Translations under genes and position numbers: made by a program
The notes under the pieces: model-generated
What the model saw: the letters and a program-made list of their open reading frames with translations, nothing else
Told to the model about the DNA's origin: nothing
The model's database searches: none
NCBI GenBank assembly: GCA_050633245.1
Contig: JBOEGD010000011.1
Span: 300,983-364,982 of the forward strand
Origin: Calditrichia bacterium
GTDB lineage: Bacteria; Calditrichota; Calditrichia; RBG-13-44-9; J075
Direction: 5' to 3'
DNA: 64,000 bases
Shown: positions 1 through 64,000 of the stretch, piece after piece
Layout: each line of letters opens with the position of its first letter
How positions within the stretch are numbered: the first letter of the stretch is position 1

Positions 1-2
1 AC

Positions 3-1328
3 AAAACCGGGCCGCTGAATCTTACCGAGTGGGATTCTTCTGATCTGCTTGTCATACCACTGGAAACGCGAAATGAAATATTGGGCTACCTCGCTGTTGG
101 CGATCCGGTCGATCGCCTCAAGCCAACTCCCGAGAAGGTTGTTCCGCTGGAATACTATGCCAACCAGGCGTCCGTTGCAGTTGAAAACACGAATCTCTAT
201 GAGCGTCTGAAAGCCAGTCAGGAGCGCTATCGATCTCTGGCTGAAACAATGAGCATGGGGCTTCTTACTTGTAACAAGCATCAACAGATTGCTTACGTGA
301 ATCCTGCGTTTTGCAAACTGCTCGGGCGGGATATGCAAGACTTGATAGGATTACAGCTAAAGGAATTCTTCTCTCTGACATCTCATGAAGGATTAGATGA
401 GGTGATCGATAAGCTGCTTGATCAGGAAAGCGATGAGCTTACCAAAATAGAAAACCTTGAATTCGATCTGAAGAGTAAAAGCGGTGAGGTTGTACCGGTC
501 TCATTGTTTGGGTTCCCGCTCTTTGAACAGCGCGTAAAAACCGGTTTTTTTCTAATCCTTAACGACTTGCGCGTCATTAAACGCCTGGAGCGAATGAAGT
601 CGGACTTCAATTCCATGATCGTGCACGATCTGCGCTCTCCCATGAACGTCATTCAGGGTTTTCTTGAGCTAATACGCAATAAAGTTGTAGGTGATGTGAA
701 TGAGGAGCAGGAAGAACTTCTGGATATCTCCAAAGAGAATGTCAAAAAAGTGCTTACTCTGGTAGACAACTTTCTTGTGGCTTCCAAGCTGGAGGTTGGC
801 AAGTTTCGCATCGACAAAAAACTGGATGAAATTAATAATCTGGTTCGTCAGCAGGTTGAGAATCACAAAGTGCTGGTTAAGAATAAACAGATAGACATGC
901 AGCTGAATCTTGATGAAAACCTTCCGTTACTGCAGTTTGATAGTCTTCGCATCGAGCAGGTTGTAAATAACTTGTTGAGCAATGCCATGAAATTTACGCC
1001 GGAGCGTGGTAAGATCTTTGTCGCCTCGGCGCTTGAAAAATCTCAGGAAAATGGCAGCCTGAAGTACTTTGCCAAAATATCGGTTCAGGATACCGGTATT
1101 GGAATTCCTGTGGCAAAGATCGCTCATATTTTTGAGAAATATGAACAGGTTGAGGAAGGGCAAAGCTTTAATGTCCGTGGTACCGGCTTGGGGCTCTCTA
1201 TCTGTAAAGAAATCGTCGATCTTCACAACGGCCGCATTTGGGTGGAGAGTCCAACTGATGCCGGAAGTACCTTCTCATTTCTCCTGCCAATTGATTCTCC
1301 TGCAGAAACTGACCTGTCACTTTCATAA
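3..1328 (+). CDS. GAF/PAS sensor histidine kinase (5' truncated by window edge)
   Basis: Frame is open from position 3 (KTGPLNLTEWD...LLVIPLET, GAF-like tail YANQASVAVEN). PAS (YVNPAF), H-box VHDLRSPM, N-box NLLSNAMKF, G1 VQDTGIGI, G2 GTGLGL. Confidence 0.9.
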   Translation, partial: KTGPLNLTEWDSSDLLVIPLETRNEILGYLAVGDPVDRLKPTPEKVVPLEYYANQASVAVENTNLYERLKASQERYRSLAETMSMGLLTCNKHQQIAYVNPAFCKLLGRDMQDLIGLQLKEFFSLTSHEGLDEVIDKLLDQESDELTKIENLEFDLKSKSGEVVPVSLFGFPLFEQRVKTGFFLILNDLRVIKRLERMKSDFNSMIVHDLRSPMNVIQGFLELIRNKVVGDVNEEQEELLDISKENVKKVLTLVDNFLVASKLEVGKFRIDKKLDEINNLVRQQVENHKVLVKNKQIDMQLNLDENLPLLQFDSLRIEQVVNNLLSNAMKFTPERGKIFVASALEKSQENGSLKYFAKISVQDTGIGIPVAKIAHIFEKYEQVEEGQSFNVRGTGLGLSICKEIVDLHNGRIWVESPTDAGSTFSFLLPIDSPAETDLSLS

Positions 1329-1343
1329 ACTTTCTTTGGCGTT

Positions 1344-1371
1344 TTGACATTATCCTGCGTTTTGTTATGTT
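1344..1371 (+). promoter_or_regulatory. putative sigma70 promoter of mutS
   Basis: TTGACA (1344-1349), 16-nt spacer ending TGT, TATGTT (1366-1371), 57 nt before the ATG. Confidence 0.5.
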
Positions 1372-1428
1372 TGTCTCGCCCATCACTCTAATCAGTGACT
1401 TTACTTGAACAAAAACAGGCTATAAGGC

Positions 1429-4059
1429 ATGTCTGCAAAATCTGGTGCTAAATCGTCTAAAACGACTCCGATGATGGAGCAGTATCTCGAGATAAAGTCT
1501 CGATATCAGGATATGCTGCTTCTTTATCGCATGGGGGATTTTTACGAAACGTTTTATGAAGACGCCAAAACGGTTTCGCGGGTTGTTGGCATTGCCCTCA
1601 CCAAACGAGCTCACGGTAAATCTGCTGACGTGCCGCTGGCCGGTTTCCCTTATCATGCGCTGGATAACTATTTGCCGAAGTTGGTAGACGCCGGTTATCG
1701 GGTTGCTATTTGTGAGCAGGTGGAAGATCCGAAGAAGGCAAAAACTGTTGTAAAGCGCGACGTCGTTGAAGTCGTTACCCCCGGCACGGCACTCTCCGAT
1801 AAAATACTGGATCGAAATAGCAACAATTACCTGGCAGCAGTTACTGTAAGTGGCCAAGTTGCCGGAATTAGCTATGGAGATTTTTCAACCGGCGAGTTCT
1901 TTCTCTGCGAATTGGGCATCGAGAATCTTGTCAACTATTTACTTGAAATAAACCCACGCGAACTGCTCGTTTCCAGGCGTCAATACGATGAAATCATCCC
2001 CTCGTTGGAACGCCGACTCCCGGCAATCGTTACTCGGATTGACGATTGGATTTTCTCGCATAAATTTGCCTATGAAACGCTTACACGCCATTTTGCGACA
2101 TCGACCCTAAAGGGTTTTGGTGCAGAGGGTTACGAGTTAGGAACAACCTCTGCCGGTGCTATTCTGCATTATGCAGGAGAAAATGTTCAGGATCAGCTTC
2201 AGCATGTGCGTAAGCTGTCGGTTATCAGTCCGGATGAGTTCATGATCCTCGATCAATCTACCCGGCGGAATCTTGAAATAACAAGTGCTATTTCGGCGGA
2301 GACCAATGAAGGCACGCTGTTGGCCGTTATTGACCATACGATGACGCCGATGGGTGGTCGCCTTTTGCGGCAGCTGATAACACATCCACTGGTGCGCATG
2401 GCTGCAATTATTGAACGCCTCGAAAAAGTCGATGCGTTTTATCAGGATGCCGATTTATTACAATCTGCTCGCGAGCACCTGCGCAACATCGGAGATCTCG
2501 AGCGGCTTTATGGTCGAATTACGACCGGGCGTGCCAGTCCGCGAGACTTGATTACGCTGCGCAATGCTCTCACGCATATAGAACCGCTTAAGAAAACGCT
2601 TGGCGACTCGACTGCTGAGGCGATTGCTGCCTATGTAGATGGATTGGCGGATACCGGACAGGTGATTGAAGAGATTTCCAGAGCTATGGTCGATGAGCCT
2701 CCACAGACTATAACAGATGGCGGAATTATTCGCGAAGGATATAATGCCGAACTGGATGAGCTGCGCTCGATAAGCCGGGAGGGAAAATCCTGGATGGTCG
2801 ATTTGCAAACGCGCGAAAAAGAAAGCAGTGGTATTCCATCGCTGAAAATCGGCTTTAACAAGGTTTTTGGGTATTACTTTGAAGTGACTCGGGCGCATCA
2901 GGATAAAGTGCCTGAACATTTTATCAGAAAGCAGACTCTGGTGAATGCCGAGCGCTACATTACTCCGGATTTGAAGGAATTTGAAGAAAAGGTGCTTGGC
3001 GCAGAAGAGCGTATGTCTGAGCTGGAACACCGCTTGTTTCAGGAATTGCGCGAGCAGGTGGCGGGTTATGGAGAAACAATTCAACACAATGCACGTCTGA
3101 TTGCAGAGATTGATGCACTATCCGGAATGGCAAACGTCGCAAAAGAAAACAACTACGTAAAGCCCGAGGTAAACGACTCGGATGTGATTGACATCGTAGG
3201 TGGACGGCATCCGGTGGTAGAGCATCTACTTGGTCATGATAAGCCGTTTATTGATAACGACACTGCACTCCAGACGTCCGATACACAAATCATGTTGATT
3301 ACCGGGCCGAACATGTCTGGAAAGTCTACGTATCTACGGCAGGTGGGGTTAATCACGCTTATGGCTCAGATTGGCTCGTTTGTCCCGGCAACAAAAGCTT
3401 CAATCGGCATCGTCGATCGCATTTTTACACGGGTAGGGGCCTCGGACAATCTTGCCTTCGGAGAAAGTACTTTCATGGTTGAGATGCTGGAATCGGCGAA
3501 CATTCTCAATAACGCCACCGCGCATAGTCTGATTCTACTCGACGAGATTGGGCGCGGAACCAGCACCTACGATGGACTGTCTATTGCATGGGCCTTAACC
3601 GAATATCTTCATCACAACAAGAAGGTTGCTGCTCGAACTCTTTTCGCAACGCATTACCACGAGTTAACAGAGTTGGCGATGCTCTATCCACGCATAAAAA
3701 ACTTCCGGGTTGCCGTTCAGGAGTATGAAGACCATGTTGTTTTTTTGCATAAGATAGAAGCGGGTGGCATGGATAACTCATACGGTATTTACGTCGCCCA
3801 AATGGCCGGACTGCCAATCGACGTCGTTCGCAGGGCGCGAGAGGTCTTGCACAACCTTGAAAGCAGTGAACGCGAGAAGAATAAACCGTCTCGTATTAAA
3901 AACAGCGACAGCAGTGCATTAGACAAGCAGCAGCTCAGTTTGTTTGCCCCCACGTCTTCTGTTGTCGAGAACGAGCTGCAGAAAATTGATTTGAACAATT
4001 TAACGCCAATTGATGCGTTGTTAAAGTTGCGAGAGCTGAAAGCACATCTGAAGAGCTAA
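1429..4059 (+). CDS. mutS: DNA mismatch repair protein MutS
   Basis: TPMMEQY, GDFYE mismatch-binding motif, Walker A TGPNMSGKS, DEIGRGT, ATHYHEL; 876 aa. Confidence 0.98.
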   Translation: MSAKSGAKSSKTTPMMEQYLEIKSRYQDMLLLYRMGDFYETFYEDAKTVSRVVGIALTKRAHGKSADVPLAGFPYHALDNYLPKLVDAGYRVAICEQVEDPKKAKTVVKRDVVEVVTPGTALSDKILDRNSNNYLAAVTVSGQVAGISYGDFSTGEFFLCELGIENLVNYLLEINPRELLVSRRQYDEIIPSLERRLPAIVTRIDDWIFSHKFAYETLTRHFATSTLKGFGAEGYELGTTSAGAILHYAGENVQDQLQHVRKLSVISPDEFMILDQSTRRNLEITSAISAETNEGTLLAVIDHTMTPMGGRLLRQLITHPLVRMAAIIERLEKVDAFYQDADLLQSAREHLRNIGDLERLYGRITTGRASPRDLITLRNALTHIEPLKKTLGDSTAEAIAAYVDGLADTGQVIEEISRAMVDEPPQTITDGGIIREGYNAELDELRSISREGKSWMVDLQTREKESSGIPSLKIGFNKVFGYYFEVTRAHQDKVPEHFIRKQTLVNAERYITPDLKEFEEKVLGAEERMSELEHRLFQELREQVAGYGETIQHNARLIAEIDALSGMANVAKENNYVKPEVNDSDVIDIVGGRHPVVEHLLGHDKPFIDNDTALQTSDTQIMLITGPNMSGKSTYLRQVGLITLMAQIGSFVPATKASIGIVDRIFTRVGASDNLAFGESTFMVEMLESANILNNATAHSLILLDEIGRGTSTYDGLSIAWALTEYLHHNKKVAARTLFATHYHELTELAMLYPRIKNFRVAVQEYEDHVVFLHKIEAGGMDNSYGIYVAQMAGLPIDVVRRAREVLHNLESSEREKNKPSRIKNSDSSALDKQQLSLFAPTSSVVENELQKIDLNNLTPIDALLKLRELKAHLKS

Positions 4060-4114
4060 ATGCAACTTGTTTGTATGCAACTACTTAATTCTATAATATT
4101 TATAAAATTTAGCC

Positions 4115-4143
4115 TTGCAAAATTTAGCAGGTTCGGTTATCTT
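4115..4143 (+). promoter_or_regulatory. putative sigma70 promoter of HU/IHF gene
   Basis: TTGCAA, 17 nt, TATCTT; AAAATTTAGC direct repeat at 4104-4113 and 4119-4128 flanks and overlaps the -35. Confidence 0.5.
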
Positions 4144-4196
4144 CACTAAAATTTCAAACCTGCATACTCGTTACACTAGTCTTTGGAGGCGACTGT

Positions 4197-4520
4197 ATGA
4201 GAACCGTTACTAAGAAAGAAGTCGCAAAACGCGTCGCCAAAATGATGGGGCAGAAGATTTATATTACGGAAGATTTCGTAAATGCAGTCTTTCAGTCTCT
4301 CCGGGAGATCTTGAGTGAAGCAGATCCGGAAATCCGAATTGAGATTCGTGATTTTGGTGTGTTTGAAGTCAAGGAAACCAAGCCTAAGCCAAAAGCACGC
4401 AACCCGCGAACCGGACAGATTATTTATGTTCCGGCCAGACGTAAAACCCATTTTAAACCGGGTAAACTATTGAAGGATATTTTAAAGGAACCGCTAGATC
4501 AAAATGATTCTTCAAAGTAG
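4197..4520 (+). CDS. HU/IHF family DNA-binding protein
   Basis: TKKEV...IEIRDFGVFEV...ARNPRTG...FKPGK signature; GGAGG SD upstream. Confidence 0.93.
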   Translation: MRTVTKKEVAKRVAKMMGQKIYITEDFVNAVFQSLREILSEADPEIRIEIRDFGVFEVKETKPKPKARNPRTGQIIYVPARRKTHFKPGKLLKDILKEPLDQNDSSK

Positions 4521-4561
4521 ACAATTTTTATTTAAAAATTTAATTCTTGCCAGTTTTATAT

Positions 4562-4593
4562 GCCGCTCTTCTGTTACCAAGGGGCGGCTTTTT
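4562..4593 (+). terminator. rho-independent terminator
   Basis: GCCGCTCTT...AAGGGGCGGC hairpin followed by TTTTT. Confidence 0.7.
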
Positions 4594-4643
4594 CATATTA
4601 ACCCACGTTTTAATTTTCTGGAATTGCAAGTCGGAGCCGCTTT

Positions 4644-5681
4644 ATGAGTCAGTCCTCTCGAAGCCCTTTGAAGGTTGCACTGGTCGGTTGTGGAGGCGTT
4701 GCACAGATTGTGCACCTGCCGATTTTAAACACGCTGAAGAATGTCGAGGTTGTTGCCCTTTGCGATATCGATACCCGAAAAGCATCAATACTGGCCAATC
4801 GCTTTAATATTGCACATATTTATGATGACATTGTGCAGATGTTGGATACACATGAGCTGGACTTGGTGTTTATTCTCACTCCCAATAACATGCACTTACC
4901 CATGAGTCTGATTGCTCTGGAACATAAGGTGAATGTGTTTTTGGAAAGACCTGCTGCGCGCACCGCCGGTGAGGTTCAACGTATCGCGGATGCGGCCAAG
5001 CAGCATGGCTGCAGCGTGATGGTGGGGATGCACAGTCGTTTTCGTCCAGACATCAAGGCAATCCGAAAGTTTGTATCGCAAAAGACTCTCGGAGATGTGT
5101 TCTTTATTCGTTCCCAGTGGATGCAGGCCGAATTTGAGGTGCTAAAACAGCCGTGGCTTTTGAGCAAGAGCATTGCTGGAGGTGGTGTGCTTATGGATCT
5201 TGGCGTCCAGCTGATCGACACCACCTGGTGGATGTTGGGCAAACCAAAGCTGCGCAGTGTTATGGCGACCAGTCATCAAATAGACGCGAACCTGGAAGTA
5301 GAAGACTTCTGTAGCTTTCAGCTCAATTTTGAAGACAGCGCGACGCTGGCCTGTGATATCAGCTGGAATTTCCCGATCCCGCAGGACCGTTTTCACGCGG
5401 CTCTTTACTCTTCTATCGGATCGCTGACCCTTAATCCTTTCAATATTTCCAAGCTTTGGCAGGGAAAGCAAATTGATATGACGCCACCGGTACCGCGAAA
5501 CGGAGCCATTCTCTTTCGTCAGGCCTATCAGAGTCAACTACAGCATATTGTCAATTTCCTGCAGGGTCGAGAAGAGAGTCTTGAATCGGATATTCAGGAT
5601 GCGGTCGAAGTGCACAAAATATTGGATACGCTTTACGCTTCACTTGCTGCCGGCGGATCATCCACTAATTTTTCGGGATAG
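4644..5681 (+). CDS. Gfo/Idh/MocA family NAD(P)-dependent oxidoreductase
   Basis: VALVGCGGVA Rossmann motif, TPNNMH, ERP (EKP-like), GGGVLMDLGV. Confidence 0.9.
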   Translation: MSQSSRSPLKVALVGCGGVAQIVHLPILNTLKNVEVVALCDIDTRKASILANRFNIAHIYDDIVQMLDTHELDLVFILTPNNMHLPMSLIALEHKVNVFLERPAARTAGEVQRIADAAKQHGCSVMVGMHSRFRPDIKAIRKFVSQKTLGDVFFIRSQWMQAEFEVLKQPWLLSKSIAGGGVLMDLGVQLIDTTWWMLGKPKLRSVMATSHQIDANLEVEDFCSFQLNFEDSATLACDISWNFPIPQDRFHAALYSSIGSLTLNPFNISKLWQGKQIDMTPPVPRNGAILFRQAYQSQLQHIVNFLQGREESLESDIQDAVEVHKILDTLYASLAAGGSSTNFSG

Positions 5682-5687
5682 AGTGCA

Positions 5688-6338
5688 ATGAATGAGGATT
5701 TACCAACCCATGCCTTCAGCTTGTTGTTGCTGATTTTTGCAACACTGGTTGCGTCAATTCTCAGTAGTCCGCTTCAGGCGCAGTATGCCGGCAAGTCGAA
5801 TGATGTCCTTGTGTCTGAGCTCTTGACAGAACGAATTCTACCTGTCATCGAGGAAAAGCTGGTCAATCCTTCACCGCTTCGTTTTACTACTCCCAAACCC
5901 AGCCCGTTAGCGACCTGGATTGAGGCGAAATTAACTGAGGCTTGCCTTCAAAAAGAATATGTTGTTTATTCCAGCGCGGATAGCGTAAAGACAATCTCGC
6001 TGGTTCGCTTTTCGAACCCGCAGGTGAAGATCGTATATCAAGCCGCTGCTCGTAGTTGGAACCTGCGTACGTCTGAGTATTCGCGCGATGTGATGCTGAC
6101 AATGCAGCTGGAAGTTGTTGATGCAAACGGTGTCGTTCAAGCGAGTATCCCGATAGAAGAAATCTATGCAGATCGCATATCTCGCAGCGACTTTGCAAGT
6201 CTGCAAAAGAGTCCTTTTAGCTTCCTTCGTGGAACAAAAAAAGATTCAGGGCTTATAAAACGCTGGTTAGAGCCTGTTGCGATGACAGCAGCTACGATGA
6301 CGGTTATTTATCTTTTTTATTCACTCAGGAGCAATTAA
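5688..6338 (+). CDS. hypothetical exported protein with C-terminal membrane helix
   Basis: N-terminal signal peptide (..SPLQA/QY), hydrophobic C-terminus; 6-nt and 2-nt gaps to neighbours. Confidence 0.7.
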   Translation: MNEDLPTHAFSLLLLIFATLVASILSSPLQAQYAGKSNDVLVSELLTERILPVIEEKLVNPSPLRFTTPKPSPLATWIEAKLTEACLQKEYVVYSSADSVKTISLVRFSNPQVKIVYQAAARSWNLRTSEYSRDVMLTMQLEVVDANGVVQASIPIEEIYADRISRSDFASLQKSPFSFLRGTKKDSGLIKRWLEPVAMTAATMTVIYLFYSLRSN

Positions 6339-6340
6339 CA

Positions 6341-7123
6341 ATGACGTTTAATTTGAAAAACTCTCTTTTACTTATAATAGCTGTTGCCTTTTTGGCAGCT
6401 TGTGGCGGCAACGTTCGCAAGCAGGATTTGGGTCCGGACGCGTATTTTGAATTTGCTAAGAACAAGTTCGATAATGGCGACTATGTAGAATCAATTACCG
6501 ACTTTACCGTAATCGTGTTGAAGTTTAGCGGGAATCCGGTAGTTGATGATGCACAGTATTATCTCGCGGAAAGCCATTTTAAAGAGGGTGATTATATTAT
6601 TGCCGTTGCAGAATACAACAAACTTCTCAGCGATTACCCACAAAGCGAATACCGGGTGCTTGCTCAGTTTAAACGTGGAATGGCTTTTTATGAATTGTCT
6701 CCTCGGCCCGAACTCGATCAGGAATACACGCGCCGTGCTATTCGTAGCTTTCAGGAGTTTGTTGAAGAAAATGCGGGTCATGAACTGACCCCCAAAGCCG
6801 AAGGCTATATCGCTGAATTGCGTGGCAAGCTTGCCTTTAAGAAAATGACCGGTGGTGAGACCTACCGCAAAAAAGGTGAGTATGATGCGGCCATTATCTA
6901 TTACGATTTGGTCATCAAAGAATATTTTGATTCTGCTCCCGCTGGTGATGCCATGTATTGGAAAGGGCACTGTCAACTTAAGACAAAGCAGTATGAAGAA
7001 GCTCAGACAACGCTAAGCCTTTTTCTTGAAAAATATCCGGAGCACAAAAATATCGGCAAGGCGAAGAAGATGATTGAGGAAGCACACGACAATCTGCAAA
7101 AGACTGCTAAAGGTGATTCCTGA
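6341..7123 (+). CDS. bamD: outer membrane protein assembly factor BamD
   Basis: Lipobox LAAC, TPR helices, ELDQEYTRRAIRSFQEF and AAIIYY segments typical of BamD. Confidence 0.88.
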   Translation: MTFNLKNSLLLIIAVAFLAACGGNVRKQDLGPDAYFEFAKNKFDNGDYVESITDFTVIVLKFSGNPVVDDAQYYLAESHFKEGDYIIAVAEYNKLLSDYPQSEYRVLAQFKRGMAFYELSPRPELDQEYTRRAIRSFQEFVEENAGHELTPKAEGYIAELRGKLAFKKMTGGETYRKKGEYDAAIIYYDLVIKEYFDSAPAGDAMYWKGHCQLKTKQYEEAQTTLSLFLEKYPEHKNIGKAKKMIEEAHDNLQKTAKGDS

Positions 7124-7722
7124 GCGGGTCGCCACGCCGGATTGGTCTGTTTGGAGGAACATTTGATCCGGTTCATCTCGGGCATCTCTTAATTGCCGAA
7201 TTAATCAGAGACGAACTGGATCTTGAAAAAGTGCTCTTCATTCCTGTCGGACAGCATGCAATCAAGAATAATGAGAACATCACCTCTGCCAACCATCGAT
7301 TGGCGATGCTGCAAATTGCTCTAAGTACAAACGATTATTTCGAATTGAGTGATATCGAAATAAGCAAGCCTGCCATATCCTATACCATCGATACAATCCG
7401 AGATCTAAAAAGTCAGTACTGTTCTGATGACGCGGAGTTCTATTTTCTGACGGGGATTGATAACATCAATAGCTTTCATCGCTGGAAGAACCCGGAAGAA
7501 CTGGTAAAGGAATGCCGTTTTATCGCCTTTGGGCGCCCTGGTTATAAACCTTTCTCGGAAGAGACGCCCTATCGACAACAATTTACCGAAGTAGAAATTC
7601 CGCTTCTGGAAATTTCGTCCTCACAAGTTCGACGTCGAATTAGCGCAGGGAAAACGATTCGCTATTTGGTTCAACGTGGGGTTGAACGCTATATTCGTAA
7701 GAATAACCTCTATACACCATAA
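7120..7722 (+). CDS. nadD: nicotinate-nucleotide adenylyltransferase NadD (probable CTG start)
   Basis: Upstream of the ORF-track start the same frame reads [16 protein letters not shown] (HxGH, from 7141); also SYTIDT, GIDN, ISSSQVR. In-frame TGA at 7114 and no ATG/GTG/TTG before the motif, so CTG 7120 is proposed. Confidence 0.93.
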
Positions 7723-7758
7723 ACGTCGATTTTAGACGTCGAGCCTACCAATTAGAAC

Positions 7759-7787
7759 TTGCAAAGATTGATAATAAGGCGTATATT
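7759..7787 (+). promoter_or_regulatory. putative sigma70 promoter of accB-accC-gcvH
   Basis: TTGCAA, 17 nt, TATATT; GGAGG SD before accB. Confidence 0.55.
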
Positions 7788-7826
7788 TTTCGGTCTATTT
7801 TATGCGTAACAGCCTTTGGAGGGTTA

Positions 7827-8300
7827 ATGGATATCCAGGAAATCAGGCAGTTGATCAAGCTTGTCGAAAAAAGTAAAATCGATGAACTTGAGATTGAGGA
7901 GGAAGGGAAAAAAATCCGCATCAGCAAGAATTCTATTTCTGCCGAGGCATTTAGTCAGCAGAGCCAGGTTTATATGGCTCCACCAGCAATGCAGGCCGCT
8001 GCTCCGGCAGCTAACGCACCAGTTGCTGCTGCTGAGTCGGTTGAGAAACCGGCTTCATCGGATTACCTTGAGGTACGGTCTCCAATGGTCGGAACTTTCT
8101 ACCGCTCACCGGCACCGGATCAAGACCACTATGTAAGTGAGGGCGACAAAGTAAATGAAGGTTCGCCACTTTGTATAATTGAAGCTATGAAGCTAATGAA
8201 CGAGGTTGTCTCTGACTACAGCGGGCGTATTGCCAAAATTATGGTAGAAAACGCTCAGCCGGTTGAATACAATCAAGTCCTTTTTCTCATCGAAAAATAG
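7827..8300 (+). CDS. accB: acetyl-CoA carboxylase biotin carboxyl carrier protein
   Basis: Ala/Pro linker, [16 protein letters not shown] biotinylation motif. Confidence 0.97.
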
Positions 8301-8339
8301 CCAATCTTTTTACGGAATCGCCTAAACCAGGAAACCGTT

Positions 8340-9725
8340 TTGTTCTCGAAGATCCTTATTGCAAATCGCGGAGAAATTGCGCTCCGCATTATCCGCGCCT
8401 GTAAAGAACTCGGCGTCAAAACCGTCGCTGTCTATTCAACTCAGGATGAAACCGCCGCTCATACTATTTTTGCCGACGAGAGTGTTTGCATTGGTCCGCC
8501 AGCCGCTGGTCAGAGTTATTTAAATACGACGCGTATTCTTACAGCTGCCGAAATTACCGATGCCGATGCCATTCATCCCGGCTATGGCTTTCTTTCAGAA
8601 AATGCAGATTTTGCCGAAATGTGTAGTGCAGTTGGTCTCACATTTATTGGCCCTCCCGCCGAAGTAATTGATAAGATGGGAGATAAGGCCAAGGCCAAAC
8701 ACTACATGCGTCTGGCCGGTGTTCCGGTGGTACCAGGAAGCGATGGCGTTATCGGTTCTATTGAAGAATTGCACAAAGTAGCTGAGGAAACCGGTTACCC
8801 CGTCATCTTGAAAGCGGTTTCGGGTGGTGGTGGTAAGGGAATGCGGATTGTGCATGATTCAAAATCTCTTGAAAATGCCTTTATGATGGCCAGTGCAGAG
8901 GCAGAAGCCGGTTTTGGAAATGCCGAAATTTATGTCGAGAAGTATATCGATAAGCCAAGGCACATCGAAATTCAGCTGCTGGCAGATAGCCATGGGAATG
9001 TAATTCACCTCGGTGAACGCGAATGCTCTATTCAACGTCGCCATCAAAAATTGATTGAGGAAGCACCCTCACCGGTTGTTGATGCGGAAATGCGTGAAAA
9101 AATGGGTGCGGTCGCAGTTAAGGGGGCTGAATTCGTCGGCTATGAAAGCGCGGGAACAATTGAGTTTCTGGTTGATTCGCAGAAAAATTTCTATTTTATG
9201 GAGATGAATACCCGTATTCAGGTTGAGCATACCGTTACCGAGATGGTCTACAACGTCGATTTGATTAAGGAAATGATTCGCGTCGCTGCCGGCGAAAAGC
9301 TAAAGCTTAAGCAGAGCGATATTTATCCTCGCGGGCATGCTATAGAATGTCGAATTAATGCGGAAGATCCACAGGTGAATTTTATGCCTTCCCCCGGTGA
9401 AATAACCAATCTTCACCTGGCGGGTGGCCCGGGAATTCGCGTAGATACACATATTTACAATTCTTATAAGGTGCCGCCTTTCTATGATTCTCTGCTTGCA
9501 AAGCTGATCGTTATTGCCAGAAACAGGGAAGAGGCGATCCGCCGATTGAATCGGGCACTCGATGAGTTTATTGTTGAAGGAGTAAAAACCACAATACCGT
9601 TTCATAAATATGTCATTAATACACCGGAGTTTCAATCCGGCGATTTTGATACGCACTATCTTGAAAAAATTTACGAAAAAGCTAAAAAAGCCATGGCAGA
9701 AGATTCACAAGGGAGAGACGAATGA
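8340..9725 (+). CDS. accC: acetyl-CoA carboxylase biotin carboxylase subunit
   Basis: [39 protein letters not shown]; TTG start. Confidence 0.97.
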
Positions 9726-10093
9726 TTCCATCCGATTTGAAGTATACAGCAGAACATGAGTGGGCAAAAATTGAAGGCGATACAATGACAGTCGGTATTA
9801 CAGAGTATGCCCAGGGTGAACTGGGTGACATCGTTTTTGTGGAATTTCCTGCGGTTGGTGATGAAATCACGAAGGATGAATCCTTTGGGACCATTGAAGC
9901 TGTTAAAGCTGTATCAGATCTATATGCCCCCATTACCGGCACCGTGGTAGCCATTAATGAAGCCTTAGCCGACGCACCGGATGCGATCAATAGTGACCCC
10001 TATGGTGATGGTTGGATGATAAAAATAAAAATCGCTGACGCCGCCGAACTCGATTCGCTGTTAAGCAGTGATCAATATGGCGAGTTAGTTTAG
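9722..10093 (+). CDS. gcvH: glycine cleavage system H protein
   Basis: [20 protein letters not shown], lipoyl motif IEAVKA, DPYGDGW; ATGA overlap with accC. Confidence 0.97.
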
Positions 10094-10169
10094 TCTCTCA
10101 CCCTGGAACAGAGCGTAGTAATTTCTTTTTTCGCTATTCTCTGGCCCTATTAGCTTCGATAACAGATAT

Positions 10170-11201
10170 ATGGCAAAAATACTGATTGTCGACGATAATT
10201 TGGATATGCTTGATACTCTGGAACATTTATTTATGTTCTACGATTTCGAAGTTATCCGTGCCGGCAATGGTGCAGAGGCCATTAAAGTTGCAAACTCGGA
10301 AAAACCATCTGTTATTGTGCTCGATGGTCTTATGCCGGTAATGACCGGCTTCGAAGCTTGTGAAGTGCTTAAGAAAGATCCCGCAACCCGAGAAATTCCC
10401 ATTGTTTTTTTATCGGCAAACTACACGGATGACGAACATCGTGAGCTGGGTTTCGAGCTGGGGGCAGATGAATACATGCTTAAGCCTTTTAATGCCAAAG
10501 AACTGATTGCAAAAGTTCAGCAACTTCTTCATCATCGCTCTTTAATTGAGCGGCTCAGAACAGACAATCAATTACTTATTCGCTCCCAGTCTACTCTTCC
10601 CGGTAAGCAGTTAAAAAGAGAAACGACTGAAATTGACCAGAATCAAGTTTTAGATCAGCTAACAGGTTTATATAATAACACGAACTTTCTGGAAAAATTG
10701 CACGCTGTGTTCCGATCGTCTAATGCTGGTGAAAGCGAGCTAAGCCTTTTGGTGATAGATGTCGATCATTTTAAGCAGATCAATGCAGCGTTTGGTGAGT
10801 ATGCCGGTGACTATGTCTTAATGCAGGTCGCAAACGTAATTTTAACCTCCTGCAGCCTATCTTCCTCAGTATTCAGACTGGGGAGAAATCGCTTCAGCGT
10901 TCTTTTCGATGGGATGAGTGCCAGTGACTGTTTTTATGAAGCAGAACGTATTCGCGCTGCAATTGGACAAACAGCTTTTTTCGAAGGCGATTTTTTTGAA
11001 CAACGCTTTCGACATACGCGCAGAAGAAGTGTCGATAAACGATTGACCGCAAGTATTGGCTTGGCTGTATCGAGATTGGATGAAACGCCAACCCGCTTTT
11101 TGCGTCGAGCCGAACAGGCGCTTTTAAAAGCGAAGGCCAAAGGTCGAAACATGACACTCAGGCACAGCGAGATTATACCGGAAAGTTCTCCGGAAAGTTA
11201 A
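10170..11201 (+). CDS. response regulator with degenerate GGDEF domain
   Basis: REC (IVDD, D in VLDGLMP, KPF) plus DQLTGLYN, IDVDHFKQIN, TASIG, AKAKGRN; A-site reads LGRNRF rather than GGDEF. Confidence 0.85.
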   Translation: MAKILIVDDNLDMLDTLEHLFMFYDFEVIRAGNGAEAIKVANSEKPSVIVLDGLMPVMTGFEACEVLKKDPATREIPIVFLSANYTDDEHRELGFELGADEYMLKPFNAKELIAKVQQLLHHRSLIERLRTDNQLLIRSQSTLPGKQLKRETTEIDQNQVLDQLTGLYNNTNFLEKLHAVFRSSNAGESELSLLVIDVDHFKQINAAFGEYAGDYVLMQVANVILTSCSLSSSVFRLGRNRFSVLFDGMSASDCFYEAERIRAAIGQTAFFEGDFFEQRFRHTRRRSVDKRLTASIGLAVSRLDETPTRFLRRAEQALLKAKAKGRNMTLRHSEIIPESSPES

Positions 11202-11224
11202 ATAGCTATAACCACAGGATTCTC

Positions 11225-11953
11225 ATGTCGAAAAAGATCTTAATCGTTGATGATAACGAACATGTCCTAAAACTGCTTCGTATTAGTCTTGAAAAGGCAG
11301 GATATGATATCGCACAGGCAATGAATGGCGATGAAGGGCTAGACGTGGCGAAGGAGGTTTTGCCAGATCTTATCATCTCTGATGTAATGATGCCGCTTAC
11401 CGACGGAATTGAATTCTGCTGGATGATCCGCGATAACTCACCAATCCCGATGGTTCCCTTTATTTTCCTGACAAGCCTGGAAGACCAGGAAATGGAAATC
11501 CGCGGATTTCGTGCCGGAGCAGATGAGTATCTCATCAAACCTGTTGACCGCTCTGTCTTACTCGAAAAAGTAGAAACCCTTCTGGAAAGAGCGACACGCG
11601 TTCGTTCGTTCGACAGCAATCCAACCGAAGGTATAAAGGGATTTGAAGGTAATCTGGCCGATTTATCATTAGCTGAGGTTATCCAGCTATTGAATCTGAA
11701 TCAACGTAGCGGAACGCTACATGTTGAGGCCGGTGATCGGGGTGAAATCTTTTTTAGCAGCGGACATATGCAGTTTGCAACATTTGGAGATCTGCAGGGT
11801 GAAAATGCCATTCACAAAGTTGTTCCGCAAAAAGAGGGTAAATTTAGCTTTGAGCCCGGAGAAAAAGAAGTGGAGCGCAACATCACTGGTGCTACAATGA
11901 ATATTCTTCTCGAGGCATGCCGTCTGGCAGACGAACAGAATCTATCCGCATAA
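11225..11953 (+). CDS. response regulator with C-terminal DUF4388 (PatA N-terminal-like) domain
   Basis: REC (IVDD, SDVMMP, KP) plus FEGNLADLSLAEVIQLL...SGTL...GEIFF...LLEACRLADE. Confidence 0.85.
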   Translation: MSKKILIVDDNEHVLKLLRISLEKAGYDIAQAMNGDEGLDVAKEVLPDLIISDVMMPLTDGIEFCWMIRDNSPIPMVPFIFLTSLEDQEMEIRGFRAGADEYLIKPVDRSVLLEKVETLLERATRVRSFDSNPTEGIKGFEGNLADLSLAEVIQLLNLNQRSGTLHVEAGDRGEIFFSSGHMQFATFGDLQGENAIHKVVPQKEGKFSFEPGEKEVERNITGATMNILLEACRLADEQNLSA

Positions 11954-11972
11954 CATAAAACAGCGCAAAGAA

Positions 11973-12887
11973 ATGCAGAATTTCACTACCACATTGATGT
12001 GTTTGTCAAGACGCTTTTGGCTGGTGATCTTCCTCATTGTTTTTAGCTGTGACCAACTTCCTGCCCAACTCGCTGAAGGCGAGAAAATTCACATTATTTA
12101 CACCGGTAATCTTAACGCTGCATTAGACGACTGTCGCTGTGAAGGACGGCTTGTCGGCGGAATGACGCGCATATTGCCGCTGATTGAACAACTCCGGGAT
12201 TCTTTATCTGCACCAGCTCTGGTTGATGCCGGAGATTTTCTGAGCAGTTATTCTTTTCCAGACGTTAATCGGGCAATGCTTCGCCTGCTAAAACGAGCAG
12301 ACTACGATGCACTGAACCTGGGAGATCAGGAGTTTGTGGAAGGGGTGAAGTTTCTGGAAAAATGGCAGAAGTCTTCTCGCAATCGTTTGCCTCTGGTTTC
12401 CGCAAATGCACAGGCCGAGCTAAATGGTGAAGGTGCCCTGGCACCGTATAGCATTGTAAAAAAAGGCAAGCACGTTATAGCAGTTATTGGCCTGGTTGAA
12501 GAAGAGAGTTTTGAGTTTGTCTCTTCTGATGGCATTGAAATTATTCCAACGCGAGACCGGCTGCATACACTTCGCTTTCTGGCTAGTGAAACCGATATTC
12601 AAATTTTGCTTTATCATGGCAATAGCTTAAAACTTGATGGCCTTATTCGCGAACACCCGTGGCTGGAAGCTGTTGTTGTTGGCAATAATCAAAAAATTCA
12701 TGAGTCACTGATCGGTTCAACCCTTGTAGTCGAGTCAGGAACAGACGGTGAACACGTCGGATTGCTTCGTGCTACCTTCTCTCGCGGTAAGTGGCAATTG
12801 AGTAACTCATTCTTCGAAATCACCAAAGATCGTAAATTAGATTCAAAAGCTGTTCGAATCAGCGCGCCTTTTTATGGGGCTCAGTAG
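11973..12887 (+). CDS. exported UshA/5'-nucleotidase-like metallophosphoesterase-fold protein with CxC motif
   Basis: Signal peptide, YTGNLN..DDCRC..GGM.R, VDAGDF, YDALNLGDQEF, LVSANA; no C-terminal substrate domain. Confidence 0.7.
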   Translation: MQNFTTTLMCLSRRFWLVIFLIVFSCDQLPAQLAEGEKIHIIYTGNLNAALDDCRCEGRLVGGMTRILPLIEQLRDSLSAPALVDAGDFLSSYSFPDVNRAMLRLLKRADYDALNLGDQEFVEGVKFLEKWQKSSRNRLPLVSANAQAELNGEGALAPYSIVKKGKHVIAVIGLVEEESFEFVSSDGIEIIPTRDRLHTLRFLASETDIQILLYHGNSLKLDGLIREHPWLEAVVVGNNQKIHESLIGSTLVVESGTDGEHVGLLRATFSRGKWQLSNSFFEITKDRKLDSKAVRISAPFYGAQ

Positions 12888-13065
12888 ATCCTGATTCGCA
12901 AAACATGTTGCTTCTGAAATCTCTCTGACTATATTAGCCCTGTTCAATAGTCAAATGATACAGGATGATACCCTGCAAACGCATCGGATGAGACAACTTC
13001 TTACCTTTTGGTTAAACCGTATTGCATTTGCGGTCTACCTACCGCTAAAAGCTCTGTTATTCACC

Positions 13066-14097
13066 ATGAAAAAATATCTTCTTGCTACCTTTCTTATTCT
13101 ACTTGTCGCACTTGCTGCCAGTGCAGCATATGTCTATCCAAAGACACTCGGCAAACTTCCTAATGCAGAAACGGTGAAACTTGTTGTGCCGAAGGGAGCC
13201 TCTTACCACCAGGTTGCCGATTCTCTGGTTGCCGCTGAAGTGCTCGGCGAAAAACGCTGGTTTTTATTGCTCGGTCGCTTGACAGGTGCTGATAAAAAAA
13301 TGCGTGCCGGGAGATTTGATATACCACCGGGTCTTTCAACAAAAGACCTGGTACAGCACTTGAATGATGCTCCGTTGTCGCAAATCAAGGTGACGCTTCC
13401 TGAGGGGATTCTCGCAAGCCGTATGGCTGCTGCCTTTGAGCGTAAGCTGGGTGCGGACTCAAGCCTGTTTATGAAATTTGTTCACGACACAGCATTTGCA
13501 CAAACGCTGGTGCCGGGTGCGAAGTCGTTGGAAGGTTATCTGTTACCGGAAACGTATTTATTTCAATGGAAGACACCGGAAAAAGAGCTGGTAAAATTTT
13601 TGGTCAATCAAACGCTGGCTATTTTTGCGCCCGACAGCATCAGCAAGCGACTAACCGAAATGGATATGACTCAGCTGGAAATTCTTACGCTGGCATCCAT
13701 CGTGGAAGGGGAAGCGTTGGTAGATGCCGAACGCCCAATAATCTCTTCTTTGTATCACAATCGCTTACGTTTGAAGTGGCCTCTTCAGGCAGATCCCACA
13801 ATTCAATTTATTTTACCCGGCCCGCCGCGTCGTCTGCTCAATAAGCATTTGAAAATCGACTCACCGTACAATACCTATAAATACGGTGGACTGCCGCCTG
13901 GTCCGGTGAATAACCCGGGTAAGAATTCAATTCTTGCTACCCTCTATCCGGATAGCACGCCTTATTTGTATATGGTCGCATCCGGAGATGGTGGCCACAA
14001 GTTTAGCAAGACGCTTCGCGAGCATAACTATTGGCACGCAAAGTTTAATGAAGTGCGTCGACGCTACCGTCGTGAACAGCGACGACAACAAAATTAG
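13066..14097 (+). CDS. mltG: endolytic transglycosylase MltG
   Basis: N-terminal TM (MKKYLL.. taken as start), TLPEG, LEGYLLPETY, LASIVEGE, LQADPT, SPYNTYKYGGLPPGPV. Confidence 0.95.
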   Translation: MKKYLLATFLILLVALAASAAYVYPKTLGKLPNAETVKLVVPKGASYHQVADSLVAAEVLGEKRWFLLLGRLTGADKKMRAGRFDIPPGLSTKDLVQHLNDAPLSQIKVTLPEGILASRMAAAFERKLGADSSLFMKFVHDTAFAQTLVPGAKSLEGYLLPETYLFQWKTPEKELVKFLVNQTLAIFAPDSISKRLTEMDMTQLEILTLASIVEGEALVDAERPIISSLYHNRLRLKWPLQADPTIQFILPGPPRRLLNKHLKIDSPYNTYKYGGLPPGPVNNPGKNSILATLYPDSTPYLYMVASGDGGHKFSKTLREHNYWHAKFNEVRRRYRREQRRQQN

Positions 14098-14187
14098 CAC
14101 ATCGTCATACCGTAAAAAGACTTTCCTTAAACGCTATTTCTGGCTATATTTATCGCCGTTACCAAACTGGAAGAGAGCCGTCTTTTT

Positions 14188-16386
14188 ATGTCCGATATCC
14201 TTGCCACTCTGAACCCCTCGCAAAAAGATGCTGTTGAACATCTGGAAGGTCCGATTTTGGTGCTGGCCGGCGCTGGTAGCGGTAAAACGCGCGTGCTTAC
14301 CTATCGAATCGCGAACCTTTTGCAAAAGGGCGTGGCTCGCCCTCATGAAATTCTTGCAGTAACGTTTACCAATAAAGCTGCACGTGAGATGCAGAAGCGA
14401 ATTGAGAGTCTTATCTCATCCTCTGCACGGGGGATGTGGATTGGAACCTTTCACTCTATCTGCGCTCGCATTCTGCGGATGGAGGCTCACGAGCTGGGCT
14501 ACGATAGCAATTTTACTATTTACGATGTAGACGATCAGCTTCGTCTTCTTCAGAACGTGATGGCTGGCTTAAATATCAGCACCCAAACGCTGAAGCCTCG
14601 ACAGGTGCAGTATCGTATTAGTGACAGTAAAAATAAAATGATTACGCCAGAGCGTTTCGATAAGATGGCAATGGATTATAATGACAAGCGCATCGCTCAG
14701 GTCTATCATGCTTACGAAAAAGCTAAGCGTCGTAATAATGCTTTCGACTTTGATGACCTGCTAATCAAGCCGCTCGATGTTTTTACCAAACATGAGCACG
14801 TGTTGCACAAGTATCAATCTCGCTTTCGCCAGATACTGGTCGATGAGTATCAAGATACCAATAAAGCGCAATACTATTTTATTAAGCATCTTTCATCCAT
14901 GCATCGCAATATTTGTGTCGTTGGCGATGAGGATCAGAGTATTTATCGCTGGCGTGGTGCAGATATCGAAAATATTTTGAACTTCGGTAAAGATTACCCG
15001 GAAGCAAAGACGGTCAGACTCGAACAAAATTATCGTTCAACAACTACTATCCTGGAAGCAGCTAATGCGGTAGTCTCAAATAATGAGCGGCGTTTGGGAA
15101 AGGAACTTTGGTCCAAGCGCGAAGCTGGCAGCTTAATCGCAATTAACCGCTGCGCCGATGAAGCTTCAGAGGCTGCTCAAATTGTGGAGATTATCCGCAG
15201 TGAAGCACGTAGCCACGACTACAACTATAATGACTTTGCTGTTCTCTATCGCACCAATGCACAAAGCCGTGCAATGGAAGATCGGCTGAGGCGTGCCAAT
15301 ATTCCTTACACCATAGTTGGTGGCACAAAGTTCTATGACCGAAAAGAAGTAAAAGACATTCTCGCCTATTTACGTGTTTTGGTGAATCCACTTGATGGCG
15401 TGGCCATGCGCAGAATAGTAAATTTTCCACCACGTGGAATAGGCGATAAAACTCAACAGCATATTGAACAATACGCTACGGAGAAGGCGCAGTCGCTTTT
15501 TCAGGCCGTTGTCGATGGAGCAAACATTAGTACGTTATCGGCCAGAGTCCGGACAAAAATTCAAGCGTTTGGTATGTCTCTGCAGCAGCTGCGCGAAAAG
15601 CTGGAAACCGAAAACGCTTATCTGCTTGCCCAGGAGGTTGCTCAGGTATTTGGCTTGAAGCGACACTACGAAAAGTCTACTTTGGTGGAAGATGAAACGC
15701 GACTCGAGAACATAAATGAACTTCTGAACAGTATTGCCGCTTTTGTTGAAACGGAAGGGGAAGATGCAACGCTTTCTAAATATCTTGAAGATGTTGCGTT
15801 ACTGACAGATGTAGATCGCTGGGATCCGGATCATCAGGCAATTACACTGATGACGTTGCATAGCGCAAAGGGACTGGAGTTTCCGGTTGTTGTGCTTAGC
15901 GGCATGGAAGACGGCCTTTTTCCGCTTTTTCGCAGTCTGAATAATCCGGAGGACTTGGAGGAGGAACGACGTCTGTTTTATGTGGGAATGACGCGTGCAA
16001 TGAACAGCCTCTATTTGCTCTGGACGAATCAACGTCGACGTTTTACCGGGGAAAAAGCCGGTATGATGCACCGCAATACACCGTCTCGCTTTCTGTTGGA
16101 AATACCAGCGTCGTTTAAAAATGAACCAACCGTTGGACGAGCAACGTTTAGTCAAACCCGTAAAAACACGCGTCCACGCGCGGCCATGGACTTTGCCGAA
16201 CAAATGCTCAGTGCCGATTCCAAATACAAAATTGGTGATTGGGTTCAGCATGAATCATTTGGGAAAGGGCAGGTCTTGGGAGTCGAAGGCAGCGGAAGTG
16301 GTACCAAGCTAACCGTACTATTTCAAAAGAAGCAGCTAAAGAAACTCATTGCCGAATATGCGAACTTAACTGTTTTGAATACATAA
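14188..16386 (+). CDS. uvrD: ATP-dependent DNA helicase UvrD/PcrA
   Basis: AGAGSGKT, VTFTNKAA, VDEYQDTN, GDEDQSIY, HSAKGLEF, EERRLFYVGMTRA, C-terminal Tudor-like domain (FGKG). Confidence 0.96.
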   Translation: MSDILATLNPSQKDAVEHLEGPILVLAGAGSGKTRVLTYRIANLLQKGVARPHEILAVTFTNKAAREMQKRIESLISSSARGMWIGTFHSICARILRMEAHELGYDSNFTIYDVDDQLRLLQNVMAGLNISTQTLKPRQVQYRISDSKNKMITPERFDKMAMDYNDKRIAQVYHAYEKAKRRNNAFDFDDLLIKPLDVFTKHEHVLHKYQSRFRQILVDEYQDTNKAQYYFIKHLSSMHRNICVVGDEDQSIYRWRGADIENILNFGKDYPEAKTVRLEQNYRSTTTILEAANAVVSNNERRLGKELWSKREAGSLIAINRCADEASEAAQIVEIIRSEARSHDYNYNDFAVLYRTNAQSRAMEDRLRRANIPYTIVGGTKFYDRKEVKDILAYLRVLVNPLDGVAMRRIVNFPPRGIGDKTQQHIEQYATEKAQSLFQAVVDGANISTLSARVRTKIQAFGMSLQQLREKLETENAYLLAQEVAQVFGLKRHYEKSTLVEDETRLENINELLNSIAAFVETEGEDATLSKYLEDVALLTDVDRWDPDHQAITLMTLHSAKGLEFPVVVLSGMEDGLFPLFRSLNNPEDLEEERRLFYVGMTRAMNSLYLLWTNQRRRFTGEKAGMMHRNTPSRFLLEIPASFKNEPTVGRATFSQTRKNTRPRAAMDFAEQMLSADSKYKIGDWVQHESFGKGQVLGVEGSGSGTKLTVLFQKKQLKKLIAEYANLTVLNT

Positions 16387-16428
16387 AATACTTTGGTAAT
16401 AAGACGATATGTCATTCGAGGTTTATAC

Positions 16429-19400
16429 ATGAAACACCGTTCTATGTTTTACGCATTATGTTTTTTCCTTCTGAGTATTGCTCCGCTTTCTGCGCAACAA
16501 TACAGCGAAAGTAACGACTTTTCCTACGCGCTGAAGCTTTACAATGAAGGATTCTACGATATTGCTGCTCAACAGTTTTCAACGTTTATTAATCGCTATC
16601 CTGCCAGTGATAATATGGGCGACGCGCGTTACTACTACGCCGACTCTTATTATAAATTGGGCGAAATTGACAATGCGCGCATTGAGTTTCAGGGGCTTGC
16701 AGTGGGTTTCCCAGATCATCCGCGTGCTGCTGAAGGTTGGTTGAGAGTAGGGGAGTGCTATGAAGAATTAGGCAAACCTATGGAGGCTGCAAAAGCCTTT
16801 GAAACGATCAAGATTTTATATTCTTCAAGTCCATTGGCACCACGCGGCTTGCTTCATGCCGGTCGGTTGTACCTTGAAAGTGGCGAGCCATTACGTGCTG
16901 AACAAACGCTAAAGGAGTTTTTGGATCGGTATGTGGAATCCTCTGAATACCCTCAGGGCCGTGCTCAATTTGGCACAGTGCTTCTTGCAAAAGGAGAGCT
17001 TGAACACGCAATTAAGGAGTTCGAACGCGTACCGGCATTAACTCAGGACAAAGAAATTCTTTCGACTGCCCTCCTTGGCAAAGGACAAGCAATGTATCGA
17101 CTTGGCCTAATCAGCCGGGCAACAGAATCATTTAATGGGATACTTTCAAATTACATCCGTAGCAGTTCAGCGGCTGAGGCATTGACACAGCTGGTGCGGA
17201 TTCATCAGAATAAACGTGAGTATACCGAGGCACTGTCTCTTATACGTAAACACGCCTCCTCATTTTCCGGCGGCAAGCAGGCCACTGCAATAAGCATGCT
17301 CGAGTCGCAGTGCCTTATTCTCCAAAAGAATCCCTCTCAAGCTGTCAGGATGCTTGAACCAATAGTCGGGTCAGCATCGCTAACGGTAAAAGAAAAGACA
17401 CTCTCTACATATTATCTGGCATGTGCTTATTTGGAAGATGGAAGTTATGATAAGGCTCAGCCGCTCTATGAGGCTCTGCTCAATGACGCAGATGCTAAGA
17501 CAAAAGAGCTTCGGGTACCAATATTGATTAATTTGTCTTCGCTACATCTTGACAACAATCGGATTGCCTTAGCGCGTCCGCTGGTGCACCAACTTCAGGA
17601 AGAGCATCCGGGCTCACCAGACAATGAGAGCATTCACCGTGAATTGATCAAGAAGGCCTTTAAGCAACAGCAGATTTCTGTTGGCGTTGATGAACTGCAG
17701 CGCTATCGCGGTGCATATCCGGCCTCTGCTTCGCGAGACGATCTGACTCATTTGGCCGGCAAGGCTTATTTCGAAAATGAACAATATCAGCGTAGCCTGT
17801 TGTTTTTTGAACAGGTGCTTGCCGAATATCCTGGCTCGGCGGTTTGGGATTCCAGCCGTGCGTATATTCGCTATATCAAAACCTACGAAGAAACTGGTGA
17901 GCAGGCTGGAGTTAAAGAGCTTGCTAAACTAATGGGAAGAATGATTACCGGGGAAAAGAAGGAGCAGCTCATCTTTGATCTGGGTGAGGTTTATATCAGC
18001 AGATTGAAAGACTTTGAAGCAGCGGCGAATATCTTTTCTCAACCGCAAACGGCTAAGGAAGATTCTGCCACAACGGCAAAGCGGCTATATTATCTTAGCG
18101 AAAGCAAGTTACTGCTTGCCGAGAAAGAACTCTTCCTAAGTTCACCCTCAGAAAAAAGTTATGCCGAGGCAGCTAGCGAACTTAAGAAAGCAATGGTCTA
18201 CATAAATCAGTCTCCACAGCCGGATACGCTGATGTTTCGCTATCTAAAAACAACTTTGGCTGCGGATACGCCAATAGATAAATTTCTTCAGTTTTGGACG
18301 GTGTTTGAACAGAATTATCCGCAGAGTAACTTACTCGCTGAGGCCTACTTGCATATCGCTCGAAAGGCGAACATTTCCGCTAAGGCGTCAATCGCAAATA
18401 CCTATTTTGACAAGGCAATTGCAAAAGGTGGATATTTTGGCGGTACAGCAGCTCTCTTTCGTGGAAAAGAACTACTCCAAAATGGCGATCGTGCCAATGG
18501 TGAATCTGTTTTAAAGACTTTCTTGCTGGAAAATAAACGTCACCCGGGACACCCGGAAGCGTATTGGCTTCTTAGTCAGTCTAGTCTTACCGCAGGCGAG
18601 AAAAAGACCTCTGCAGCATTTTTGGAGCGCCTTGCCGAAGAATTCAATTATACAGAGTATGGTGCTCAAGCGCCGGTTGGCGTTATTGCAAGCCACATTG
18701 CAGACGGCAATTATGAAAAAGCTGCACAGAAAATTCAGTATGAGCTACGAGGGGTATCGGTAGACGATCCTGTTGCTGCAAGCTACTTGTCCCAACCGGA
18801 ACCAGCCTACTATTTTTACGCCGGAAAATCTGCCTGGCGCCAAAAAAACTTTGGCCGTTCTCGCAGAGAATTGCTCGCCTATCTAAATCGAGCTCAAAAG
18901 CAGGAGTTTCAGAATGAATCTCTTTATTTGCTTGGCATGATGGCGATTGAAGAGCAGGACATTGAGTCAGCTCTCCTTCACTTCGAACTTGTGAATAAAG
19001 ATGGTGATGCGACATATTACCAGCAGGCAACTCTTGAAGCCGCAAAGCTACTCTATGATAATAGACGTTTCGAAGAAAGCCTTGGTCGCTATCAGAGCCT
19101 GACTGCCTTTTCTCAACCAGCGCTGCGAATGGATGCTGAAGCGATGATGGTTCGCAACTTGATCCAACTGGGGCGAAGTAAGGAAGCATCTGCTGCAATT
19201 AAGAAATACAATTCCAGCTATAAAAAACAAGCGGGATTAAACAATTATCTCGCTTCGTTCGAATATGAAAAAGGACGAAAAGCCTTTACAGAAAAAAGTT
19301 ATGATCGCGCCTTAAATAGTCAGAAAAATGTTTTGAAAAAGTATAAAAAGTCCGACTATGCCGATGACGCCAACTACTTTATTGCACGTATTCAAACCAC

Positions 19401-20079
19401 TATGAATCGCACTAAAGATGCTCTGAAGACCCTCGATCAATTCCAGAAAAACTATCCCAACAGTGAGCTGCAGGGTAACGCCTATCTAACCCGTGCAGAA
19501 ATCCATTTCCGTGATGAGCAGGAAGATCTGGGATTAGCAGCTGTAAAAAAAGCTGTTGAACTGGCATCGACGCCGGCAGTAAAACGCAGCTCACTCTCTT
19601 TGCTTGTTAATACCTATCACAATATGGGGTTGTGGGATGGAGCGCTACAGAAAACGCGGGAGTATATTGCCCTTTATCCCAAAGCGTCTGATATCATGAG
19701 TAAGAAAATTTCCATAGGGATTTTTCTCTCCCGTGCGAACCGATACAGTGAAGCACTGGATTATTTGCAGAAAATAAAATACGAGGTTGGCAGTCAGGAA
19801 GAGCCGGAAGTGCAATTTTATATTGGTGAAGCGCTATACAATGCAGGGCAGTATGATCGCGCAATAAATGAGTTTTTGAAAATCCCGCTGCTTTCGCAAA
19901 AGACCAAATTGCAGTGGGAAGCCAGTGCACTGTATTTTGCCGGGCAATCGTACGAGAAGTTGAATCGACCGCAGGATGCGATTCGGATGTATGAAGAAAT
20001 TACATCGCGACCGGGGATTCAGGTTGAACTTAAGCGCGAAGCACGGAACTTGATTAGCAAACTCAGAAAGTTAAACTGA
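16429..20079 (+). CDS. large exported tetratricopeptide-repeat protein (CpoB/BamD-like repeats)
   Basis: ATG 16429 with GAGGT SD, signal peptide ..LSA/QQ, many TPR units ending YPxS. Confidence 0.82.
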   Translation: MKHRSMFYALCFFLLSIAPLSAQQYSESNDFSYALKLYNEGFYDIAAQQFSTFINRYPASDNMGDARYYYADSYYKLGEIDNARIEFQGLAVGFPDHPRAAEGWLRVGECYEELGKPMEAAKAFETIKILYSSSPLAPRGLLHAGRLYLESGEPLRAEQTLKEFLDRYVESSEYPQGRAQFGTVLLAKGELEHAIKEFERVPALTQDKEILSTALLGKGQAMYRLGLISRATESFNGILSNYIRSSSAAEALTQLVRIHQNKREYTEALSLIRKHASSFSGGKQATAISMLESQCLILQKNPSQAVRMLEPIVGSASLTVKEKTLSTYYLACAYLEDGSYDKAQPLYEALLNDADAKTKELRVPILINLSSLHLDNNRIALARPLVHQLQEEHPGSPDNESIHRELIKKAFKQQQISVGVDELQRYRGAYPASASRDDLTHLAGKAYFENEQYQRSLLFFEQVLAEYPGSAVWDSSRAYIRYIKTYEETGEQAGVKELAKLMGRMITGEKKEQLIFDLGEVYISRLKDFEAAANIFSQPQTAKEDSATTAKRLYYLSESKLLLAEKELFLSSPSEKSYAEAASELKKAMVYINQSPQPDTLMFRYLKTTLAADTPIDKFLQFWTVFEQNYPQSNLLAEAYLHIARKANISAKASIANTYFDKAIAKGGYFGGTAALFRGKELLQNGDRANGESVLKTFLLENKRHPGHPEAYWLLSQSSLTAGEKKTSAAFLERLAEEFNYTEYGAQAPVGVIASHIADGNYEKAAQKIQYELRGVSVDDPVAASYLSQPEPAYYFYAGKSAWRQKNFGRSRRELLAYLNRAQKQEFQNESLYLLGMMAIEEQDIESALLHFELVNKDGDATYYQQATLEAAKLLYDNRRFEESLGRYQSLTAFSQPALRMDAEAMMVRNLIQLGRSKEASAAIKKYNSSYKKQAGLNNYLASFEYEKGRKAFTEKSYDRALNSQKNVLKKYKKSDYADDANYFIARIQTTMNRTKDALKTLDQFQKNYPNSELQGNAYLTRAEIHFRDEQEDLGLAAVKKAVELASTPAVKRSSLSLLVNTYHNMGLWDGALQKTREYIALYPKASDIMSKKISIGIFLSRANRYSEALDYLQKIKYEVGSQEEPEVQFYIGEALYNAGQYDRAINEFLKIPLLSQKTKLQWEASALYFAGQSYEKLNRPQDAIRMYEEITSRPGIQVELKREARNLISKLRKLN

Positions 20080-20313
20080 GATTGAATTTAATTCCGCATG
20101 TTAAGTGATTTATCCGACATGATTTGCTGAATAAAACTGCTATTTTTGCTGAATAATAATTGTAATCTGTCGAAATTATATACCAGAGCCGTATGTTTAT
20201 GTAGTTCATGGGTTTACCCGCGGCCCGAAAATATTTCTAAAATCGATTTTGCAGGTGTTGTTTGCCTGTTTTGCTTTTAACCGGCTATTGGCCGAATTAT
20301 TACGGAGGGACAT

Positions 20314-21639
20314 ATGCGTTTCGTCTCGCTGAGAAATTTAAGCACCAAAATAGGTCTTCTTTTAATTTTAGCGCTTCTTCCTGCTCTTCTTTCGTCTTGT
20401 GGGGGCAGTAAAAAAGTGAGTCAGTCTGAGTACTCTTCCATGTCGCCAAGTGACAAGATTACTTACCTCACTGCGCAGGTTGAAAAAGATCCTGAGAACA
20501 TCGTTCTTAAAAAGCAGCTGTATAAGGAATACCTGAATCTGGACATGGCACCACAGGCATTGAATGTTATGGAAGAGGTTCTGATTATCGACCCTACCCA
20601 GGTAGACATTCAGTTTGAGTATGGAGAGCTGCAGTATAAGCAGGGGAATACAACATCTGCGAATAGAGCATTTCTAAACGTGTTGAATTCAGTTAGCGGC
20701 GATTTTTATACCAGCCGTATTGCAAATTATGTATCCGGCAACTTTTTGGTACAGGCAGTAACGGCTGGTGCACTGGATGAAGGTTTTCCTTCTTTCTCGC
20801 CTGACGGTAAAAAAATGGCCTTTCAGAAGTTCAATGGCAACGATTGGGACATCGTCGAGTTCGATCTGGAAACACGCCAGGAAATACCGCTGGCTGCGAC
20901 CAGTGCAAATGAGGAAGCTCCCGTATATTCTCCGGATGGAAAACAGCTCGTATATACGAGTACTGCCAGTGATAGGCGTCCTATCGAAAACAAAGTTAAA
21001 GTTCGCGAAATCCGCGTAATGGAGCGCAGCGATCGTTTTTCACAAAACCTTACTCAGTCAGTTGCGGATGATTGGTTACCTCGCTACAGCAATAATGCTG
21101 AAATGCTGTTGTTTGTCTCCGAACGATCCGATCTCCGACGCGTCTCTTATGTTGATAAGCAAAGCGATATCTTTATAATGGAGCGTGATGGAGATTTCCA
21201 GCATCGCCTTACCGATTCACCTGCAAATGAAGGCGGAGCCAGCTTCTCTGCTGATGATAAGCGGATTTTCTTCCATTCGAACAAAAATGGCGTTTATGAC
21301 CTTTTTAGCATGAAGACATCTGGTAAGCAGGTTTTAACCATTGTCGATTCACCGGGCAATGATGTAAATCCTTCGGCTTCACCAAAGGGAGATCATGTTG
21401 TCTTTATGTCTGATCGTGATGGTAATTTCGAGATTTACCGTGTGACCACAGAAGGATCACAGCCTGAGCGCTTAACCTACAATTCCGGTGTGGATGCAAA
21501 TCCGGTTTTTTCTCCTGATGGAAAGTCTGTTGCATTTCATTCCGATCGCAATGGCAATTTTGATATCTTTGTAATCAATCTCGATTATGAATCCGGAGCG
21601 ATGACGAAGGCTGAACTTATTCAAAAGCTGGGCGGTTAA
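20314..21639 (+). CDS. lipoprotein with TPR and TolB-like PD40 beta-propeller
   Basis: Lipobox LSSC, TPR segment, repeated PxFSPDG and SDRDGNFEIY motifs; GGAGG SD. Confidence 0.85.
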   Translation: MRFVSLRNLSTKIGLLLILALLPALLSSCGGSKKVSQSEYSSMSPSDKITYLTAQVEKDPENIVLKKQLYKEYLNLDMAPQALNVMEEVLIIDPTQVDIQFEYGELQYKQGNTTSANRAFLNVLNSVSGDFYTSRIANYVSGNFLVQAVTAGALDEGFPSFSPDGKKMAFQKFNGNDWDIVEFDLETRQEIPLAATSANEEAPVYSPDGKQLVYTSTASDRRPIENKVKVREIRVMERSDRFSQNLTQSVADDWLPRYSNNAEMLLFVSERSDLRRVSYVDKQSDIFIMERDGDFQHRLTDSPANEGGASFSADDKRIFFHSNKNGVYDLFSMKTSGKQVLTIVDSPGNDVNPSASPKGDHVVFMSDRDGNFEIYRVTTEGSQPERLTYNSGVDANPVFSPDGKSVAFHSDRNGNFDIFVINLDYESGAMTKAELIQKLGG

Positions 21640-21672
21640 TCCGCTATACCTTCGTTTTTTTACCCTCTTTTC

Positions 21673-21709
21673 AGTGCCTGCTTCATCTGAAGCGGGCACT
21701 CGTGTTTTT
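21673..21709 (+). terminator. probable rho-independent terminator
   Basis: AGTGCCTGCTTCA-TC-TGAAGCGGGCACT hairpin, then CGTGTTTTT. Confidence 0.65.
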
Positions 21710-21781
21710 GGGGAATTCCTTTGATTTTCCAGCCCACCTTCGCTATTATAAGCTCTTGATATAACTAAGAAAATAAAGTTT

Positions 21782-22843
21782 ATGAGCGATCCAAAATCAC
21801 CAGCCAGGCTATTGGTCTTTGCCCATCGAGGTGAAGCGCGCAGCTTTCTTGAAGCGAATAAATGGTCTGCAGCTGAAAGTGGAATTCCGGGACATTATGT
21901 TTTTGAAAACCAACAGCTTTTAATCACTGGTGAAGGGACTTATGAGGTCTTAAAAAAACTCTCCGCTGTTTGCTCATTCAAACTGCCGGAGATTGTAGTA
22001 AATCTCGGGACCTGTGGTGCATTACGTAATGAATTGAAGACTGGTGAGGTTGTTGCTGTTCGGACGGCATATGGCTCTGAAGGTCCGCAACCGCTATTTA
22101 AATCCTATACATCTTCAGATTCCCAGGCTACAATTGATTGCATTTCGTGTAGCCGGCGAGTAGAGAGCCGCGAGCTTGCCGATCAGCTCGCGAACTTCGC
22201 CTCACTTGTCGACCGGGAAGCATGGGCTGTTGGCAGCGTAGCGGAAATGTTCAAGCTGTCGTTTTATTCTTATAAGCTCATCACGGACTTTGCTGATGGC
22301 GCCGTCCTGGTGTCCGATACTGCTGAGATCAGTGAGCAACTACTTGCGCACTATAGACATATGATAGCAAATAATCCGGCGCAGCCAATTGTTCAAGCCG
22401 CTCCAGTTGACACACCTTCGGAGTTTTATTTTACCACGTCGCAACGTCGTTTACTCAAATCTCTTTTACAGCAGCTGTCAATTAGAGAAAAAGTGAACCC
22501 CGACGATATTTTGATGGAAATGGGCGTTTCTCTTGAATTTGGCAAGAAGATGCGCCCGAAAGATAAGACTGCGATGTTACTTCAGGCATTGAGTGACCGC
22601 CTTTCGCCATTCAAGGCTGAATTGCGACGGGAATTAGACGAGCAAATCCGTGCTGTGAAAGAAGTGGGCTGGAACGTTAAGTTTGAGCCGCAGTTTGAAG
22701 ATGAACGTATCGAAATTAAAGCCACTGTACGAAACGAATCTCAACTTGCTCGTCTCGCAAAGTCACTTCAACAGCTACCGTATAGGCAGATTGTCGCATT
22801 ATTACGTGGGGAAACGCCTGGAGAAAAAAGAGATGCGCTTTGA
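21782..22843 (+). CDS. nucleoside phosphorylase/MTA-nucleosidase-like protein with C-terminal helical extension
   Basis: LLVFA..EA, ITGEG, VVNLGTCGAL, VDRE (VDME-like), KLITD; about 150 extra C-terminal aa. Confidence 0.65.
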   Translation: MSDPKSPARLLVFAHRGEARSFLEANKWSAAESGIPGHYVFENQQLLITGEGTYEVLKKLSAVCSFKLPEIVVNLGTCGALRNELKTGEVVAVRTAYGSEGPQPLFKSYTSSDSQATIDCISCSRRVESRELADQLANFASLVDREAWAVGSVAEMFKLSFYSYKLITDFADGAVLVSDTAEISEQLLAHYRHMIANNPAQPIVQAAPVDTPSEFYFTTSQRRLLKSLLQQLSIREKVNPDDILMEMGVSLEFGKKMRPKDKTAMLLQALSDRLSPFKAELRRELDEQIRAVKEVGWNVKFEPQFEDERIEIKATVRNESQLARLAKSLQQLPYRQIVALLRGETPGEKRDAL

Positions 22844-23852
22844 AACTATTTTTGTAGAAGAGCAAGTGCGCTACAATCCGTATTCGCAAAAAATTCTGCA
22901 GGCCTTTCCCAATGTGCCGGTGCGCTATATTCGTAAAGTGGAGGATGTCTTTGGTCGTGTTAAGAAACCCTATCTTCATAAACGCACCGGGCTAAACATC
23001 TTTGTTGGTAGAAAAGAAGGCCATCTGGTAAAAGAGGCGCCTGATGCATACGGTTTGGCAAACGAACCGCATTACTATTTTATTCATGCCTACAACTGCA
23101 TTTACGAATGCGAATACTGTTATCTACAGGGGTATTTTAATTCCCCTGACCTGGTGTTCTTTGTAAATCATGATGAAATTGTTTCGGAAATGCATCAGAC
23201 ATGTGCTGAACATCCCGAAGCAAAACGAATTTGGTTTCACGCGGGCGAATTTAGTGATTCATTAGCATTGAGTCATGTAACTGCCGAGTGGGATGTATAC
23301 TGGGAATTTTTGCGCAGTCAGCCTCGGGCTAAAATTGAGTTAAGAACAAAATCTGTAAATATTAAGGCGCTGCTCGATTTGCCAGCTTTAGACAATGTTA
23401 CGATTTCATTCTCATTGTCTCCTGATGATGCGACACGAAAGTATGACCGTAAAACACCCTCTTTTTCGGCCCGGCTAAAAGCACTTCACCGCATTGCCAA
23501 GCATGGTTACCGGATAGGCATACATTTCGATCCCATCGTTGATTCACCGAATTTAGCGGCGGAATATCAAGACCTTCTGAGCAATCTGCTCATAACTGTA
23601 AAACCAGATCAAATCGAATATATCTCGCTAGGTGTTGTTCGCTTCACTAAAGATGTTTATAGTCAGTTTAAGCGAAATTACCCAAACTCAGATATGCAGG
23701 CGGCGGAGTTTGTCAGCAGCTTCGACAACAAGGTGCGCTATAGCAGGCCTCATCGTTTGTCGCTGCTGAACAGAATAAAGCAAATGTGTATCGAGGCCGG
23801 TTTGCATGATGAACAAGTTTATCTTTGCATGGAGAATGAAACCCTTTCATGA
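22833..23852 (+). CDS. spore photoproduct lyase-like radical SAM protein
   Basis: ATG 22833 (GGAG upstream), CIYECEYCYL CxxxCxxC, GEFSDSL, ELRTKS, FSLSP, HFDPI, VYLCME C-terminal motif of SplB family. Confidence 0.85.
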   Translation: MRFETIFVEEQVRYNPYSQKILQAFPNVPVRYIRKVEDVFGRVKKPYLHKRTGLNIFVGRKEGHLVKEAPDAYGLANEPHYYFIHAYNCIYECEYCYLQGYFNSPDLVFFVNHDEIVSEMHQTCAEHPEAKRIWFHAGEFSDSLALSHVTAEWDVYWEFLRSQPRAKIELRTKSVNIKALLDLPALDNVTISFSLSPDDATRKYDRKTPSFSARLKALHRIAKHGYRIGIHFDPIVDSPNLAAEYQDLLSNLLITVKPDQIEYISLGVVRFTKDVYSQFKRNYPNSDMQAAEFVSSFDNKVRYSRPHRLSLLNRIKQMCIEAGLHDEQVYLCMENETLS

Positions 23853-25453
23853 CTGCCAATCCGAAACATGCATTTGACTCTTCTATTAAGACTCGTCTTG
23901 CCACAAAAATTGTGGTTTTGTTGAGTGTTATTATTGGAATTGCAATTCTTACCGTTGGTGGTTGGCTCTACGAAAAAGATAAGCAACGGGTGCTCGAAAA
24001 CCTTCAAATACAGCTTCAACTGGCTGCAAATACAATTTCCCTTTCTATCGATGGAGATCGTTACTCTGAGCTTCGCGGCAAAGAATCGATCGGGTCTGAA
24101 GCGTTTGATGAGGTTATGTCTACCCTCGAACGTTTTATGGTCAACAGTTATCTTGGCTTCGAGCGTAATAATATTTACACCTTCCGTAGAATAAATAAAG
24201 ACACCTTACAATTTACGGCAATGCTCCAGAAACAGTATGTTGGAAACTTATATGCCGTCCGTGATGAAATGCGTTTAACGCTCGATCAGGGAAAGCCTTC
24301 GTACACCGGGGTTTATGAGGATGAGAATGGGGCCTGGGTCTCTGCATATGCACCGATACTTAATAGCGCCGGGGTTGTTGTCGGACTGGTTGAAGTTGAT
24401 TTTCAGAATAACGTTTACCTGCTCAGCCTTGAAGAGGAACAGAAGGAAATCCTGATGTTTGTTGCCTGTGGTTTGCTTGCAGCACTGGTTTTGGCTCTGT
24501 TCTTTGGGCGCTATTTATCTAAGCCGATAACGGCTGTTTCAAAAGGCGCACTCCAGATATCTCAAGGCAACTTCGATGTGCAGATACCTGTGCAAACTGC
24601 GGATGAAATCGGGCGATTGGCACGCGCCTTCAATTACATGGTGCAAGAGATTCAGGAAAAGGAATACATTCGCAAAAAAAACGATGAAATCTCCGCAGCG
24701 AATAAACAGCTGGATAAATTGAATAAATCTCTTCATGAAGCCAATCGTTTGAAATCTGAGTTCCTCGCCATTGCTGTACACGATTTGAAAAACCCCCTTC
24801 AGGTTATACATGGCTACCTCGAAATCATTCAGGATAATACAGAGCCTGGCGAGCGCACCTGGCAATACTGTGAAAGTATCTCCGCGGCCACTCAACGCAT
24901 GTTGAAGCTCATTAAACAGTTGCTGGATACCACTGCTATTGAAAGCGGCAAGCTACAGCTTAAGAAACAAAATGTTGAGCTGGCAAAATTAACAGAGAGT
25001 GTCGTAAAAGATCAGCGGGGCTTGGCTCAGAAAAAGGATCAAACAATACATTTTAATGCCTTGTCTGATTCTGTTGTTTATGCCGATGAATCGCGGATGC
25101 ACGAAATACTGGAAAATTTAATTAGCAATGCCGTCAAGTTTTCTCCCCATGAACGAGACATATTCGTCTCAATATTTGAAAGCCCCAAGGCCAGCGATAA
25201 AGTTTGCATTAGTGTGAGAGATCAAGGCCCCGGATTGAACGCTAGCGATATGCAGAAGCTATTCGGACGCTTTATGCGCTTGTCTGCGCTGCCCACGGGT
25301 GGTGAAGTCTCAACCGGTTTGGGTCTTTCGGTGGTTCGCCAGCTGACAGAGCTTCATGGTGGTCGGGTATGGGCGGAAAGCGGGGGGAAGGACAAAGGCG
25401 CGACGTTTTATGTTGAGTTCCTAGCAAATTCAAAAGTGGCCGGATCAAATTAG
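23849..25453 (+). CDS. membrane sensor histidine kinase (Cache-like periplasmic domain, HAMP)
   Basis: Two TMs, WVSAYAPI, HAMP DEIGRLARAFN, VHDLKNPL, NLISNAVKF, DQGPG, STGLGL; ATGA overlap with upstream gene. Confidence 0.92.
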   Translation: MTANPKHAFDSSIKTRLATKIVVLLSVIIGIAILTVGGWLYEKDKQRVLENLQIQLQLAANTISLSIDGDRYSELRGKESIGSEAFDEVMSTLERFMVNSYLGFERNNIYTFRRINKDTLQFTAMLQKQYVGNLYAVRDEMRLTLDQGKPSYTGVYEDENGAWVSAYAPILNSAGVVVGLVEVDFQNNVYLLSLEEEQKEILMFVACGLLAALVLALFFGRYLSKPITAVSKGALQISQGNFDVQIPVQTADEIGRLARAFNYMVQEIQEKEYIRKKNDEISAANKQLDKLNKSLHEANRLKSEFLAIAVHDLKNPLQVIHGYLEIIQDNTEPGERTWQYCESISAATQRMLKLIKQLLDTTAIESGKLQLKKQNVELAKLTESVVKDQRGLAQKKDQTIHFNALSDSVVYADESRMHEILENLISNAVKFSPHERDIFVSIFESPKASDKVCISVRDQGPGLNASDMQKLFGRFMRLSALPTGGEVSTGLGLSVVRQLTELHGGRVWAESGGKDKGATFYVEFLANSKVAGSN

Positions 25454-25561
25454 CGGCTCTTGCGCTTATTTTTATTTTCAATTGGCATTTCTGTTTGCAT
25501 TCTATTAATCTTTTAGCCTTAATTTCTTACGTATTACCTTACCAAAAGATAAACTCCCATC

Positions 25562-26275
25562 ATGAATGAGATTGACGATGTATTGGCATCACGGTTTGAC
25601 TCTCTGTATCACTGGTTGAACAGTAAGTATGGACTGAGTGAGATTGAATATGAAATGGATGGTCGGAAATTTCGCGTTTTCAAAGTGAAAGATATCGAAC
25701 TTGCTTTGGAAGAGTCGCTCCGCGATCCAGGTAATCCAAATAATCGCAGTCCTTACTGGACTGAGTTTTGGCCATCTGCCAAGGCACTTTCTACAACCTT
25801 GTTGCGCGGCAATGTTTCGTTCACGAACAAACGAGCACTTGAGCTGGGCTGTGGGTTGGGATTTACCGGTGTTAGCCTTGGCCAGGAAGGCGGCATCGTT
25901 ACTCTCTCAGACCGCGAGCCAGATGCACTGAAGTTGGCAGAATTGAACTGGATTGTCAATAATGGCGCAGTTCAACCATCAATTCGCCTGTTAGACTGGA
26001 ATCACCTAATCGGTTGGCCGGCAAAAGCTGATGAGCAATATGACATAATTCTTGCTGCCGATGTAGCTTACGAGATCGAAATATTTCCGGCATTGGTCAA
26101 TGCACTGGATGTTCTTTTAATAAAAGATGGAGAAATTTGGCTTAGCGAACCAAATCGGCCGATTGCAAATGGGTTCTTCCTACAGCTTGAAGCAAAGGGC
26201 TTTTTGATTCAAAAACAGGACGTGCTAAGCGAATTTCCAAAGGTCTCGGTTTATCGGATTGTCAAAAATCTTTAG
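25562..26275 (+). CDS. class I SAM-dependent methyltransferase, METTL21/lysine-methyltransferase-like
   Basis: PYWTEFWPSA, LELGCGLG, SD, LDW, ILAADVAY. Confidence 0.8.
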   Translation: MNEIDDVLASRFDSLYHWLNSKYGLSEIEYEMDGRKFRVFKVKDIELALEESLRDPGNPNNRSPYWTEFWPSAKALSTTLLRGNVSFTNKRALELGCGLGFTGVSLGQEGGIVTLSDREPDALKLAELNWIVNNGAVQPSIRLLDWNHLIGWPAKADEQYDIILAADVAYEIEIFPALVNALDVLLIKDGEIWLSEPNRPIANGFFLQLEAKGFLIQKQDVLSEFPKVSVYRIVKNL

Positions 26276-27194
26276 ACAGGTCGAAAAATTGCTGCAGAGA
26301 TGCTACAAGAGCTTCCGGGCATTCCCTGGCTGGAATGTGGCCCGCCGAGGGGAGTAAGATAAAGCGTGACGATATCGCAGCCTTGCGCGCATTTTCCGGG
26401 AAGAAAAGTCGATCTTTGTCTGTCTGAATAACAGCAAGTTTTTTGCTTAGTTTTTGCAGCTCACCAGTCAAGTTTAAATTACAATAATTGAATCGGATTT
26501 CGTCCTGAACGAAGCGTTTCCAAATGAGATGATGGCCTACGAGCCTAACGGATTCTCGGGCATCTTCCACCATTTGTCTGGATATACAGGAACGCTTTTC
26601 CACTAACTCTCCCAGAGCCAGTTTCATAACGAGCGATGAGCGGACCAATATTGCGCGCAGTAGCTTGTTTATAAAGGGCACTTTTGATGTCAAATATGCT
26701 AATTTTTGCCGCTTGATCTCGTCTGCTATTCCATACGAATTGATAACCGCAACTTTATGAAAAGCTTTTGGATCTGTTAAGGCAGCAAGTATGGCAATTG
26801 CCCCACCCATTGAAAAACCAGCAACGTGAACGCCCTCTAATTGATGCTGCTCGATAAACGCACATAAAAAACTGACCTGCGTGAGTAGTGTCGAATTCTC
26901 GTTTGTAAAACGCGAGTTCGACTGGATTAGTGATGATATGCGTTGAAGCCGCTCGGGGTTGCCTGCGTTTACATCTTCAATCGCTGGCCACTGACTGTAT
27001 CCATATCCCGGAAAGTCCGGCGCATAAATACGATGGTCTTTACCAAGTTCTTTCAGTACATCTCGCCAGGAAAATTCTGAATAGTCGCTGCCGCCACCGT
27101 GCAATAAGAGCAAGGGGCTGCCGGAATTCCCCGCAGTTAAATATGAACATGTGCTACCAAAAATTTGGCACTCTTTTCTATGGAATACCGACAT
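26262..27194 (-). CDS. alpha/beta fold hydrolase
   Basis: LLLHGG, APDFPGYGYS, nucleophile elbow GFSMGG, D in DKDRL, H in AGH. Confidence 0.88.
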   Translation of the reverse strand: MSVFHRKECQIFGSTCSYLTAGNSGSPLLLLHGGGSDYSEFSWRDVLKELGKDHRIYAPDFPGYGYSQWPAIEDVNAGNPERLQRISSLIQSNSRFTNENSTLLTQVSFLCAFIEQHQLEGVHVAGFSMGGAIAILAALTDPKAFHKVAVINSYGIADEIKRQKLAYLTSKVPFINKLLRAILVRSSLVMKLALGELVEKRSCISRQMVEDARESVRLVGHHLIWKRFVQDEIRFNYCNLNLTGELQKLSKKLAVIQTDKDRLFFPENARKAAISSRFILLPSAGHIPARECPEALVASLQQFFDLSKDF

Positions 27195-27196
27195 GC

Positions 27197-27640
27197 TTAT
27201 CCGTTTTGATGGTTTGTTGTTTGAAGTAGTTCTGAATATGCATGGTGATATTTTTGAATCCGGGTTAAATCCTTATCCTTTATTCTGTTCAGGCGAAAGA
27301 GATTCATATTGTCTTGCAAATCTCCCATTTTCACTTCGACCGCGGTTGGTGATGTTTTTATGCGTTCAATATAGCTGGTGTATTCGGAACCGTCATCATG
27401 CGTCAATAGACTTACGGCTTCGATGACTGCTTCATCAAAGCCTTCATTTTTAAGCTGCTCGATTGTCCAGTCTGTATCTTCAACAACGTCGTGAAGAACT
27501 GCTGCTATTTGTGTGGTTTTTGACTTCATGTTGAGCATAATGCGCAGTGGATGCAGGATATACGCCTTGCCTGCTCTATCTGTTTGCCCGGCATGCGCCC
27601 CGGCAGCAATTTCAATTGCTCTATCTAGCGTAGACATCAT
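27197..27640 (-). CDS. HD-domain small alarmone hydrolase-like protein (RelA/SpoT hydrolase domain only)
   Basis: AHAGQ.D, YILHP, LHDVVED, VK..D..DN; AAGGAG SD. Confidence 0.85.
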   Translation of the reverse strand: MMSTLDRAIEIAAGAHAGQTDRAGKAYILHPLRIMLNMKSKTTQIAAVLHDVVEDTDWTIEQLKNEGFDEAVIEAVSLLTHDDGSEYTSYIERIKTSPTAVEVKMGDLQDNMNLFRLNRIKDKDLTRIQKYHHAYSELLQTTNHQNG

Positions 27641-27821
27641 TTTTCTCCTTTGTTATTTGGCAAAATATAGACAACAAATACTATCTAATCCTTTAGAATT
27701 TTCATCCCCCACTATTTTTTAATTATAGCAAATTTATCTTGAATCGTACATGAAGTGACTATATCTTCCGGCCTCGGTCAAATAAAATGCCCCGAATATT
27801 TAGTAATCTCAAGGAGAGAAC

Positions 27822-28526
27822 ATGAATAAGAACAACAACGAATTTATTGCCAGGCTCGATGCAACCATTGCAACGTATAGCTTGCTGAAACATCCCTTTT
27901 ATCAATTGTGGAATATGGGTGAGCTGGACAAGCCAACTCTTGTTGAATACGCCAAGCAATATTATGCCCACGTTGAAGCATTTCCGGTTTATTTAAGTGC
28001 CGTTCATTCTCGCTGTGAAGATACATCTGCACGTCAACTGATTCTTGAGAATTTGATTGAAGAGGAATTTGGAGAAGAAAACCACCCGGAGTTGTGGCTG
28101 CGTTTTGCAGAAGGTGTCGGTGGAACACGTGAAGCTGTAAAAAGTGCAACTGTGCTGCCCGAAACCATACAGTCCGTCAATACCCTGAAGCGTCTTACAT
28201 GCAGCGACAACTTTGCAGAAGGTATTGCAGCGCTTTATGCGTACGAATCTCAGGTGCCGGAAGTTGCTCGCAAAAAGCGTGAAGGCCTGAAAGAATTTTA
28301 TGGTATCGAAGACGATCGCACAGTTTCATACTTTAGTGTGCATGAGGAAGCAGATATTGAACATAGCGATGCAGAACGTGAAATTTTGTTGCGTTATGCT
28401 ACCGATTCATCAACTGAAGAACGTCTCTTGAATGCAGCAGAGGAATCTGCTAAAGCCATGTGGATGTTGTTAGATGGGATTTATGATAATCATGTTTCAG
28501 AATCTGCCAAGGCTTGCCTGAACTAA
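27822..28526 (+). CDS. CADD-family heme-oxygenase-like dimetal oxidase (putative p-aminobenzoate synthase)
   Basis: Gap-free match to recalled C. trachomatis CADD: Y27, Y43, E81, H88, E142, K152, Y170, H174, D178, H181; AAGGAG SD. Confidence 0.88.
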   Translation: MNKNNNEFIARLDATIATYSLLKHPFYQLWNMGELDKPTLVEYAKQYYAHVEAFPVYLSAVHSRCEDTSARQLILENLIEEEFGEENHPELWLRFAEGVGGTREAVKSATVLPETIQSVNTLKRLTCSDNFAEGIAALYAYESQVPEVARKKREGLKEFYGIEDDRTVSYFSVHEEADIEHSDAEREILLRYATDSSTEERLLNAAEESAKAMWMLLDGIYDNHVSESAKACLN

Positions 28527-28553
28527 TTTTGATTTTCACACCTTATTTTGCCC

Positions 28554-28585
28554 GTCGGGAGAATTCTGTTCTCCCGGCTTAATTT
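28554..28585 (+). terminator. putative terminator after CADD gene
   Basis: GTCGGGAGAA-TTCTG-TTCTCCCGGC then TTAATTT. Confidence 0.5.
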
Positions 28586-28604
28586 CTCCGGAGTTGAGAA
28601 TCAT

Positions 28605-29411
28605 ATGCCCTTTACCTTTGCGCATCCGGCAGTTATTTTTCCGTTTTATAAACGATGGCGTATATTTAACTCTCTTTCCGCACTTACCATTGGAAGTATG
28701 GCTCCGGATATGAGCTACTTCTTACCCTTTCACATTAGTCGCCATGCCACGCATTCTCCCGGCGCCTTACTGTGGTTTTGTCTGCCAGTCGGTCTAGCTG
28801 TCTATATAGTGTTTCATGTCTTCCTAAAACGCCCCATCTGGTTTTTGTTGCCGTCGAGTTTGCGGATACCTTTGCAGGACGTTGCGCTGCGAAATCGCAC
28901 CTGGCACCTCAAGGAAATTCTGCACATATCTATAGCTATTTTAGTTGGTGCGATTACTCATATTGGCTGGGATCTTTTTACCCATCGCTCCATCGTCACC
29001 GGAACGTATTTGCCCCTTCTGAATGAACCGGTTTTTAGCATGTTTGGGCGCCCATTTAGAGTTCACAATATATTGCAGCATGTAAGCACGGTATTTGGCT
29101 TTTTCGTTATTGGTTTCGTCGCAAAACAGTATTTGTCTTCCCGGATTTCGACCGGTAATGAACCCCTGAAATGGGCAAACTCCTTAAGACGTCGTCTCAG
29201 ACAAGGACTACTTTTTGTTTCGGGCGGAACGGGGGTGTTCTTTGGTTTAGGGGCACTCGCTCATCCTTCTGCGTTTCGCAGCTTTACTTATTTTGTCCGC
29301 TATTTCGTTATCTCCGGCATAAATGCCGCCATAGTTTGCCTGCTGTTAATGGGAATCACTTGGCTTCTGCTACAGCGCTTCGCAGGCAATGATAAATGGC
29401 ATACTTCTTAG
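28605..29411 (+). CDS. DUF4184-family membrane protein
   Basis: MPFTFAHPA start, GSMAPD, TH, THIGWDLFTH, LQH.ST; multiple TMs. Confidence 0.82.
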   Translation: MPFTFAHPAVIFPFYKRWRIFNSLSALTIGSMAPDMSYFLPFHISRHATHSPGALLWFCLPVGLAVYIVFHVFLKRPIWFLLPSSLRIPLQDVALRNRTWHLKEILHISIAILVGAITHIGWDLFTHRSIVTGTYLPLLNEPVFSMFGRPFRVHNILQHVSTVFGFFVIGFVAKQYLSSRISTGNEPLKWANSLRRRLRQGLLFVSGGTGVFFGLGALAHPSAFRSFTYFVRYFVISGINAAIVCLLLMGITWLLLQRFAGNDKWHTS

Positions 29412-29516
29412 CTCGAATATTGTGCATTCAAAAATCTATTCATTTCACGCTGGAAAATGTCTTATATTTTAGTGTCCCTCATGGAATGAGGTGCATAAAC
29501 CTATTGGAGATTCTAT

Positions 29517-29930
29517 ATGTTCTTTCGTCTGCTGACTATTTTCGCTGTAATCCCGCTGATTGAGCTGTATTTGCTCATTGAGGTTGGTGGGCGAATTGGT
29601 GCGCTCAATACGATAGCCATAATATTTATAACCGCTACTGCCGGAGCCTATCTAGCAAGAAAAGAGGGTTTTCAGGCTATTCAGGATATTAAACAGGCAT
29701 TTAATAGCGGTAGGGTGCCAGCACAGGAACTGTTGCATGGCTTGTTCATAATGATTGGCGCATTTACACTTTTGACGCCTGGGTTTCTGACAGATTTGAT
29801 GGGGTTAAGTATGCTGCTGCGTCCGATCAGGCAGGCATACGTTGCGCTTGCTCAAAAATACTTTGGTAATGTTATCCAATCTGGCGGGACACAAACCACG
29901 TCGTACCAGGACATAACTGAAAGGCCTTAA
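29517..29930 (+). CDS. fxsA: FxsA family membrane protein
   Basis: PLIELYLLIEVG..IG, LLTPGFLTD motifs. Confidence 0.9.
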   Translation: MFFRLLTIFAVIPLIELYLLIEVGGRIGALNTIAIIFITATAGAYLARKEGFQAIQDIKQAFNSGRVPAQELLHGLFIMIGAFTLLTPGFLTDLMGLSMLLRPIRQAYVALAQKYFGNVIQSGGTQTTSYQDITERP

Positions 29931-29932
29931 TT

Positions 29933-30760
29933 ATGGCAGTAGCGGAACAGGCCGGATTAGGCAGTTGGCGCGCTAAACTACATGAAATTATCTTTGAAGC
30001 GGATACTCCTGCTGGAAAAGCATTTGACATTACTCTTATCATCTCTATTCTCAGCAGTGTCGCTATCGTTATGTTGGAAAGCGTTGCCTCTATTCGCGCG
30101 GAACACGGGGAGTTAATCCGCGCGCTTGAATGGATGTTTACAATCCTTTTTACAATTGAATACGTCCTTCGATTGCTTTGCGTGCGTTCACCGCTTTCAT
30201 ACGCAAAAAGCTTCTATGGTCTGGTTGACGTTATTTCTATTATTCCTACCTATCTCAGCCTGTTTGTACCTGGTACGCAGTATCTCCTGGTTATTCGCAC
30301 GTTGCGTATCTTACGCGTCTTTCGAGTTCTAAAGCTGGTCCAGTATATAAACGAGGCCGATACGCTTTCACGTGCATTAAAAGCCAGCAGGCGTAAGATA
30401 TTTGTCTTCATTTATACCGTATGTATCCTGGCAATCATTGCAGGCTCTCTAATGTATATCATTGAGGGCGAAGAGAATGGATTTACGAGTATACCAGTTG
30501 GAATTTACTGGGCGATTGTAACGGTAACGACGGTTGGATTTGGTGATATTACACCAAGCACCAATCTCGGTCAGATGTTGTCGGTCATTTTAATGATTCT
30601 TGGCTACGGTATTATTGCGGTTCCAACCGGGATTGTAACCAGCGAGTTGTCACGTGGTGAACAGGATGGAAAGCCCAATACCCGCTGCTGCAGAACCTGT
30701 ACATTAGAGGGGCATGATAATGATGCTGTTCATTGTAAGAGGTGTGGCGGATTGCTCTAA
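29933..30760 (+). CDS. voltage-gated potassium channel-like ion transporter
   Basis: 6 TM, S4 RTLRILRVFRVLK, filter TTVGFGD, C-terminal CxxC..CxxCG. Confidence 0.9.
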   Translation: MAVAEQAGLGSWRAKLHEIIFEADTPAGKAFDITLIISILSSVAIVMLESVASIRAEHGELIRALEWMFTILFTIEYVLRLLCVRSPLSYAKSFYGLVDVISIIPTYLSLFVPGTQYLLVIRTLRILRVFRVLKLVQYINEADTLSRALKASRRKIFVFIYTVCILAIIAGSLMYIIEGEENGFTSIPVGIYWAIVTVTTVGFGDITPSTNLGQMLSVILMILGYGIIAVPTGIVTSELSRGEQDGKPNTRCCRTCTLEGHDNDAVHCKRCGGLL

Positions 30761-30969
30761 GTCGCGGAGGCAGGGGAGGATCCTTTTTTTTTGTTTGGCT
30801 CTATTGTATAACCAAGCCTGGTATGTATTTTATACTTGTCGGCAGAAATAAATTCCAGGCATCCCGGGCAGGAAAAAACTCTTTTGCGCCGCTGCATGCT
30901 ATCCAGCGAAACTTCGATACCACATTCCGGACAAATAACCTCTCCAGGTAAATACGATCGAGAATCCAT
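30757..30969 (-). CDS. small zinc-ribbon protein (70 aa)
   Basis: CPECG...CPGC pair; GGGAGAAG SD before ATG at 30969. Confidence 0.6.
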   Translation of the reverse strand: MDSRSYLPGEVICPECGIEVSLDSMQRRKRVFSCPGCLEFISADKYKIHTRLGYTIEPNKKKGSSPASAT

Positions 30970-31082
30970 ACTTCTTCTCCCAAAAAGTGGGGCACAAGAT
31001 ATCACTATTCAACACTAAAATGACATTGAATGCCTATGATTTAGAGGCAGCCACGCAAAACTATCTACAAGGGGGAGCGGTA

Positions 31083-31111
31083 TAAAAGTGGTCGCTATTG
31101 AACCACTTTTA
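31083..31111 (-). terminator. putative terminator downstream of 31180-33006 gene
   Basis: TAAAAGTGGT-9nt-ACCACTTTTA inverted repeat with T-rich tails. Confidence 0.5.
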
Positions 31112-31179
31112 GTCATTAGAAACTTGCATCTGGAATCTACCCGGGTTATTAAGCTGTATCACATCGTTTCACATTGCCT

Positions 31180-33006
31180 TTATAATTTTATTGAAAAAGA
31201 AAGTCTGAGACTACGATAAAAATTGGCGTCAATAATCTCGTCTGAATCGTTATTGCCAAGAAAACCCAGGAGATCAACTTGAAGATTGTCGGTGGGTTGA
31301 TAACCAAGACCATAGAAAAATCGGGTCGTGGTGCGAATAGTTTCCAGACGTCTTCTGTTGGAATCGAATTCATTGTCAAAGACCTGGGTTACGATGTTGC
31401 CGTCAGCAAACTGAGTGACAGTCGTTCGCGGGTCAGCCAACTCTATACGAAAAGACTCGATGTTCTCGGACTTTATATATTCAAATAAGCTTCCAAAGCG
31501 CAGTTTCCACTTTTCATTTTTAGTAAACGCATATTCTATCCCAACCGGCAATTGAACTTTTGTAGTACGTTCCTCAACTGTGCGAGCAGCTTCAGTCTCT
31601 TGCATCGTAACACTGCTGAAGTCATTGGCCAGCGAATTATCCTGAAGCGTAAAATCCCTTGTGTTGTTCTGTAACTCCATCAGCTCACTATTCTGATCTA
31701 AATCACCAATATCGAGCACGACTCCTGTTCCAAAATAAACTTTGTTACCGAGTGGCGCATTTACTCGCAGACCGATACGAAAATGGTTGTAAACGGCTTC
31801 GCCTTCGTCAGAACTTGTGAAGTGTGTTAGTGCATTGTTTGAAAAATCCAGCCCGAGTGTGTCTAGCCCATCAAACTGTATGTCTTGAAATGCGAGTGTA
31901 TTCTCAGAAGTTGCGGAGTAATCTAAAAGGAGACGCTGCCAATCGATAAAAATACGAAAAAAGCCGTCATTACGGCGTTCTCGCGCGCGATCGAAGACTT
32001 TGTGTAGACTTGCCCCTAAGGAGCCTCCTGAGCCGTCATAGGCAATTTTGGACTTTACGGTACTAATTTCAGAAAAGACGTCTTCAAAATCAGGGATAGC
32101 GTTGTTAAAAAGATCCAGTGTTCCTTTATAGCTATCGCTGCGTGACTGCGTAAAACGTTCATTTAGCAATCCACCGTCGAGTCTTAGTTCAACGCGTTTC
32201 AGTCCACGCATATTAAAGGGGGTCATAAAAGATAGATTGAACTGATTCGACGATTCTTCTCCCGTATTTAGGAAATCACCATCTTCCTGCTGCTTTTGAA
32301 TAACATTGTTTGTCAACAGGTCAGTTATCGTAAGATCCAGATTAAATGTCGGATCGCCGGGAAAAGTACCGACCAATGCAGAGTTCCCGGTGCCGTAAAA
32401 CCCGCCGGCTCCGCCAAATCCGGATTCTTGTTTTAAGCGAGAATAGCGGAAGCCAAGCGTAGCGCCGCTTTTAAATCCGATTGCGTTGTTAATGAGCAGT
32501 GCATTGCCATTGTTGGCTGTTTCGCTGATTTTACGCTGATCAATAAGTCGCTGAATATCGAAAAGGCCATCGCCATTCGTATCCAGAAAGGCATTATAGG
32601 TATTGCGAAACTCACCGGATCCGCCAATGTCGGGTATACCGTTAAGATCCTGGTCAATAAACAATGCGTTTCCGCTCTTGCTGTTGCGATAGCGAAAGAG
32701 CACTGATGTCCACCAGTCGAAAACTGTCCAGTTTTGCCAGGAGGCGCCAATCAAGAGCTCGTTATCGCTGAAGTCGTTAAAGACCTCTTCCTCTGAAGAG
32801 GTTAAATTGCTCAGATTTGTATAGAGTCTGATTTTGTCGACAAAGCGAAGGTCTATGGGGTCATAAACGAGATCAAGATCGTCATTAACTGCGCCGGCTA
32901 AGGCCTGACTGCGGAATGAAGCAGGATTTGAAGTGGAAATGCTTTCAAAGCTTTGGGCAATGAGTGAACTGGACAGAAAGGCAAAGAGCATCAGTCGAAT
33001 AAACAT
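31180..33006 (-). CDS. hypothetical exported protein, probable outer-membrane beta-barrel
   Basis: GAGGA SD then MFIRLM signal peptide; amphipathic strands (LPVGIEYAF, WKLRFGS, FFYGLGY), ends LSFSIKL; DxNG motifs. Confidence 0.65.
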   Translation of the reverse strand: MFIRLMLFAFLSSSLIAQSFESISTSNPASFRSQALAGAVNDDLDLVYDPIDLRFVDKIRLYTNLSNLTSSEEEVFNDFSDNELLIGASWQNWTVFDWWTSVLFRYRNSKSGNALFIDQDLNGIPDIGGSGEFRNTYNAFLDTNGDGLFDIQRLIDQRKISETANNGNALLINNAIGFKSGATLGFRYSRLKQESGFGGAGGFYGTGNSALVGTFPGDPTFNLDLTITDLLTNNVIQKQQEDGDFLNTGEESSNQFNLSFMTPFNMRGLKRVELRLDGGLLNERFTQSRSDSYKGTLDLFNNAIPDFEDVFSEISTVKSKIAYDGSGGSLGASLHKVFDRARERRNDGFFRIFIDWQRLLLDYSATSENTLAFQDIQFDGLDTLGLDFSNNALTHFTSSDEGEAVYNHFRIGLRVNAPLGNKVYFGTGVVLDIGDLDQNSELMELQNNTRDFTLQDNSLANDFSSVTMQETEAARTVEERTTKVQLPVGIEYAFTKNEKWKLRFGSLFEYIKSENIESFRIELADPRTTVTQFADGNIVTQVFDNEFDSNRRRLETIRTTTRFFYGLGYQPTDNLQVDLLGFLGNNDSDEIIDANFYRSLRLSFSIKL

Positions 33007-33043
33007 AATTCCTCGCAATGAGACAACGATTGTAGTGTGGTTA

Positions 33044-33069
33044 ATTCAGCGGGAGTAATCCCACTGAAT
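33044..33069 (-). terminator. hairpin downstream of purD, possible terminator
   Basis: Minus strand ATTCAGTGGGA-TTAC-TCCCGCTGAAT; weak U-tract. Confidence 0.35.
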
Positions 33070-33122
33070 GCGGTTGCTAAAAGATATAAAAAAATGAGGT
33101 GAAGTAGAAGAGAAATCCTGCT

Positions 33123-34397
33123 TTATCCGAGCGCGTTCCAGGCTCTTCTTGCTATGTCTCGACGATATTGCATGCCGTCGAAGTGAATGCGGGAAATGGC
33201 AGCATAGATGCGGTTTGTTGCTTCAATCAGAATGCGCGATGTAGACACAACTGCCATTACCCGACCACCATTGGTCATATAGATGTCGTCCACTTTCTTA
33301 GTGCCGGCGTGAAAGACAGTGAGTTGAGCTGGCAATTCATTTAACCCGCTAATGGCCTTGCCTTTTTCGTAATATTCCGGGTACCCTCCCGAAGCGAGAA
33401 CAACTGCAACGGCATATTCATCTGAAATGGTGACTTCTATATCGCCAAGATTTCCGTCAACTACGGCTTTGATGATGCGTACGAGGTCTGACTGCAGCAG
33501 GGTGAGCACAACCTGCGTTTCCGGATCTCCGAAACGACAATTGAATTCGACAACTTTTGGTCCGGCTTCAGTCAGCATCAATCCAACATAAAGCACACCT
33601 TTGTAAGAGATACCGTCTTCGCGAAGCGCGCCAAGCATCGGCTCGATAATTGTATCAACTACCTGTTTGTGAAGGTCATCTGTCAAAAATGGCGTCGGGG
33701 CATAACTTCCCATTCCACCGGTGTTTTTGCCCTTGTCATTTTCGTCGGCTCTCTTAAAATCCTGGGCAGGGGAGAGGGTGATATAATCATTCCCATCGGT
33801 AATAACAAAAATACTTACTTCTTCACCGGTCATCATTTCTTCAATGACAACGCGGCTTCCAGCCTGCTTGAATATCTTTTGCGTCATTAGGCCATCAACA
33901 GCCTGGTTTGCAGTCTCTATATTTGGGCAGACAATGACTCCTTTGCCAGCTGCTAATCCGTCCGCCTTTACTACAACCGGACGCTCTGAAAGATCGTTGA
34001 GATAATCGTGGGCGTCGGAAGACTGATCGAACGCTCTAAATTCAGCCGTCGGGATATTGTGTTTAGCCATAAATTCTTTTGCGAATGTCTTACTGCCTTC
34101 CAGCTGGGCACCTTGCTTTGAGGGGCCAAATATTGCAAGCCCTTCGGCTTCGAAATAGTCGACAATGCCTTCCACCAGCGGTTGCTCTGGACCAACGATA
34201 GTCATGTCAATCTCGTTTTTCCGCACAAAGTCTGTCAGGCCGGCAAAATCAGTCAGCGGCAGTGAATGACACTCCGCCATATCGGCGATTCCGCCATTAC
34301 CCGGTATACAGTAAATTTTCTCGGCATGCTTGCTTTGCGACATTTTCCAGACCAAAGCATGCTCTCTGCCACCACTTCCGAGAACAAGTAAATTCAT
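33123..34397 (-). CDS. purD: phosphoribosylamine--glycine ligase
   Basis: GSGGREHAL, VGPEQPL, KADGLAAGKGV, NTGGMG, EFNCRFGDPE, GGRV. Confidence 0.98.
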   Translation of the reverse strand: MNLLVLGSGGREHALVWKMSQSKHAEKIYCIPGNGGIADMAECHSLPLTDFAGLTDFVRKNEIDMTIVGPEQPLVEGIVDYFEAEGLAIFGPSKQGAQLEGSKTFAKEFMAKHNIPTAEFRAFDQSSDAHDYLNDLSERPVVVKADGLAAGKGVIVCPNIETANQAVDGLMTQKIFKQAGSRVVIEEMMTGEEVSIFVITDGNDYITLSPAQDFKRADENDKGKNTGGMGSYAPTPFLTDDLHKQVVDTIIEPMLGALREDGISYKGVLYVGLMLTEAGPKVVEFNCRFGDPETQVVLTLLQSDLVRIIKAVVDGNLGDIEVTISDEYAVAVVLASGGYPEYYEKGKAISGLNELPAQLTVFHAGTKKVDDIYMTNGGRVMAVVSTSRILIEATNRIYAAISRIHFDGMQYRRDIARRAWNALG

Positions 34398-34405
34398 CTT
34401 TTTTC

Positions 34406-35989
34406 CTATGCCTTTTTAGTGCGTTTTTCTTTTTTCTTTAGCAGAAAGCGTTCTCTTGAAATAATTATTCGAGTATATTCTTCTTCCAGCTTATGAGCAT
34501 TGTCGAGCATCTTTTTGGCCAACTCAAATTCATTTAATTGTCGGAGACAGCGATTGTAATTAATGTAAATCCAGGATCGGCGAAACTCATCCTTCATTTT
34601 ACCAATATTCTTACGCATAGCCCCATAAACAGTCTCGGCCTTGCTGTAGCGACGTCCATAGTAATGATTCTGCGCAATTAGATCCTGTACTAACAGCTCG
34701 AAATCCGGATTGTTAGAACGTTCACCTGCTGCAATTCGTGCGGCCAGTTCATCAGCGAGCTCTGCGCTTTTCTTGAACTCGCGGCTAAACAGATTGTTGC
34801 GCGCCTCGTGCCAGGTCTTCGTCAGATCATCCATTGGATGTCTTTGCGGCATTTGCGATACATAATACCAATATTTAGCCTGCTTTTCTTTGCGAATTTT
34901 TCGATAGAAAGACAGTGCTGTCGTTCGCTCCATTCTCAGGTCCGCCAAATGACCCTTGTAATAATTAATTGCCGCCTCATAATACAACGACTTTCGTGTT
35001 TCCAACGATAGAAGCACATCAAGAAGAGAGTCTGCAGATTGAAACTTGTTTAAATCATAACTAGCAATGGCCATGTTGTAATATTTTGCATTGGTTAATA
35101 AGGGGAGTGTCTCTACATAATCTTTGTCAAAGCTTTCACAGTACTCAATACAGCGCTGCATAAAGCCGGTTCGCCTGTAGTGATAGGCAAGCATAATTGC
35201 AAAGCCGTGGTTATCGGCATAGCGCTTATAAAGACTCTTAAAGCCACGAACTGAGGCGGCTTTGTCTCCTTCCAGAAAATACCGAATGCTGTAATAAACA
35301 AACTCCGCTTCAAACTTAAAGTGCTTCCCATTGTCTCGAGTGCGCTCGATCTCCCTGATGCCTCGTGTTTTATCTCCTTGAAAACCAAGTACACCGGCAA
35401 GGAACTTTACAACTCCAGGCAGCAGATCGGCATAGTAATGAAAGATTCCAAGACCAACATAGGCATCATTATACTCTGCATCATGCTTTATTGTGTCGTT
35501 TAGGTTGTTTTTTGCCTTGCGTCCATACCAGTATGCGCGAACATAATTGTACTGCGCGACATGATAGATTCCTCGAAGTCCATTGGCAATACCGAGATAA
35601 AAATGACCATCAGCTTTATTCTCGGAACGCTTGATATAGCTTTCTGCAATTTTAACAGCATAATCGACCTGAGTATTGAGGGCTGTCGCAAGAGAGTCGG
35701 TCTGCTTATCCATAGCAAAGCGAATTGTCGTCATAAATGCTTCATAGATAAAGCCGTGAGGATATTCTGGATATTCAGATTGAATCTTATCGAAAGAAAT
35801 GGCTGCAGCGTCCATGCGCAAATTATAAAAGTGATTTTTTCCATCTAGCAACATCGAATCCAGCTTGGCGGGCAGCACGGCTTGACCGAAGACTACAGAG
35901 AGGGGAGAGAATAATAAAATGAATAACGCGACGGCAAGCCTTATGCGGTTGCGTACGAGAGTGATAAAGTAAAAGTTAGCGTCCTGCAT
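34406..35989 (-). CDS. exported TPR-like protein (DUF3808/TTC39-like)
   Basis: Signal/TM segment, helical repeats, DAYVGLGIFHYY..LP..K..LGF.GD...G motif; abuts the uvrB stop. Confidence 0.6.
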   Translation of the reverse strand: MQDANFYFITLVRNRIRLAVALFILLFSPLSVVFGQAVLPAKLDSMLLDGKNHFYNLRMDAAAISFDKIQSEYPEYPHGFIYEAFMTTIRFAMDKQTDSLATALNTQVDYAVKIAESYIKRSENKADGHFYLGIANGLRGIYHVAQYNYVRAYWYGRKAKNNLNDTIKHDAEYNDAYVGLGIFHYYADLLPGVVKFLAGVLGFQGDKTRGIREIERTRDNGKHFKFEAEFVYYSIRYFLEGDKAASVRGFKSLYKRYADNHGFAIMLAYHYRRTGFMQRCIEYCESFDKDYVETLPLLTNAKYYNMAIASYDLNKFQSADSLLDVLLSLETRKSLYYEAAINYYKGHLADLRMERTTALSFYRKIRKEKQAKYWYYVSQMPQRHPMDDLTKTWHEARNNLFSREFKKSAELADELAARIAAGERSNNPDFELLVQDLIAQNHYYGRRYSKAETVYGAMRKNIGKMKDEFRRSWIYINYNRCLRQLNEFELAKKMLDNAHKLEEEYTRIIISRERFLLKKKEKRTKKA

Positions 35990-37981
35990 TTAGTCTAATT
36001 GTCCTTTGAGGCGAAGTATCTTGTCGCGAAGCTTAGCGGCCTTTTCAAAATCAAGTTCCATAGCCGCAGCCTTCATTTGTTCTTCAAGTCGTTCTACCAA
36101 ATTCAGCCGGGAAAGTTCATCCGTATAATCAAGCGCTTCAGTTTCTTCTTCAGGTTCCTTGTAACGACTTCGCATATCCGCAACGGATGTCGATTTCATG
36201 ATCTCGTCTACGGTCTTATAAACAGTCTTCGGAGAAATATTGTTTTCCTTGTTATGTTCTTCCTGAACCTTACGGCGGCGCTTCGTCGTTTCGATTGTTA
36301 CGCCCATTGCTTTGGAAATTCTGTCAGCATAAAATATCACCTTGCCGTTAGCATTGCGTGCTGCTCGTCCGGCAATTTGAAGGAGCGCAACTTCCGAGCG
36401 CAAAAAACCTTCTTTGTCTGCATCGAGAATGGCAACCAGTGATACTTCTGGCAAGTCGAGACCTTCACGAAGAAGATTAATTCCGACCAGCACATCATGT
36501 TCAGCCAAGCGTAAGTCACGCAGAATATCGACTCGCTCAAGTGAATCAATCTCTGAGTGAATATAAGCGACCTTTACGCCAACGCCCTTAAGATAATCGG
36601 TTAAATCTTCCGACATACGCTTGGTTAGCGTAAGCGCAAGAACACGCTCGCCTTTTTCCACGCGGGATCTGATCTCCTCCAGTAAATCGTCGATTTGCCC
36701 TTTGGTCGGGCGAACCTCAATAAGTGGATCGAGCAGGCCGGTAGGACGAATAACCTGTTCTACAACGACCCCTTTAGATAATTCAATTTCCTTTGGAGCC
36801 GGTGTAGCGGACACAAAAATCGTCTGCTTGATACGTTCCATGAATTCCTCGGATTTCAGAGGACGATTGTCAAGCGCGCTTGGCAAACGAAAGCCGTGAT
36901 CCACAAGCGTTGTTTTTCTGGCATGATCTCCGGCAAACATACCGCGAATTTGCGGCAGGGTTTGGTGCGACTCATCTACGAAGAGCAGAAAATCATCACC
37001 GAAAAAGTCCAGCAGCGTAAACGGCGGTTCTCCCTCGGCACGTCCGCCAATATGACGTGAGTAATTTTCAATGCCGCTGCAGAAGCCAATCTCCTGCATC
37101 ATTTCGATATCATAATTGGTGCGCTGCTCCAGTCGTTGGGCTTCAAGTAACTTGCCCTGACCACGAAAACGCTCTAATTGACCTTCCAACTCTAACTTAA
37201 TGCGTTCAATCGCGGCTTTAAGTTTGTCTTCGCTGGTAACGTGATGACTGGCGGGGAAAATTAGCACCTGCTCAACTTCCTCAAGAATTTCACCGGTTAC
37301 AGAATCAATATATTGAATCGTCTCGATTTCATCTCCGAACGTGTCCAGACGCACGGCATACTTTTCGTATGCGGGATATATCTCAATCACGTCGCCCATT
37401 ACGCGGAAGGTACCGCGCTCTCGACTGATGTCGTTTCGTGAATATTGTATGTCTACCAGACTTCCAAAAATTTCGTAGCGTTCTATCGTCTGCCCTTTTT
37501 TGAGCAGAACCATCATTTTGCTGAAGTCGTCGGGTGATCCGATTCCATAAATACAGCTTACGCTGGCAACAATAATAACGTCTCTTCGAGACATTATTGA
37601 GGCAGTCGCCTTTAGACGTAATCTATCTATCTCTTCATTGACCGAGCTGTCCTTTGCCATATATGTATCAGTGGTAGGCAAATAGGCTTCCGGTTGGTAG
37701 TAATCGTAGTAACTGATAAAAAACTCAACGGCATTCTCAGGAAAGTACTGCTTGAATTCTCCGTAAAGCTGAGCCGCCAGCGTCTTGTTGTGCGAGAATA
37801 TCAAAGTAGGGCGGTTTAGCTCGGCGATAATATTCGCCATCGTAAAGGTTTTGCCGCTTCCGGTAACACCAAGCAGCGTTTGAAATTGCTCACCGCGTCT
37901 CAGTGCTTCAGTTAGCTCTGAAATTGCTGCAGGTTGATCACCCATGGGTTTATATTTCGAAACAAGCTTGAACGTGTCCAT
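35990..37981 (-). CDS. uvrB: excinuclease ABC subunit B
   Basis: GVTGSGKT, HNKTLAAQL, YYDYYQPEAY, DESH, GINLLREGLD, C-terminal UVR domain. Confidence 0.98.
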   Translation of the reverse strand: MDTFKLVSKYKPMGDQPAAISELTEALRRGEQFQTLLGVTGSGKTFTMANIIAELNRPTLIFSHNKTLAAQLYGEFKQYFPENAVEFFISYYDYYQPEAYLPTTDTYMAKDSSVNEEIDRLRLKATASIMSRRDVIIVASVSCIYGIGSPDDFSKMMVLLKKGQTIERYEIFGSLVDIQYSRNDISRERGTFRVMGDVIEIYPAYEKYAVRLDTFGDEIETIQYIDSVTGEILEEVEQVLIFPASHHVTSEDKLKAAIERIKLELEGQLERFRGQGKLLEAQRLEQRTNYDIEMMQEIGFCSGIENYSRHIGGRAEGEPPFTLLDFFGDDFLLFVDESHQTLPQIRGMFAGDHARKTTLVDHGFRLPSALDNRPLKSEEFMERIKQTIFVSATPAPKEIELSKGVVVEQVIRPTGLLDPLIEVRPTKGQIDDLLEEIRSRVEKGERVLALTLTKRMSEDLTDYLKGVGVKVAYIHSEIDSLERVDILRDLRLAEHDVLVGINLLREGLDLPEVSLVAILDADKEGFLRSEVALLQIAGRAARNANGKVIFYADRISKAMGVTIETTKRRRKVQEEHNKENNISPKTVYKTVDEIMKSTSVADMRSRYKEPEEETEALDYTDELSRLNLVERLEEQMKAAAMELDFEKAAKLRDKILRLKGQLD

Positions 37982-38178
37982 TTCTCTCCAAAATTATAAG
38001 CTGGCTAAATTTATATCGGACAGCCTGCTAAAGCAATTACTGATTGCCGCTATTTGGATTGAATCAGGATTTTTATTTTTGATTATCATATTATAATGAC
38101 GATCACGTTACAAGGCTGAAAATTAGGCTAACATCGTTGCATCTACTCTTCCGACTATAGAATTACGGGGATTTTACT

Positions 38179-40362
38179 ATGACTACTGAAAAGAAGCGAT
38201 CTGAATCTGTTTCAACATTAACAAATTTTCTAAGGCGCGATAAGGACGAAAGTTCCAGCACCGGGAAGTTTGGCATGATGGGCGGCGTCTTTTCGCCGAC
38301 GCTGCTGACAATTCTCGGCGTTATTATGTATCTGCGTCTCGGCTGGGTTGTTGGAAATGCCGGATTGATTGGTGCGATAGCTATCATTATTCTCGCCAAT
38401 TTAATTACTCTATGTACCGCTTTGTCTATGGCATCAATTACTACCAATATTAAAATTGGTGCCGGTGGAGCGTATTCAATTATCAGCAAATCGCTCGGGC
38501 TGGAAACCGGTGGGAGTGTTGGGATACCCTTTTATGTGTCCCAAACGCTATCTGCTGCGTTATACATTGTTGGTTTTACCGAAGGTTGGAAATATCTTTT
38601 TCCGGATCACCCGGCGTTAGTAGTAGGGTTAATAACCTGGGCTATATTAATGACCATTTCGTACGTAAGTACTGAGTTCGCAATCAAGATTCAGTATGTG
38701 ATTATGGCGATTATTGTGTTCTCGCTCATCTCCTTTGGAATGACGCCGAACGAACCTGTTACCATGCGTGAAATGGTTGGAGATTTTAGTTCAGGAGGCT
38801 TCTGGTATGTGTTTGCCGTCTTCTTTCCCGCGGTAACCGGGATTATGGCCGGAGCCAATATGTCGGGTGATTTGAAAGATCCGCGCCGTGCTATTCCCGT
38901 TGGTACACTTGCTGCCATCGCAGTAACGTCGGTTATCTATATCGTACTGGCCTGGGCACTTGCGACCTATATTCCGCGTGAGGAGCTGTTGAACAATCAG
39001 ATGGCAATGGTAGACAGCGCCGCGTTTGGCAATGCCATTATTGCCGGAATTCTGGCAGCGACTTTTTCTTCTGCCTTGGGAAGTATGTTAGGTTCACCGC
39101 GTATTCTTCAGGCGCTTGCCGAACAAAAGACGGTGCCGTTTCCAACGTTCTTTGCACAACGGACCGAAAAGAATGAGCCACGTAATGCTATTGTCTTTAC
39201 AGGTATCATTATTGTTGTTGCTCTGATTCCGGGCGATCTGGACTTTTTAGCTACAATTATCACAATGTTTTTTATGATCACCTATGGCATGCTAAACCTG
39301 GTAGTCTTTATTCAGCAAAGCATGAAGATTCTTAGTTTTCGGCCGACCTTCCGTATTCCGAGGTTTGTTTCCTTTTTCGGAGCCTGTAGCTGTATCTTTA
39401 TGATGTTTCTGATTAACCCGGCCTTCAGTATTTTTGCAATTGTTGTGATTATCAGCTTGTATGTTTGGCTTACCCGAAAGGAGCTTCAGGCAGACTGGGG
39501 TGATGTACGCGGTGGCATGTTCCTGATTATGGCCGAGCGCGCTTCGCGAATCGCAGCAAAATTTCCACGTCACTTTGTTAGTTGGAAACCAGACTTACTG
39601 CTTCCGATTGACGATCCCAATGTATGGGCCGGTCCACTGCTGTTTATTCGCAGTCTTACTCACCCCTCTGGAAGCGTTTTTGCCTTTTCGATTGAAGACG
39701 AGAAGCGCGCTGAAGTGCAAACTCAATTGGATAAACTATTAACGCCGCTGCGAACAGGTGGAATTACCGTTAATTCAACAGTTGTTGAAGACGTCAACTT
39801 TACCCATGGTGCGAAGCTGGTTATACAAACGCTAAAGGGCGGAACCTTCAGACCCAACACATTGTTTTTGACACTGTCGAAAGACAAAAAGAATGACCAG
39901 AGCGTTGAGGAAATGGTCGGGCAGGCAGCTGGTGACGAGATGGGCGTGCTTATTCTTCATCAGCATGACAGGGTTTCCTTTGGAATGCAAAAGGATGTTA
40001 ACCTTTGGCTGCGTGAAAAAAGCCCGAATTGGCATTTAGCAGTTTTGATGGGGCTGCAGCTACAGCTAAACTGGGGTGGTAAGCTCAACCTGATAGCATC
40101 TGCCGAAACCGAGGAAGATAGTCAGCGTATTCACGAATTCCTTGAGCGGCTTAGTGACACGGCACGATTGCCTTCCATGACAAATTTTCATGTTGTGATA
40201 GGAAATTTTCAAGAAACAATTGAGGCGGCGCCAAAAGCTGACGTTAATATATTTGGGCTAGGCGAAAAACCGTCATTCGACTTTATGCGGGGCGTGGTGA
40301 ACAAAACAAATTCATCCTGCCTTTTTGTAAAAGATTCAGGTCATGAGAGTGCATTGGTCTAA
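38179..40362 (+). CDS. APC-superfamily cation-chloride cotransporter (SLC12-like)
   Basis: GVFSPTLLTILGVIMYLR, GGAYSIISKSLG.E.GGS.G, FFPAVTGIMAG, large cytoplasmic C-terminal domain (WKP..L, RPN). Confidence 0.85.
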   Translation: MTTEKKRSESVSTLTNFLRRDKDESSSTGKFGMMGGVFSPTLLTILGVIMYLRLGWVVGNAGLIGAIAIIILANLITLCTALSMASITTNIKIGAGGAYSIISKSLGLETGGSVGIPFYVSQTLSAALYIVGFTEGWKYLFPDHPALVVGLITWAILMTISYVSTEFAIKIQYVIMAIIVFSLISFGMTPNEPVTMREMVGDFSSGGFWYVFAVFFPAVTGIMAGANMSGDLKDPRRAIPVGTLAAIAVTSVIYIVLAWALATYIPREELLNNQMAMVDSAAFGNAIIAGILAATFSSALGSMLGSPRILQALAEQKTVPFPTFFAQRTEKNEPRNAIVFTGIIIVVALIPGDLDFLATIITMFFMITYGMLNLVVFIQQSMKILSFRPTFRIPRFVSFFGACSCIFMMFLINPAFSIFAIVVIISLYVWLTRKELQADWGDVRGGMFLIMAERASRIAAKFPRHFVSWKPDLLLPIDDPNVWAGPLLFIRSLTHPSGSVFAFSIEDEKRAEVQTQLDKLLTPLRTGGITVNSTVVEDVNFTHGAKLVIQTLKGGTFRPNTLFLTLSKDKKNDQSVEEMVGQAAGDEMGVLILHQHDRVSFGMQKDVNLWLREKSPNWHLAVLMGLQLQLNWGGKLNLIASAETEEDSQRIHEFLERLSDTARLPSMTNFHVVIGNFQETIEAAPKADVNIFGLGEKPSFDFMRGVVNKTNSSCLFVKDSGHESALV

Positions 40363-40530
40363 GATTGGATTTTCGCTTTTCCTGTTGGAAAGATTCATTC
40401 TAATTGACTATATTTGGGACTTGAAAACAACCTAATCTTATACTAAAAACAGCCTTGTCGAAGACTTGTCACCAGGTGGACGATGCCTTTTTGGCACGCC
40501 GCAGCTGTTAAAATTTCGGAGGTATCTAAT

Positions 40531-41583
40531 ATGAGCAAGACAGCCGAACTGCTCGGAAAAGAAGCAGAATCACTACTGGGACACGAGTGTAAAACAATTG
40601 ACAAAAAACATCTTCATCTTCCGGGTTCAGATTTTGTAGACCGTGTATTTGCGGACAGCGATCGCTCTATAAACGTTATGCGCAACCTACAGACGATCTA
40701 CAATCACGGACGTTTAGCCAATACCGGCTATATTTCCATTCTGCCGGTTGATCAGGGAATTGAGCACTCCGCCGGTGCATCGTTTGCGCCGAATCCGATC
40801 TACTTCGATCCGGAGAATATTGTAAGGCTGGCAATTGAGGGCGGCTGTAATGCAGTTGCCTCAACATATGGCGTTCTGTCAATGGTTGCACGAAAATATG
40901 CCCACAAAATTCCATTTATTATGAAGATCAATCATAATGAGCTTCTGAGCTATCCGAATACGCATGATCAGATTATGTTTGCGAGTATCGATCAGGCCTA
41001 TGAAATGGGCGCACTGGCTGTTGGGGCAACCATTTACTTTGGTTCTGAAGACAGTGATCGTCAGATTCAAGAAGTTTCAGAAGCATTTGAATATGCGCAC
41101 AGTCTTGGTTTGGTAACTATCCTTTGGGCGTATACTCGTAACTCAGCATTTAAATCTGATAAAGACTATCACGTTTCTGCTGATCTGACCGGTCAGGCAA
41201 ATCATCTTGCTGCGACAATTGGTGCAGATATTGTAAAGCAGAAGCAGCCGGAGAACAACGGTGGCTACAATTCGCTCGACAATTTTGGCAAGACGCACCC
41301 GAAGGTGTACAGCGAACTGTCATCCGATCACCCGATTGACCTAACGCGCTATCAGGTTGCGAACTGCTATATGGGACGTGCCGGTTTAATCAATTCCGGT
41401 GGTGCTTCCGGTGGCGATAGCGATATGGCTCAGGCCGTGCGTACTGCTGTTATCAATAAGCGTGCCGGTGGCATGGGACTGATTTCCGGTCGTAAGGCCT
41501 TCCAGCGTCCGATGAAGGATGGTGTTGAGATTCTCAATGCAATTCAGGACGTGTTCTCCGACGATTCTATTACGATTGCTTAA
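40531..41583 (+). CDS. fbaB: class I fructose-bisphosphate aldolase
   Basis: [44 protein letters not shown]. Confidence 0.96.
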
Positions 41584-41624
41584 CACATTAAAACTGCTCC
41601 AATCTTTCTTTCAAAGACTGCAAA

Positions 41625-41662
41625 CAAAGAACCCGCTACAGAATTCTGCAGCGGGTTCTTTG
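41625..41662. terminator. bidirectional terminator between fbaB and amylase
   Basis: CAAAGAACCCGCT...AGCGGGTTCTTTG 13-bp stem between convergent genes. Confidence 0.75.
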
Positions 41663-41688
41663 CGAGGCACATGGATTTACTCAGGGTT

Positions 41689-44028
41689 CTATTTCATTAA
41701 CATCATTTTTTGTGTATACACAACGCCCTGCCATTGAACGCTGAGGAAATAAACGCCGCTTGGCTGCTCGCGGGCATCCCACTGCATCGAGTGGCTACCA
41801 GCCTGTGCATCTTCATCGACCAAGCGTATAACATGCTGGCCGAGTGCGTTAAACACATCAACCTTCACTCGACCTTCAGACGGCAACTGATAACGAATCG
41901 TTGTTTGCGGATTAAAAGGATTCGGATAGTTGCTTAGTAATGAGAATTCCGCCGGAACTGCCGTTACAACACCTCCGTTATCTGCGATGCTACCCACTTT
42001 ACTATAAGCGAGGTAATCGGACTGTTTAACATATACTGCATATCCACGTGCCGGTGCAGAGACATAAACGCGGCCATCGCCATACACCTGTGTCGTCTGT
42101 GTATTGTCAAAGGCATTTACCAGAGTGGTATTGGCCCAGTTACCCCAACCGGAAGGAGAACTGTCCACCCAAAGACCTTTAGTCTGGCTATCGTGGTTGT
42201 TGATAACCACAATCGCTCCATCACGTGTGCCATTGCCTGCGCGACGTGCAGCATAGACATGATACGTGTCGCCGGAGGGCCAGGGATTGCCAACGTCGCT
42301 CAAAACGGTGAGTCCACCACCCAGGTAGTTCTTGCGAACGTGAATGAGTTTTTTGAGATCATCCTTCAAGCTACTTGGCGGAGTGACCGTATAGCTGCTG
42401 TTGTGTGCATCTACCTGTGTTACACCATAAAAGTGCGAATAAAAGATACAGGGGCGCCCTTCATGCGTTACTGTGTAGGCATAGGCCATGTCCCAATCCT
42501 TTGTAACCCATTTATCGTGTTCTTTTCCAGTGTCGTGATTATCCACGAAAGTAACAATTGATGTCCCCGGCAGGCCGTTGCCCTGATTGTTGCGAACCAT
42601 TCCTGCATTATTTAGGTTCTTCATATCAAACGAGCTTTGATTGCCGTTCGTCATCCCGGTCAGCGTAAACTTTAATGGGAAATCGAAGCCGTCGACATCA
42701 GCATTGTTTGTTGCCACAGCATTCACCCAATCGCGGATTCGATAGTCAGCTCCCCAATATTCACCGACAATAAAGCGCTGGCTGCCATTTAGTTTCGGAA
42801 GATTGTTTACCCAATCCGCTACGTAGCTTTCCTGAAAACCACGGACAAAGTCCAAACGAAATCCGTCGAATCCGATTTCATCAGCCATCCAATAGCCCCA
42901 GTCGTTCAGGCGATTCTGCACTGTGGTACTAAAGGTATTTATATCATTACCAAAAAATTTGGTGTTGGTGATTATCTCATCGCTGCCCGGATAACCCAGC
43001 CAGTCGCTATTGTCTACAGGGTGAAAATCAGAATACGTCCAGGAGTGGTTGGCCTCGCCGGTCCCGGTATGCGTTACGTAGTTAATGCCGGTGTTGGTTT
43101 GCGCCTCAAGCGTAGAGTTGGCCAGGTTCGATCCATTGTGCCAAACAGCTGCTGGATAGTAGCCATTGTTCTGGCTCGCCCAGGCCCATTCCCAGGATCC
43201 GCTACTGGTGTCTTCAAAGCGGGCGGTAAGGCGAATTTCAATGTCGTTTGATGAGGACAGAGTGATTTTGTATTCGTCGACTGCAGAAGCGTTCTCAATG
43301 TGCGCGCGAACTGTCTGGCCAGAGCCCGGGAAGTTGTTGAATTGTCCACCGCCGTTGTTGGGTTCAGATTCCCAGGAAGGTGTGCCATTGCTACCGGCAC
43401 CCGTCCAGTCGATCTGCAAGTCGTAGCCGCGCACCGTGTTTGCAGCTACCCAGTCCAGCAGATAACCCTTAATTTGAATATAGTAGTCGCCTGTTCCGGC
43501 GTTCGGAATAGTCCAGACGATTTCATTGGTAGGATACGATTGATATTGTGTGCCGTTGCGATAGGCATGGTCATAAACATATTGCTTTACCGCAGGATTC
43601 GCTTCACGCTCATCTTCACTGGTATAAAGGTGGTTTAAAACAATGTCGGCATACACTTCTATTTTCGGGCTCTGATGCATGGTTGAAATCATGCTTTCCA
43701 GCTCCGCCCGACTACCGAACCGCGTTTCCGTTGTGCCTTTTTGATTATAGTTGCCAAGATCATAATGATCCCAGATGCCATAACCCATATCGTAAATGCC
43801 AAAATTTCCTTTGGAAGGGGAAGGCACCCAAATACCGGTGATACCTGCATTTTTTAATTCTGATGATTTTGAAGAGAGATTATCCCACCATGTGCCATTG
43901 TTCGTCGTGGCATCTACCGGAACGTCCCAGTAAAACGCCTGCATCATGGCATCATCCTGCGAAAGTGCCGGAAACGAAAAACACGCAGTAATGAGTGTCG
44001 CCAGAATTATCGTGCTTATACGCTGCAT
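41689..44028 (-). CDS. secreted GH13 alpha-amylase with inserted domain and C-terminal FlgD/T9SS-like domain
   Basis: GGAGG SD, signal peptide, MMQAFYW, DIVLNH, GFRLD, GEYW, FVDNHD; C-terminal NYPNPFNP...SGVYF. Confidence 0.9.
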   Translation of the reverse strand: MQRISTIILATLITACFSFPALSQDDAMMQAFYWDVPVDATTNNGTWWDNLSSKSSELKNAGITGIWVPSPSKGNFGIYDMGYGIWDHYDLGNYNQKGTTETRFGSRAELESMISTMHQSPKIEVYADIVLNHLYTSEDEREANPAVKQYVYDHAYRNGTQYQSYPTNEIVWTIPNAGTGDYYIQIKGYLLDWVAANTVRGYDLQIDWTGAGSNGTPSWESEPNNGGGQFNNFPGSGQTVRAHIENASAVDEYKITLSSSNDIEIRLTARFEDTSSGSWEWAWASQNNGYYPAAVWHNGSNLANSTLEAQTNTGINYVTHTGTGEANHSWTYSDFHPVDNSDWLGYPGSDEIITNTKFFGNDINTFSTTVQNRLNDWGYWMADEIGFDGFRLDFVRGFQESYVADWVNNLPKLNGSQRFIVGEYWGADYRIRDWVNAVATNNADVDGFDFPLKFTLTGMTNGNQSSFDMKNLNNAGMVRNNQGNGLPGTSIVTFVDNHDTGKEHDKWVTKDWDMAYAYTVTHEGRPCIFYSHFYGVTQVDAHNSSYTVTPPSSLKDDLKKLIHVRKNYLGGGLTVLSDVGNPWPSGDTYHVYAARRAGNGTRDGAIVVINNHDSQTKGLWVDSSPSGWGNWANTTLVNAFDNTQTTQVYGDGRVYVSAPARGYAVYVKQSDYLAYSKVGSIADNGGVVTAVPAEFSLLSNYPNPFNPQTTIRYQLPSEGRVKVDVFNALGQHVIRLVDEDAQAGSHSMQWDAREQPSGVYFLSVQWQGVVYTQKMMLMK

Positions 44029-44090
44029 ATGAATTCCTCCTGTAGGGGTTAATACTATACGAGTATAGCCAGATATCTTTATTAGAGGCA

Positions 44091-44159
44091 ACTCCCCAAA
44101 TGCAGGGTTTTTGGCAGAGTATGTGATTTTACTGAGAAAAACCTACCCAAATGGGTAGG
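44091..44159. promoter_or_regulatory. candidate NarL/LuxR-type operator boxes
   Basis: CCTACCC-AAAT-GGGTAGG (44142-44159) and degenerate ACTCCCC-AAAT-GCAGGGT (44091-44108), centres 51 bp apart. Confidence 0.4.
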
Positions 44160-44170
44160 AGGGGTGGATT

Positions 44171-44809
44171 TTATACCATTCCAGTGCGAAGGGCTTTGGC
44201 AACGGCTTCAGACTTGGAATGCACGTGTAGCTTGCGATATATATTGCGAAAGTGAAAACGCACTGTTTCGATGCTAACACCCATGGATGTTGCTGTAGCT
44301 TTTGAACTTTCGCCATCTACCAGTCGACGAAGAACCTCGAATTCACGTGGCGTAAGCGGTTCATCATCTGTCTTTTTTGCAGGAGAATTGGATTTCTGAA
44401 AAAAGTCTACAACTTTGCGGGCAATATGCGAGCTCATCGGCGCACCGCCGTTTGCGGCATCACGAATAGCTTCAAGAAGCTGAGCCGGTGGCGTTTTCTT
44501 TACCAAATAACCCACTGCTCCGGCACAGAGTGCTCGAAACACCATGTCATTTTCTTCATATACCGTCAACATCAAAATAGCGCAGTCCAGCTCCTTCTCC
44601 CGAAGTAGACGGATTCCATCAATTCCGGACATTCCGGGCAAATCGACATCCATTAACATGACGTCGGGCTTTAGGCCTTCAACTTCAAGGAGCATGTCTT
44701 CGCAGCATTCATACACTGCGCTACAGACATATCCATCCGTACCATCGATCAGCATTTGCAGGCCTTCTCGTATCATTTCCCGATCTTCTACAATGGCTAC
44801 ATGAATCAT
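44171..44809 (-). CDS. NarL/LuxR family response regulator
   Basis: IVED, MDVDLP, GAVGYLVK, HTH LTPREFEVL...NIYRKLHV. Confidence 0.95.
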   Translation of the reverse strand: MIHVAIVEDREMIREGLQMLIDGTDGYVCSAVYECCEDMLLEVEGLKPDVMLMDVDLPGMSGIDGIRLLREKELDCAILMLTVYEENDMVFRALCAGAVGYLVKKTPPAQLLEAIRDAANGGAPMSSHIARKVVDFFQKSNSPAKKTDDEPLTPREFEVLRRLVDGESSKATATSMGVSIETVRFHFRNIYRKLHVHSKSEAVAKALRTGMV

Positions 44810-44818
44810 ATTTATTCC

Positions 44819-47800
44819 CTAACGTTTAGAGATTAGACCGCTAAAACTTATGGTTGTTCCGCCTCCGCCCGAAGATTCAATTGCAACCTCACCTCCGATC
44901 AAGTCAGCCCGTTGTTTCATATTAGATAATCCGTTACCAGTGGCACCGGAGTTGGGATTGAAACCGACCCCATTGTCGCTCAGGCTCATTTTGAGTTCTC
45001 CTTTACGCACAGAGGCCTTCAGGTGAATTAAGCTACAGCGGCTGTATTTTATGGCGTTATTCAAGGCTTCTTTAAAGATCAGAAACAGATGTTGGCGGTG
45101 TTCCATTGGCAGGCTTACTGTCTGAAGATCGGGTAGGTTTTCTGCCCTAAAGGCGATGTCCAATTGGCCCAGCAGCTCGGAATTGGTATCTTGCAGCCGT
45201 AAGATAAGATCGTGCAGCGAATCGCGGCGAGGATTTACCAGCCAGACAATATCGCTCATGCTGTCTATCAGGTTACGGCTGGTATCGCTAATTCTCTGTA
45301 GACTGCTACTTGTTTTAGCGTCCAGACCGGGACGCCTCGCGATTACTTCGCTGAGAATTGCAACCTCGGTAAGGTTAGCTCCGATGTCATCATGCAGATC
45401 TGCGGCTAACTTAGTTCGTAATCGCTCTACTTTTAATAATTGCTTTACATGATAAGACACAACAAGTGCAATTAAGCCACCGATAAACAAAACGGACATT
45501 GTCATGAACCACCAGCTTTTCCAAAATGGAGGCGCTATGTTTATCTGTAGAATAGTCTCATTTTTTACCCAAAGGCCGTCGCTGTTTTTTCCCTTCACTC
45601 TCAGGCGATAACTTCCGGGATCTATGTTCGTGTACGTTACGAAGGGGCGATTTCGGTTGAAAATCCAGTCGCTGTCAAAACCCTCTAATTGATAAGCATA
45701 CTGATTTTTCGCAGGAAGACGATAATCCGGTAAAGCAAATTCCACCGAAAACGAGTTTTGATTAGGACCTAAGGTAAGAGCAGAGGAGCTATGCATAGCA
45801 TCCGAGACGCTCTCTATCATTTTTTGATTTAGAGAATCAGATGCATTCAATATCGAAAAATTGCTGATGACCACCTCTGGAGGAGCATCAAACTGATTGC
45901 TCTTTGAGCTCTCAAACTCGACAACTCCGTTTGTCGTTCCAAAGAAGAGACGGTCTTTGTTGGCATTTTGGTGTCCGGCTCCCCAAAAAAAACGAGTTTC
46001 CGGCAAGCCGTCTCGCTCATCGTAATTACGTGCTGTTTCTGTTCTTGGGTCGAACTCACAAAGTCCGTCATTCGTGCTAATCCATAGCCGCTGATTGGCA
46101 CTCCCACAAATTGCATAAACCACATTGTCTGGTAAGCCGTCCTGAAGCGTGAAGTGTGTTATTTGAGATGTACCATCTTCAGCAATTATGATACGATTTA
46201 AGCCGCCGCCATGCGTGCCAATCCATATGACATAATCTGAGTTACTTTGATCTTCATACAGCGCCGTAATGCGATTGTCGCCAATTGTGTTTGGATTATC
46301 GTAGTTCGCGAGGTAGCGCTTAAAATTCAGCGTTGTCGGAGCTTCAGACAACCTTGTTGTAGAACGGTTCAGTCCATGCCATGTTCCCACCCAAAGATAG
46401 CCATGCTTATCTCGTAAGATCGAATTTGATTGAACGCGGTTGTCACTGAGTGAGCTGCTGTCTTTCTCGCTGTATGAGGCAGTTAGAATAATATCTCCCG
46501 CCAGGTTCATACATTCAAGCCCCTGATCTGTCCCCAGCCACATTACACGCGTACTATTCACTGAATCGGGCAGTATATCCAGGACAACTTTCGAACGCAG
46601 TTGATCTTTATACTGTATCGATTCCCAGTTTCGTCTATCGGTATTTACTTTCAGATTTGGATAGCGGATTCGGAAAACTCCTCCACCCCAGGTTGCTACC
46701 CAAAACTCACTTTTGTTGTATGCCGTAATGCCGGTAATTGCAGGTTGATCCTGATTGGAAAAGACGTTTTGCAGTGGACTAACAGTTTTTCCCGTATCTC
46801 GGTCTAAGCCGATCAAACCATTCAGCATAGTGCCAATCCAGAGAAAGTTGCCAGTCATCGCTTTATGCGCATAAAGCGATCGAACAGCATCTGCCTCAGA
46901 AGATGCGGCATGGAGTTGGCCAGACTGGTAAAAGGCGAAGCGCTTCCGAGGTCGTGTTAGCTTCGCTAACCCCTCTTGTTGTAGTCCTGCCCAAATATTT
47001 CCGGAACGATCGATGGCAAGTGCCTGAAGCCTTTGTTGAGATAAATATCGAACGATGCTTCCGGCGTCATTCTTCGCTAATTGGTAAAGACCCGTTAGAG
47101 TGGCAATCCAAAGATTCTCGGACTGCTCTTGACCATGATTTTTATGAGAAGTGATGCCGGTGATAATTTCCTTGGGAAGCAGGGGAGAGGCAATACTGCT
47201 CTCCGCTTGCCCGGGAGTATAGCGAAACAAGCCTTCGGTTGTGCCAATCCAAACCAACCCATTCGTATCTTCATGCAGGCTCGTGGGTGTCGGCAAAGGA
47301 AGGTTTAAAATGTGTTGTTCAGTGGAATTGTTCAGGTTAGATGGCTTAAGACAAAGCACACCTTTCTTTTGTACTGCAATCCAAAGGTCATTATTGCTTG
47401 CAAGGAGCACTGAACGTATATGGCCCTCTGTGACAAGGGGATGTGGTTGAAAATTGCCTGCCCGGTCTTTCTGAAAAATTCCTGCTCCGCTTGTTCCGGC
47501 AAGCAGGCCATTTTGTGGGTCATAATGCAAAGCTGTAATTGCGAGCGTGTCCAGCTGAGAAGTCGAAGTAGCTGCGACGTGAACGCGCTGAAACTGATCC
47601 TGAGGTGGTGACAAACAGCTGATTGTCCCTCGTGATGAGCCAATCCATATTCTGCCTGTGGCGTCTTCTGCAATAGAAAACACAAGATTGTCGGCGATGG
47701 AAGATGAATTGCGTCTGTCGTGAATGTAGTTCGTAAAACCGGTACCGTTGTAACGATAGAGCCCGTTATCCGTACCTATCCAGAGGATTCCCCTTGAATC

Positions 47801-47971
47801 CTGCAGAATGCAAAAGATTGAATTCGGTGAGCGCCGATCCTGCATCGGCAAGATGGTTGTTTTCCAATCGCTGGAATACAGTGACGATGCGAGAGCTGAA
47901 TGTAATATGAGTAGTAAGAGGAAACGCTTGATTGAGTAAGAGAGCTTGCTTGTAGCAATATCACGATGCAC
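44819..47971 (-). CDS. sensor histidine kinase with periplasmic beta-propeller (Reg_prop) and YYY domain, HisKA_3 type
   Basis: Repeated LWIGT/DxxGxLW units, YAYQLEGFD...YTNIDPGSY, PPFWKSWW TM, DLHDDIG, KEALNN, DNGVG, GNGL. Start uncertain; GTG 47971 chosen ahead of the signal-like segment. Confidence 0.9.
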   Translation of the reverse strand: MHRDIATSKLSYSIKRFLLLLILHSALASSLYSSDWKTTILPMQDRRSPNSIFCILQDSRGILWIGTDNGLYRYNGTGFTNYIHDRRNSSSIADNLVFSIAEDATGRIWIGSSRGTISCLSPPQDQFQRVHVAATSTSQLDTLAITALHYDPQNGLLAGTSGAGIFQKDRAGNFQPHPLVTEGHIRSVLLASNNDLWIAVQKKGVLCLKPSNLNNSTEQHILNLPLPTPTSLHEDTNGLVWIGTTEGLFRYTPGQAESSIASPLLPKEIITGITSHKNHGQEQSENLWIATLTGLYQLAKNDAGSIVRYLSQQRLQALAIDRSGNIWAGLQQEGLAKLTRPRKRFAFYQSGQLHAASSEADAVRSLYAHKAMTGNFLWIGTMLNGLIGLDRDTGKTVSPLQNVFSNQDQPAITGITAYNKSEFWVATWGGGVFRIRYPNLKVNTDRRNWESIQYKDQLRSKVVLDILPDSVNSTRVMWLGTDQGLECMNLAGDIILTASYSEKDSSSLSDNRVQSNSILRDKHGYLWVGTWHGLNRSTTRLSEAPTTLNFKRYLANYDNPNTIGDNRITALYEDQSNSDYVIWIGTHGGGLNRIIIAEDGTSQITHFTLQDGLPDNVVYAICGSANQRLWISTNDGLCEFDPRTETARNYDERDGLPETRFFWGAGHQNANKDRLFFGTTNGVVEFESSKSNQFDAPPEVVISNFSILNASDSLNQKMIESVSDAMHSSSALTLGPNQNSFSVEFALPDYRLPAKNQYAYQLEGFDSDWIFNRNRPFVTYTNIDPGSYRLRVKGKNSDGLWVKNETILQINIAPPFWKSWWFMTMSVLFIGGLIALVVSYHVKQLLKVERLRTKLAADLHDDIGANLTEVAILSEVIARRPGLDAKTSSSLQRISDTSRNLIDSMSDIVWLVNPRRDSLHDLILRLQDTNSELLGQLDIAFRAENLPDLQTVSLPMEHRQHLFLIFKEALNNAIKYSRCSLIHLKASVRKGELKMSLSDNGVGFNPNSGATGNGLSNMKQRADLIGGEVAIESSGGGGTTISFSGLISKR

Positions 47972-48252
47972 GGGAACCTGCTTGTTAAAAATTGCGGTTA
48001 TTCGGCACGACAAAAGCGGAATTGAATGAAGTATAATGTAAAAATATGTATTTTCCAGAAGTAATATGTCAAGGAAAAAGCGATAAATTGAAGAGGCTCG
48101 GGTATTTTTGCCATTAAAAAAATGTATTGTGAATCCGTCCCATTGATCAAATAGCAACACCTCAGAAGAATTATCTTTCTCCGTGCCTTGTCAGAGGTAC
48201 AGATTAACCTATGCTGCCAATCTGAAATTGCAATGAAGCGCATTGAGGCTCT

Positions 48253-49047
48253 TTGATGATATTATTTTCTATTACCTCAGGATCACCTTATAAAACATCC
48301 TGGTTAGGCCGATTTATTTTCCTTTGTATTATTCTCGCGGGCATCGCCGCATTTGTCTTCTATAAGTATGATGAACCCGTTCCGTCTGGCAAAAGTGGTC
48401 TCGCAGCAGATCTTCTTGCACGAAAGATTATGATGTCTGTCTATCATGATAATTGGGAACGTACCGGGGCTATTAGCTGGAACTTTGACAATCAGAGATT
48501 TCACATCTGGGATAGAAACCGTAATTATGCCAAGGTCAGCTGGGATGAATATGAAGTCCTGATTAATCTGTCTGACAAACGAGGTATCGCAATGGAATCC
48601 GGTAAAAGAATGGGTTTCAATGATACCAAAAAAAAGCTCGAAGAAGCATGGGCGTTCTGGATTAATGATTCTTTCTGGTTGAATCCTGTCTCAAAGATGT
48701 TTGATGCCGGCACGTCGCGAAGAGTTGTACCTGTTGTAGGCGCTGAAGGCCTACTGGTTACCTATCGCTCCGGAGGTCTTTCACCCGGAGATTCCTATTT
48801 GTGGCTTACCGATTCAGATGGACTTCCGAAAGCCTGGAAAATGTGGACTGAAAAGATTCCGTTAGGTGGTGTTGAGGCAACGTGGGACAATTGGGTCACG
48901 CTTTCAACAGGTGTTCGTATCGCGACGCAACACGAAACATCTCTTTTTACAATTCATTTGAAAGATGTGGAAGGAGCGACCTCAATTGAAGAGTTGATTC
49001 CGGGTGAAGATCCGTTCGCTTCCTTAGTCAGTACAACCGGAAACTGA
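48253..49047 (+). CDS. hypothetical membrane-anchored periplasmic protein (Trp-rich)
   Basis: N-terminal TM, WINDSFWLNP, GG.SPGDSY.W; start uncertain. Confidence 0.65.
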   Translation: MMILFSITSGSPYKTSWLGRFIFLCIILAGIAAFVFYKYDEPVPSGKSGLAADLLARKIMMSVYHDNWERTGAISWNFDNQRFHIWDRNRNYAKVSWDEYEVLINLSDKRGIAMESGKRMGFNDTKKKLEEAWAFWINDSFWLNPVSKMFDAGTSRRVVPVVGAEGLLVTYRSGGLSPGDSYLWLTDSDGLPKAWKMWTEKIPLGGVEATWDNWVTLSTGVRIATQHETSLFTIHLKDVEGATSIEELIPGEDPFASLVSTTGN

Positions 49048-49350
49048 GGTTTCTTCTAAGAAAGTTTCCGTTTGGGTTGTTGTGACTATACGCAACATAA
49101 ACCATTAGTTTTTGTGCATTTTTAAGCTGTTCGTCATTGGGATGTGAGGCCCGCTGCCTTCTCTTTCGAATCTCTCGAAAACTTTGCGTGCTTCCTCATT
49201 AGAAACCAGATCACTTTACTTTTATCGGGATGATTTCTTCCCGAGCCTTTGCATTAAATATTCGGTAATTTTCGCAGGTCAGGGAAAAGGACTGAGGACC
49301 TGCTGTATTTATTATTTTACTCAAGAAAGAATCTATAAGGAGAAGCACAA

Positions 49351-50226
49351 ATGAGGTTATTATTTACGGCATCCAAAGCCACCTTTTCACTTTTGGCACT
49401 TCTGGTATTTGCAAGTAGCTGCGCCAGTATTGGTGGCTCGGGAGTGCGTAAACAACTCAACGATATAAATACCCGCCTCGAGAAGTTGGATAAGCAGGTC
49501 GCGAATGCGAACAAGAAGATCGCGTCCATGGAATCAGATTTTGGTTCTACATCCAAAAAGGTTAAGACTCTCGAGTCGACGTTAAATGCAAATAATGAAG
49601 ATGCCTATTTGAAGGTCGTTGTGCCGATTCTGAATATTCGCACGAATCCCACGACTGTTAACAGTAATATTATTGCGAAAGCCAAGCAGGGTGCCTACCT
49701 GCGTCTGATTAGCGAAGTTGTTGGAGATTCCAAATGGATACAGGTGGAATTCCTGATCGACAACTACCCGTATCTCGGGTATGTTATAAACAATCCGGAA
49801 TTCGTTCAGGAAGAAGTTCATGACCCGCTAACATTTAATCGCCTGTATAATCGCAAGCTGATCCGCCACATGTGGGAAACTGAGATTGCATTGGAATTGC
49901 GTTCCAAGAAGGTTAAAACAGTTGGCGTTTATGTAAAAGCGGTTGAGTCTCATCGTGCGGATCGTTTTCTTGGCCATCTGGCTCAGAAATTTCGCGATCA
50001 TAAAATCTACATCAAGCCGATTACCAGCTTTGACATAAACAAGGTGTCGGATATTTGCAAGAAAAACAAAGTGCAGAGCATGATGTCTGTCGAGTTTGAA
50101 GAGACTAATGAGGATGCCTTGCCGCAACTCGATATCAAGCTATTCGACAATAACAGTTTAATTCTTTATTCGGCGCTGGTACCTCTCCAGCCAATGGAAT
50201 TACCTGCCAACCTGGGTAGAAAATAA
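49351..50226 (+). CDS. lipoprotein with coiled coil and SH3b-like domain
   Basis: AAGGAG SD, lipobox ASSC, heptad repeat, LNIRTNP...II..AK.G...WIQV...GYV. Confidence 0.7.
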   Translation: MRLLFTASKATFSLLALLVFASSCASIGGSGVRKQLNDINTRLEKLDKQVANANKKIASMESDFGSTSKKVKTLESTLNANNEDAYLKVVVPILNIRTNPTTVNSNIIAKAKQGAYLRLISEVVGDSKWIQVEFLIDNYPYLGYVINNPEFVQEEVHDPLTFNRLYNRKLIRHMWETEIALELRSKKVKTVGVYVKAVESHRADRFLGHLAQKFRDHKIYIKPITSFDINKVSDICKKNKVQSMMSVEFEETNEDALPQLDIKLFDNNSLILYSALVPLQPMELPANLGRK

Positions 50227-50250
50227 GTCTTTTTTACTTCCTCTTTTCTT

Positions 50251-50287
50251 AAAGGGTCGCATCGAATATCGGTGCGACCCTTTTTTT
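50251..50287 (+). terminator. rho-independent terminator
   Basis: AAAGGGTCGCATCGA-ATA-TCGGTGCGACCC-TTTTTTT. Confidence 0.85.
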
Positions 50288-50518
50288 GTTTGCTCCTTAC
50301 AGTTCTTCGTGCTTATGTTGTCAGCTGATTTCACGCCCTGAACAAATCATCTCGCCCAATGCAAATCGTTTGGTTTCCATTTATTCAAGACCAATGTGTA
50401 TTGCAATTTGTATTGTGACATTGGCCAGTCTTGCTGGTCTATATCGGTAATAGTGATATAAAATCGCCCAAACCAATAATAGCAGTGCTTATTAATTATT
50501 TAATGTAGAGGAGTTTTT

Positions 50519-51334
50519 ATGGAACAGTATTTGGTAATGGCGCAGGAATTGGTTACCAATTTTGGCGTTAAGTTCGTTACTGCCGTTGCAGTTTTTATTA
50601 TCGGTCGATGGGTTGCCAGAGTGATGAGTAAAGGCATTACCCGCTTGATGGAGAAAAACAACATTGACACCACGCTTGTACGTTTCGTGTCAAATTTGGT
50701 ATATTTTGCGCTGTTAACAATAGTCGTTCTCGCTGCACTTGGTCAGTTGGGGATTCAAACGACATCATTTGTTGCCATTATTGGTGCCGCCGGTTTGGCT
50801 ATTGGCCTTGCACTTCAGGGATCCTTATCCAATTTTGCTTCAGGCGTTCTGCTCATCTTGTTTCGTCCTTTTAAGGTGGACGACCTGGTTGAAGCGGGTG
50901 GCGCACTTGGTGTAATCAAAGAAATCTCGATCTTTACAACTACTCTGCTTACGGTGGATAATAAGACTGTTATTGTGCCAAACTCGAAGATGACGGCAGA
51001 CAATATTACCAATTATACAACAGCCGGTAAAATTCGCGTTGACCTTACATTTGGCGTTGGATATACTGATGACATTGATAAAACCAAGACGGTTATTCTG
51101 GATGAGCTTACCAAACATCCAAAGACGATGAGTGACCCTGCGCCATTTGTTGGTCTCGTCGAGCTTGCTGACAGCAGCGTTAATTTCGCCGCACGTCCTT
51201 ATTGCGACCCTGCTCATTATTGGGATGTCTATTTCGAGCTGATGGAGTCCGTTAAGAAGCGTTTGGATGCGGAAGGCTTGTCAATTCCGTTCCCACAGCG
51301 CGATGTGCATGTTTATCAGCATAAAGCAGACTAA
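50519..51334 (+). CDS. mscS: small-conductance mechanosensitive channel
   Basis: GAAGLAIGLALQGSLSNFASG, RPFKV, VPNS, IPFPQRDVH. Confidence 0.95.
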   Translation: MEQYLVMAQELVTNFGVKFVTAVAVFIIGRWVARVMSKGITRLMEKNNIDTTLVRFVSNLVYFALLTIVVLAALGQLGIQTTSFVAIIGAAGLAIGLALQGSLSNFASGVLLILFRPFKVDDLVEAGGALGVIKEISIFTTTLLTVDNKTVIVPNSKMTADNITNYTTAGKIRVDLTFGVGYTDDIDKTKTVILDELTKHPKTMSDPAPFVGLVELADSSVNFAARPYCDPAHYWDVYFELMESVKKRLDAEGLSIPFPQRDVHVYQHKAD

Positions 51335-51365
51335 CGTCGATATTGAAAATTTGTTTTGCACTATC

Positions 51366-51394
51366 AAAAAGGCTGCCTACAGAGCAGCCTTTTT
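51366..51394. terminator. bidirectional terminator
   Basis: AAAAAGGCTGC-CTACAGA-GCAGCCTTTTT between convergent genes. Confidence 0.85.
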
Positions 51395-51521
51395 GATATA
51401 TTTCCGCGATGTTTTTAAGATTCAGTTGTTGTTACCAAACCAACTGCGTCATTGAGTTTTGGCATGTTTCTTCAAGGTCAGAGAGAATGCGGCCGCAAAT
51501 TTTGCAACCGCATTCTTGGGA

Positions 51522-53567
51522 CTACTTCGGAAGTTCAATGCCATATTTATCGCTGATGTCCAGCGGAGGCATTGGGCCGTCGAGCGGCTTCAGGTCTTTC
51601 ACATACCAATCATACCAGTCAATTATACGGTGAACCACGTCAATTTGCCCCACCTGCTTGCGATTGCCATGACCTTCTCCGGGATATTGAACCAAGCGCA
51701 CGGCAGGATGATCATTCATCTTCATTCGGCGAAATAATTCAAGACTTTGGGACGGGTGAACCCGGGTATCCGCAGCACCGCCATAGATCAACGTTGCAGT
51801 CTTACTTTGATGTGCATAGAAAATCGGGCTTCGCTCCAGGCTTTGTTCCCACATTTCTTCCAGCTTTTTGCCAGAATGAACAAATAGTTCTTCATAAGGA
51901 ATATCCGTTGTACCACGCTTGCTGATTAAATCACTTATTCCAACAAACATGCAAACGGCGCGTACATAATTGGTATAGCGCGTTGCAAACCATGCTGATG
52001 CAAATCCACCATACGATCCACCACCAAGTCCAACGCGTTTTTTATCGGCAATACCTTCTTTGGTCAGATAATCAATCGCATCCGCGATATCATCAAACTC
52101 AACTCCGGCCGCATCATTGTATCCGGTTTTGGCAAACTTCTGTCCATAGCCTGTGCTGGAACGATAGTTCGGATAGAAAACCAGGTATCCCTTGCCAGCC
52201 AGTGCCTGCCCGGGATTTGCGTAGCGATTGAGCCACCCGTTTGAGTAGTTTGATTCCGGTCCGCCATGCACCATGATCAGCAGCGGATAGGCTTTGGCTT
52301 TATCATAATTCACAGGATAAATCATCAAACCTTCGATTTCCTGACCGTCTCTTGCAGGATAACTTAGTGGTGCCTGCTTGCCGAGAGTTTTATTGGCCAA
52401 CCAGGGGTTCACGTTCGTTAATCGCTTCATCTTACTGCCACTAATAACATACACATCACCAGGAATGCTGCCCGATGAACCAACCGCAGCCATCTGCTTC
52501 TTATTTGCTGATAGCGTCGGATTTGTAAAAACAACTCCGGTTTTCTCAGAGTTCAGAACAACCTTGCGTTTTCCGCCAGATGCCGAAACGGTGCTCAACG
52601 TAGTGGCAACACCTTCGTTGGATTTATAGATGATGGTGTTTTTGTTCTGCCAGTCTACCCATTGAGCATGACCGCGAAAATTAGCAATAGTCAAATCTGT
52701 TGACTTCTTTGCAGAAAGAGACTGAACGTAGACGCTACTTACTGCATGATCCGACTGTGCTGCAGCAGCGGTATAAGCGATACTCTTGCCATCGGGGCTA
52801 AAAGCGTAGTTGCCCAGCTTGCCGGGGTTGTCGATTAACAGGCTGCTGCTTTTGGTGGCAATATCTATCAGATATACTTTGTGAAAGGCATAACGGTGAT
52901 CGATTAAATTTACCTTACTCATTCCCGCGGCAATTTTACTTCCATCGGCAGAGAATTTAAAATCCCATACCGTCATGTCTTTACTCAACTGCTCGGCTTC
53001 ACCGGTAGCAAGGTCGTGTAGATAAAGATTGCGATGCTTCAGATTCTCTTCATAATAAATGAAGTTGTAGCCCTTGGTTTTAAGAGCCTTTTCTTTAGCG
53101 GAAGGGGCTTCCTGAGCTATATAACCAATCTTTTTACCAGAAGGGTGCCATTGATATGCGGCAACTGTGGTGGCCGATTTGGTTAACTGGCTTGCTTCAC
53201 CACCATCAACAGCAATGCTCCATACCTGGCGCTTGCTATTTTCTCCACGTTTCATGAGAAACGATAGTGCGCTGCCATCTGGATTCCACTTGACACCGCT
53301 GACATTGACAGCACCGCTTAAAAATGATCGGGACTTTCCAGATTTAGAAGATACGACATGCAGTTCGGCATAGGCCCCACCCGCTGCTTCGGTTGCTTCC
53401 CTTGGAATACTGAGCGTGTAGGCAATATGCGCTCCATCCGGGCTCATAACCGCGCTTGTCACCCGACGAGTTTTTATAATGTCATCCGGAGTCATTACAT
53501 CTTGTGCGCTCATGGCTCCTCCAATTAAAAACAATGCGACAAATAGCATCATTCCAATTCTTTGCAT
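51522..53567 (-). CDS. S9 family peptidase (acylaminoacyl/dipeptidyl peptidase-like), exported
   Basis: Signal peptide, SPDG propeller repeats, VHGGP, GGSYGG, D in ADTRV, H in GEGHG. Confidence 0.92.
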   Translation of the reverse strand: MQRIGMMLFVALFLIGGAMSAQDVMTPDDIIKTRRVTSAVMSPDGAHIAYTLSIPREATEAAGGAYAELHVVSSKSGKSRSFLSGAVNVSGVKWNPDGSALSFLMKRGENSKRQVWSIAVDGGEASQLTKSATTVAAYQWHPSGKKIGYIAQEAPSAKEKALKTKGYNFIYYEENLKHRNLYLHDLATGEAEQLSKDMTVWDFKFSADGSKIAAGMSKVNLIDHRYAFHKVYLIDIATKSSSLLIDNPGKLGNYAFSPDGKSIAYTAAAAQSDHAVSSVYVQSLSAKKSTDLTIANFRGHAQWVDWQNKNTIIYKSNEGVATTLSTVSASGGKRKVVLNSEKTGVVFTNPTLSANKKQMAAVGSSGSIPGDVYVISGSKMKRLTNVNPWLANKTLGKQAPLSYPARDGQEIEGLMIYPVNYDKAKAYPLLIMVHGGPESNYSNGWLNRYANPGQALAGKGYLVFYPNYRSSTGYGQKFAKTGYNDAAGVEFDDIADAIDYLTKEGIADKKRVGLGGGSYGGFASAWFATRYTNYVRAVCMFVGISDLISKRGTTDIPYEELFVHSGKKLEEMWEQSLERSPIFYAHQSKTATLIYGGAADTRVHPSQSLELFRRMKMNDHPAVRLVQYPGEGHGNRKQVGQIDVVHRIIDWYDWYVKDLKPLDGPMPPLDISDKYGIELPK

Positions 53568-53848
53568 TGCGATCTCCTTATTTCCGATTAATAAAAAATC
53601 AAGTTATATGTTTTTGTGTCTTAAAATCATAGCAGTAATGATAACACTCCTTCGCCATTATTGCAATTCTGTAGAATTTCGCGCATTGGGTCTACAATTG
53701 CAGACAGTTGTTTACTAATGAGGACTAAGACCTAGATTTCACCTGAGACATAAAGAATGCTTAAGGTCAATAATAACAGGTGTATACGATGCAAACTTTT
53801 GTTTGGCTTGCCATTTGTATTGTTTCTTTCAAACCGGAGAAATGAGCA

Positions 53849-54481
53849 ATGGGAACAATAATCAGAGTAAAAATTCGCTTCAATACTCTCATCTTTTTGC
53901 TGCTGACTTCATTATTTATTGCGTCATGCACAAATACTCAGCAGGTTTCGAGGCGCGTATTGATGCAGGAAAAACAGCCACTGCAGTTTACATCATCCCG
54001 GCAGAAGGGGCAAGTAACTCTCGATCGCAGAATACTGGACGAGCCTTTGGATGCGCTGGCAATTGAGTTAATAGGCGACTCGCTGTATTGGGATGACCCG
54101 GCAACAGGTGATTTTTGCGTGGCTCATTTAAAGCACGTCAATATTGTAACGATTTTTAATCGTGCGCGTGGCTTACAAAATGGTCTGTTGGCTGGTGCTG
54201 CGGCAGGTGGCGTGTTAACTCTATTGGTAACTCAATCGCAAAATGCCGGAGAAGAAGCAGAGGATACGCCGCTGCTTCAGCCCGCAATTGGTGGAGCGTT
54301 TGGCGGTGGGCTGGTTGGCTTATTGATTGGTGCTTTTTCTGGTAGCCCTGATAATTACAAAATTGTCGATCATGATACATATAACGTCGCACCAGGGAAA
54401 AGTACATCATCAACTGCCAAGGAGGAGCAGCGCAGCATTAATCGAAAGAGAAAGCGAATCTATACCATTCCAGACGAATAA
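53849..54481 (+). CDS. hypothetical lipoprotein with glycine-zipper helices
   Basis: Lipobox IASC; GLLAGAAAGG and GGAFGGGLVGLLIG segments; GGAG SD. Confidence 0.6.
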   Translation: MGTIIRVKIRFNTLIFLLLTSLFIASCTNTQQVSRRVLMQEKQPLQFTSSRQKGQVTLDRRILDEPLDALAIELIGDSLYWDDPATGDFCVAHLKHVNIVTIFNRARGLQNGLLAGAAAGGVLTLLVTQSQNAGEEAEDTPLLQPAIGGAFGGGLVGLLIGAFSGSPDNYKIVDHDTYNVAPGKSTSSTAKEEQRSINRKRKRIYTIPDE

Positions 54482-54544
54482 AGTTCTTGTATTCCTGATC
54501 TCGGTGTCTTTATTTGGAGCATCAAATAACACCGGGATGTCATT

Positions 54545-55378
54545 ATGAAATTTAAAGGAACGGATCGCTATATCGCTACTCGCGATCTTACGGTTGCTGT
54601 AAACGCGGCGATTTCATTGCAAAAGCCGCTTCTTATAAAGGGGGAGCCGGGAACAGGTAAAACGTTGCTGGCCTATGAAATTGCACGGGCTTTGGATAAG
54701 CCTCTTATTACCTGGCATATAAAATCTACCACTACAGCACAGCAGGGCATCTACGAGTACGATGCCGTATCGCGATTGCGCGACTCTCAGCTTGGCGAAA
54801 AAGATGTGAACGATATCGCCACCTACATCAAAAAGGGCAAGCTCTGGGAGGCGTTTGAGGCAGATGAACAGCTTGTTTTGCTTATTGATGAAATTGACAA
54901 GGCCGACATAGAATTCCCCAACGACCTGCTGCAGGAATTAGATCAGATGGCCTTTTATTGCTATGAGCTTGATAAGACAATTACCGCAAAACATCGTCCC
55001 ATTGTAGTAATCACCTCCAATAATGAAAAAGAGCTACCGGACGCTTTCTTGCGTCGCTGCTTTTTCCACTACATTTCTTTCCCAGATAATCAAACCATGT
55101 TAGACATTATAGATGTGCATTTCCCGAAACTTGAGAAGAAGCTGATTAATAGCGCGATGCGCTTGTTCTACGAGTTGCGCGACACCCGTGGCATTCGAAA
55201 AAAGCCATCGACAAGCGAACTGTTGGATTGGCTGGCATTGCTTGTAGCTGGTGATATAGGGAATGAGGAGCTCGATGAGGTTAAGCTGACTGAAGGCTTG
55301 CCGCCTCTAACCGGAGCTCTTCTGAAAAATGAGCAAGATTATGAATTTCTTAATCGTCTGCGCAAATATCGTGGCTAG
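54545..55378 (+). CDS. MoxR/CoxD-family AAA+ ATPase
   Basis: GEPGTGKT, YEYDAVSRLRDSQ, LIDEIDKAD, TSNNEKELPDAFLRRC, KPSTSE. Confidence 0.93.
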   Translation: MKFKGTDRYIATRDLTVAVNAAISLQKPLLIKGEPGTGKTLLAYEIARALDKPLITWHIKSTTTAQQGIYEYDAVSRLRDSQLGEKDVNDIATYIKKGKLWEAFEADEQLVLLIDEIDKADIEFPNDLLQELDQMAFYCYELDKTITAKHRPIVVITSNNEKELPDAFLRRCFFHYISFPDNQTMLDIIDVHFPKLEKKLINSAMRLFYELRDTRGIRKKPSTSELLDWLALLVAGDIGNEELDEVKLTEGLPPLTGALLKNEQDYEFLNRLRKYRG

Positions 55379-55387
55379 GAGAATTCT

Positions 55388-56596
55388 GTGTTTCTGAAGT
55401 TCTTTTTGCTTCTAAAAGAAGATGGTTTGCCGGTTAGCATGAAAGAATTGCTAACCTTTCTTGAAGCGTTGAATGAAGATGTTATTGACAAAAATGTTGA
55501 TGACTTCTACTATCTTGCTCGATCCATATTTGTTAAGCATGAGCAACACCTCGATCGTTTTGACGTCCTATTTGGACGCTTCTTCGCCGGTTTAGATAAC
55601 ACAGATTCCGAGAAAAGTAATTTTTCAATCCCGGAAGACTGGCTTAAGCGCAAGTTAATGCGCCATCTGACGGATGAGGAAAAGGACGCCATTAAAGCGC
55701 TTGGTGGCCCCGAAGAATTGATGAAGCGCTTTAAGGAACTCATGGACGAGCAGAAAAAGCGACATGAAGGCGGCAACAAATGGATTGGCACCGGCGGCAC
55801 ATCACCATTTGGCTCAAATGGCTATAACCCTGAAGGCTATCGACTGCAAAATGATGGCAAGGGAAACGGTCGTGCAGTTAAGATGTGGCAGCAGCGAGAT
55901 TATCGAAACTTGGATGATTCGATTTCGTTGAACACCCGAAATATGAAGATGGTTCTAAAACGTCTGCGTGTATTAACGCGCGAGGGTAGGGAGGAGGAGC
56001 TGGATATTGATCGCTCCATCCGAAAGACCTCAGACAATGCTGGTTTGCTGGAAATCGAGATGATGCCAACACGCCGGAACAATGTAAAGGTATTGCTCTT
56101 TTTTGATGTTGGTGGATCAATGGATGAACATATTGAGACTTGCGAACAGCTTTTTTCTGCTGCCAGACATCAGTTTAAGCATCTGGAGTTCTACTATTTC
56201 CATAATTGCGTCTATGAGAGCCTCTGGAAAGACAACAGTCGTCGCCGTTTTGATAAAACATCTACCTATCGTATGCTGAATACATACAATAAGGATTATA
56301 AGGTGATCTTTGTTGGGGACGCCTCCATGTCTCCATATGAGTTGTTTTATGCCGGTGGCAGTATAGAACATATGAATGAAGAACCCGGCGCTGTTTGGCT
56401 CGAGCGCATTTGTGAACACTTCGAAAATGTTGTTTGGTTAAATCCACTGCCCCCGGACTATTGGCGCTATTCACCGACCGTTGAGGGAATTCAGGAATTG
56501 CTTGGCTATCGCATGTTTCCGCTTTCGCTGGGAGGTCTTCAAGCAGCAATGAAAGCGCTTCAAAAAAAGAACGAACAAAATAATTCCGTCGAATAA
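55388..56596 (+). CDS. CoxE-like VWA domain protein (MoxR partner)
   Basis: GGNKWIGTGGTSPFG, MIDAS-like DVGGSM, YFHNC, VGDASMSPYE, VWLNP; AGGAG SD, GTG start. Confidence 0.9.
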   Translation: MFLKFFLLLKEDGLPVSMKELLTFLEALNEDVIDKNVDDFYYLARSIFVKHEQHLDRFDVLFGRFFAGLDNTDSEKSNFSIPEDWLKRKLMRHLTDEEKDAIKALGGPEELMKRFKELMDEQKKRHEGGNKWIGTGGTSPFGSNGYNPEGYRLQNDGKGNGRAVKMWQQRDYRNLDDSISLNTRNMKMVLKRLRVLTREGREEELDIDRSIRKTSDNAGLLEIEMMPTRRNNVKVLLFFDVGGSMDEHIETCEQLFSAARHQFKHLEFYYFHNCVYESLWKDNSRRRFDKTSTYRMLNTYNKDYKVIFVGDASMSPYELFYAGGSIEHMNEEPGAVWLERICEHFENVVWLNPLPPDYWRYSPTVEGIQELLGYRMFPLSLGGLQAAMKALQKKNEQNNSVE

Positions 56597-56632
56597 AATT
56601 TATCCCGACACTACAAATTTGAGGTGATTATT

Positions 56633-57634
56633 ATGACGCAGAAAAATAAACGTTTTACACTTGCTAAACGACCAACGGGTATCCCAACAGCAGATGTGTG
56701 GGACTATGCCGAAGAGAATATACCAAATGCCGGCGCTGGTGAAATACTTCTTCGCAATCGTTATATTTCTCTCGATCCCGCCATGCGTGGCTGGATGAAC
56801 GCAGCACGCTCTTATATTGCACCGATTGAGCTGGGCGAGGTTATGCGAGCCGGTACCATCAGCGAAGTGTTGGAATCAGATAATCCAAAGTTCAAAAAAG
56901 GCGACATGGTTTCCGGAATGCTTGGCGTGCAGGAATATGCTGTTTCCGATGGAAAGGGGCTTTATCCAATTGATACATCTATTGCTCCCGCTCCGCTCTA
57001 TCTAAGCGTATTGGGTTTAACCGGTATGACGGCATACTTTGGCCTGCTGAACGTGTGTGAACCAAAAGAAGGCGATGTCGTAGTTGTTTCAGGTGCAGCC
57101 GGTGCAGTTGGCTCAATCGTGGGGCAAATAGCCAAGATAAAGGGTTGCCATACCATCGGAATAGCCGGTGGCCCTGCAAAGTGCCAGCAACTTTTAGATG
57201 AATATCGCTATGATGCGGCTATTGATTATAAGTCGGAACACGTGCGAAAGGCATTGCATAAGCATGCTTCTAAAGGCGTCGATGTTTATTTTGACAACGT
57301 TGGAGGTGAAATTTTAGATGCAGTACTTACGGTGATAAGACGCGGTGCGCGAATTGGAATCTGTGGTGCCATCTCGCAATATAACAATACGACGCCTATT
57401 CAAGGTCCGTCTAACTACCTCTCACTATTGGTAAATCGTGCTCGCATGGAAGGATTTGTTGTTTTCGACTATGCCGCGCAATACCGTCAGGCAGCAATGG
57501 AAATGGCCGGATGGATGGCTTCCGGAAAGCTAAAATCGAAAGAGCATATTGTCGAGGGAATTGAAACCTTTCCAGATCGACTGATGATGTTGTTTGATGG
57601 CCGTAATGATGGTAAGTTGATACTTGAAGTTTAG
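56633..57634 (+). CDS. NADP-dependent oxidoreductase, prostaglandin/alkenal-one reductase (PTGR/CurA-like, Zn-independent MDR)
   Basis: SLDPAMRGWM, GMTAYFGL, VSGAAGAVGS, DNVGG, CGAISQYN, GK; ATG 56633 after GAGGTGA. Confidence 0.92.
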   Translation: MTQKNKRFTLAKRPTGIPTADVWDYAEENIPNAGAGEILLRNRYISLDPAMRGWMNAARSYIAPIELGEVMRAGTISEVLESDNPKFKKGDMVSGMLGVQEYAVSDGKGLYPIDTSIAPAPLYLSVLGLTGMTAYFGLLNVCEPKEGDVVVVSGAAGAVGSIVGQIAKIKGCHTIGIAGGPAKCQQLLDEYRYDAAIDYKSEHVRKALHKHASKGVDVYFDNVGGEILDAVLTVIRRGARIGICGAISQYNNTTPIQGPSNYLSLLVNRARMEGFVVFDYAAQYRQAAMEMAGWMASGKLKSKEHIVEGIETFPDRLMMLFDGRNDGKLILEV

Positions 57635-57675
57635 AGCAGTTCTTTTACTACTCGCAAATAGGCTGAGGAGAATGA

Positions 57676-59052
57676 ATGGCTTTTGAAGCTTTTACCGCAG
57701 ACTGGTTAGTAGAATGGGTCCGCTCCATAAATGCAAGCGAGGCCTATCGCTCAGCCGGCGCGACGTGGAAATGGCCAATGATTCTTACTATGGACGAGAT
57801 GCCGGACGGCGATACCCGCTCGGTTTACCTCGATCTATTTGAAGGCCATTGCCGCAACGCTAATATTGCTTCTACAGAGAACATGAGTAACGCGCCCTAC
57901 ATAATTTCGGCGAATATGCAAATCTGGCAGAAGTTGTTGAATGGTGAACTCGATCCCATCAGCTCGCTTATGCGTGGTAAGTTAAAGCTTCAACGTGGTA
58001 AGCTGTTTACACTTGCCAAGTATGGGAGTGCAGCCAAGCAGCTGGTGCTATCTGCTCAGCAGATAGAGACAACATTCCCGGGTAAAGATGCTGCTACCGC
58101 GCCGCGACAGAATGGAGAACCTGAAAATCTCCCAATATCAGATGCGAGCGGCAACGGCTTCCACAGCAGTTTTAAAACGACCTCTCCAGCCGGATTGGAT
58201 CATCAAAGTCTGCCTATGCAGTTGTTCCAAAAAGCCAAGCGCTGGGGAATTTGGGATCCCAGATCGATCTCGATGGAGCAAGACCAGAGAGACTGGCAAA
58301 TACTCGATTCGCTCGAGAAAGAAGTGTTGCTACATCTTACAGCCTTATTCCAGGCGGGCGAAGAGTCTGTTACACTAGACCTATTGCCTCTTATGCTTGC
58401 CATTGCCCGAGAAGGTCGAATTGAAGAGGAAATGTATCTTAGTACATTTCTTTGGGAAGAGGCAAAACATACTGAATTTTTTCGACGATTCCTCGATGAA
58501 GTCGCCATAGATAGCAGCGACCTATCTCGTTTTCACAGCCCCAGTTATCGTAAACTGTTTTATGAAGAATTACCCACTGCGATGAATGCCTTGTTAACCG
58601 ATGCCGGTGCAGCCGCGCAAATCAGGGCTTCAGCGACCTATAATATGGTTGTTGAAGGAACGTTAGCCGAAACCGGCTATCAGGCATATTTCAAAATGCT
58701 AAAAGAGAACAATCTGATGCCCGGAATGCAGGAAGGGATTCTTTACCTAAAACGAGACGAATCTCGACATATTGCCTACGGTATTTTTCTTCTGTCTCGA
58801 CTGGTTTCTGCAAATCCGGAGCTCTGGAGAGTTTTAGAAGATCAGATGAATCGCCTTTTAGAGGTCGCCTTGGGAACAATTAATGAAATTTTTGATCGAT
58901 ATGAGACATTACCCTTTGGGTTGAAACTGGAAGATTTTCTTGATTTTGCCATGAGCCAGTTTTCCCATCGCATGAATCGGCTGGAAAAGGCTCGCAAACA
59001 GACGCTAACTGAACTTCTAACAGAGCAAACACAGTTGGCAGAAGACCTATAA
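57676..59052 (+). CDS. SCP2 sterol/lipid-carrier domain fused to R2-like ligand-binding oxidase (Mn/Fe R2lox)
   Basis: aa 1-135 SCP2-like (W..LL.GELDP...M.GKLKL); linker; aa ~163-458 R2lox with GEESV, EEAKH, YNMVVEG.LAE.GY, DESRH. GAGGAG SD. Confidence 0.88.
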   Translation: MAFEAFTADWLVEWVRSINASEAYRSAGATWKWPMILTMDEMPDGDTRSVYLDLFEGHCRNANIASTENMSNAPYIISANMQIWQKLLNGELDPISSLMRGKLKLQRGKLFTLAKYGSAAKQLVLSAQQIETTFPGKDAATAPRQNGEPENLPISDASGNGFHSSFKTTSPAGLDHQSLPMQLFQKAKRWGIWDPRSISMEQDQRDWQILDSLEKEVLLHLTALFQAGEESVTLDLLPLMLAIAREGRIEEEMYLSTFLWEEAKHTEFFRRFLDEVAIDSSDLSRFHSPSYRKLFYEELPTAMNALLTDAGAAAQIRASATYNMVVEGTLAETGYQAYFKMLKENNLMPGMQEGILYLKRDESRHIAYGIFLLSRLVSANPELWRVLEDQMNRLLEVALGTINEIFDRYETLPFGLKLEDFLDFAMSQFSHRMNRLEKARKQTLTELLTEQTQLAEDL

Positions 59053-59053
59053 T

Positions 59054-59085
59054 CAAAGATGACGATCATTTGACCGTCATCTTTG
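59054..59085. terminator. bidirectional terminator
   Basis: CAAAGATGACG...CGTCATCTTTG 11-bp stem immediately after the R2lox stop, between convergent genes. Confidence 0.65.
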
Positions 59086-59108
59086 TACATCTGATCTTAA
59101 AATATTTT

Positions 59109-61163
59109 CTAGCGTTTCCCAATTCCAAATGGATAGTAGATATTGTCCTCATCTCGATTGCCACTTGCATCAGTGTACCAGTCCGTATGAGCAGTCCCGC
59201 TACTATTTATCCAAGGTGTCCAGTAATAGTAGGTGAGATCAACATCGATGCCTTCATAGGGATAGTCCCATACTCCAGGCACATCAAAACTCCAGCTAAG
59301 ATTGTTCTGCATGTAATAATACTTGCCAGAGTTTGCGTTGCTTTTATCATCCTCTGTGCCAAAATAGCTGTCATCTACAAGGTCGGTTGGGGCAGCGCCT
59401 TTGGCATGCAATTCTTTTCCACGCTCTCCGTCGATTATGATGAATGAATTAAATGGCGGGTCCCCAATATCGGCATATGTCTGTACTGAGCCGAATTCTA
59501 TATTGATGGTAACAGTGTCATAATCAACAGGGCGAGTAGCTGCCTGAGTATTTACAAGATCTCCTGCTGCGAAGGGCGTAAGCAGGTCATAGCCATCGTC
59601 GAAGACAATGATTGTAGGTAGAGTCTGATTACTTTCCAATCCTTTTGCATCGATGTTGATATAGCCACTTGTTAGAGAGCTACCGGTTACAGTTGCTATG
59701 GCATCAGAACTGATTGGTAACTGAAATCCAAAACCATTGCGGTTATCTGTTCCCATTGCGCGAATAACAAAGTCTGCAAACATCGCTTTAATGAGATTGT
59801 CAGAATTTGTAACCATAGTAAAATGATGCCCAATAACCAGATCGTTATAGTCAAAGTCACCATAGGAAGGCCATTCATCTTCAAAGCCGATCGTACCAGC
59901 TGTTGCGGGAACATTGAAAGCTTTATTGGCATCACATGGATAATCATCCTGCGTGTTATCAATACCATCGTTATCGCAATCGTCCGGTGTATCAACCGGA
60001 GGTAATTCGTCCACTTTGATGTTTTCGATTTCGCTTGCGGTTACATAAAAAACTGCATCGTTAAAATCATTATCACCACCGTTGCGATTTAGATCCTCAA
60101 AGCCGATAAGTAGAATTTCTCGAAATTCATCATAGAGCAGTACATTGTGTGGGCGCTTTGCCGGATCGCTTTCCGGGTTCAAATCCGGGTCTGAAAAATA
60201 AATTGCGTTGCCATCCTTTAGTGTACGAGCATTTTTGTTCCATCCGTTCGCGACAATAAACCAGCCGATTTCCTTGTTTGGTGGAAATTTGCCCATATAA
60301 ATTTTGTCGCCGCTGTAGAGACCACCTCCACCACCTTTGTAAGAAAAATTTGGAAATACAGCAATCAACTCAGATATATCAGAGACATTCTCCGGCGGAT
60401 TGCCAACATCGTATGTGTAGTAGCCAACACCATTTTTATAGCCGGCACCCTCGTGAACAAAAGTGATCCAGAGCTCCACACTGTCAGTTGTAACAATATT
60501 ACTCTCAGTACCCTCCGCAATATACTCGGGGTGATACGTTGGAACAGGTTTACGTTCAGGCAGAGAGGCATTTATGTCGCGCAGAAAATTTGAGTCCACA
60601 ACATCCCGATCTTCGGTAAGGTAGTTTGGAACACCATTATTGTCCCATTCCCCGATAAACACATATTCTCGGCTTTTCGATGAGCTGTTTGGTGTCACAA
60701 CCGGACCAGTAAAACTGGCTTTTAGTGGTTGCTGTCCACCGAAGGTGTGCGTTAAGGAACCAGACTCAATTACAAGTGTCACCTGATTAACAAAACCGAC
60801 AGACTGGGCTTCAACATAAAGGCTGTCGTATGTTTTCGCGATGCTGATAGTAGATTCAAGCAGCCCGCTGCTGTTCGTTGCGCCAGTAAACAAGATTGCA
60901 CCGAGATTGCCTTGAGCATCAGGGGCTGCACTATAGATGTCTATGCGAATTCCGGTAAGTGGTGAGTTGTCTGGTGCAAGGGTGTTGATCGAAAGCTCGA
61001 TGTTCTGGGTAGTACTAAAATCAAAGTCGTCAGGTGCCTCCAGATTATCTGAGCCGTTTCCACCTGTAACAGGATCAGCTACATGCTCGCCACAGGCCAC
61101 CAGTAATAATAGTGCTGTTGTTAAAAATGTGATGCTGAAACGCAATATCAATTTGCCAACCAT
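59109..61163 (-). CDS. LruC/DUF4842-domain surface lipoprotein (with DUF4114-like and TSP3-like segments)
   Basis: AGGAGG SD, lipobox LVAC, FDFSTT, EGAGYKN, GFEDL..DNDFNDAVF, DCDNDGIDN..D.YP, GFEDEWP..GDFDYNDLV. Confidence 0.8.
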   Translation of the reverse strand: MVGKLILRFSITFLTTALLLLVACGEHVADPVTGGNGSDNLEAPDDFDFSTTQNIELSINTLAPDNSPLTGIRIDIYSAAPDAQGNLGAILFTGATNSSGLLESTISIAKTYDSLYVEAQSVGFVNQVTLVIESGSLTHTFGGQQPLKASFTGPVVTPNSSSKSREYVFIGEWDNNGVPNYLTEDRDVVDSNFLRDINASLPERKPVPTYHPEYIAEGTESNIVTTDSVELWITFVHEGAGYKNGVGYYTYDVGNPPENVSDISELIAVFPNFSYKGGGGGLYSGDKIYMGKFPPNKEIGWFIVANGWNKNARTLKDGNAIYFSDPDLNPESDPAKRPHNVLLYDEFREILLIGFEDLNRNGGDNDFNDAVFYVTASEIENIKVDELPPVDTPDDCDNDGIDNTQDDYPCDANKAFNVPATAGTIGFEDEWPSYGDFDYNDLVIGHHFTMVTNSDNLIKAMFADFVIRAMGTDNRNGFGFQLPISSDAIATVTGSSLTSGYINIDAKGLESNQTLPTIIVFDDGYDLLTPFAAGDLVNTQAATRPVDYDTVTINIEFGSVQTYADIGDPPFNSFIIIDGERGKELHAKGAAPTDLVDDSYFGTEDDKSNANSGKYYYMQNNLSWSFDVPGVWDYPYEGIDVDLTYYYWTPWINSSGTAHTDWYTDASGNRDEDNIYYPFGIGKR

Positions 61164-61356
61164 GATTCGCCAACCTCCTTGTTAGGCTACTTCAGATTTT
61201 ATATAAAATAAATCAATTTCACTCAAACCCATCCAGGGTATAGATTCCTGATCGGAAGTTTTTAGCGTTAACTTTAGAAAAAAGAGAGGGTAATATTTTG
61301 TGGCATATAGTATGTTTCGGCCATAGATAAGAAAACTTAAATAACCGGGAGTATTC

Positions 61357-61827
61357 GTGAATGCACCCATAAAGTTGGGCCTTATTTCAGATACGCATGG
61401 TCTTCTCAGGCCTGAAGCAATTGACGCTCTGTCAGGTGTTGACCATATAATTCACGCCGGGGATGTCGGTGGTGAAAACATTCTATCCGCTCTGCGAAAG
61501 ATTGCCCCGCTTAGCGTTGTCCGTGGTAATACCGATTACGGTGATTTCGGAGTTTCTCTTCCGCAAACTGAAGTGGTCGAGATAGGAGAACTTCTCTTTT
61601 ATGTCGTTCACGATATCGCTGATCTCGATATTCGTCCTGAGGCCGCAGGTTTTCACGCGGTTGTTTATGGACATTCCCATATGCCGCTGGCTGAAAAACG
61701 AAATGGCGTCTGGTTCTTTAATCCCGGCAGCGCCGGGCCGAGGCGTTTTAAACTGCCAATTACGTTGTTCCTGGTAACTGCTTTTGAGAACGATCTTTGG
61801 TATGAGGAGGTTCATCTTCTAAAATAG
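61357..61827 (+). CDS. YfcE-like metallophosphoesterase
   Basis: ISDTH, HAGD, GNTD, HD, GHSH, NPGS. Confidence 0.92.
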   Translation: MNAPIKLGLISDTHGLLRPEAIDALSGVDHIIHAGDVGGENILSALRKIAPLSVVRGNTDYGDFGVSLPQTEVVEIGELLFYVVHDIADLDIRPEAAGFHAVVYGHSHMPLAEKRNGVWFFNPGSAGPRRFKLPITLFLVTAFENDLWYEEVHLLK

Positions 61828-61961
61828 AGTTTACATTGTTTCCACCGTATACCATTTAAATGGTAGCAATTATTGTCTCTTATTGCATATAAAGGAAGAA
61901 AAAGCTAATTTTTCAGACTTTTACGTATTTAAATCTAGTACATAGAATTGGAGATACTCTT

Positions 61962-63980
61962 ATGCGCATTCTAATTTCCGCAGTGCTCATCGCTATTTTT
62001 GCACTGCTAGGCTGTAGCCAACCCAAGCTTGATTCCGGAATAGATCTTTCCAATATGGATAAGGACGTTCGGCCTCAGGACGATTTCTATCGTCATGTGA
62101 ACGGAAAGTGGTTGGAAAGCTTCGAAATTCCAGCAGATAAATCGAATTATGGTTCTTTCTCTAAACTCGCCGATGAGGCAGAGGTAAACCTCCGGGCAAT
62201 TATCGAGGGATCTGCAGCAGATGCCGAAAAGGCCGAAGGTAGCGACGAGCAAAAAGTTGGCGATCTGTTCCTTAGCTATATGGATACAACTCGTTTAGAA
62301 AAGCTTGGATTAACGCCGCTTAAAGAAGACCTCGATCGTATTGCAAAGGTGAATAATCGTAGCGGACTTGCCCATCTGATGGGCTATTTGGAAAAATTTG
62401 GTGTATCCAAGCCATTTGGCTTTTTTATTAATCAAGACCTGAAAAAATCAACTGAATACGCGCTTTATCTTACTCAAAGCGGGCTGGGGCTGCCGGATCG
62501 GGCATATTATCTCACAGACTCAGAGAAGTTTATCGAATATCGTGCGAAATACATTGAGTATCTCGAGAAGATGTTGACTTTGGGAGGCGAAACAGACGTT
62601 CAAGCAAAGGCCGGTCGTATTATGACCATGGAAAAAGCGATTGCCGAGAAGCATTGGAGTCGCAAAGACAATCGTGATCGCGACAAGACATATACCAAAG
62701 TCGCAATGTCTGATCTGTCTACCATTGTTCCCGGATTTGATTGGAAGTTGTTCATAACGGCAGCAGACATTCCCGCGCTTGATAGCATCATCGTTCGGCA
62801 GAATACTTACCTGGAAAGCCTTGGCGAGCTGATGGCCAGCTTTACACTTGAAGACTGGAAAACCTATCTTAAGGCAAAAGCGTTAAGCACCAGCTCCGGC
62901 TATCTAAATCAGGAATTTGTTGATACACAGTTCGAATTCTACGGCAAAGTTCTAAGAGGACGCGAAGAAAATAGTCCTCGCTGGAAGCGTGGTGTGCGCA
63001 CCGTAAATCGCACGCTCGGAGAAGTAGTTGGTAAGGTTTATGTTGAAAAGCACTTCAAGCCGGAAGCAAAAGCCCGCATGGATGCTCTGGTTAAGAACCT
63101 GATGGCTTCTTTCGAAATAGGCATCAATGAGCTTGAGTGGATGAGCGAAGATACCAAGAAGGAAGCCTTGAAGAAGCTCGCCAGCTTTAATACGAAGATC
63201 GGCTATCCGGACAAGTGGAAAGATTATTCTGCCCTTGCCATCGAGAAGGATGATCTTTGGGGCAACATAAAGCGTGCGCGACTTCTAGACCATCAGCGCG
63301 AAATCGAAAAACTTGGTGGACCGATTGATCGCGATGAATGGTTCATGTCGCCTCAGACGGTGAACGCTTATTACAACCCACCGATGAATGAAGTGGTTTT
63401 TCCTGCCGCTATTCTTCAGCCGCCTTTCTTTAATTTAAGTGCGGATGATGCGGTAAATTATGGTGCTATTGGAACGGTAATCGGACACGAGATAAGCCAT
63501 GGTTTCGACGATCAGGGACGTAAATCTGATGGTGATGGCAACCTTCGTGACTGGTGGAGTAAGTCTGATCAGGATGAGTTCACCTCGCGTGCCGACATTA
63601 TGGTGGATCAATACAATCAGTTTAATCCAATCGATACACTTAAAGTAAATGGAAGTCTGACGCTGGGAGAAAATATTGCTGATTTGGGTGGTTTAACCAT
63701 CGCGTATAAGGCTTACAATATTTCGCTGGATGGCAAAGAGGCACCGGTTATCGATGGATATAGTGGTTCAGAGCGCTTCTTTCTGGGCTATGCACAAATG
63801 TGGAGCCGCAAATACCGCGACAATGAACTGCGTCAACGCTTAATAACGGACTCGCATTCACCTAGTGAATATCGCGTTAATGGCGTGCTGGCAAATATGC
63901 CTGAGTTTTACGAAGCATTTGAGGTAAAAGAAGGTGATGGGCTGTTTCGCCCGGATGACCTTCGGGTAAAGATCTGGTAA
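61962..63980 (+). CDS. pepO: M13 family zinc metallopeptidase (PepO/neprilysin-like lipoprotein)
   Basis: Lipobox LLGC, DDFY..VNG.W, VNAYY, HEISH, GENIAD, HSP..YRVNG. Confidence 0.93.
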   Translation: MRILISAVLIAIFALLGCSQPKLDSGIDLSNMDKDVRPQDDFYRHVNGKWLESFEIPADKSNYGSFSKLADEAEVNLRAIIEGSAADAEKAEGSDEQKVGDLFLSYMDTTRLEKLGLTPLKEDLDRIAKVNNRSGLAHLMGYLEKFGVSKPFGFFINQDLKKSTEYALYLTQSGLGLPDRAYYLTDSEKFIEYRAKYIEYLEKMLTLGGETDVQAKAGRIMTMEKAIAEKHWSRKDNRDRDKTYTKVAMSDLSTIVPGFDWKLFITAADIPALDSIIVRQNTYLESLGELMASFTLEDWKTYLKAKALSTSSGYLNQEFVDTQFEFYGKVLRGREENSPRWKRGVRTVNRTLGEVVGKVYVEKHFKPEAKARMDALVKNLMASFEIGINELEWMSEDTKKEALKKLASFNTKIGYPDKWKDYSALAIEKDDLWGNIKRARLLDHQREIEKLGGPIDRDEWFMSPQTVNAYYNPPMNEVVFPAAILQPPFFNLSADDAVNYGAIGTVIGHEISHGFDDQGRKSDGDGNLRDWWSKSDQDEFTSRADIMVDQYNQFNPIDTLKVNGSLTLGENIADLGGLTIAYKAYNISLDGKEAPVIDGYSGSERFFLGYAQMWSRKYRDNELRQRLITDSHSPSEYRVNGVLANMPEFYEAFEVKEGDGLFRPDDLRVKIW

Positions 63981-64000
63981 ATAAAAAAGCCCCCACTTCA

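Follow-up and report, generated by a model that had tools for sequence, protein, structure and literature searches.

R2lox proteins, ferritin-like Mn/Fe oxidases that activate O2, have been studied structurally since 2009. SCP2 domains are attached to lipid enzymes in mammalian SCPx and MFE-2 and in the alkylsulfatase SdsA1 of P. aeruginosa, and the SCP2 proteins UbiJ and UbiT assist ubiquinone hydroxylases.

According to PMC9314684, C16/C18 hydroxy fatty acids co-purify with R2lox proteins, and the ligand tunnel is gated by a flexible loop through which, as suggested by the authors, substrate could be transferred from a partner protein. The same paper, citing Kumar 2020, refers to a haloarchaeal R2lox that is induced by hexadecane and whose gene clusters with those for ferredoxin and sterol carrier protein. 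No product was reported there after redox cycling of R2loxI of Geobacillus kaustophilus (GkR2loxI) with bound fatty acids, and MtR2lox and SeR2lox showed no aldehyde-deformylating oxygenase activity; the physiological substrate was considered still undetermined, and the fatty acids trapped during expression in E. coli possibly misleading. GkR2loxI is encoded in a cluster with ADH, ALDH and beta-oxidation genes (PMC10867098). E. coli lysates containing it were reported to deplete C10-C22 alkanes, from which an alkane monooxygenase was claimed, and the loss of activity in the E202A/H205A mutant was only partial (PMC10867098). R2lox, which the first-pass annotation of the present locus had treated as an orphan enzyme, is therefore no longer a pure orphan; the monooxygenase claim, made with crude lysate, is a weak one. 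The idea of an SCP2-R2lox connection is not wholly new either, given the haloarchaeal clustering in the 2022 paper (PMC9314684) and the alkane activity in the 2024 paper (PMC10867098).

Here, an SCP2-R2lox fusion gene from a Calditrichia bacterium is described. It is located in a stretch of 64,000 nucleotides of contig JBOEGD010000011.1, hereafter the window.

A two-domain gene with an SCP2-fold N-terminal domain

The open reading frame starts with ATG and encodes 458 amino acids with no internal stop. It is a single unbroken frame, as originally proposed, with no stop or frameshift in the linker or elsewhere. Inspection of the linker by eye, which is not a formal scan, revealed no in-frame start codon accompanied by a ribosome-binding site ahead of the oxidase domain, also in agreement with the first-pass annotation. 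Promoter and terminator predictions near the gene were no more numerous than in shuffled sequence. The G+C content around the gene is flat (0.42-0.47) and gives no sign of recent transfer. The gene product is a natural two-domain enzyme, composed of an SCP2-fold domain, a flexible linker and an R2lox domain, with both domains intact (Table 1).

Table 1. Features of the SCP2-R2lox locus in window coordinates
Feature	Position	Strand	Basis or remark
CurA/LTB4-12HD-type NADPH enone reductase (MDR superfamily)	56624..57634	+	41 nt upstream of the fusion; Pfam ADH_N_2 and ADH_zinc_N
Shine-Dalgarno-like GAGGAG	57665..57670	+	5 nt before ATG, read from the sequence
SCP2-R2lox fusion gene	57676..59052	+	458 codons plus stop
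SCP2-fold lipid-binding domain (putative binder), aa 1-135, TT1886/2cx7 type	57676..58080	+	sequence and fold matches
Flexible interdomain linker, aa 136-160	58081..58155	+	low pLDDT, low conservation
R2lox domain (predicted oxidase)	58156..59049	+	NF006202, PDB R2lox chains, fold
Region encoding the six metal ligands and the cross-link pair	58360..58770	+	alignment to GkR2loxI

Residues 3-131 match TT1886 of T. thermophilus (1wfr) with an E-value of 7.6e-24, and residues 4-130 match 2cx7 ('Sterol carrier protein 2') with 1.9e-23. When the AlphaFold model of this domain was compared with 2cx7_B using Foldseek, an E-value of 4.4e-9, a target-normalised TM of 0.90 and an rmsd of 1.8 A over 130 columns were obtained. 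Homology and fold to 2cx7/1wfr thus bear out the initial assignment to the SCP2 type, although the Pfam SCP2 profile (PF02036, aa 49-106) scored 19.1 bits (E 0.0017), below its gathering cut-off of 21.3. Residues G57, W84 and G108 of the domain are invariant. Across 129 fused proteins the median identity is 38% for the N-terminal domain vs 60% for the oxidase domain.

The C-terminal domain has the features of R2lox

The NCBIfam R2lox equivalog NF006202 matched residues 163-453 (profile positions 3-292 of 297) with 401.9 bits for a cut-off of 315. The R2lox chains 3ee4, 7qbp and 4hr0 were recovered by sequence with E-values of 5e-64 to 6e-63. The AlphaFold model (pLDDT 92.8) gave target-normalised TM values of 0.91-0.95 against these chains, and of 0.89-0.95 against the R2lox entries among the matches listed (ranks 1-34). 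The aldehyde-deformylating oxygenase 5uxg was a weak sequence match (E 7.8e-5). No PDB chain spanning both domains of the model was found in the structure search.

The register of the active site was taken from the alignment with 4hr0, the deposited chain of which has 14 extra N-terminal residues, and the GkR2loxI numbering of ligands and cross-link from PMC6060897. Metal ligands E229, E262, H265, E327, E362 and H365 are present and align with E69, E102, H105, E167, E202 and H205 of GkR2loxI. V72 and Y162 have their counterparts in V232 and Y322, and the ether link between the latter two is predicted from the residues alone. The constant offset of +160 relative to GkR2loxI, already given in the first-pass annotation, was confirmed for all six ligands and the Val/Tyr pair. 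Of 129 fused proteins, all retain H265, H365 and Y335, while E327 and E362 are each kept in 128, and E229, V232, E262 and Y322 in 127. Solved R2lox chains have 316-330 amino acids and one domain each, so that the characterised members are indeed single-domain proteins.

The C-terminal domain also matches Pfam Ribonuc_red_sm (E 1.4e-17), and relatives carry the JGI label 'ribonucleoside-diphosphate reductase beta chain', as would be expected if it were the R2 subunit of a class I ribonucleotide reductase working with an R1 partner. This identity is extremely improbable. The equivalogs for ribonucleotide reductase beta chains scored 56.9, 48.5 and 34 bits vs cut-offs of 237, 309 and 310, while NF006202 was passed, the R2lox-specific Val/Tyr pair is present, and every one of the best fold matches is an R2lox. 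No R1 gene (NrdA/NrdE) was found among 38 long ORFs of the window that were scanned (8 with Pfam, 30 with NCBIfam), a weak argument since R1 could be encoded elsewhere in the genome.

The linker and the arrangement of the domains

The polar linker of about 25 residues announced by the first-pass annotation was recovered as residues 136-160. It is rich in Ala, Gly, Pro and Asn, its sequence is not conserved, and the AlphaFold pLDDT falls below 50 at residues 144-153. In the 129 fused proteins, the stretch equivalent to P135-L174 has a length of 21-59 amino acids (median 33) and a median identity to the window protein of 12%. Prediction of a complex between the SCP2 and R2lox domains from one alignment, run without controls, gave values of 0.07, 0.46 and 0.14 for a mark of 0.32, which carry no weight for or against binding. 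The AlphaFold pTM was 0.85 for the window protein and 0.75 for the orthologue P0114 of Balneolaceae YR4-1, the larger domain alone making up about 65% of the residues. These pTM values hint at some predicted packing between the domains and were not counted as evidence.

Distribution of the fusion

The best 120 database matches are 46-75% identical to the window protein and extend over all or almost all of its length, and 119 of the best 120 protein clusters show the same architecture with a query coverage of at least 93%. Both Pfam domains, including precomputed PF02036, were counted in 39 of the 120 relatives listed. Among 80 genomic loci that were fetched, 32 carry the fusion and belong to Balneolota, Calditrichota, Gemmatimonadota and KSB1. 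The locus table, composed of these 80 loci and the window (81 rows), comprises 33 fused genes, three pairs of adjacent genes, two cases in the same operon and 43 loci with no SCP2 in the locus sequence. Larger fusions of 803-2290 amino acids, for instance with a reductase domain, were not found at E up to 1e-20, which is weak evidence. From the full-length matches in 119 of the best 120 clusters, the near-complete conservation of the catalytic residues (127-129 of 129) and the invariant residues proper to the N-terminal domain, the fusion appears to be under selection.

The fusion is common, and the large clade that carries it is already annotated as R2lox in public databases. The first-pass annotation had left it undecided whether the fusion was unreported. 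No paper describing the fusion itself was found in the literature search.

In a quick unrooted tree of the R2lox domains, the fused clade occupies one side of a branch with SH-aLRT 95, so that a change of role is possible. The tunnel-gating G-H loop (aa 408-417) differs between fused and unfused relatives: Y409 is present in 32/33 vs 8/48 sequences, and P413, F414, G415 and L416 are each present in 33/33 fused sequences vs 34, 46, 33 and 28 of the 48 unfused ones. The better conservation of this loop in the fused relatives is only a lead, since Balneolota account for 21 of the 33 fused rows. Two positions, 194 and 329, passed as separating fused from unfused R2lox domains; a docking surface could not be defined from so few, and that proposal was rejected.

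SCP2 and R2lox as separate genes in relatives

Unfused R2lox genes were found beside SCP2 genes in several relatives. At loci L040 and L061, scp2 and r2lox are adjacent with an ATGA stop/start overlap, and at L074 they are separated by a 13-nt spacer containing GGAGG; from this arrangement the three pairs are predicted to be translationally coupled. In the Bacillota loci L077 and L079, one operon has the order TetR-SCP2-Zn-ADH-R2lox-ALDH, with an SDR gene next in L077. The free-standing SCP2 proteins of L040, L061, L074, L077 and L079 are 41-46% identical to the N-terminal domain of the window protein and have the same ends, those of L077 and L079 passing PF02036 with 28.9 and 31.0 bits. They are regarded as orthologues of this domain.

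Plasmids of actinobacteria provided further cases. On pROB01 of R. opacus B4, genes for an NDMA-ADH, R2lox, an NAD(P)/FAD oxidoreductase, a ferredoxin, an ALDH, SCP2 and a fatty-acid-CoA ligase follow in a row, and pRB11 of R. oxybenzonivorans has a similar gene set. Plasmid pMyong1 of M. intracellulare subsp. yongonense encodes a TetR regulator, R2lox, an SCP2-like protein of 136 amino acids, a fatty-acid-CoA ligase and an ADH. The Rhodococcus SCP2 has no detectable sequence similarity to the window N-terminal domain (BLASTP E 16; hhalign E 0.019) and matches Pfam Alkyl_sulf_C weakly (E 0.007). The actinobacterial SCP2 is thus of another subfamily, which suggests that the SCP2 fold was recruited to R2lox operons independently.

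These loci bear out the Rosetta-stone logic of the first-pass annotation, since relatives also carry both parts of the fusion as distinct, linked genes. Together with the different SCP2 subfamily in the actinobacterial plasmid operons, they make a functional link between SCP2 and R2lox well founded on genomic grounds. Such a carrier does not appear to be always needed in linkage with the oxidase, as a search of the locus sequences with a profile built from 37 SCP2 domains, accepting E-values up to 1, detected no SCP2 gene near R2lox in 43 of 48 unfused close relatives. At four haloarchaeal plasmid loci (H11, H13, H16, H22), the R2-like proteins of which are distant (26-38% identical), no annotated SCP2 lies beside the R2-like gene. 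An unannotated Natronococcus record contains one weak SCP2-like ORF (E 0.0084) about 1 kb upstream. On pHME505 of H. mediterranei, a distant R2-like gene lies beside genes for ACP, KAS, AcpS, FabD and FabG.

The adjacent pairs are also what would be needed for an artefactual fusion, in which the stop codon between two neighbouring genes was lost by an error of assembly or sequencing. The probability of such an error is close to negligible, as the fusion is in frame at 32 independent loci of at least four phyla and in 119 of the best 120 clusters, and as each fusion has a linker of 21-59 amino acids that is missing from the adjacent-gene forms.

The SCP2 domain could serve another purpose than carrying a lipid, such as bringing the enzyme to a membrane, a lipid droplet or an oil-water interface, or acting as a lid that regulates the oxidase or a module for its dimerisation. 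A long, variable linker that does not require a fixed geometry, an N-terminal domain conserved less than the oxidase (38% vs 60% median identity) and the 43 of 48 unfused relatives with no linked SCP2 would all be compatible with such a role. It is nevertheless judged quite unlikely, because the whole SCP2 fold is kept (target-normalised TM 0.90 to 2cx7) and soluble free-standing orthologues of equal length occur in operons. The presence of two unrelated SCP2 subfamilies in R2lox operons is likewise explained more easily by lipid binding than by a specific protein contact.

Gene neighbourhood of the fusion

The enone reductase encoded upstream scored 388.9 bits against NF058644, below the cut-off of 440. 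No terminator-like site was found between its gene and the fusion gene, and the two are possibly co-transcribed. A homologue lies beside R2lox at 0/80 loci, and a link of the reductase to the fusion is unsupported. A pair of AAA and VWA genes in the window was considered as a metal-insertion chaperone of the oxidase and dropped, as MoxR-like AAA and VWA genes recur at 0/80 loci.

Clustering of the ORFs of the 80 loci revealed no conserved neighbours of the fusion beyond phylum-level synteny (gidA/gidB, WYL regulators, peptidases); in Balneolaceae the fusions adjoin the housekeeping genes gidA and gidB. Within 6 kb of the fused loci no homologues of ferredoxin or ferredoxin reductase were found, and none of ADH apart from a weak ORF at L034 (E 3e-6). 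Beside fused genes, ALDH-like ORFs are confined to the edges of L034 and L048, and fatty-acid-CoA-ligase-like ORFs among the fused loci only at L003 and L011. Searches of the window ORFs with Pfam and NCBIfam detected no electron donor gene next to the fusion, and the gene set of a multicomponent alkane hydroxylase (oxygenase with ferredoxin and reductase, and ADH/ALDH) was not found there. Electron-transfer and ADH/ALDH genes are present on the Rhodococcus plasmids, and L077 and L079 have ADH and ALDH only. As the fused genes have no catabolic context, the alkane-pathway reading is an analogy borrowed from unfused relatives that are 40-64% identical in the R2lox domain.

The same enzyme could have another physiology, as a housekeeping or biosynthetic enzyme acting on endogenous lipids and not as a catabolic alkane hydroxylase. 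Its SCP2 domain would extract the substrate from the cell's own membrane, and the enzyme might produce hydroxy fatty acids or else modify a lipid of the membrane, a hydrocarbon or a precursor of isoprenoid quinones. The solitary position of the fused genes in varying, often housekeeping neighbourhoods favours this alternative, as do the separation of the fused clade by one branch of the quick unrooted tree (SH-aLRT 95), the fatty-acid biosynthesis-type neighbours of the distant gene on pHME505 and the assistance given to ubiquinone hydroxylases by UbiJ and UbiT. The hydroxy fatty acids co-purifying with R2lox proteins (PMC9314684) fit as well. No conserved biosynthetic partner lies beside the fusions, however, and the nearest unfused relatives with an informative context point to ADH/ALDH catabolism, which leaves it a possible but rather doubtful alternative.

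In a more specific form, proposed tentatively, the fused clade would consist of self-contained lipid oxygenases with a role unlike that of the R2lox of operon alkane pathways, the enzyme's own carrier pulling an endogenous membrane lipid or hydrocarbon from the bilayer for hydroxylation or another kind of oxidation. If true, it would represent an undescribed housekeeping step of lipid modification in Balneolota, Calditrichota, Gemmatimonadota and KSB1. The native substrate should then co-purify with the covalently attached carrier and identify a substrate of R2lox.

Proposed function

The whole is best explained, with moderate confidence, by a tethered SCP2 carrier supplying an oxygenase with a long-chain aliphatic substrate. 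In this mechanism, which is built on sequence comparison, the SCP2 domain would capture a long-chain aliphatic molecule of poor solubility and load it into the hydrophobic channel of R2lox, or else take the product out. The likeliest substrate would be an alkane or alkyl chain of about C10-C24, or a fatty alcohol, aldehyde or acid derived from it. An O2-dependent two-electron oxidation, most probably a hydroxylation, would follow in the R2lox domain, with electrons supplied by a ferredoxin and a ferredoxin reductase whose genes would lie elsewhere in the genome. The tether would raise the local concentration of the carrier and fix the stoichiometry at 1:1. Among the substrate classes named by the first-pass annotation, the operon contexts speak for a long-chain aliphatic one, and nothing points to a sterol or isoprenoid.

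The fusion lends independent genomic support to the view that R2lox receives its substrate, a long-chain lipid or hydrocarbon of poor solubility, from a carrier, and its SCP2 domain is a candidate for the partner protein postulated at the tunnel-gating loop. As a reagent, it offers a single polypeptide in which the carrier may retain the native substrate, with two-gene and operon versions available for comparison. Likely electron donors can be read from the Rhodococcus operons: a ferredoxin and an FAD reductase, both missing from in vitro assays so far. If confirmed, the Mn/Fe R2lox would join the bacterial aliphatic C-H hydroxylases.

Comparison with known systems

The closest characterised relatives of the oxidase domain are GkR2loxI (4hr0) and the R2lox proteins of M. 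tuberculosis (3ee4), S. erythraea (7qbp) and S. acidocaldarius (R2loxI/II; 6qrz, 7qbk). They have the fold in common with the window protein (target-normalised TM 0.89-0.95) and are 38-41% identical to its R2lox domain. The six ligands, the Val/Tyr pair and a conserved Tyr equivalent to Y175 are shared, and the window protein differs by its additional N-terminal SCP2 domain of 135 amino acids and the linker. The nearest solved relative of that domain, the T. thermophilus SCP2 (2cx7; TT1886, 1wfr), is 37-38% identical with a target-normalised TM of 0.81-0.90. Unlike the fused window domain, it is a free-standing protein of 130-143 amino acids; no papers on its ligands or partners were found in the literature search.

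In SCPx, MFE-2, SdsA1 and UbiJ/UbiT, the SCP2 fold serves to offer a hydrophobic chain to the catalytic partner, as may be the case in the window protein. The partners there are a thiolase, a dehydrogenase/hydratase, a sulfatase and flavin or U32 hydroxylases, with no ferritin-like Mn/Fe oxidase among them. The cyanobacterial aldehyde-deformylating oxygenase, itself a ferritin-like dimetal enzyme, is fed a long-chain substrate by its partner acyl-ACP reductase, an analogy drawn in PMC9314684. In that system the partner is an enzyme and unfused, whereas the window protein has a fused putative carrier. The unfused scp2 and r2lox genes of L040/L061/L074, L077/L079, the Rhodococcus and Mycobacterium plasmids and the haloarchaeal clusters mentioned in PMC9314684 link the same two functions genetically, in separate polypeptides. 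These unfused sets include operons with ADH and ALDH, in Rhodococcus also with ferredoxin, reductase and fatty-acid-CoA ligase, in contrast to the window, where the two functions are joined in one polypeptide and such genes are not present.

Integrity and domain structure of the fusion protein

The fusion gene was annotated in a first pass as one uninterrupted ORF, which is correct: its 458 codons run on without a stop or a frame break. The ATG is preceded at 5 nt by a GAGGAG motif, and the predicted N-terminus (MA-x-E-x-F-T-x-x-W) agrees with those of relatives. The N-terminal domain is SCP2-like, as proposed: residues 3–131 match Thermus thermophilus TT1886 (1wfr, E 7.6e-24), and the domain also matches the T. 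thermophilus 'Sterol carrier protein 2' (2cx7, E 1.9e-23). The Pfam SCP2 model gave 19.1 bits, slightly below its threshold of 21.3.

The C-terminal domain is an intact R2lox and not a ribonucleotide reductase R2, again as first read. Residues 163–453 pass the NCBIfam equivalog NF006202 (401.9 bits, cut-off 315), the ribonucleotide reductase beta models reach 34–57 bits on the fusion protein against cut-offs of 237–310, and R2lox chains of the PDB match at E about 1e-63. All eight expected residues (E229, V232, E262, H265, Y322, E327, E362 and H365) are present. Alignment to 4hr0 set them in register with E69, V72, E102, H105, Y162, E167, E202 and H205 of Geobacillus kaustophilus GkR2loxI (numbering from PMC6060897), and the constant +160 offset of the metal ligands and cross-link residues was thereby verified.

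An AlphaFold2 model, built from an alignment of 129 fused homologues, has a mean pLDDT of 92.8 and falls below 50 at residues 144–153 only. The modelled N-domain superimposes on 2cx7_B with a TM of 0.90 (rmsd 1.8 Å), the C-domain on R2lox entries of the PDB with target-normalised TM of 0.89–0.95. No PDB chain spanning both domains was found in this comparison.

Spread and conservation of the fusion

A word-indexed protein search gave 5944 proteins with E of 0.001 or less, of which the best 120 were listed. These are all 383–491 aa long, and 119 of them cover at least 93% of the query at 46–75% identity; the best matches among the 120 come from Calditrichota. A few (from Calditrichota, Gemmatimonadetes, Roseiflexaceae and Balneolaceae bacterium YR4-1) are named 'R2-like ligand-binding oxidase' by their sources, and others 'ribonucleoside-diphosphate reductase beta chain'. 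Precomputed PF00268 and PF02036 annotations occur together in 39 of the 120 (manual count). Among 50%-identity cluster representatives, 1636 have a match with E of 0.001 or less, and for 155 it is 1e-30 or less; in 10 of the 150 matches listed, the match runs from SCP2 through R2lox in one stretch. The fusion is common, not rare.

The two-domain protein is also conserved. H265, H365 and Y335 occur in every one of the 129 fused proteins aligned, E327 and E362 in 128, and E229, V232, E262 and Y322 in 127. G57, W84 and G108 of the N-domain are invariant, and the linker (21–59 aa, median 33) is essentially without conservation. An assembly artefact is excluded as the origin of the fusion by the recurrence of this architecture.

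Fused, adjacent and separate forms

A genome scan gave 157 relatives, the best 80 of which were kept as loci. All their ORFs were compared with each half of the fusion protein and with a 37-domain SCP2 profile, over up to 6 kb per side (some contigs measure 2.3–4.4 kb). Since the loci were picked by similarity to a fused query, proportions among the 81 rows (80 loci and the window) are not family-wide frequencies.

Fused genes make up 33 rows: 21 from Balneolota, four from Calditrichota, five from Gemmatimonadota, one from KSB1, one unclassified and the window. Unfused R2lox genes have an SCP2 gene nearby at five loci. In three (L040, L061, L074) the two ORFs abut, and in two (L077, L079) SCP2 lies about 1 kb upstream. 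In the other 43 rows (42 Chloroflexota, mostly Ktedonobacteria, and one Trueperaceae), no SCP2 was found in the DNA searched. SCP2 and R2lox are genetically linked in several lineages.

Frameshifts were ruled out for the abutting ORFs, which are true gene pairs: the stop codon of scp2 and the start codon of r2lox overlap (ATGA) in L040 and L061, and in L074 a 13-nt spacer contains GGAGG. The free SCP2 proteins of these pairs share 41–46% identity and the same ends with the window N-domain. In a quick, unrooted IQ-TREE tree of the R2lox domain, a branch with SH-aLRT 95 separates the 33 fused rows from the adjacent, operon and SCP2-less forms.

In Ktedonobacteria (e.g. L042 1389–2033, L043 6919–7632), unfused R2lox is often preceded by a TetR regulator (nine loci) and often followed by a haemolysin-III-family membrane protein (nine loci). 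ABC transporter genes lie nearby; SCP2 was not found at these loci.

Gene surroundings

L077 (a Bacillota MAG) and L079 (Thermaerobacter) share a tight operon of TetR, SCP2, Zn-alcohol dehydrogenase (ADH), R2lox and aldehyde dehydrogenase (ALDH), followed in L077 by an SDR. A tblastn search of PLSDB matched 59 plasmids, none with a fused gene; surroundings were examined on nine. Rhodococcus opacus B4 pROB01 carries, on one strand, NDMA-dependent ADH, R2lox, NAD(P)/FAD oxidoreductase, ferredoxin, ALDH, an SCP2 protein and fatty-acid-CoA ligase. R. oxybenzonivorans pRB11 has the same set split over two blocks, and a plasmid of Rhodococcus sp. 008 has ADH, reductase, ferredoxin and R2lox, then a transposase. 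Mycobacterium intracellulare subsp. yongonense pMyong1 shows TetR, R2lox, a 136-aa weakly SCP2-like protein (E 0.0021, below threshold), fatty-acid-CoA ligase and ADH. These genes spell out a pathway from an oxygenase with its electron chain through alcohol, aldehyde and acid to acyl-CoA, plus a lipid carrier. The Rhodococcus SCP2 has no detectable sequence kinship to the window N-domain (BLASTP E 16; hhalign E 0.019, probability 2.5%), which suggests, from sequence comparison, at least two recruitments of the SCP2 fold to R2lox.

Two further plasmids carry other arrangements. G. kaustophilus pHTA426 (L089, 4917–7658) has a second R2lox, flanked by genes for an MFS transporter and a class I adenylate-forming enzyme; upstream lies a UbiD-family decarboxylase gene. 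These surroundings differ from the chromosomal ADH/ALDH cluster described in PMC10867098. On Haloferax mediterranei pHME505 (L087, 5004–10626) a distant R2-like 'hypothetical protein' (27.6% identity to the window oxidase domain) is followed on the same strand by genes for an NADPH:quinone oxidoreductase, an acyl carrier protein, a ketoacyl-ACP synthase, a holo-ACP synthase, a malonyltransferase and FabG; here an archaeon carries a biosynthetic cluster of fatty-acid type.

The pathway surroundings of the unfused operons are not common to the fused genes: no fused locus has a homologue of ADH, ferredoxin or reductase, except for a weak ADH-like ORF in one (L034).

Features of the window
Position	Strand	Feature	Remark
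27822-28526	+	CADD-family putative folate-metabolism protein	TIGR04305, 278.9 bits (cut-off 200)
41689-44091	-	Large secreted-looking protein, alpha-amylase-like	Seeming type IX secretion sorting tail; translation read by eye
54545-56596	+	MoxR-like AAA ATPase (AAA_5), then VWA/CoxE-like protein 9 nt on	27 nt before enone reductase
56624-57634	+	CurA/leukotriene-B4-12-hydroxydehydrogenase-type NADPH enone reductase	NF058644, 388.9 bits (below 440 cut-off); 41 nt before fusion gene
57676-59052	+	SCP2-R2lox fusion gene
59109-61163	-	Large secreted-looking DUF4114 + DUF4842 protein	Convergent with fusion gene

MoxR-like AAA and VWA pairs are known as cofactor-insertion chaperones. The window's MoxR-like, VWA and enone reductase genes recur beside R2lox in none of the 80 loci. 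The enone reductase gene stands directly before the fusion gene, and a gene of the NADPH:quinone oxidoreductase family follows the R2-like gene of pHME505, a resemblance that may be coincidence. The Chlamydia CADD-family protein is reportedly a self-sacrificing Fe/Mn oxygenase making p-aminobenzoate; as the family is said to use Fe and Mn, the window would encode a second oxygenase of such a family. The type IX sorting tail would fit an FCB-group organism.

Proposed function and comparison with known R2lox

According to PMC9314684, the R2lox substrate is still unknown, C16/C18 hydroxy fatty acids co-purify with the enzyme, its tunnel is gated by the flexible G-H loop, and substrate is perhaps handed over there by a partner protein. 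Citing Kumar et al. (2020), the same paper also describes haloarchaeal R2lox as clustered with ferredoxin genes and as induced by hexadecane. PMC10867098 places GkR2loxI in an ADH/ALDH/beta-oxidation cluster and reports that lysates of E. coli with the expressed gene deplete alkanes modestly and that an E202A/H205A mutant loses only part of the activity; it mentions no carrier protein.

The functional SCP2-R2lox link of the first interpretation is well supported, and its 'orphan' label is partly outdated. The SCP2 domain would bind a long-chain aliphatic substrate and exchange it with the R2lox tunnel, where it would be oxidised with O2, probably by hydroxylation, electrons presumably coming from a ferredoxin system encoded elsewhere. 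Fused relatives conserve the G-H loop more strongly than unfused ones, a comparison weakened by phylogenetic non-independence, and the loop is a candidate hand-over site. As the main alternative, the fused clade may act on endogenous lipids rather than exogenous alkanes, in favour of which its genes stand alone, frequently in housekeeping surroundings.

No published description of an SCP2-R2lox fusion was found in the literature searched, subscription journals and supplements being outside its scope; on R2lox together with SCP2, it yielded one paper, PMC9314684. Compared with known R2lox, the protein differs in domain architecture, adding an SCP2 domain in the same polypeptide. This variant turns the published gene-neighbourhood hint, the clustering of haloarchaeal R2lox with sterol carrier protein genes (PMC9314684, citing Kumar et al., 2020), into a covalent link.
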